Shown here piece by piece: positions 1 through 32,000 of a stretch of 32,000 nt of DNA. This DNA comes from Zygophlyctis sp. KS116 (lineage: Eukaryota; Fungi; Chytridiomycota), in assembly GCA_054661495.1 (NCBI GenBank), contig BAAFSQ010000075.1, forward strand, positions 8,090-40,089. The letters are read 5' to 3'. The position numbers and the translations under genes are program-made. The notes beneath the pieces are model-generated. The model did no database searches, had not been told where the DNA came from, and saw nothing but the letters and a program-made list of their open reading frames with translations. Position 1 is the stretch's first letter; each line of letters opens with the position of its first letter.

Positions 1-2596
1 TCATTTGCTTGCAAGTCAATTCTAGGAGAGTCATGACCCTCTCGTAATTTAAAGATAGACCTTTAATACAGCATTTGACAAGACTGACACATGAAATTCT
101 AAAAATAAGTAAGTATGATTACTTTCTAACTTGTATATTAGCAGAGCCGCAAGAAGGAAGGATTGTTGACATAAAGCCTAATATAAATCTCCTCTTCCCG
201 ATATACGTAGCTGGCATGGTATCTCTCCTCGCAGAAAGATCATTCTAGTTGTTTTAATCATAAAACTACTTACTAAGAATGGCGGTGGATATAAATTCAA
301 CTTGGAGCATATGATTGCTATCCAAGATGAGGAATGAACAAATGTTGCACTGAAATTATAGTCATCGGGGTTGATAATCTGATCATCCGGAGAGTCAGCA
401 GCGAAAAAATACCAATATTGATCAATCAAACTTGGTAACCCCAAATATTCAATCAATTCTTTTTCCCCAGATGCAGATATAGACGTTGCAAATGAATCTA
501 ATATTTCAAAATACATTAAACGAGAGCCATCAGTAGCCGCCTTAATTTTGTCCAGAAAGTTCATTGAATTTCCTAGAAAAATCCCAGATTTGTTAATAAG
601 GTAAGTTATAATCAAATCAATACTTTGAAAATTAATAAAAACTATTACCAAGGTATATGCTCATCTCCTAATGATAGTATAAGGATAGCATTGACTAAGT
701 GGACTAAATTTAATGTTATTGAATGAGGTATCAATGCCCCTAAATTTTCATATGCTGCCATCCTGATAGTCGAACAACTGCTTAACGTCAGCCTAAAAAC
801 AACAAAAAGGTACTAAATATTGATTTGAGAGCGATATACCTCTTCTATGACTTCGCGAGGCATTATATCAAGTGGATATTCTCTAGCTAACTGCAAGCCT
901 TCTAAAAGGACACTCTAACAGTAAAAGAAAAAACATTACAGATTCCGTTTCGATATTTAGAATAGATGCGATATATGACCATAAAAACGATATTTCTCCT
1001 GCAGAAGTTAGCCGTAAGGCCGGTAAGAATCTCCTACATATTTTCAATGCCGAATGCTGAACTTTAGGATTAGAGTCTTTTGTCAAGGGTGAGACTGTCT
1101 GCAAGAAAAACATATCCACCTTTTGGCAAGTCCCAGCCCAAGAGCCAATTAGTTCTAATTGCTTGAGCTTTAAAGGAAGAGGTAAATATTCAAGTGCTGT
1201 AGTTAGCTTTTGAAGAAGCTTGATAGTGAGGGGCGGGCTAACTTTTATGATGGAATGTATAATCTTGAATATCCCAGCTTCATATCCAACATTCATTTTT
1301 GATCGATGCAGCTGAATAAGTTCTTTGGCTTCCACAATATCCGGACCATCAGCCAAATCAATCATTCCCAAGTATAAGAGAGTGGTTAAATAGTCAGTAT
1401 CAACTAAACCTGAGGCGATAAATATAAATAAGTGTCTTGATTCATCAAGCAAATTTGGGCTTAATTTCAGAGCATTGTATAAGAAAATACATGCTCCATA
1501 TCTAATAATAGGAGAACTAGAGCGATAATGATTGGTTAATGATGTTAAGAAATCATTTAACAAGAATGACCCCGATTTTAAGCGTCCTTCAGGAGTTACT
1601 GGCAGCGCAAATAAAAGATACTTTTGGAATGCCCATCCAAGCAATTCAAATGACGATTCATCATATGAATTTAGAATATTGAGAAACATTTTAAATCCTA
1701 TTCCATTGTTTTGATCTTTAGTTGTCGCATCTGATTTAATATTTGAATTCGAAAAAATATTTTGAATTGAATTCTTGATTTCAGCAATTTCTGAATGAAA
1801 CTATTTGAATTAAAAATTTAAAAAAATTACTTTGATTTTTAATCGCAACAGACATTCAATGACGTTTCTTGCTAAAGATGTATCCACTTTTACATACAAA
1901 GGTGCCAATAATCCTAGTCCCTTTATAATTACGATCCGATCTTGAATAGTGGTAGAATCGTGCGGTGTAGATCCCAACAAGAAAAATAAGTTCCATATTG
2001 CAGCAAGATTATCTTCTTCTTGAAATATTTTTTCATTTTCAAAAACTAGTCTAACCAATGCACTATTACATACACCTCGAGTATACCAATCTGAATCTTT
2101 ACGATAGACTTCCAACCTTGCTACCAGCGCAATTGCCATAAGATTCAAGCTCTTTCCAATCGACTGAAATAAATTATGAATACGAGTGCAATTATCTATG
2201 CTTTAAACTAATAAACTTACCATTGATATCAGCCAAAAATTCGCCAATAGCATTATCGATTTTTGGATCACTGCAAAGAAATTTCTCGTCTAAAATCGCG
2301 GCCAGTTGTGTAAGCAGCGTAGCAGATTTTATCCTTACTGAAGAAATTGGGTATCCCAAATTAGATATAAGACTAGTTGCAAGTTGAACGGCATTTGTTT
2401 CTAATACATCTTCCAGGTGAAATATTTTAGTTGATTCGGACTGAGAGATAACAGTCTTTTGAGAATTCATGACATTATTAGACAAGTCAGAGACTGGATT
2501 TGATGACAAAGAATTCTGAGCCAGTTTTGTCCAATTAATTATGGAACTACGAATGCTGTTAGGAAACGTAAAAGTTATTGTGTGTTGTCGCTCCAT
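1..2596 (-). CDS. Large multi-exon alpha-helical (HEAT/ARM-repeat-like) protein, 3' part runs off the window
   Basis: ORFs 2192-2596, 1810-2148, 883-1689 and 178-651 join in frame through GT-AG micro-introns (2196-2220, 1801-1830, 915-939, 813-839, 623-648). Leu-rich HEAT-like segments include SSPIIRYGACIFL and DSNPKVQHSALKIC. Family not recognised. Confidence 0.6.
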
Positions 2597-2682
2597 TTTC
2601 GCGAAGATTCGTCCGAACTCCGAGTAAACATAATTATATCAGTGTATGTGTAAAATTGTACAATCATTTATTTACAAACAAT

Positions 2683-3815
2683 TCATTCTTCGTCGCAGTG
2701 ATTGCAAGCGTTCAAAATTGCTTGAATCTCTCTTGATTCTTCCGATGAAGATATGTTCAGTAACCCTGCCAACTGTTTTTGACTTAGAAACAATGTCCTC
2801 ATTTTTACTATATTAGAATCCTCCATTTTTTCTAAATGCATCCAAACACCAAGAATGATTAAACTTGGAGGTATTCCAATGCATAAATAGTCTAAAAATT
2901 AAAAAATATTTAATGAAATACCCTGTATGATAAAATCAAAGTATTTGTTAAATTTATACATGATATCCCGTCTAAGCAGAGTTGAGGGTGAATTGATCTT
3001 GAACAAATTATGTTCTGGCTTAATTTCAGCGTCAAAAATATCAGGAGTTCCAAGTGAATTGAAGATTTCATGCAACAAAGTCTAAAATGTTTAAAAAAAC
3101 AGAATACATGAGGAGTAACGATATTAAAATCCCAATCAAGCGCCGCAATAGCCTTTCTCTCCATTCTTTTTAAATCCTTAATATTATGATCATCTATTGA
3201 AACATTTGCCATCTCGGTACATGTAGGCTCCAAAATTTCTTCATACACTTTAGCCGAAATGAAAACACAAGTAAGTGCCAACAAATTGAATTGTTTTCTC
3301 TGAGTCACTTTGACTTTTGACAAGTATATATCCAAGTATGCTACAGCAATATAGAAAGTTTCATCTAAAAATAGAAAATCCAGACAAATGCCCTTCATAA
3401 AAAACACCAATTCTATGATCAGCATTAAATTATAAATACCACTTCTTCTAGACTTTTTGAAATGCCCATTCTGCCTAGTCTGCATATAATCGGGATTGGC
3501 AAGTATCCTACATTCCTTATCAATTAAATGCTGAAGAGCCTTTGACGGGCGCCTAGATACATTTCCCAATCTACTTATCGGACCTCCTCTAAGACCAAAA
3601 ACAGCAGGCGAAAGAACACTATTATCCAGATCAATGATTTCATGCTGCTTCTCTATTGTGGTTTTGGAAGATACCGGAGTGAGATAACCAAAGTTTGGAG
3701 ACTCAAACAGCTTCTGGATGGACTGGGGAAGAGATTCAGTGACATGATTCCAGACGCTAGACCATGATTGGTCAATCTTTTGTCGCTTACTATCATTAGA
3801 GTGTGGACTTAACAT
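2683..3815 (-). CDS. Cyclin with a divergent A/D-like cyclin box; ~349 aa if initiated at ATG 3815, or the C-terminal half of a Cdc25-cyclin fusion
   Basis: Cyclin-box motifs ETFYIAVAYLDIYLS, QFNLLALTCVFISAKVYEE and DLKRMERKAIAALDWDFNIVTPH. Introns 3413-3439 (27), 3082-3107 (26), 2892-2921 (30). TGA at 2683-2685. Confidence 0.85.
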
Positions 3816-3870
3816 TGGAAATATTTCAGCCCTAACGGACTCTACAATGTACAAGTTCCGATTAAATTAT

Positions 3871-5197
3871 CTATTCCCTACTTAAAAATCCTTCAGAGAA
3901 ACATTTTCTAAAAGATCTCTTGCCGACATTCTTGAGTTCGTCCTTATATTCTATAGAGTTCATCGCGATATATCCTTGTGGATCGCAGCGGTCCGGGTAT
4001 TTGGTATAAAAGTTTCTATAACCACCTTGAAGTACATACATTTCTGGATAGAATAATGATGGGTATTCATTAAGTTGACGATCAGTTGATCTAAAGTGAA
4101 GAGCCCTGATTTTAAGTCAAGTGTTTAAAAGAATTACATTCTAGGAGCCCTCTGTAATGAATATTCACAATGAAAAATAACAACTCTCTTTGGAGTTTTG
4201 GTAGGATTTGAGAAAAATCTTTCTTCTAATGTTTTCGGACATGATACATTTTCAGCCCCAACTATGTGACCTCCGGCAAATTCAAAAGAATATCGGCAAT
4301 CAACAATAGTAAAAGAATCTATGGTTTCAGAATAATCTCCATCTAAAAGAGATATTAACTTTTCATGAAAAATTCTTAATTACAGTTTCGGGAGCAATTT
4401 GTTTCAAGTGATTCTGACATTGTACAAATGGTAAAAGAGATTCAACTTCCTGAAAGAAAGAACAGTCTGGAGCTGATACAGTTTTTACGCATTTCAATGC
4501 TTTAGATGTATCAGTTCCAAAATTTTGACAATGATTATTATTCGCAGCTTTCTATGCATAAAAAATATTCATTAATGTACAGGGACTTTGGAAGATCTAG
4601 CATTCCAATGACTTACGCCAGAATTTGATTTTAGCATTGTACGTGTAATTTCTTTTCTGTTAAATGGAGGAACTGGCGGTCTATTTCCTTTAAATAAAAC
4701 AGAACAGTCGCTATTATTGTTAATAAATTAGGTATACTTTTCAAATAAAGTGGAATCTTTGTCCGATTGAAACTTTTTAAACAAGTGCATTTCTTGATTG
4801 TTTGAGTTCGGGCCTTGCAGTCTACCATAAGCAGTTTGAGTCCTTGAAAATTGTCTCTTTGCCGGCAATGCAAAAGATCCAACTGGAGACTTAAATAAGT
4901 CATCACTTAATTCATTTTTAGCATGTGCCAGATCTTGAAGTAAGCACCTACGTGGTGTTTTGAGTCTTTGAGTTAAACCAACTAGTAATACCCTTGGTTT
5001 TGAATGCTAAAGTTTACATCCATATCCAATGCTAGAACTGACAGTGGGGATTTCATGGCAAATATTCCTGTAAGATCCATTCCTTCTGCGCCTTGCTTTG
5101 GAGACCGTGGAAATCCAGAAACATCAGAATTATCTAAACCATTTGAAGTAAAATCTATATTGAATGTTTGTAAGGTCATAGTATTCATATTATCCAT
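3871..5197 (-). CDS. cdc25: Cdc25/Mih1 M-phase inducer phosphatase (rhodanese fold), ~395 aa
   Basis: Splicing introns 4966-4991, 4711-4737, 4552-4580, 4359-4383 and 4106-4137 gives IVDCRYSFEFAGGHIVGAENV, the catalytic loop VIFHCEYSLQRAPRMALHFRSTDRQLNEYP (intact HCX5R) and YPEMYVLQGGYRNFY. The N-terminus has SP/TP sites. The catalytic domain is absent from the ORF track. Confidence 0.92.
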
Positions 5198-5961
5198 ATT
5201 TTAAAAGTTATTATCGTTCCTATGGTATAAATAATGCAAAGCGCTAAAGAAAACTCAAGATCTCAAAGAGAATTAAATATAACAAACCGTTAGCGATAGC
5301 ATACCTATTAAAAGTATTAAAATTAGTATGTGACACGCTATATTAATTAGTTGTAAAGGATACGTCACTACTATAACCCCGAATGATCAAATGGAACTAC
5401 CATATATGACTGGATGGAAACAATTTATAGAGATTTATTATAAATTAAAAGTAGTAGAGATTATTCATTGAGCGCTGCAAAACTGCTAAATTTCCAGGAT
5501 AATTGTTGTGTTTTAGATAACTTTCACGATTGATTTTGGCCTCTAAAAATGAATTTGATCTCTTAATTTAGGTAGTGTAGTCCATTTTTCCAGGTCAACC
5601 CACATGGATATTGAACGTCCGAATTTTGCACTAACCAGCCCAAATCGGTGGCACCAACGACTACAACGAAGAGTAATTATGGGGAACCGAAAAACTGCTA
5701 GTTATCTTAATCAATCCATTCATGATCGATTCTAAAAAAAGTATGCTATTGGCTTCCCCTTTAAGGATTTAATTGAGTTTTTCCATCGAAATTTTCAGCT
5801 TTTTGTAGGTATATTTATTCACATCATAGAATTCAATAAATTTTATTTTATGGTATATCTTTGCTAGATATATGCTATTATGACCTCACGGGCCACGATT
5901 GCTCCGATCGCGTTGATTTAAACGGAAACATTGCGATCGTTAATATAATATAGTAAATAGT

Positions 5962-8945
5962 ATGAGTAAAAGCCAAAACAAGCAGGTATCAAGCACTCAA
6001 ATTCAGCAAAAAAGTCGATCGCAGTCTATTCCAAAGCCTCCATGCATTCCTCCCCCGCCAATTCCAACGTCTGAAAGCAATAATAATGAGATTTATGGGT
6101 TTAAAAAAGAAGGCGAAAGGCTACGTACTGCTAGTGAAAGTAAAATATCTACTATAGCTGCTAAAAGCAATCAAGATGAAGATAATACATTATACAAGCG
6201 TAAAAAGACTCCTCGTTCAGTCTCTTTCTCGAGATCAAAAAATCCAAGACGTAGAACATCTACAGGGAAAAGTATATTGAAAAAATCTACAGCTGAAAGT
6301 CAAGATCTAGTTTCAAAAGAATCAATCGACGGTATTTTTTACAAAACTTATTTAAGATTCCGGACATTCAACTAAAATTAAGAATATGAAGTCATCAAAA
6401 AAAGAAAATCCTACTAGAGTCAAATCTACTGAATCTGTACAAAAAGATGAAAATAGAGGGCGATCGTCATCAGCACGAAGAAGTTCGGGCAGATTAACCA
6501 AGATCCCTGTAGTCCTTCCAGATCCAGTTGTATCCACGGCTCAAGAAACTTCAGAAAAGAATCCTATAATAACAGATTTGGTCGTGGAAACTATTCAGAA
6601 TCCATCCATATTTTCTCATTTAGGAAAAAATGAGTCTGATTTTGTTGATCAAATACTAAAGATACATATTCATGGCGCTGATGAGCTTATAACTGATGTT
6701 AATATAAGAAATCCATTGGTTCGAGTCAGCTTGATAGGTAAGCAAACCAAAGATAATCATATAGATATAAACACAGGAAAGTATGTTACAAAGAGTAAAA
6801 TGGAGCGTAAAGTTACTTCTGCAATTGAATCAGACTATTTAAATGTCATCCTTCCAACTTTAACCCAAGTAAATAGATATAGCTCATCTCTAGATATATT
6901 CATTCAGTACAGTTCAATCGAATGAGCCAAAATGGGAAGAGGAGCTTATTTACAATGAAGATTATTTGCATATTCTTCAGCCAAATATCATTATTGGATT
7001 TGAGATTTTAAATTTGATTAAAAGCAAGCGATCGCTATCAAAGTATTTATAGTAAAATAACTTCAAGGGAAACCGATGGTTGGAATAAAATAGCGTGGGG
7101 ATTCATTAAAGTCATTGGACAAAATGGAAAAGTTAATACGGAGCAAAAGGTTGAATGCTCATATTTTTGATTTTTTAGGCTCGCTTGCAGTTATTTAAAT
7201 ATCCATTGACTTTACCTTGGACTAAGAAACTTAGTGGAGTATCAGATCTTTTTTTCGCTTACAAGTCAGCTCGGGTAAAGTACCCCTCCACTTTGTACGT
7301 GACTGTAAGTGGAGCTCCAAAAATGGATTTTGTACAAGTTAAAAATCGCCCCAGATATCCTACAGAAATAGAAACGGGCCGAATGACTTTGACTCAGGTG
7401 CGTTTTTATATCGGATAACATAATTAGATGGTTAAATCTCAAGTGAATAGAAAAACGGGTATTTCGAGAAGTTTGTTAAATATTAATTCAACGGTAATAT
7501 TTTAAAAGCTGATGATCAGCAGGAAAGTTGGAGATATAAAAAAGGCCATCCCTTTAAGCTTCCAAATAAGATAATTTATGGAATTGACTGTGGACTGCGG
7601 TATGATATGTTGCTTCATATATAGAGGTGCTTTTTCTTGCTCCTTTTCTCATAATGGACTGTATTTGGCCATAGCGTGCGTGGGCTCTAATACATATCCA
7701 ATCAAAGTGTACGACATGATCGGCGGTGAAAGGGTAGCTACACTAGAAGGTCACCAAGATTTAGTTTATAAACTAACCTGGTCCTCAGACGATACGTAAT
7801 TCTGCCCATGATTTTTGATATCTAGAGAACTCTTGTCCGCATCATCAGATTCAACAGTTCGTGTATGGAATTTTGATGAAAGCGGGTCTGTATATAATGT
7901 CGGTAATATTTCGCATGCGTCATTTGTATATAATGTTGTTTATCATCCGTTATTTTGCAACGATAAAAAGTACTTTCCTTTTTTTGAATAATATATAGAG
8001 TGATTGTGACTGCTGGATATGATGGATTGATTCGGGTCTGGGAATACAATTTTGAATCCAAGATCGCCCCAGTATGCATTAACACCGCTTTAGGCCATAA
8101 GAATTATATCAATTCCTTACTCTTTGATGAAGATGGTTTGAAATTATATTCTGCCGATTCTGCCGGTTTTATCAAAGTTTGGGATTCTAGTCTAAATGAA
8201 GATCAAAAGCCAATTTTCAAATGCATAACAACCGTGGACATTTTCTATGTAACCAACATGCATAAGCGCTTATATATAGGGAATCCCGATTTGTCATTTA
8301 TCGATTCATTCTGCCTCTAGAAAAATTCTGGTACAAACTACATCAAACACTTTACATATTCTTGATTCTAGAATTCTCAAAGTTTTAACTCACATCGATC
8401 CTCTCCCAAAACCATTCTTAAAAAAGAATTTTGTCACTCCCATCCTTCCGCCTTTACCAAATCCGATGCATAATTTATTTAGAAGATCCCAATTCTCTCC
8501 TTGTGGAACTTATATTCTCTCTGGAACGACCATTTATGAGGCGGATTCTGGAAAAAGAGCCGGCATGTATAGCTCATATGGTCCCGTAACTGATGTCGCC
8601 TGGCATCCAAATGATTTCATGTGCTGTTTGGTCGAGTATGGCAGCTGTCGGACAAATGTTTATACTTACGACTCATCTTGCAAGAACTTAACGGTAAAAT
8701 ATTTTATTTAAACGTTGAAGTGTCCCAAGGCAGAAATCATAAATATGAAAGTAACAGCAACCAAGTCTCATCACGATTCTATTGCATCGCCCCTAAGGAA
8801 TTCAGTATCGGACACTTTGAGAAACGCTTTGACGCAGTTAAAGCTTGGAGAAGATTTATTTAGTAATTTAAGCGACTAATAATATTTAGGCGGGCCAAAG
8901 ATTGGGCGATTAGAAGGAGTACCAGCCAAGACAGTAGGGATTTAA
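5962..8945 (+). CDS. AHI1: Jouberin/AHI1-like ciliary transition-zone protein (C2-like region plus WD40 repeats), ~875 aa, 13 introns
   Basis: Spliced product has LKIHIHGADEL, EPKWEEELIYNEDY, WNKIAWGFIK, RVKYPSTLYVTV, then WD40 repeats (GHQDLVYKLTWS, VTAGYDGLIRVW). Introns of 25-31 nt: 6332-6356, 6738-6764, 6869-6893, 7043-7067, 7150-7178, 7398-7427, 7494-7519, 7600-7624, 7796-7825, 7970-7998, 8249-8279, 8694-8720, 8863-8889. Confidence 0.8.
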
Positions 8946-8971
8946 ATTAAGAAAGTATGTGATCAAAATAT

Positions 8972-10338
8972 TTATTCTTCAACTTGTAAAGTCAATAGCC
9001 CCACTTCGTCAGCACTCTTAACAATTCTTTCCGCATCATCCTTGGACAAAGTCGCTAAATATTCGTTTATTTTGTCTACATCTTGCAATAAAATGGCTTC
9101 TATTTATTTTATAATCTAAATGTAATACCTTGAAAGTCACGATCAAAGCCTGCAAAAACCTCTGCACGCTTCTCACCTTCTCCATCCGGTCCTACTGGGA
9201 GAGCAAAAGATCCATCAGGCTGCTTAGCAGCTTCGACTCTTGCCAATGCTTCTAATTGCTCCCGCCGCTCTTCCTCTTGAGTCTGAGCATGAATTTCCTT
9301 TACTCTATTCTGAATGCGAGCAAAAGTATCTGCGCAATCCTTTCTAAACATATCCATTGCTGCTCTGGAAGAAGTTTCCATCCTTTTCATTATAAAATTC
9401 AAATACCTTTTAAAAAACATACTTATACCATCTTTTCCCAATAATCCACAATATTGAAGGATCAATGACTGATGAACACAATTTTTGGCTTCTTTTGACT
9501 TACCAGCCATTTCCAGTCTAAAAGCCTCTGCCAAAATTTCATCTGAATATTTCTGACATGCTAATTCAGGATTACAACTCAAAGCCTTGAAAGATGATTC
9601 GATACTAGTCAAATGAGCAAACTTTTCAGCAGGCGGATAAGTAATATAATCTTCTTCTCCTTGTTCATCCATTGATTCAGAATTTGCAGTTTTTGAAGGA
9701 TCGTGTATAGTTTCAACAACCATTTCCTTTTTAGAACTTGATTCAGCAGCAGCAGCCACCGCAACAGGAACAGACTCTACTTTTTTCTGAGCAATAGACT
9801 AAATTTAGCATTTTTTTAAAATTACTGATTTATCAAACCCAGTTTTCATTGTTTCAGAGGTAATTTTTTTAGATATTTCTACCTGTTCCTTTTCTAATTC
9901 TATAGAAACCTCTTTTTGACGATTTTCCAGTTTTAAAATCCAATCTTGAACATTTTTAGTTTCAACAATTTCTGCCATCATTTTATCTAAATCTATCCTT
10001 TGCTTTAAAAATGGATCTGGCAGAGGATAATCCCAAGCAGGATTTCTATCAGTCATAACCATTTCATAAACTTTTTTCTCAAAATCCTTATTCCAGTCTC
10101 GAACTAGCATCTGTAATTCATTTAAATCGTCAATACTTTTGAGCTGTGAGACTATTTTTAGAGAGAGATCATTTTCCATTTTTAGCGCTGAAACTTTATC
10201 TTGGCGGTCCTTTCTTTTCGCATGAATCTGACTCTGCTTCCATCTGATCATTGACTTTTTATCTACGTTTGGATGGCACTCAAAATCCTCATCGTCTGAT
10301 AGTTCAATTGCATCCCATTTGGAGTAATCCACTGGCAT
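8972..10338 (-). CDS. CDC37: Hsp90 kinase co-chaperone Cdc37, ~428 aa
   Basis: Diagnostic N-terminus MPVDYSKWDAIELSDDEDFECHPNVDKKSMIRWKQ (ATG at 10338, not 10431) and CVHQSLILQYC. Introns 9799-9825, 9383-9406, 9100-9128. Confidence 0.93.
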
Positions 10339-10484
10339 TTGGCAACTCGACCACAAACACACAATTGTCAAGGATCCTAAATCTAAGCTAGAAGGCATGT
10401 CCGAACCATTATTGTACTGTTTTTGTATCATGTATGCATGTATCTAATCTTACTTGAAACTACCGCATGCATATGCATCATGAA

Positions 10485-10510
10485 ATCAATAGATCAATAG
10501 ATCAATAGAT
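10485..10510. repeat. Tandem 8-mer (ATCAATAG)x3 in the Cdc37/Orc5 divergent intergenic region
   Basis: Sequence atcaatag atcaatag atcaatag at, preceded by ATGCAT-rich palindromes (about 10430-10480). Confidence 0.7.
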
Positions 10511-10587
10511 AAAGAGGGATTAAAACAAAATTATGAATTCTAGAGCAAAAAATTAAAAATTAAATCCGCTGTAAATTTAAAAAAGAT

Positions 10588-11760
10588 ATGCGCTTACAAC
10601 AATTGTCTTATCTAAAATCTCTCAAAGAGTTTCCTCCAAATGTTTTATTCATTACCGGTCCTTCTTCATCCGGTAAAAGTACAACTGTAAGAGAATGGTC
10701 CGAATCTCTAGTAACAAAATCGTTTTCTAATTTAAAATCCAAGTATTCTCAACAACTTTTATTTGAAGATATTCTAAATCAGATTTCAAATACTAAAAGT
10801 AATCATGAAAATGGATTTAAAGTCTATTCTCGCTGTGAATCCAAACAAGAATTTATTCTTGAGCTACAATCACTAAATCTAGACAATTATTTTATAATAT
10901 TGGATTCTGTAGAGAAATTAGATTCAAGTCTATTCAATTTTTTTACAAAATTACCAGAAATTATTAAAGGGACTGTAGTATTGATTTCAAAGGTTTCTTG
11001 GACTGATTTAATATCTCTTGGAAATTCTCTAGTCAATCCTCTAATTTTAGAATTTCCTGCTTATACTAGAGATGAGATTTTAGATATTTTATCTCTAGAT
11101 TGTCCAATGGATGAACAAGTGGAATTTTATCGTACTTTTGTGAAAATAGTCTATGAAACAGTCTATAGACCAACTAAAAATTTGGATGAAATTAGGACTT
11201 TGTCTCTTGTATTATTTCCAAAATTCATAGAACCAATTCAACAAGGAAAAGCTAAAAAGGAAGAAATTTCTAAATTAGTCTCTAATGTTTCAAGTTATCT
11301 AAAAGAAATTGGGTCTAGTCTTATACTGGGAACTTTTACGTCTACAAATTCTTTAGAACTGCCATACTATACCAAATTCTTACTAATTTCAAGTTTTTTA
11401 GCCTCTTTTAATCCTCCAAGATTGGATGTACGGTTTTTCTCAAAAGAAAAAGAAGCAAGAGGGATTTTAAAGAGAAAGAAATCTACTAAAATACGTCAAC
11501 AGTTGCTTGGACCTAGAATATTTCCTTTTAGTAGAATGTTGGCGATTTTCTATTCTATAATTGATGAACCTTTACAAGATTCAATCATTATTAATCAGCA
11601 AGTGACTACTCTAGTCAATTTAAAATTACTCTCTAGAATTTCATCTCAGGACAAATTAGATGGACTGAAATTCAAGTGTAATTCCCCTTTTGAAATTGTC
11701 AATGCAGTAGCAAGTTCTGTTAAAATGGATCTAGTAAAGTACTTGAATGAGTGGATCTAA
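10588..11760 (+). CDS. ORC5: Origin recognition complex subunit 5
   Basis: Walker A GPSSSGKST, IILDSVEKL, FPAYTRDEI, and ORC5_C motifs LPYYTKFLLISSFLASFNPPRLDVRFF and LLGPRIFPFSRMLAIF. Apparently intronless. Confidence 0.92.
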   Translation: MRLQQLSYLKSLKEFPPNVLFITGPSSSGKSTTVREWSESLVTKSFSNLKSKYSQQLLFEDILNQISNTKSNHENGFKVYSRCESKQEFILELQSLNLDNYFIILDSVEKLDSSLFNFFTKLPEIIKGTVVLISKVSWTDLISLGNSLVNPLILEFPAYTRDEILDILSLDCPMDEQVEFYRTFVKIVYETVYRPTKNLDEIRTLSLVLFPKFIEPIQQGKAKKEEISKLVSNVSSYLKEIGSSLILGTFTSTNSLELPYYTKFLLISSFLASFNPPRLDVRFFSKEKEARGILKRKKSTKIRQQLLGPRIFPFSRMLAIFYSIIDEPLQDSIIINQQVTTLVNLKLLSRISSQDKLDGLKFKCNSPFEIVNAVASSVKMDLVKYLNEWI

Positions 11761-11767
11761 AAACTTT

Positions 11768-12037
11768 TTATTTAGAGTGTTTAGCCAAATATTCCACAGC
11801 TTCATTTTTCAAGATTTGTTGTTCAGTCGCTAATTTGACATTTGAGACTATTTTATCCCATTTACCCTGAGGATCTAGAATTAATTAAATAAACTTACGA
11901 TCCATCATTTTTGTATGAGCAAAGGAAAACAAGAACCAGATGGTAGAGCCTGAAATCATAAATGGAAAGTAGAGCTTGAGAAATGGTGCCGGATATACTC
12001 GTTGGCCTAAAAAGGTCTTGAAATGCGTCGCAGTCAT
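11768..12037 (-). CDS. ATP18: Mitochondrial ATP synthase subunit j (Atp18)-like, 81 aa, absent from the ORF track
   Basis: One 24-nt intron (11875-11898). Product MTATHFKTFLGQRVYPAPFLKLYFPFMISGSTIWFLFSFAHTKMMDHPQGKW... resembles the subunit j pattern (FPxPxLKxYWPF followed by a TM helix). Confidence 0.65.
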
Positions 12038-12113
12038 TCCTTGATTTCTTTTTTTTCAGTAAAAATTGGTCGCGTTTTCAAAGAAATTGTCAAAATCTCA
12101 AATTTATTCAAAC

Positions 12114-13875
12114 TTAGGACTTTGGTCCAGCAGCAAGAACATCAGCAGAGGCCTTGTCAGCATAATTCTTGAAATTCTCAATGAATAAGCCTGCCAGTTT
12201 GTTTAAAGTGGCACGGTAAGAAGCTTCGGTACCAGTCCAGGTTTTAGCAGGCTAGAAATAAAATTATAAAAAATTACATTTAAAATATCACTGGGAACTC
12301 CAGGACAAGTCTTGGGGATTTGAAGTCCAAACTTATCATAAGTCTCATACTCAACTTTAGCAAGTTCTCCAGAATGGATTGCATCAATTATAGCACGAGA
12401 ATATTTCAGAGAAATACGTTTGCCTACTCCATAAGCTCCACCATTCCATCCAGTGTTAATAAGCCAGGCATCAGCAGCATGATGTTGCATCTTATCTGCC
12501 AACATGGTCGCATATTTTACTGGATGCCAAACTAAGAAAGGTGCTCCAAAGCAAGTACTTTAAAGTTACTCAAACAATATCTTACGAAAAGGTGGCACTA
12601 GGCTCAGTGACTCCTTCTTCAGTTCCAGCAACTTTAGCAGTATAACCAGAAATAAAGTGATACATAGCTTGTGAAGGAGTAAGCTTAGATACTGGAGGCA
12701 ATACTCCAAAGGCATCACAAGTAAGCATGATGATGTTGGAAGGGTGCCCCCCAACACATGGGATCTTGGCATTTGGAATAAACTCGATAGGATAGGCACA
12801 TCGAGTATTTTCAGTAAGAGAAGAATTGGAATAATCTACAATTCTGCTACTAGGATTATAGACTACATTCTCCACTACAGACCCAAATCTAATTGCATTG
12901 AAAATTTCTGGCTCTTTTTCTGCAGAAAGATCAATGCATTTTGCATAACATCCACCTTCAATGTTGAAAATCCCATTCTCAGACCAACAGTGTTCGTCAT
13001 CACCAATCAAATGTCTATGAGGGTCAGCAGATAATGTTGTTTTTCCAGTTCCAGAAAGACCAAAAAAGAGAGAAACACCATTTTCTCCTTCATTGGCTGA
13101 AGAATGAAGTGATAAGACTCCAGTCTTTGGCATCAAATAGTGCATCACGGTAAAAATTCTAAGATTTAGCCACTTATATAATTACCCCTTTTTCATTTCC
13201 CCGGCATATTGAGTGCCCAAAATCACCATTTCTCTACGTTTAAAATTGAGAGATACAGATGTGGTAGAAGTCATTCCAGTAGTATATCTATTGGCTGGAA
13301 ACTCACCAGCATTGAAAATGGTAAAATCCGGTGTTCCAAACTTTTCTAATTCATCATTGGTTGGTCTAATAAGCATATTTCTCATAAAGAGTGCATGATA
13401 TGCTCTAGCACAGACAACACGAACTTTAATTCGATAATTGGGATCCCATCCAGCAAACCCATCAAAGACATACAATCTATCACGAGTATTCAAGTAGTCA
13501 ATAGCTCTTTCTCTATTCACCATGAAAGAGTTTTCAGACATTTTAGTGTTTACAGGGCCCCACTGACCTTTTACAGAATGTCAAACTTACCCAAATATCT
13601 TCAACCGACGAAGCCTCTTCTACTATCCGTTTATCCTTTGGACTTCTTCCCTTTTTCGCACCAGAGTCAGTTGCTAATGCTCCAGAAGCAGTAATTGCAG
13701 TTCCTCGCTCATAAGCAATAGCTTGCTCATACAATACAGGGACAGAAGCATTTCTCAAGATAGGTTTTGTATAATCAACTCGACATTCCTTGTGAAGAGC
13801 TTCATGGATTTCATCACTAGTATATTGACAGATGTTGACTTACTGGTGCTCTACTAGAGACGATGAAGACGACAT
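12114..13875 (-). CDS. PCK1: Phosphoenolpyruvate carboxykinase (ATP), ~541 aa
   Basis: [64 protein letters not shown]. Introns 13817-13843, 13563-13590, 13159-13185, 12558-12585, 12252-12277. Confidence 0.97.
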
Positions 13876-13973
13876 TTTTCAGTTTTATCAAAACGCGACA
13901 CGCGTAAGCATTTTATTGGACGCCGGTGCACAATTCAATTTATTCTTTTTACTATATCTAGACAACCTTGTTT

Positions 13974-14819
13974 TTAGTCAATCTTAAATTTCTGGACAGG
14001 ATTAGTTTGACCACCTAAAAGTCCATATATAGCAGCCATTATGGATCCAATTATGTAAGCAACAAAATATAGTGTAATAATCACCAATGATCCAATCACA
14101 AAAACAATCCCTCCAACTACAGCTGAAATAAACTGAAAAACTTTTAGTAGAGGTGATTTTTTAGGTAGCCCTTGATTTTCCCCATAAGAAGATAAAGATT
14201 TAGTAATAGCTTCAGATCCTAAAAGTATACTTTGCGGCAACGAACAAGATTCTTGAGATCTTGGAAAAGATTTGTGGACAAATTTCTTAAACTTTTGAAT
14301 CTTTTCTAGAACAGTATTCTCTAATCCCTTCCATACATGAATCACTGATTGAACCCATCTTGGCAATATTTTACTAAAACGTGCCAAATGATCTGCCAGA
14401 GTCTCTTCCCATTTGTCCTTTACTGCTTCAGAACATTCATATTTTTCTTCATCAGAGACTTGTCCATATGCCGATCTATTTTGTTTGAATCTGTTGACTA
14501 TTATTCTTAAATCGTCTTCAAAAGCTCTAGTTAGATTCTCTTTAAAGCCAGATATTTTATCTCTCAATTCCTTGGACACTATAGCATGACGTTTCAATAG
14601 TAGAATAGAATCCAATTTCTCCATTGATTGTGCAATTGCTAAACTCAAGTTTCCCTTTACCATATCCATTAAATGGTTAAATCCATCATCATTTTTAACA
14701 ATAGATCCTTGAGTGATCAAACCACTTTCTGCCAAATGAAGATCGCTTTCAGAAAGTATATTATTGCTAGAAACAACTCCACAGATCAAGAAAGATAGGA
14801 CGGTTAGCAGAAACTTCAT
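13974..14819 (-). CDS. Hypothetical protein with N-terminal signal peptide, helical middle region and C-terminal hydrophobic segments
   Basis: Intronless 281-aa ORF. MKFLLTVLSFLICGVVS is signal-like, with a long hydrophobic stretch VFQFISAVVGGIVFVIGSLVIITLYFVAYIIGSIMAAIYGLL near the end. Confidence 0.7.
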   Translation of the reverse strand: MKFLLTVLSFLICGVVSSNNILSESDLHLAESGLITQGSIVKNDDGFNHLMDMVKGNLSLAIAQSMEKLDSILLLKRHAIVSKELRDKISGFKENLTRAFEDDLRIIVNRFKQNRSAYGQVSDEEKYECSEAVKDKWEETLADHLARFSKILPRWVQSVIHVWKGLENTVLEKIQKFKKFVHKSFPRSQESCSLPQSILLGSEAITKSLSSYGENQGLPKKSPLLKVFQFISAVVGGIVFVIGSLVIITLYFVAYIIGSIMAAIYGLLGGQTNPVQKFKID

Positions 14820-15178
14820 TTTTTAAACTGATGATCTGTCAAAGCAATTGTGGGCAAGTGATTCAAAGCATTAAGCTGCGTAGATTTTGCAATTTGTAAA
14901 TATTATCTGTATGACTTGTGATACTAAAATACTTTTCTAAATTTAAATCAGCATTCATTAAATCCAGTATACCACTGCTCATTCAAAACTACGGAGAAAT
15001 CTAACCGACTTATCCCTAAAAACGACATGATCGTGGATCGGATTGCATTTAGACTATAGAGCATTAAAGAATTAAATATATGCACAATAGATCGGCTAAG
15101 AAGCATGTCGTTCAGATACATAATGCATCATATATCTGCAAATTCAAAGACTGAGCGTTTAGGAGCTGAAGTGAAGAA

Positions 15179-16359
15179 ATGTCGTCAATCTTGGAAAAGA
15201 TCAAGGATATAGAAAATGAAATGGCCAAGACCCAGAAAAACAAGGCCACATCTCATCATTTAGGTATCTTAAAGGCAAAGCTAGCAAAATTAAGGAGAGA
15301 GGTATTTAATTGTGGGTTAATGTTAGTTGCTCACTCCGACATCATCAGGAGGAGGACCGGGAGTTGGATTCGATGTGGCAAAAACAGGTGTAGCTAGAAT
15401 CGGATTTGTTGGATTTCCTGTAATAATGCATTCTTAAATTTTAGTCTGTTGGAAAATCAACTCTTATGTCCAAGTTAACAGGAACACATTCAGAAGTTGG
15501 GGCTTATGAATTCACTACTCTTACGACTGTGCCAGGTGTTATACAATACAAAGGAGCTAAAATTCAAATGCTTGATCTCCCTGGGATTATAGAAGGGGCA
15601 AAGGATGGGAAAGGTAGAGGACGACAAGTTATTGCAGTAGCTAGAACATGTTCTCTTATTTTCATTGTTTTAGATGTTTTAAAGCCTTTAGGGGATAAAA
15701 AGGTTATAGAAAGAGAATTGGAAGGATTTGGAATTAGACTTAACAAGAAGCCACCAGCTATAACCTTTCGCAAAAAAGAAAAAGGTGGAATAAACATGAC
15801 AAGTCAGGTTGCATTGAGTCATCTAAGTCAAGACTCTGTAAAGGCTATTTTAAGTGAATATAAAATACACAATGCAGATATCTCTTTTAGATGTGATGCT
15901 ACTGCTGATGAGCTAATTGATGTTTTGGAAGGGTATATATTTTTTTTCTAATGTTTTAGAAATCGTATATACATTCCTTGTATTTACGTACTAAACAAGA
16001 TTGATCAAATTTCAATCCAAGAATTAGATATTATTTACAAAATTCCACATTCTATACCTATTTCTAGTCATCATGAATGGAATTTTGATGATTTGTTGGC
16101 CAAAATGTGGAGTTATCTGGATCTAGCTAGAATTTACACAAAGCCAAAAGGACAATTACCAGATTATACCCAACCTGTTGTTTTAAAGCGTGGATCATGC
16201 TCTGTTGAAGATTTTTGTAATTCTATCCACAAGCATATCCTCAAAGATTTTAGAAATGCTTTAGTTTGGGGAAGTTCAGTAAAGCATAATCCCCAAAAGG
16301 TTGGAAAGGAGCATATCTTGGAAGATGAGGACGTTGTCCAGATTCTTAAAAAGATTTAA
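15179..16359 (+). CDS. RBG1: Developmentally regulated GTP-binding protein DRG1/Rbg1, 367 aa
   Basis: GFVGFPSVGKST (after splicing), [20 protein letters not shown] and a C-terminal TGS domain. Introns 15302-15326, 15420-15444, 15933-15959. Confidence 0.96.
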
Positions 16360-16484
16360 TAGACTATTTTTTTAAAAAATCTATTTCTGACCCATTAAAC
16401 TATTCCCTCTTTTTAAAGATGATAGAGCTGTTAAATTTATAATAAAGTGTTGGAATTTGATACATTCTCATTACATACCAAGAA

Positions 16485-17111
16485 TTATTTATCCTTTCCT
16501 CGCATTTGAGTCATCCCAAATAGCCATTTTTGGTAAAGAGCAGCAGTGAGATTAACCCTCGGTTCTTTCATCAACTCTTCTAAAATTTCATAATGTCCAT
16601 TTTTAGCCGCAAATCTTACAGCCTCATTATTAAGCGCAGCTGCATTAACTCTACGATCTTTTAGTAGCCTCTTAACAGTATTCAAATCACCATAACTAGC
16701 AGCTAATCTGATTGTAATATTCTTATCTATAGCCGGATCAACTCGATCATCCTCTAAAAGTACTCTAACTATATTAAAATGCTGTCCGTGAGCAGCCATT
16801 CTGAGAGCCTCACTTTCACATGCTGTCGGATCAACTCGAGAGTCCTTTAATAATCTCTCTACAATATCCACTTGACCATGACTGGCTGCTTGACGGATAG
16901 TAATATTATTCCCTATACTTGGATCTATTTCAGGATCTTTTAATAACTCTCTGACAGAGTCAAACTTTCCCTCTTCAGCTTGCTTGATGAGCCTTTTACC
17001 CAACGATTCCTGTTCCACTGCCCCTGGTTTTGATCTGCTTGATAATAACTTGGAATAAATAAGTGTCTGTAATTGATTCTTTCTAAATGCAAGTGATGAT
17101 CTGACAAACAT
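16485..17111 (-). CDS. Ankyrin-repeat protein with a mitochondrial-presequence-like N-terminus
   Basis: Four to five ~34-aa repeats of the form LLxDxRVDP...N.AIR.AA..GH. Arg/Ser/Leu-rich N-terminus with no acidic residues. Confidence 0.85.
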   Translation of the reverse strand: MFVRSSLAFRKNQLQTLIYSKLLSSRSKPGAVEQESLGKRLIKQAEEGKFDSVRELLKDPEIDPSIGNNITIRQAASHGQVDIVERLLKDSRVDPTACESEALRMAAHGQHFNIVRVLLEDDRVDPAIDKNITIRLAASYGDLNTVKRLLKDRRVNAAALNNEAVRFAAKNGHYEILEELMKEPRVNLTAALYQKWLFGMTQMRGKDK

Positions 17112-17164
17112 TCTCTTGATCTGTTTCTGCGCAAGTCTTAGGTGTATCCGACACTTAAGTAGAG

Positions 17165-17905
17165 ATGCGAATCACATTCTTGGATCATTTAAAGAGCTTA
17201 TCAAACAAAGTGTTGCAATTCAAGCCATTTATTGAATGGAAATCAAAGATAGAAAATCTAAACCAAATTGAAACCATGGAAATTATAGTCTCTGATGTTG
17301 ATTTGTTTGGTGATAAAGTTGGATTTGTGAAAGCAAAGGCAATCTCAAAATCTAAAGATTCTAATCATTTAATTCCTGGTATATCATTTTTAAGAGGAGG
17401 ATCTGTGTCTATACTTTGTATATTATATCCTACTCAAGATTGTCAAGAAGAACCTAGAGTTATTCTTACTCAACAGGCCCGTTTACCTATTGGATCAGGC
17501 AATTTACTGGAATTGCCTGCTGGAATGTTGGATGAATCAGGTGATTTCTCAGGAATCGCAGCCCAAGAATTAAAGGAAGAATGTGGACTTTTAATAGGTA
17601 GTGATCAATTAATAGACTTGACTGCGTTGGCTTTTGATTCAGAACAATGGATGTATCCAAGTGCGGGAGGTTGTGATGAATTTGTAAAATTATTTCTATA
17701 TAGAGAAAAGAAACCATTGACTGATATTCTTGCTCTAGAAAATCGTTTGACTGGATTGATTGAACACGGTGAGCGAATACATTTGCGTATTGTTAAACTA
17801 TCTCAAGTTTGGAAGATTACACGGGATGTTAAAGCACATTGTTCACTTTATTTATTAGATCAACTTCAAAGAGAAGGGATATTAAAAGAGTTTCTAAATG
17901 ATTAG
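17165..17905 (+). CDS. Nudix hydrolase (ADP-sugar pyrophosphatase / plant NUDX14-like)
   Basis: Nudix box ELPAGMLDESGDFSGIAAQELKEECG, plus VDLFGDKVGFVK, PGISFLRGGSV, YPSAGGCDE and TGLIEHGERIHLRIV. Confidence 0.88.
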   Translation: MRITFLDHLKSLSNKVLQFKPFIEWKSKIENLNQIETMEIIVSDVDLFGDKVGFVKAKAISKSKDSNHLIPGISFLRGGSVSILCILYPTQDCQEEPRVILTQQARLPIGSGNLLELPAGMLDESGDFSGIAAQELKEECGLLIGSDQLIDLTALAFDSEQWMYPSAGGCDEFVKLFLYREKKPLTDILALENRLTGLIEHGERIHLRIVKLSQVWKITRDVKAHCSLYLLDQLQREGILKEFLND

Positions 17906-17937
17906 ATCAAGTGAATTAGAGCCCTAAGTATTATAAG

Positions 17938-19112
17938 ATGACGGCGATAAACGATCCTGCTTTTGCTGTATCAGTCAGTGTTATTAAGCAATTTCTAAAA
18001 GATCAAGAAATGTTTGAGACTCTAAATAGTTTTGAGAAAGAATTATCGCAAAAGAATTTGGAATTTAATAATCTTGAAATCCCTTCACTTTTACAATTGA
18101 CTCAAGGATTCTTGGATTTGGAACTCAAGGAATGCATCAGCTCTAAAAATTCAACTATAGACAGATCGGTCGGATTTCCTGTTTTAAAAGATTCAATCAA
18201 GAGCTCTGCATCTGTGGTCTCATGTGTTTGCTCAGATTCAGCATTGGTAATCGGTTCAACGGACAAAGTTGTTCGCATTTACAAAGATTTTAACAATGAG
18301 CCGATACATCAAATTAAGCAAGATCAGGTGGTACTATGTATGGATATTTGTAATGATTTATTATTGACTAGTGGAATGGCGGGTCAAACTCAACTTTTTA
18401 ATCTAAAAACACTTGAAATCGTTTTCAAATTAAAAGATCATACAAAGTATGTTTCAAGCTGTGGATTTTCAAAAGATGGCAATATGTTTTATACTGGATC
18501 GCATGATGGATTTTTGAAAATTTACGATTTGGATCAGTCTGAACAAACTCAAAAGATGTCGCATTCTAAACAGTTCAAAGGTGCTATTGAAAGCTGTTGT
18601 ATGGCTGATGATGTATTGATATTTTATTTGATCATTAGTTGGTATATGTCTCTGTAAGAGGAGATTGCTTTATTCATGTGTTAAATTTAAAGGATTTTAC
18701 ATGCCTTGAAAGAAATATGAACAGCAATGGAGATGACTGGGTATCATTTACAGCTCTTCATTTGTCCATATCTCCTGATGGATCTAATCTCTTAATATTA
18801 ACAGATACGCCAGCTGGAAGGTTTTTAGTTTTCAATACGTTAACTTGGAAAAAGGTCGCAGATATTTGGGGTGGTCTTACTGTAGATCGCTTTTCTCATC
18901 CAAGGGGGATGTGGATTGACTCAAGACATTTTTGTATTGGAGATGATGACGGCTATTTATCGTTATGGAACGTAGATGAATCAAAACACATTGGGAAGAC
19001 TCGTGCTCATGAAGCAGCTATTAGAAGTTTTGCAAGATTTGGATCTTACTTATATGTAGGATCTTTTGATCATGGCGTTAGTTTATGGGATTTTAGAGAA
19101 AACGATGTATAA
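17938..19112 (+). CDS. LisH-like plus WD40-repeat protein, ~382 aa
   Basis: N-terminal IKQFLKDQEMFETLNSFEKE (LisH-like). WD repeats DHTKYVSSCGFS...TGSHDGFLKIYD and AHEAAIRS...VGSFDHGVSLWD. Intron 18613-18638. Confidence 0.8.
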
Positions 19113-19137
19113 CACATTATATTTTTTAAACAGGATC

Positions 19138-20027
19138 CTATTTCTTTTGAGGACTGAGAATTCCTTCTAATTGCGTCTGTTTCATAAAAAATTGTAACAT
19201 TAAATACCTTTAATTGCACATTTGTCTTTTTTAAGAATGCAATTTCTTCAGAGTGTTTTCTTTCTTCCATTGCCCTTCTTTCTCCTTCACGTTTCTCAAT
19301 AGCCTCACATTTTGTTTTCAATTCTAGAACCTGCTGATCAAGCCCCTTTTTCTCTTCTTCAAGTTCTTTGATCTAAAAATATTAATAAAAAATATTATAC
19401 TCTTGCTTCCATATCTGCCTTTCCTTGTTCAGCTTGTAGAGCCTTTCTCATACCAAATGCCACGCTGCTTTCATACAATGTTTGATAAGCAGCGATGGAC
19501 ATTCGAATCTCATCTCTGATTCTAAGAAGGAGAAGTCCTCGCTCCTGGCATGATATTGTCACTTGGCGAATCAGTTCATCTATTGATTAACCTTTCACGA
19601 TCTTACCAAAAGCCTGACCATACAGTTCTCTGCGGACTGGGCAAATTCCTGTTTCTCGAGCCTGTCTCTTTTGAAGCATTTGATCTAATTGTTCCTATAA
19701 TTACACAGATCTGATAATACCTGGAGGTTAATCACATCTAAACGCGTTGCTGGAGTTGACGAAACTTTCTGGACCCAAAGTTGCCCTGTTTCTTCCCATT
19801 CGCTAATCACATCATGGATTATAATCATACCGAGGAGGCAAAATAGAATTCAGAATATCTTCTGTCTGAGTTGGACTTTTTGGTCTGGTCTTATCTTCAA
19901 CCGGCGGAAGTTTTTTTGGTGCTTTCTTGTTATCAGCAGCTCTCACAGAACCAGTCTTTGATGCATCGGTTCGAGACACTAGTACTGGATTGTCATATTT
20001 AATTAGAGATGCAGAAGTTTGTATCAT
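19138..20027 (-). CDS. DNALI1: Axonemal inner-arm dynein light intermediate chain p28/DNALI1, ~249 aa
   Basis: SLIKYDNPVLVS, TEDILNSILPPREWEE, STPATRLDV, RQARETGICPVRRELY, DELIRQVTISCQERGLLLLRIRDE, LYESSVAFGMRKALQAEQGK. Introns 19803-19830, 19695-19720, 19580-19606, 19373-19400, 19177-19207. Confidence 0.96.
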
Positions 20028-20096
20028 TTTAGAAATGACGTTTCCTCAAGAAATTCCCGATTTCAACTCAAAGAGAAAATGCAATATTCTAAAAAT

Positions 20097-21958
20097 TTAT
20101 AAATTTAACTGCCTCCTTATATTAAGTACTTCAAGCATTGATGATGCATGTTCTTGTTCCATCTGATCTAAATCTTGCAGATGAGGGATTTGTTTCTGAG
20201 GGATAACGGGCAGATCTACACCCGTTTTAATATTTACTTTTATCGGTTTTTTAATTGATTGGGCATATTCCTTCATTCTATTCCTTTTTTCTATTCCTTT
20301 GGCAGCCTCCTGTGCGGAATAATTGGTATGAATTTGTGGGAGAATTATTTGTCCGCTTCCTGATGAAGGTCGACTTAAACTTTTCTGATGCATTTTTTCC
20401 GACAAGGTTTTTCTTAATTGTTCTGCATATTCAAGCTGTCTATTTTTTCTCTCGAGCTATATGTTATATTCTAAGAACTGATTACCTGTGCTCTATAACT
20501 ATCACTATCTTTGTCAGGGCCTAATCTACCCAATTTAACAGGAATGAATTTGTTCTTTGTCTTTGAAATGGACGAAGACCTATCCATGGACATGATTGAA
20601 GATCCTGGTCGACTTGAAAAAATACAACTATGAGCAACAGAATCCACCGGGGAACTATTACGATTGTAGCATATGGGGCTAGCTGTATTAGTATTATATG
20701 AAACATTTTTGTTTGGGATTAACGAGTACTGGTGGTATTCATTTGAATCTAATTATTATTGGCGCTTTGAATTACATTTAATTGTTCTATTATTTGAGAG
20801 TGGTGTTTTATCTATTTCAGATGAACTATTAGTTTCCGAATGATTAAATGAATTTAAAATGATATTTGAGATGATATTTGGTTCAGATTTAGAGCGATCT
20901 TGTAATAAATTCTTCGACTGTAGGCTTTTTTGAATTTGAAAAGGGGTAAGAGCTGTTTTAGCGGCATTTTTTGCGCTGAAAACATTTGATATTGTGTCCC
21001 GAGCAGAACTTTTCTCAGCAGAATTTGTCATTTGCCTTTGATGTGGTATGAAAGGTAATATTTTCTTCGCATAAGTACTTCCTGAAGTAGTCTCTCTAGA
21101 ATTTTCCAAAATTTGAATAGATGCTTCCTGTACCAATTCATCTTCAAATGACTTTTTCTGAATATCATTCTGGTTACAGAGAATCTGTTTTGGCGGAGAT
21201 ATGTCGTACAGTCTTAGTATTTCAGGTGATATAACTCTTTTCTTAAAAGAAGATGAATGGCAGTGGTTTAAAGCCGGGGAAATTAAGTTTGAAACTTTTA
21301 AAAGCAATTCAACTGTCCACTCTATACCCGGATATATATGTTCAGCAACTAATAGTTCCATTTGAGATGCAACAGAGTCATTGTTCAATGGATTAGTATC
21401 AGAATCATCCGGATCTGTTGCAGAGAAATCTTGGCGGATCGCTTTATCGTTTAGATCATCATTATCAGTTTCTTTGCAAATTTCATCATTCGAAATTTCT
21501 TGTGAAATTAACACAGGTTGATCATTGGAGACGCCTTCTTTTTTCCTAAATATCATCATACTCAAAATTACCGGGGTATATTAGGCCTTTGTTGAATATT
21601 TTGGTCATTATTGACTTTCGAAAGAGTTGCCTTTAAAGTTTCAATGTTTATATTTTCTGTTGATAAAGATGATGATTTAAATTGCTGGGCAGTTTTGATG
21701 ATGGCCTCGTTTGTTAAATTATTTGATATTTCTCTAGATTTTCTATCCCATAGCTTCACTTTACGTTTATCTTTCCATTTTCTAGTAATTAAAGGAATTT
21801 CCCTTGATCTCAAAGACTTGATCAGTTGATTTTTTCCAAGATCATCATTGGCAATCTTATGAACTGTTCCATCTTTTCCGGTAATCTTGGCTTTAGATCC
21901 TAACTATTGATTTAACATTAAAACGATTTACCCTCTCAAGAAAATTGGAATTGCTCAT
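20097..21958 (-). CDS. JHY-like ciliary protein, mostly disordered, ~583 aa
   Basis: Introns 21904-21931, 21546-21571, 20749-20775 and 20457-20485 give one ORF. Its C-terminus PVKLGRLGPD...KNRQLEYAEQLRK...RMKEYAQSIKKP...EQEH resembles my recollection of the JHY motifs (KLGGLGPD, QKEYAKQV, ALEYAKTIPKP). Confidence 0.6.
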
Positions 21959-22021
21959 ACTAAACGGAGATTTAGCAACAAATGTTCCGTATTTATTCTT
22001 TGGTTAATTAAATGATCTAAA

Positions 22022-23753
22022 CTAACGGATCGCTAATTTAGATGTCGCGATTGCTAAATCTTCATCTTCAATCTTCTTTTTCGCTTTTGGCTTTGCCTCA
22101 AATGTTTTCCAAAACTTTAAACTTTCATCAGCTGCGCAAGTCGCCAATGTCTGACCGTCTGGGGACAATGAACTGTGAAGAATTCTAGTATCATGGCCTT
22201 CTAAATCTGCTACTTTGTTTAGAGATGGATATGACCATATTGTTAGATGGTTATTAGGGAATCCATGAGTAGAAACAAGCTCTTTATATTCTCTTGACCA
22301 CTGAAGAGACGTTACTTGCGACTCTGTAAGGATTGATGCGATTTTCCCACTAGTCGAAGTATTCCAAAAATTAATAGTTTTATCATTTGAACCTCCTCCT
22401 GTACAGAGAAGATTAAGTTGCCATGGGCACCAAGCAATCGCCTAGATATTCATTCTAACTTTATTATACCTTTACAGCAGCTGTATGATTTCCTTTAGTC
22501 ATTTTGGGCTGAGATGATCTAGCATCCCAAATATTTACTAAATTATCATTTCCTCCACTTGCTAAAAGCTGACCATCTGGTCTCCATTTTAATCCACAAA
22601 CTTCAGCCGTATGCCCACTAAATTCTCAAGATAAAGAAATTACATTAATTCACTAACCTTGTGTCTTGCAATACGTACATCATGATTCCAAATACTCCCA
22701 TCTCTAGATCCAGAAGAGACAATATGTTTATCCCATGATAATACTCCTACTCTAGTAGCTCTTCCTTTCATTGATCTTATTTTTGATCCAGAATCAACAT
22801 CCCATATCTGTGTATCCCCTGAATTTAATCCTACTGCTAGATATGATCCATCTGTTGTCCATTGTAAAGATGTAATTGGATCGGTCTCAACAGAAGATAA
22901 AAATTCCTGAACTGCTCCAGAATTCGCATCCCATAAATAAACAGTATTTTCTAATCCTACAGCTAATAAATTTCTCTGAGACCAATCCAAAAGATTAAGA
23001 TAATAATCATCCCTATATATTAGAAACCAATAAATTAGATCTTACACCATCCCTGGTGCATCCAAAACTCTTTCAGCCGAAGCTGGAATTTTTCGTTTTG
23101 CATTTTTGCTGTTTGGACCTTTTAATGGCCTATTCCATGTAGTTCTCAAATCTTCTTTTTTTGCCATTGGAGGCTGATCTTTAAATGCCAAAATACGTTG
23201 ATCTAAAGCCAATCCACACGCTTTAGCCATTTCCTCTTGATAAGTAAGAGTATCTACATCCAAATGTTTTGATTGACCATGGTCTAATAAATTAAATTGC
23301 GAAGAGACCATATCCATAATTTGACGATTTGGAATAAATCGATCATACTATTTTTTTACAAATACTGTATACCTTTTTCTGCTCTGATTTTTTCTTACAA
23401 GGCGAGTCTGATGCAATAGGACCAATTGCCTCTTTCTTTAAATTAGATTTTTTAGGTGTATTAGATCTCTTATCAAGAATCTTTTGACTTAATGGAGATA
23501 ACACTTGAGAAGTTCGCGTCCTTGTCTCCTTGGAACCACTTGATACAGTTTTTGACGGTGAGCCTGTAATATGAACAGTCTTTTGAAGTGGTGATATATT
23601 ATTTTTACGTAATGGGGAATTCGCAACCTTTTTATCAAGCGGCGAACCTGTTCTGTTGAGTCTACGAGGTGTTTTCGCCAATGCATGCTGGACAGACTTT
23701 TGCCACATTGGAGACAGTCCTTGGATTGGAGACTTTGACTTTGGAGTATTCAT
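22022..23753 (-). CDS. CDC20: APC/C activator Cdc20/Fizzy/Slp1, ~539 aa
   Basis: C-box DRFIPNR, RILAF motif, [20 protein letters not shown], WD40 propeller and C-terminal IR tail (KLAIR*). Introns 23348-23372, 23013-23045, 22618-22643, 22442-22469. Confidence 0.95.
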
Positions 23754-24012
23754 TTTTAACCGCGAAATTGACCGATATTATCAATGTAAAACCTGATAAA
23801 TCAATTAAAAATCAAAAATTTTATTCTAAAATCTAAAACAAAAGCGATGACTAACCTGGTTGATTATTCTAATGTAGATCTCTTGCAGGCTTTGGGCTTC
23901 GAGAAAATTTTACGCTTTGCTTAAAGTCTTTTTGCCGTTTCAAATTTGGCTCGCGGAAACGAAAAGCAGATAATTCTTATCTTTGATCCAAAACTTGAAA
24001 AAAATTTCTACA

Positions 24013-24829
24013 ATGTCGACTGATCCATCGTTTGATTTTGGAAATATTGAATTGCGATGCGATTCCTCTTGTATGATAATGAGTATGGCTCATCATACTT
24101 GTATCATGGAGTCTCCAGACTCTATTGACTCTCCAGACTCTCTTAATGACATTGATCAAGAAGAAATAGAAATTTCAGTCAAAGAATCTCAAGGAGCTGG
24201 TGAATGTAAAGTTTCTGCTCATAATATGAATAATGATGTCTGTAAATCTTATGATCAGTATGATCATATCAAAGCTCCTGCTAATTGTTTTCTGTTGTAC
24301 AGATCACATGTTCTAAAGGATATAACTGCTAAATATCCTGGACATAGTAGTCGATCAATTACTAGTATTGTTGCTGAAAATTGGAAAAATGAACCTGAAA
24401 CAGTCAAGGATCATTTTAAAGGGATGGCTGCGAAAGAAAAGGCTCAATTTAAAAGGAGATTTCCGGAATATAGGTATCATGTTCCTACTTAAATTTAGGA
24501 GAATAATTAAGCCAAAAGTTCGAAAGAGATCGGATTCTTTCCGGGCAATCCATTCAGGTTTAGGCTCACAACGAGTATTTAGCCCTGGCAGCACCCCTAA
24601 TGAGAGTTCTGGATCATTGAATTGTGATTCTACTGGACGCAAAAGAAGTTATTCAATGCCGGTGATGCCAGAGTTAATTATGAATGATTTTCAAAAGAGA
24701 AGTAGTTTGACATTTAATAATATTCTTGGTCTTGGCACAAACTCAAAATTGGGGCCTCTGTTGCCAATGGAGAAATTAAATTCTTGCAAAAAAAGTTATT
24801 TGGCTGAAGCTTTTGGGGGATTGATTTGA
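24013..24829 (+). CDS. Sequence-specific (MATA_HMG/SOX-like) HMG-box transcription factor, ~263 aa
   Basis: IKAPANCFLLYRS...ITSIVAENWKNEPETVKDHFKGMAAKEKAQFKRRFPEYR. A 25-nt intron (24474-24498) joins ORFs 23983 and 24368. Confidence 0.85.
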
Positions 24830-24872
24830 TTTTTTATACGTTTTTAGAATACTGATTTATTTTTGTAGTAAA

Positions 24873-26640
24873 TTAACGCCCCTTTAGTGAGGATTTTTTA
24901 CTCTTCAACTTTTCAACTGCTGTAGCCTTTTTCTTTTTTGAATACTGGATTTGATTGTATAAATGCTTATCTTTTTTACTCATCATAATCTTTGCAAGAT
25001 CCTTATTTTCCTTTTCCTGGATTTCAGTTTCACTCTTAACCTTTCGCTTAGATTTTTCAGGTTTAGATGAGTAATCTGCAAAAGAAACTCCTGAAGCTTC
25101 TGCTTCTAATTCTTCTTGATGGGCAAGATCTTTTTCTTGCTCTTCAGTGACGATATCCTCCATAGATTCCTTTTCATTTTCAGATTCTTCAATATCTTCT
25201 GTAGGATTATAATCTCCGTCTCTTGCAACAACAAATGGAGATAAATGGTTAGGAAGAGTTTCTCCAATATGATATCCATCAGTGTTCAAAATTTTACCTG
25301 CATTGATGCAGTCAAACACCCATTGTGGTTGTAAAAATTCACGTTTGTCAAAAGCCTTTAATTCTGGTGCAATACTTGGTCTATCGATAATATGATGAGT
25401 AATTTCAGTGTCATCTACTTTAAAGGGAGATGCTGAACCAACAGTATCATCCCAACCAACACGCCCACCAAAGGATCTAATAACAAATTCCAGAGCGTAT
25501 CTAGGCACTTCTCTATTTAAGTAGAACTTACAGCCTGAAAAGAGAGAAGAAAATTTCTTATCGTCCTGTGACTTTGAAATTATAGAATCAAAAGATGGTA
25601 AAAATTCATCTAAATTCTCTTCAGGTACCACTGGTTTAGGAACTCTAACCTCTAAATCCTGTGACTCTTCCTCCAGCTCTTCCACATCCATATTTTCAAT
25701 CTTTGAGATTTTGTCTTGTAGGTTAACCATTTTTTTCAAACTTTTCAAGGGTGTATCAACTTTTGAATACTGCTGTTTTTCAAATTCTGAAATAAAGTGA
25801 TCATCTTCCTTGATCCTTTCAAATTCAAAAGCATCCAATTCTGCAGCCTGTTCTTGTAAATTTTTAATTAATTTTGGAGGATAGACTAAATTTATCTCTG
25901 AATATAATTTATAGTTTATAAATCCCAATAGAGTCGTATAAAACTCTAAAAATGTACCCATAACCTTAAAATCAACGTCTGTTGGAACCTATTTTGAGTA
26001 ATAATGAATTTACATGTTGAGAATAAGCATAAGGAACAATCCAAGTAATTTTTTCACCTTTAATTTCAACTTGATAATAAATCCCCTTGATTGACAAAAA
26101 AACTTTTCTTAGAGAATTTGTCATTATAATGTAATTTTGAAATTCTAGAGCCAATTTCTGACAACTTTTAACCACTTCACTATTAATTTTATCATTAGTA
26201 GGAAGAGTAGCAAATAAGAAAATCATGGATAGAGAATCATCCAAATCCTTTAGAGCATCCAAGAATGAAGGATACCTTTCCTTTATTAGATGATCAATGT
26301 TAAAAGTAGGAGTTTTTTCTAGTAAACTTTTAACGACTGCAGATTGTTTTTTCCCTTGAGCCTTTTTCAATTTTTTATCATGAATTTTCAAAACTCTTAA
26401 ACTTTGCAGGAGTGGCTCATGCATTAAGAATGCAATGTCTTTTTTGTAGTAAAATGTTTTATGAGCAGTTGAACCCTTTCCAACTTTTTTCTTATTTTTA
26501 GGTTCTCTTGGATAAATTCCTTTTAGAATGCATAATTTTCTAAAGTCACTAAGATTGATCTGTAGCTTTCTGACCGCCGATGCCCTAGAAATGAAATTTG
26601 AGACTTGTCCTTTGAGATCTTTTTGAATCTTTTTTCCCAT
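24873..26640 (-). CDS. NOP7: Pescadillo/Nop7 ribosome biogenesis protein, ~580 aa
   Basis: FRKLCILKGIYPREPK, IKERYPSFLDALKDLDD, FLSIKGIYYQ and a BRCT domain (FYLNREVPR, QPQWVFDCIN). Intron 25989-26013. Confidence 0.96.
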
Positions 26641-26754
26641 TTTTCAAGGTTTCAAACCTAATTTTATTCATTTTATTCGTTTAATAATGTGATAAAATTT
26701 ATATAATATTAGAAAAAACTAAAAATTCTACAAAATAGAATTTTCTAAAGAAAT

Positions 26755-27336
26755 CTATAGTCTATCTTGATGAAGTGTAAATCCAGGCGGAGAAATTTTA
26801 TCATGAAATGAAGAATCAGATCCAAAATCTACAAAAGATCCCTTGTCTAAATTAATTAAAAATCCTGAATTGAATGGTGAATAAAATTGAACTGGTTCTT
26901 GTATCGGTATATTTTTTGTAATAGGTTCAATGACTAATGACCCTGATGAATTATCCGATGATGATAAAATTTCATCATCTTTTGAAAATGATAAATTCGG
27001 ACATGTTTTCAGAATTTCCTGTTGTATTGATTTTTCTTTTTGAATAAATTTCCTTTGAATACCTAATTTCTTGTCTTGTTCTACTTTTAAAATATTTTCT
27101 ACTTTTAGAGTTGATCCTTTTCTTTTTAAAGCCAATTGTACTAGTCCTTGAATAGAATCATCAGATGTCTCCTTTATATTAACATTTTTGAATTTTAAGA
27201 CTGGATATTTTCTAGTTTTTTTGACAATTGTCCTGATTGGATCTTTTTCCCTTCTTTTATAGTTTACAGATATAAAAGTAGACGCTGAAATTGATAGGAA
27301 TGTAACAATCAAGACTATTACCAGTATTGCGGACAT
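26755..27336 (-). CDS. Hypothetical protein with an N-terminal signal anchor/TM helix
   Basis: 193-aa ORF beginning MSAILVIVLIVTFLSISASTFI, followed by a basic stretch. No family recognised. Confidence 0.55.
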   Translation of the reverse strand: MSAILVIVLIVTFLSISASTFISVNYKRREKDPIRTIVKKTRKYPVLKFKNVNIKETSDDSIQGLVQLALKRKGSTLKVENILKVEQDKKLGIQRKFIQKEKSIQQEILKTCPNLSFSKDDEILSSSDNSSGSLVIEPITKNIPIQEPVQFYSPFNSGFLINLDKGSFVDFGSDSSFHDKISPPGFTLHQDRL

Positions 27337-27523
27337 TTTAGATTTAAAAGATTGAAAAAAAGTGACGTAAGGCTATTGTTTAAGAGGATTTAGATCTAGT
27401 CTACTCTATGGCACTATGAATAGTAAAACTCACTAGTCCGAAATAAAGTGAAATTATTAGTGAATAAAAAGCTAATAATAAGACTTAAAAATTCACAATT
27501 TAAAAGTGCAAAATTCAAGGAAA

Positions 27524-29915
27524 ATGATACAGATTCATTTACTAGCATCAATCAGGAAATGCATTCATACAGAGGCAAAGAATGCAATTCTAAAATTTAA
27601 ATCTCTGACAATTCCAGAGCAAAAGTTGAATTTAATTCAAGAATTTGTAAAAAAGAATCTGGAAATTTCACAAATTAGCAATGCATTGTACAAGATTATG
27701 AAAATCTCTAATCATGAGACTGCTTACAGAATATTTTTGATCTTTATATCTAGCGGAAGGAAATTTGATGGAATAAATTCCGAGTGTTTTGATCATGTAA
27801 TTAAAATACTAGTAGAAAATAAAAGGATGGATAAGGCTGAAAGAGTAATTTCTTTTAGAATAATTCTAGATCATTTTAGAAATGAAGAAATTTGGGCTGA
27901 CTTGTTCAAAACAGAATTATATTAGGCTTTTAAGCGGTTATGCAAGATGTATAGATAGAAAATTAGTTACAGAAAAGGGATTTGAAACGCATGGTCTGAT
28001 TGAAACTTTTGAAAAGATTAAAATGAAATTCACTCTAAATGTTGCTACTTATAATACATTATTCAAAGTAATGGCTAAAGGTGGGTTATTGGGGGTTATG
28101 GTGGAGTATTATGGAGAGATGTTACAAAATAGGATTTTACCAAATGTCGAAACATCTCTTTATTTTACTCTGGCTTTGGCTAAAAGGATGAAGCATGAAA
28201 ATATAACAGAACCATTTTTACCATTACTCTCTCATCATCCAGAACCAAAATCAATTATAAAAATATTCAATGATATGTTGCTGAAGAAATTGACATTTAA
28301 ATATTCAAATATGCAAGGAAAATCGATTTTATCAAGGGTCAAGAGGGATTTTGGGAAACAAGAGTTATTATCAAATTCTATAAAGGATATGATATTAAAA
28401 ATGGGATTAGATGATGGAAATGATGCAGATATTTTAATACAATCAGTCTCTACTAGGTTTATCTTTGGTTGTAGTGAAAATGTGGACTTTATGAAGGATT
28501 TTAATCCGCTGGAATTAAGGACTGAAGCTTATAGTTCTCTTATTATCGAGCTCTGTAAAAGGAATTTGGATAAACAAGTTCAAGAAAAATTTAATGAAAT
28601 GATTCATGATGGTATTACTCCGTCTGTACAGATTTATACGGCTATAATATCTATGCTAGGCTCATTGAATGATTTAGAAGGTGTTAATTATTATCTAGAT
28701 GATATGCGTACGAGAAATGTCAATCCAAATATTGCTACTTATAATGAATTTTTAAATATTTTATCAATGAAGAATTCAGATTTGTCAAATCTTTCTGAAT
28801 TTGATTCGGAAAAATATGATCAGAATACAACTTTTAAGACTCTCAAGGTAGATCTCGCTAAATCTAAGGCTGAAAAAATGGATTTAATATCTTCAATTAC
28901 GTTCAACGCAGAATTAAAGCCATCAAAGGATATATACCATCGCTTGATTCGAGACTTGATAAAACACACGATTCCTCAGTTTTCTTCCTTAAGGTTTGAT
29001 CGTCTGAACTATATGTATGGGCTTCCAAAGGAATATGAGATTGAAACAGATGTTCCATTTTCTGTAATATCTCATGAAGGAATGAATTTTGAATTAGAAG
29101 ATAATATCGAAATTAAAGACAATTTACAGTCAAGTGATTACGCCATAAAAAATCCTTTATTCGGGGACTATATGACTGGTTCTGCTCCCTCGGATTCAAC
29201 TATGTGGCTGGCAAAAAAGATATTTGATGATATGGTTAATGCAGGAGTGGCACCTCACGAAAATACTTTTCGATGTTTATTTTTGGGTCATATTGCTCGG
29301 AATGAAATCAACATCGCAATTTCAGTATATTTGCAAATGATGAGTCAATTCAACATTCGGCCATCTTTGAGCTTTCGACTGGAAGCTTATGGTATTTTGT
29401 TGCTCAAAGGCCAGTACAGCTTGCTAGCTGATGTAATTAAGCTGTACTTGACTTCAGATATAAATGAAAAAGACTGGATATATATTAGATATTTGATTTT
29501 TCATAAAGCTATTCAACAAGAATCAAAGTTTTCAGATTCAATTACTGATCAAGTGATGAATCTTCATTCTGCTCTCTGCATAAAAGGCGGGGGAATACAT
29601 AAATCTGTTGTATTGGATGCTCTTTATTGCAATGGGTTTGTTGACGAAAATTATTCTTCTTTTGATCGCCTTTGGACATGGATCGCAGAAAATAATTTAG
29701 TAGACGGAGATAGTATTATATATTATATTGAAAGGTTGTTATTGGCTGGAAAAGTAGATGAAATAATGTACACCTGCACTACTAGCATTGTAGAGGGGAA
29801 CTTGAAGCTTGCTGCAGAGGAACTTGAAGAGATCTTATTGCTTCTTGATCGTGCCGGCTCAGGACTTCTTGCGGGAGCTATACGCCTGTTCTGGAGGAAT
29901 AAAAATAATTCATGA
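27524..29915 (+). CDS. Pentatricopeptide-repeat (PPR) protein, probably mitochondrial, ~788 aa
   Basis: PPR motifs TYNTLFKVMAKGG...MLQNRILPNVET, AYSSLIIELCKR...GITPSVQ, IYTAIISMLG...NVNPNIATYN. Intron 27845-27869 joins ORFs 27506 and 27882. Confidence 0.85.
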
Positions 29916-29936
29916 GCTAAATATTCTGTCAAGAAT

Positions 29937-31601
29937 TTAAAGACGTTTTTTACTTCTCTTAGTTACTTTTGCTATCTGAAAGCACTTTTGAACACTTTTG
30001 ATGGCGTCTTGAGAGCGTTTCGTCATTTCCGGCATGACTTCTAGCTGATTACTTATGACGGTGCTATCTGGCAAACTATCATCATCAGGATTGAGAGCTC
30101 TATGCCCTATCCAAGAGCTCTGACGCTGATACAGTGGATTCGCAATGGTCATGGGGCGATACATATCCTTGGTACTAAATTATGTAAAAATATCATACTT
30201 AAAATACCTTTTTATCTTTTCTACATTTGAAAGAGACATCGAATCGACAAAAGCACTCACAGCAGATCTTGATGTTTTAAAATCTTCCGTTTTCTTGTCT
30301 AATTTATGTTTTTTGATTTGATCACCTTCTTTATATATTGTCCAGGGTATTGTTGGAAAGGAGCAATCTCTGATATCATCTTTGAATGGGATTTTACAGA
30401 ACAGTCCCTGGCCCTTGGGATTACAAGAAAGAATTCCCAGCTTTGGCGAGGCGCCGGCTATTCTACAGTATCTGATTAGAGCATAAGAGTTCTTTTCATG
30501 AAGTGCAGACATTAGTCCAGAAAAAGCCTCTAATGCACGATTATTCTGCGGTTCAGGAACAACCAACATAACACCACCAGAAAAATAATGCCTCGGCACA
30601 TCATCTGCAGAGGTGAATCCAATAATTTCAAAGCATTTTTCAGTCTTTAACTCCCACATTTGTTCATCATCAGCATACACAGGAACAAGTTTCCTACCGT
30701 AATAATAAGCTTTTACAAGTTCATTTCGTGAAACTTCTTCCGGAAGACTTTCCACATCATTCAGATCCCTACTATTTATTTTATAGACATATTCAGTATT
30801 CCTTGTAACTAAATGATCTACTTTACCCTTTGAGTTCCACATTGACGAAGAAGGGGGCTTGAATTCAGCAGTTTTATTAAAGACATGAATTGGTATGACC
30901 AAAGAAGAGTTTGATTGATCGTTTTGATTTCCAAGAACTAAATTGCCTCTGAATGTGGTAACTGGCCGAACTGATTTAGTTTTTGGTAGCAGCAGAAATT
31001 CTCTTGCATCTCGGCTTTCAACTTTTGATCCCCCGACCTGTCCAATAAATGAATTTAAAGCAACCAGATTTTGCTGGAGGATCTCCGAATTCGCCGCTGG
31101 ATATATAATAAATGTTATTCTTGCATTCATTTCAATAGTTTTTTCTATAATGCTATCTAAGCCATCGAGGAATAAGGGTGTTGATAGATTAGAGAAAACA
31201 AATAACTTTTTTTCAGTTTTTGATTTAGCAAATTGTGAAGATAGCATATGTAGTCCAAGAACAATTCCTCCAAAGATATCCGCCTCTTGATCTCCCCTTT
31301 CAGTTCCTAGTTTAACATAGTGCGCCAAAGCAGCATCTGGCATCTTTATAAACTTGGAGTCATTATTTTCATAGCCATAAACGCTCAAATGATCATAATC
31401 TGATCCGAGATCTTCCTTCAAGTGATTTGCTGAGCCTTGAGTTCCCATCAGAACCAATGAAACCAAGTCCGTTTTTCGAGCTTCAAAAATCTTGAAATGA
31501 ACCATTTTAAAAAGATCTTCATGAGCTTCTTCGAATTGATTATTTTTCTGCATTGTAGGAGATACATCTATCAAGAAAATAGTAGCTTCTTTACCTGCCA
31601 T
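29937..31601 (-). CDS. KU80: Ku80 (vWA plus Ku core), ~543 aa
   Basis: MAGKEATIFLIDVSPTM (ATG 31601), RKTDLVSLVLMGT, LVKAYYYGRKLVP, IPFKDDIR, IANPLYQR. Intron 30175-30207 (or 30175-30198). Confidence 0.9.
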
Positions 31602-31683
31602 TGAAAACTCGCCAAGTACTAGGTTCACGAGATTCCAATCAATCGAATGCAATTATTAAATTATTTGATGTAATTAGTGCGTG

Positions 31684-31718
31684 CCGATGAATCACTCGCT
31701 ACCGATGAATCACTTGCT
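31684..31718. repeat. Imperfect direct repeat CCGATGAATCACT(C/T)GCT x2 upstream of Ku80
   Basis: ccgatgaatcactcgct-a-ccgatgaatcacttgct, about 80-115 nt upstream of the Ku80 ATG. Confidence 0.7.
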
Positions 31719-32000
31719 GAGGCTTATAAGTTTAACTGCGCAGCCATCTCAGTGCAGTAAGAAAATTACAGACTGTATTTTAGTGTTCGTTTTTGTGGCC
31801 CATTCGCCATAGAACACGCTCTTTCAAAATGTAGATTTTGTACGGATCGCTCTCGATGTGGATTTGATTGCAGCCAATAATCATACCCATGCATTCCTAA
31901 AGAAATATGATTGAGTTCCTTTCAAGCAAATGCACACATATTTGTGTAAGTACACTGATAAAACAATTAAAAACCGCGTGAAATCGTCCATAGATCATTC

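Follow-up and report, generated by a model that had tools for sequence, protein, structure and literature searches.

Two cell-cycle genes and their introns

The locus belongs to a freshwater chytrid fungus with a very compact assembly of 12.7 Mb. Two genes lie there in tandem on the minus strand of the window, by which we mean the entire 32,000-nt stretch of DNA analysed: a Cdc25 phosphatase gene (3871..5197) and, downstream of it, a cyclin gene (2683..3815). Protein and domain searches were run exon by exon, protein lengths were obtained by exon arithmetic, and the locus was compared with nine related genomes. The close relatives are lake-chytrid lineages, among them L001/L002, L003, L004-L006, L007 and L008. 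The named genera are Batrachochytrium, Globomyces, Terramyces and Kappamyces, in which the orthology of both Cdc25 and cyclin was confirmed by local tblastn.

The Cdc25 gene starts with the ATG at 5197 and ends with TAG at 3873-3871. Its frames and introns are read as six exons, which total 1188 nt or 395 codons and yield a protein of 395 aa. All five introns are of the GT-AG type. Two lake metatranscriptomes contained 5-6% of the sampled words, and just two short metatranscriptome contigs, both lying outside 3816-3881, matched the locus, at 4761-5028 (X1) and 4105-4255 (X2). X1 omits exactly the 26 nt of intron 1 (4966..4991) and otherwise shows no difference; this intron is spliced in RNA. 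Removal of intron 2 (4711..4737, 27 nt) and intron 3 (4552..4580, 29 nt) is required for the frame, and that of intron 4 (4359..4383, 25 nt) restores it with the conserved join of ...APET to LISLLDGDY... Intron 5 (4106..4137, 32 nt) follows directly after the active site; its removal restores the frame and joins HCEYSLQRAPRM to ALHFRSTDR, which is the canonical Cdc25 continuation. X2 retains intron 5 and is, therefore, unspliced RNA or DNA carry-over.

The active-site loop HCEYSLQR (HCX5R; 4149..4172) can be read directly and aligns with the catalytic loop region of CDC25. A rhodanese domain (PF00581) is recognized by Pfam in the exon 4140-4358 with 31.5 bits, the cut-off being 22.2. Human CDC25A/B/C are the best solved-structure matches of both catalytic exons (E 4e-15 and 5e-18). 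The sole other structure match is an Sb/As reductase (E 2e-4), and CDC25 is thus closer than the Acr2/arsenate reductases. A scan of the 12.7-Mb assembly revealed a single copy. Frames, introns and domain matches agree with the original prediction, which had described an intact Cdc25 with this loop and this stop codon; the segment encodes a predicted Cdc25 phosphatase.

The cyclin gene comprises four exons that total 1050 nt, i.e., 349 codons and 349 aa, from ATG 3815 to the stop TGA at 2685-2683. Its three introns are similarly small. Intron 1 (3413..3439, 27 nt) is in frame and stop-free and, in consequence, easily missed; it is precisely absent from L003, where the protein reads ...RS followed directly by EL... 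Introns 2 and 3 are deduced from frame restoration. The former (3082..3107, 26 nt) has GTA...TAG ends that are invariant in six out of six aligned sequences; the latter (2892..2921, 30 nt) is the sole GT-AG solution at its junction. The start methionine and the N-terminus (M-x-SP...KRQK.D..W..VWNH) are conserved in all relatives, and in the named chytrids its full-length orthologues stand alone, with lengths of 330-383 aa. The context of the cyclin ATG is weak, with C or T at -3, that of Cdc25 being AAAATGG.

The cyclin box (Cyclin_N, PF00134) scores 72 bits against a cut-off of 23 in Pfam and was recovered again by the genome scan. It extends over 3126..3536, equivalent to residues 94-230 of the 3108-3815 translation, and spans intron 1. 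The last exon (2686-2892) gave no Cyclin_C match by Pfam; the orthologue profile aligns with cyclin D/E structures as far as profile positions 309-318 and thereby extends into the second fold. When the profile of the chytrid orthologues was compared with cyclin structures, D3/D1 scored 95 bits, A2 86, E1 85 and B1 70. By these modest score differences, the protein looks like a D/G1-like cyclin rather than a B-type one. The genome has 13 cyclin loci. Three others reach 135-170 bits on Cyclin_N, compared to 72 for the window cyclin, which is not among these high-scoring canonical cyclin loci.

A ciliate-type genetic code, in which TAA and TAG mean Gln, was also considered, since it could account for the tiny introns and would lengthen Cdc25. 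It was rejected: the standard code together with introns of 25-32 nt restores every frame. It is further contradicted by Cdc25 of L003, which has TGA TGA at the same codon, and by the named-chytrid Cdc25 orthologues, which end at the same motif.

The spacer and the 40-nt candidate intron

The first in-frame ATG of the cyclin had been placed 55 nt downstream of the Cdc25 stop on the same strand, and this is what is found: a spacer at 3816..3870, which is read as non-coding. Sequence conservation falls off right behind the Cdc25 stop. In five close lineages the spacer measures 55, 50, 58, 35 and 93 nt, corresponding to 1, 2, 1, 2 and 0 modulo 3. A conserved non-coding element, TCCGTTAGGG (3830..3839, minus strand), is located 14 nt upstream of the cyclin ATG and may be a gene-specific cis element. 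Four of the five close lineages retain it at a distance of 6-15 nt from the cyclin ATG, amid diverging spacer sequence. It occurs once in the 12.7-Mb genome, its shorter or degenerate cores are not enriched there but rarer than reversed-pattern controls, and it is absent from the Cdc25-cyclin spacers of the named genera. A role as a general promoter or terminator motif was rejected on these grounds, and the element looks locus-specific. We infer that it belongs to the cyclin's own promoter or 5' leader.

A Myb/MSA-like TAACGG promoter element shared by both genes was rejected as well. The motif is not enriched (6 copies observed in the window versus 4.7 expected), and the relatives do not share the copy that precedes Cdc25. 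A search of Rfam gave no match within the window.

According to the original prediction, positions 3842..3881 (minus strand) are a candidate 40-nt GT-AG intron whose removal would join both genes in frame. Coordinates and frame proved to be correct, yet the candidate is probably not used. Its excision gives the stop-free join GFL-KSVRAEIFP-M, and at this junction it is the only stop-free in-frame join of 18-60 nt. The idea built upon it is a Cdc25-cyclin fusion of about 750 aa, produced by occasional splicing, which would tether the phosphatase to the cyclin-CDK complex; retention or removal of the intron would then act as a switch. The candidate has GT-AG ends, joins in frame without a stop and shares its GTA start with the local introns; these points speak for it, as does the L001/L002 strain, which is 98% identical and retains the identical 40 nt. 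At least one stop-free in-frame GT..AG join is permitted by 36% of shuffled spacers, in accord with the chance of about one in three that had been estimated beforehand. The in-frame join is no better than chance.

The candidate also differs from genuine local introns. That it exceeds the others in length had been admitted from the beginning, and the eight introns of Cdc25 and cyclin are indeed all shorter (25-32 nt). It starts with GTAGGG and is thus G-rich at +4 to +6, whereas the introns of Cdc25 and cyclin start with GTA, then A, T or C, then A or T. An intron census by ORF joining, which covered the window and its relatives, peaked at 25-29 nt and showed nothing but background beyond about 36 nt; this census is noisy and offers no clean splice-site model, for which reason a PWM score was not used as evidence.

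The comparison with relatives also argues against the candidate. The GT of the candidate donor is part of the Ser codon AGT in the conserved tail FLSRE, and this codon is AAT in L004-L006. A donor at this place, 8 nt before the stop, permits some in-frame join in three out of five lineages, but via different acceptors: in L007 and L008 the same acceptor is out of frame, the in-frame acceptors differ among the window, L007 and L008, and L003 and L004 have no equivalent in-frame join. Between the conserved element and the cyclin ATG, inside the would-be linker, the window differs from L007/L008 by a 1-nt indel. Splicing would, moreover, deprive Cdc25 of its conserved C-terminal tail.

Another possible donor, 54 nt ahead of the Cdc25 stop, was discarded. 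In four lineages its frame matches that of an acceptor preceding the conserved element, a coincidence that is not significant after multiple testing. The implied introns would measure 74-88 nt, and the Val codon that supplies this donor varies freely among GTC, GTG and GTA.

The tandem in related chytrids

In the five close lineages Cdc25 terminates after the same residue, with TAG in four of them and a double TGA in L003. In Batrachochytrium dendrobatidis, Globomyces, Terramyces and Kappamyces, Cdc25 ends with ...GFLR and a stop. In all four named genera, Cdc25 and cyclin are annotated as separate genes on the same strand, 367-1309 nt apart, the distance in Batrachochytrium and Globomyces being 0.6-1.3 kb. 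Synteny in relatives had been proposed as a check: it produced adjacent orthologues in the named genera, yet fused ones were found neither among the inspected proteins nor in the four annotated genomes. A search for an architecture combining Rhodanese and Cyclin_N had likewise been proposed. From 1.84 billion proteins the 150 best matches to the cyclin were taken as its relatives, and the domains of the ten longest of these were examined; they contain Cyclin_N, but no Rhodanese/Cdc25 domain. A literature search disclosed no natural Cdc25-cyclin fusion and no chytrid Cdc25-cyclin cluster.

On the evidence of the genomes compared, the Cdc25-to-cyclin tandem is conserved across the sampled Rhizophydiales, with a spacer that appears squeezed to 55 nt here. 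The claim that the two genes, even if separate, are closely linked can therefore be upheld, as the tandem reaches as far as Batrachochytrium. It needs one qualification: the view of the pair as an enzyme next to its substrate complex implies a mitotic B-type partner, and the cyclin is nearest to D-type (G1/S) cyclins.

The flanks of the pair have been rearranged. PEPCK and ORC5 are found downstream of the cyclin in B. dendrobatidis and Terramyces and upstream of Cdc25 in the window lineage. From Batrachochytrium to the lake chytrid, order and orientation of the tandem have been held despite such rearrangements, the spacer ranging from 1.3 kb down to 35 nt. The block around the pair (UQ_con, F-actin cap, LIM, ORC5, PEPCK) shows an unusual stability of its own, in part even in an aphelid; selection on the Cdc25-cyclin pair as such is, in consequence, not demonstrated.

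Interpretation and comparison with known systems

Most probably, these are two separate, ordinary genes, neighbours kept across the order, and not a spliced fusion. The single-copy Cdc25 would be translated up to its conserved C-terminal tail ...RKCFSEGFLSRE and stop at its TAG, and the D/G1-like cyclin would start from its own conserved ATG at 3815. Their adjacency on one strand presumably dates back at least to the common ancestor of the sampled Rhizophydiales. With compaction of the genome, the spacer would have been reduced from hundreds of bases to its present 35-93 nt, with one short conserved non-coding element retained right in front of the cyclin ATG. Separate Cdc25 and cyclin transcripts are to be inferred from this arrangement. 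Since so little room is left, the control sequences of the cyclin and the 3' end of Cdc25 are bound to overlap with the sequence next to them. The in-frame 40-nt GT-AG segment is most likely fortuitous, a product of the Ser codon AGT together with AG dinucleotides that happen to lie in the spacer. Against the two-gene reading stand the weak context of the cyclin ATG and the in-frame joins that a donor 8 nt before the stop permits in three out of five lineages.

The tandem might also be regarded as a selected co-expression unit, with shared or coupled transcription, TCCGTTAGGG as the coupling signal and, possibly, an occasional fusion splicing in the compact lineage. We consider this doubtful.

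Co-transcription in a plainer sense is an unlikely alternative as well. It holds that spacers of 35-93 nt are too short for independent transcription, so that both genes are covered by one read-through or bicistronic transcript or by heavily overlapping ones. The proteins would still be separate, and the conserved element would act in RNA processing or internal initiation instead of as a promoter. Polycistronic mRNAs are on record from some fungi and from green algae. The spacers are indeed very short in all five compact lineages, and a terminator together with a promoter would hardly fit into those of 35-58 nt, which is why this reading has to be taken into account; the same-strand order conserved throughout the order and the position of the element just ahead of the cyclin ATG fit it, too. 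The less compact relatives argue against it, for they have the wider spacings given above and lack the element. Also, a Cdc25 ORF of 395 codons with many internal AUGs should make leaky scanning or reinitiation towards the cyclin inefficient.

The spliced fusion with its switch is the least credible of all, because neither the donor GT nor the frame relation is conserved, an indel falls into the would-be linker, no fused orthologue was found among the proteins inspected and, finally, the cyclin is D-like, not the classic Cdc25 client.

A natural Cdc25-cyclin fusion, if true, would be a striking rewiring of a core cell-cycle switch; the evidence speaks against it. The case is instructive nevertheless. 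In genomes with introns of 25-30 nt and spacers of 35-90 nt, in-frame "fusion introns" between neighbours turn up in about one case out of three, and they need to be tested against relatives before they are believed. What is left are two cell-cycle regulators that have stayed side by side throughout a chytrid order to which the amphibian pathogen Batrachochytrium belongs, and the co-regulation of Cdc25 with a G1-like cyclin thereby becomes testable in culturable species.

Compared with the Cdc25/Mih1/String phosphatases, the predicted enzyme has the same rhodanese catalytic domain, the HCEYSLQR loop and the DCRYSFEFAGGH motif, and likewise a long, poorly conserved N-terminal regulatory region and a single gene copy. 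It is otherwise not unusual; the C-terminal tail ...FSEGFLSRE is a chytrid-specific conserved ending. With the G1/S cyclins (D-type or Cln-like) the window cyclin shares the Cyclin_N box; its orthologues are stand-alone proteins of about 350 aa, and that of B. dendrobatidis was automatically annotated as "G1/S-specific cyclin-D3". As in fungal conserved neighbour pairs and microsynteny, order and orientation from Cdc25 to cyclin are kept, here in five Rhizophydiales lineages. A parallel to the 40-nt candidate is offered by merged or chimeric gene models of tandem neighbours, which are annotation artefacts and where a same-strand pair can likewise be joined on paper by one short GT-AG intron. 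In B. dendrobatidis JEL423, the orthologue of the window cyclin has been deposited as a model of 1243 aa merged with ORC5, the neighbour on its other side; other annotations of this species give 821 aa. In the window, by contrast, it was a reader, rather than gene-calling software, who suggested the merge, and Cdc25 would take the place of ORC5. Coudreuse and Nurse reportedly engineered, in 2010, a fission yeast cyclin-CDK fusion, Cdc13-Cdc2. The idea common to both is that covalent tethering of cell-cycle partners can simplify control, but that fusion is synthetic and unites a cyclin with a CDK, whereas the one conceived for the window would unite Cdc25 with a cyclin.

The two genes

The Cdc25 gene is encoded on the reverse strand, from the ATG at 5197 to the TAG at 3873-3871. 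It is interrupted by five GT-AG introns (4991-4966, 26 nt; 4737-4711, 27 nt; 4580-4552, 29 nt; 4383-4359, 25 nt; 4137-4106, 32 nt), and its exons sum to 1188 nt, i.e., 395 codons. Searches were run exon by exon, and protein lengths come from exon arithmetic. Pfam finds a Rhodanese domain on the exon that holds HCEYSLQR; among solved structures, human CDC25A, B and C are the best matches to both catalytic exons. The intact Cdc25 of the original prediction, with this motif and this stop, is thus borne out by the gene structure and by Pfam.

Two RNA-derived contigs cover parts of the gene. A lake metatranscriptome contig, otherwise exact over 4761-5028, lacks the 26 nt of the first intron, which is therefore spliced out. 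The other contig, of 151 nt and likewise from an RNA library, is identical to 4105-4255 and retains the last intron; it is either unspliced pre-mRNA or library DNA carry-over. If the former, the intron would be retained just past the active site and would truncate Cdc25.

Ahead of Cdc25, about 135-200 nt from its ATG (5330-5400, reverse strand), there are non-coding blocks that do not vary among the five close lineages, although the sequence around them has diverged. In order they read TTTGATC.TTCGGGG, GTGACGTAT.CTTT, which includes a CRE-like TGACGT, and GCGTGTCA. Closer to the gene, some 25 nt ahead of its ATG, this strand has an additional conserved block, CATAGGAACG. None of this sequence has a match in Rfam; the blocks are candidate promoter elements of Cdc25 or a candidate small unannotated RNA.

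The cyclin gene follows on the same strand. Its first in-frame ATG (3815) lies 55 nt past the Cdc25 stop, as predicted, and Pfam assigns it Cyclin_N at 72 bits. It ends with TGA at 2685-2683 and has 1050 nt of exon sequence (349 codons), with introns at 3439-3413 (27 nt), 3107-3082 (26 nt) and 2921-2892 (30 nt). The first is in frame and free of stops and therefore goes unnoticed by ORF callers. L003 (5512-6291), one of the close lineages, lacks exactly these 27 nt, a clean and recent intron loss among close relatives that independently supports the intron. The next same-strand ORF, whose product has no Pfam match, begins 86 nt after the cyclin stop (gap 2597-2682); in L004, another close lineage, this gap is 76 nt (11110-11184). 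Spacers below 100 nt are thus usual here, in line with the short tandem gaps noticed earlier elsewhere in the window.

The proposed intron and the junction

Removal of the 40-nt GT...AG stretch 3881-3842 indeed gives an in-frame, stop-free join of Cdc25 to the cyclin; here the original prediction was right in every detail. The join is, however, no more than chance would give: in 36% of trials with a shuffled 55-nt spacer, one or more GT..AG joins of 18-60 nt arose that were in frame and free of stops, close to the one in three that had been conceded. The caveat on length also holds. All eight introns of the two genes measure 25-32 nt and start with GTA, then A, T or C, then A or T, whereas the candidate starts with GTAGGG, which is simply the Ser-Arg codons of the Cdc25 tail. 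In a rough census of introns in the window and in three relatives, lengths of 25-29 nt are the commonest, and those above about 36 nt are at background level.

A search at the protein level, with cyclin exon 1 as the query, gave close relatives on metagenome contigs (98%, 78%, ~75% and 67% identity). The five lineages compared (L001/L002, L007, L008, L004-L006 and L003) are all genomic, with introns retained. In each, the cyclin is directly preceded on its own strand by Cdc25, which stops at the same codon, its tail ...CFSEGFL(S/N)RE being followed by TAG or, in L003, by TGA TGA. Nucleotide conservation drops sharply just past this stop and returns at the cyclin ATG and the conserved N-terminus. 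The spacers measure 55, 50, 58, 35 and 93 nt, which is 1, 2, 1, 2 and 0 modulo 3. In L004-L006, AT stands in place of the candidate donor GT, which turns Ser into Asn. L007 and L008 have a 1-nt indel within the hypothetical linker that puts them out of frame with the acceptor of the window, and an in-frame join from the donor is there available only via a different acceptor; in L003 and L004 none is possible. By sequence comparison, a non-coding spacer would be expected to look like this, whereas a coding linker or conserved intron would not.

The spacer holds TCCGTTAGGG (3830-3839), kept in four of the five lineages, 6-15 nt ahead of the cyclin ATG. It occurs once in the 12.7-Mb assembly, its shorter forms are not enriched in the genome, and the named genera, with their long spacers, lack it there. 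It may be a locus-specific cis element of the cyclin, in promoter or leader. L008 (2527-2590) has an additional in-frame ATG, 42 nt upstream of the conserved one and 16 nt past the Cdc25 stop; a start at this ATG would make the protein 14 residues longer, reading through TCCGTTAGGG, but the codon is probably unused. TAACGG, earlier raised as a possible part of a cyclin promoter, was also considered as a shared Myb-like site and dropped: it is not enriched in the window, and its copy upstream of Cdc25 is not conserved.

An old tandem

Synteny, suggested as a check, revealed adjacent orthologues beyond the five close lineages. Kappamyces sp., Terramyces sp., Globomyces pollinis-pini and Batrachochytrium dendrobatidis all have the tandem, annotated as two genes, with spacers of 581, 367, 572 and 1309 nt, respectively; the upstream gene is the Cdc25 orthologue by local tblastn. 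The Cdc25 of each of these four terminates in ...F(S)(E/D)GFLR*; the position of its C-terminus is thus conserved across the order. Around the orthologous cyclin of Blyttiomyces, Chytriomyces and the aphelid Amoeboaphelidium there is no such tandem.

Gene content around the pair is stable in general, forming a microsynteny block with UQ_con, F-actin cap, LIM, ORC5 and PEPCK; even Amoeboaphelidium (L015) has UQ_con, LIM and F-actin cap close to its cyclin. In the lineage of the window (window 9808-11757; L004:682-4876), PEPCK and ORC5, together with CDC37, lie upstream of Cdc25; in Batrachochytrium and Terramyces (L013:10722-16466; L010:8313-10027), PEPCK and ORC5 lie on the other side, downstream of the cyclin. 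The pair was therefore carried intact through local rearrangement, and selection may have acted on it as such.

An exhaustive HMMER scan of the cyclin exon against 1.84 billion representative proteins did not bear out a Rhodanese plus Cyclin_N architecture. The best full-length matches are stand-alone proteins of 330-383 aa, and the ten longest of the top 150 contain Cyclin_N only, no Rhodanese. One B. dendrobatidis JEL423 entry, OAJ41156.1 (P0167; L013:7001-12915), a 'cyclin domain-containing protein' of 1243 aa, combines Cyclin_N with ORC5_lid and ORC5_C. The model merges the cyclin with ORC5, the gene that follows it; other annotations of the species have 821 aa. Tandem neighbours are easily fused on paper.

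Type of cyclin and reading of the pair

Of the 13 Cyclin_N loci in the genome, three reach 135-170 bits, and the present gene ranks fourth with its 72 bits. Its closest named relatives are chytrid proteins, from Kappamyces, Terramyces, Globomyces, Blyttiomyces, Chytriomyces and Batrachochytrium. A profile of the chytrid orthologues scores cyclin D3/D1 at 95 bits, A2 at 86, E1 at 85 and B1 at 70. From these scores we tentatively consider a G1/S-type cyclin more likely than a mitotic partner of Cdc25.

Most likely, then, we are dealing with two separate genes, an ancient tandem whose spacer has shrunk to 55 nt in this compact genome; we hold this with good confidence. Co-transcription, or overlapping transcripts, is rather unlikely, yet conceivable because 35-58 nt could not hold both a terminator and a promoter of the conventional kind. 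The spliced fusion or switch, which the original prediction had envisaged for Zygophlyctis sp. KS116, is the least probable: donor, acceptor and frame are not conserved, the stop is, the spacer behaves as non-coding across five close lineages, and the classic partner on which Cdc25 acts is a mitotic cyclin, so that a cyclin more likely of the G1/S type weakens the functional logic of the fusion.
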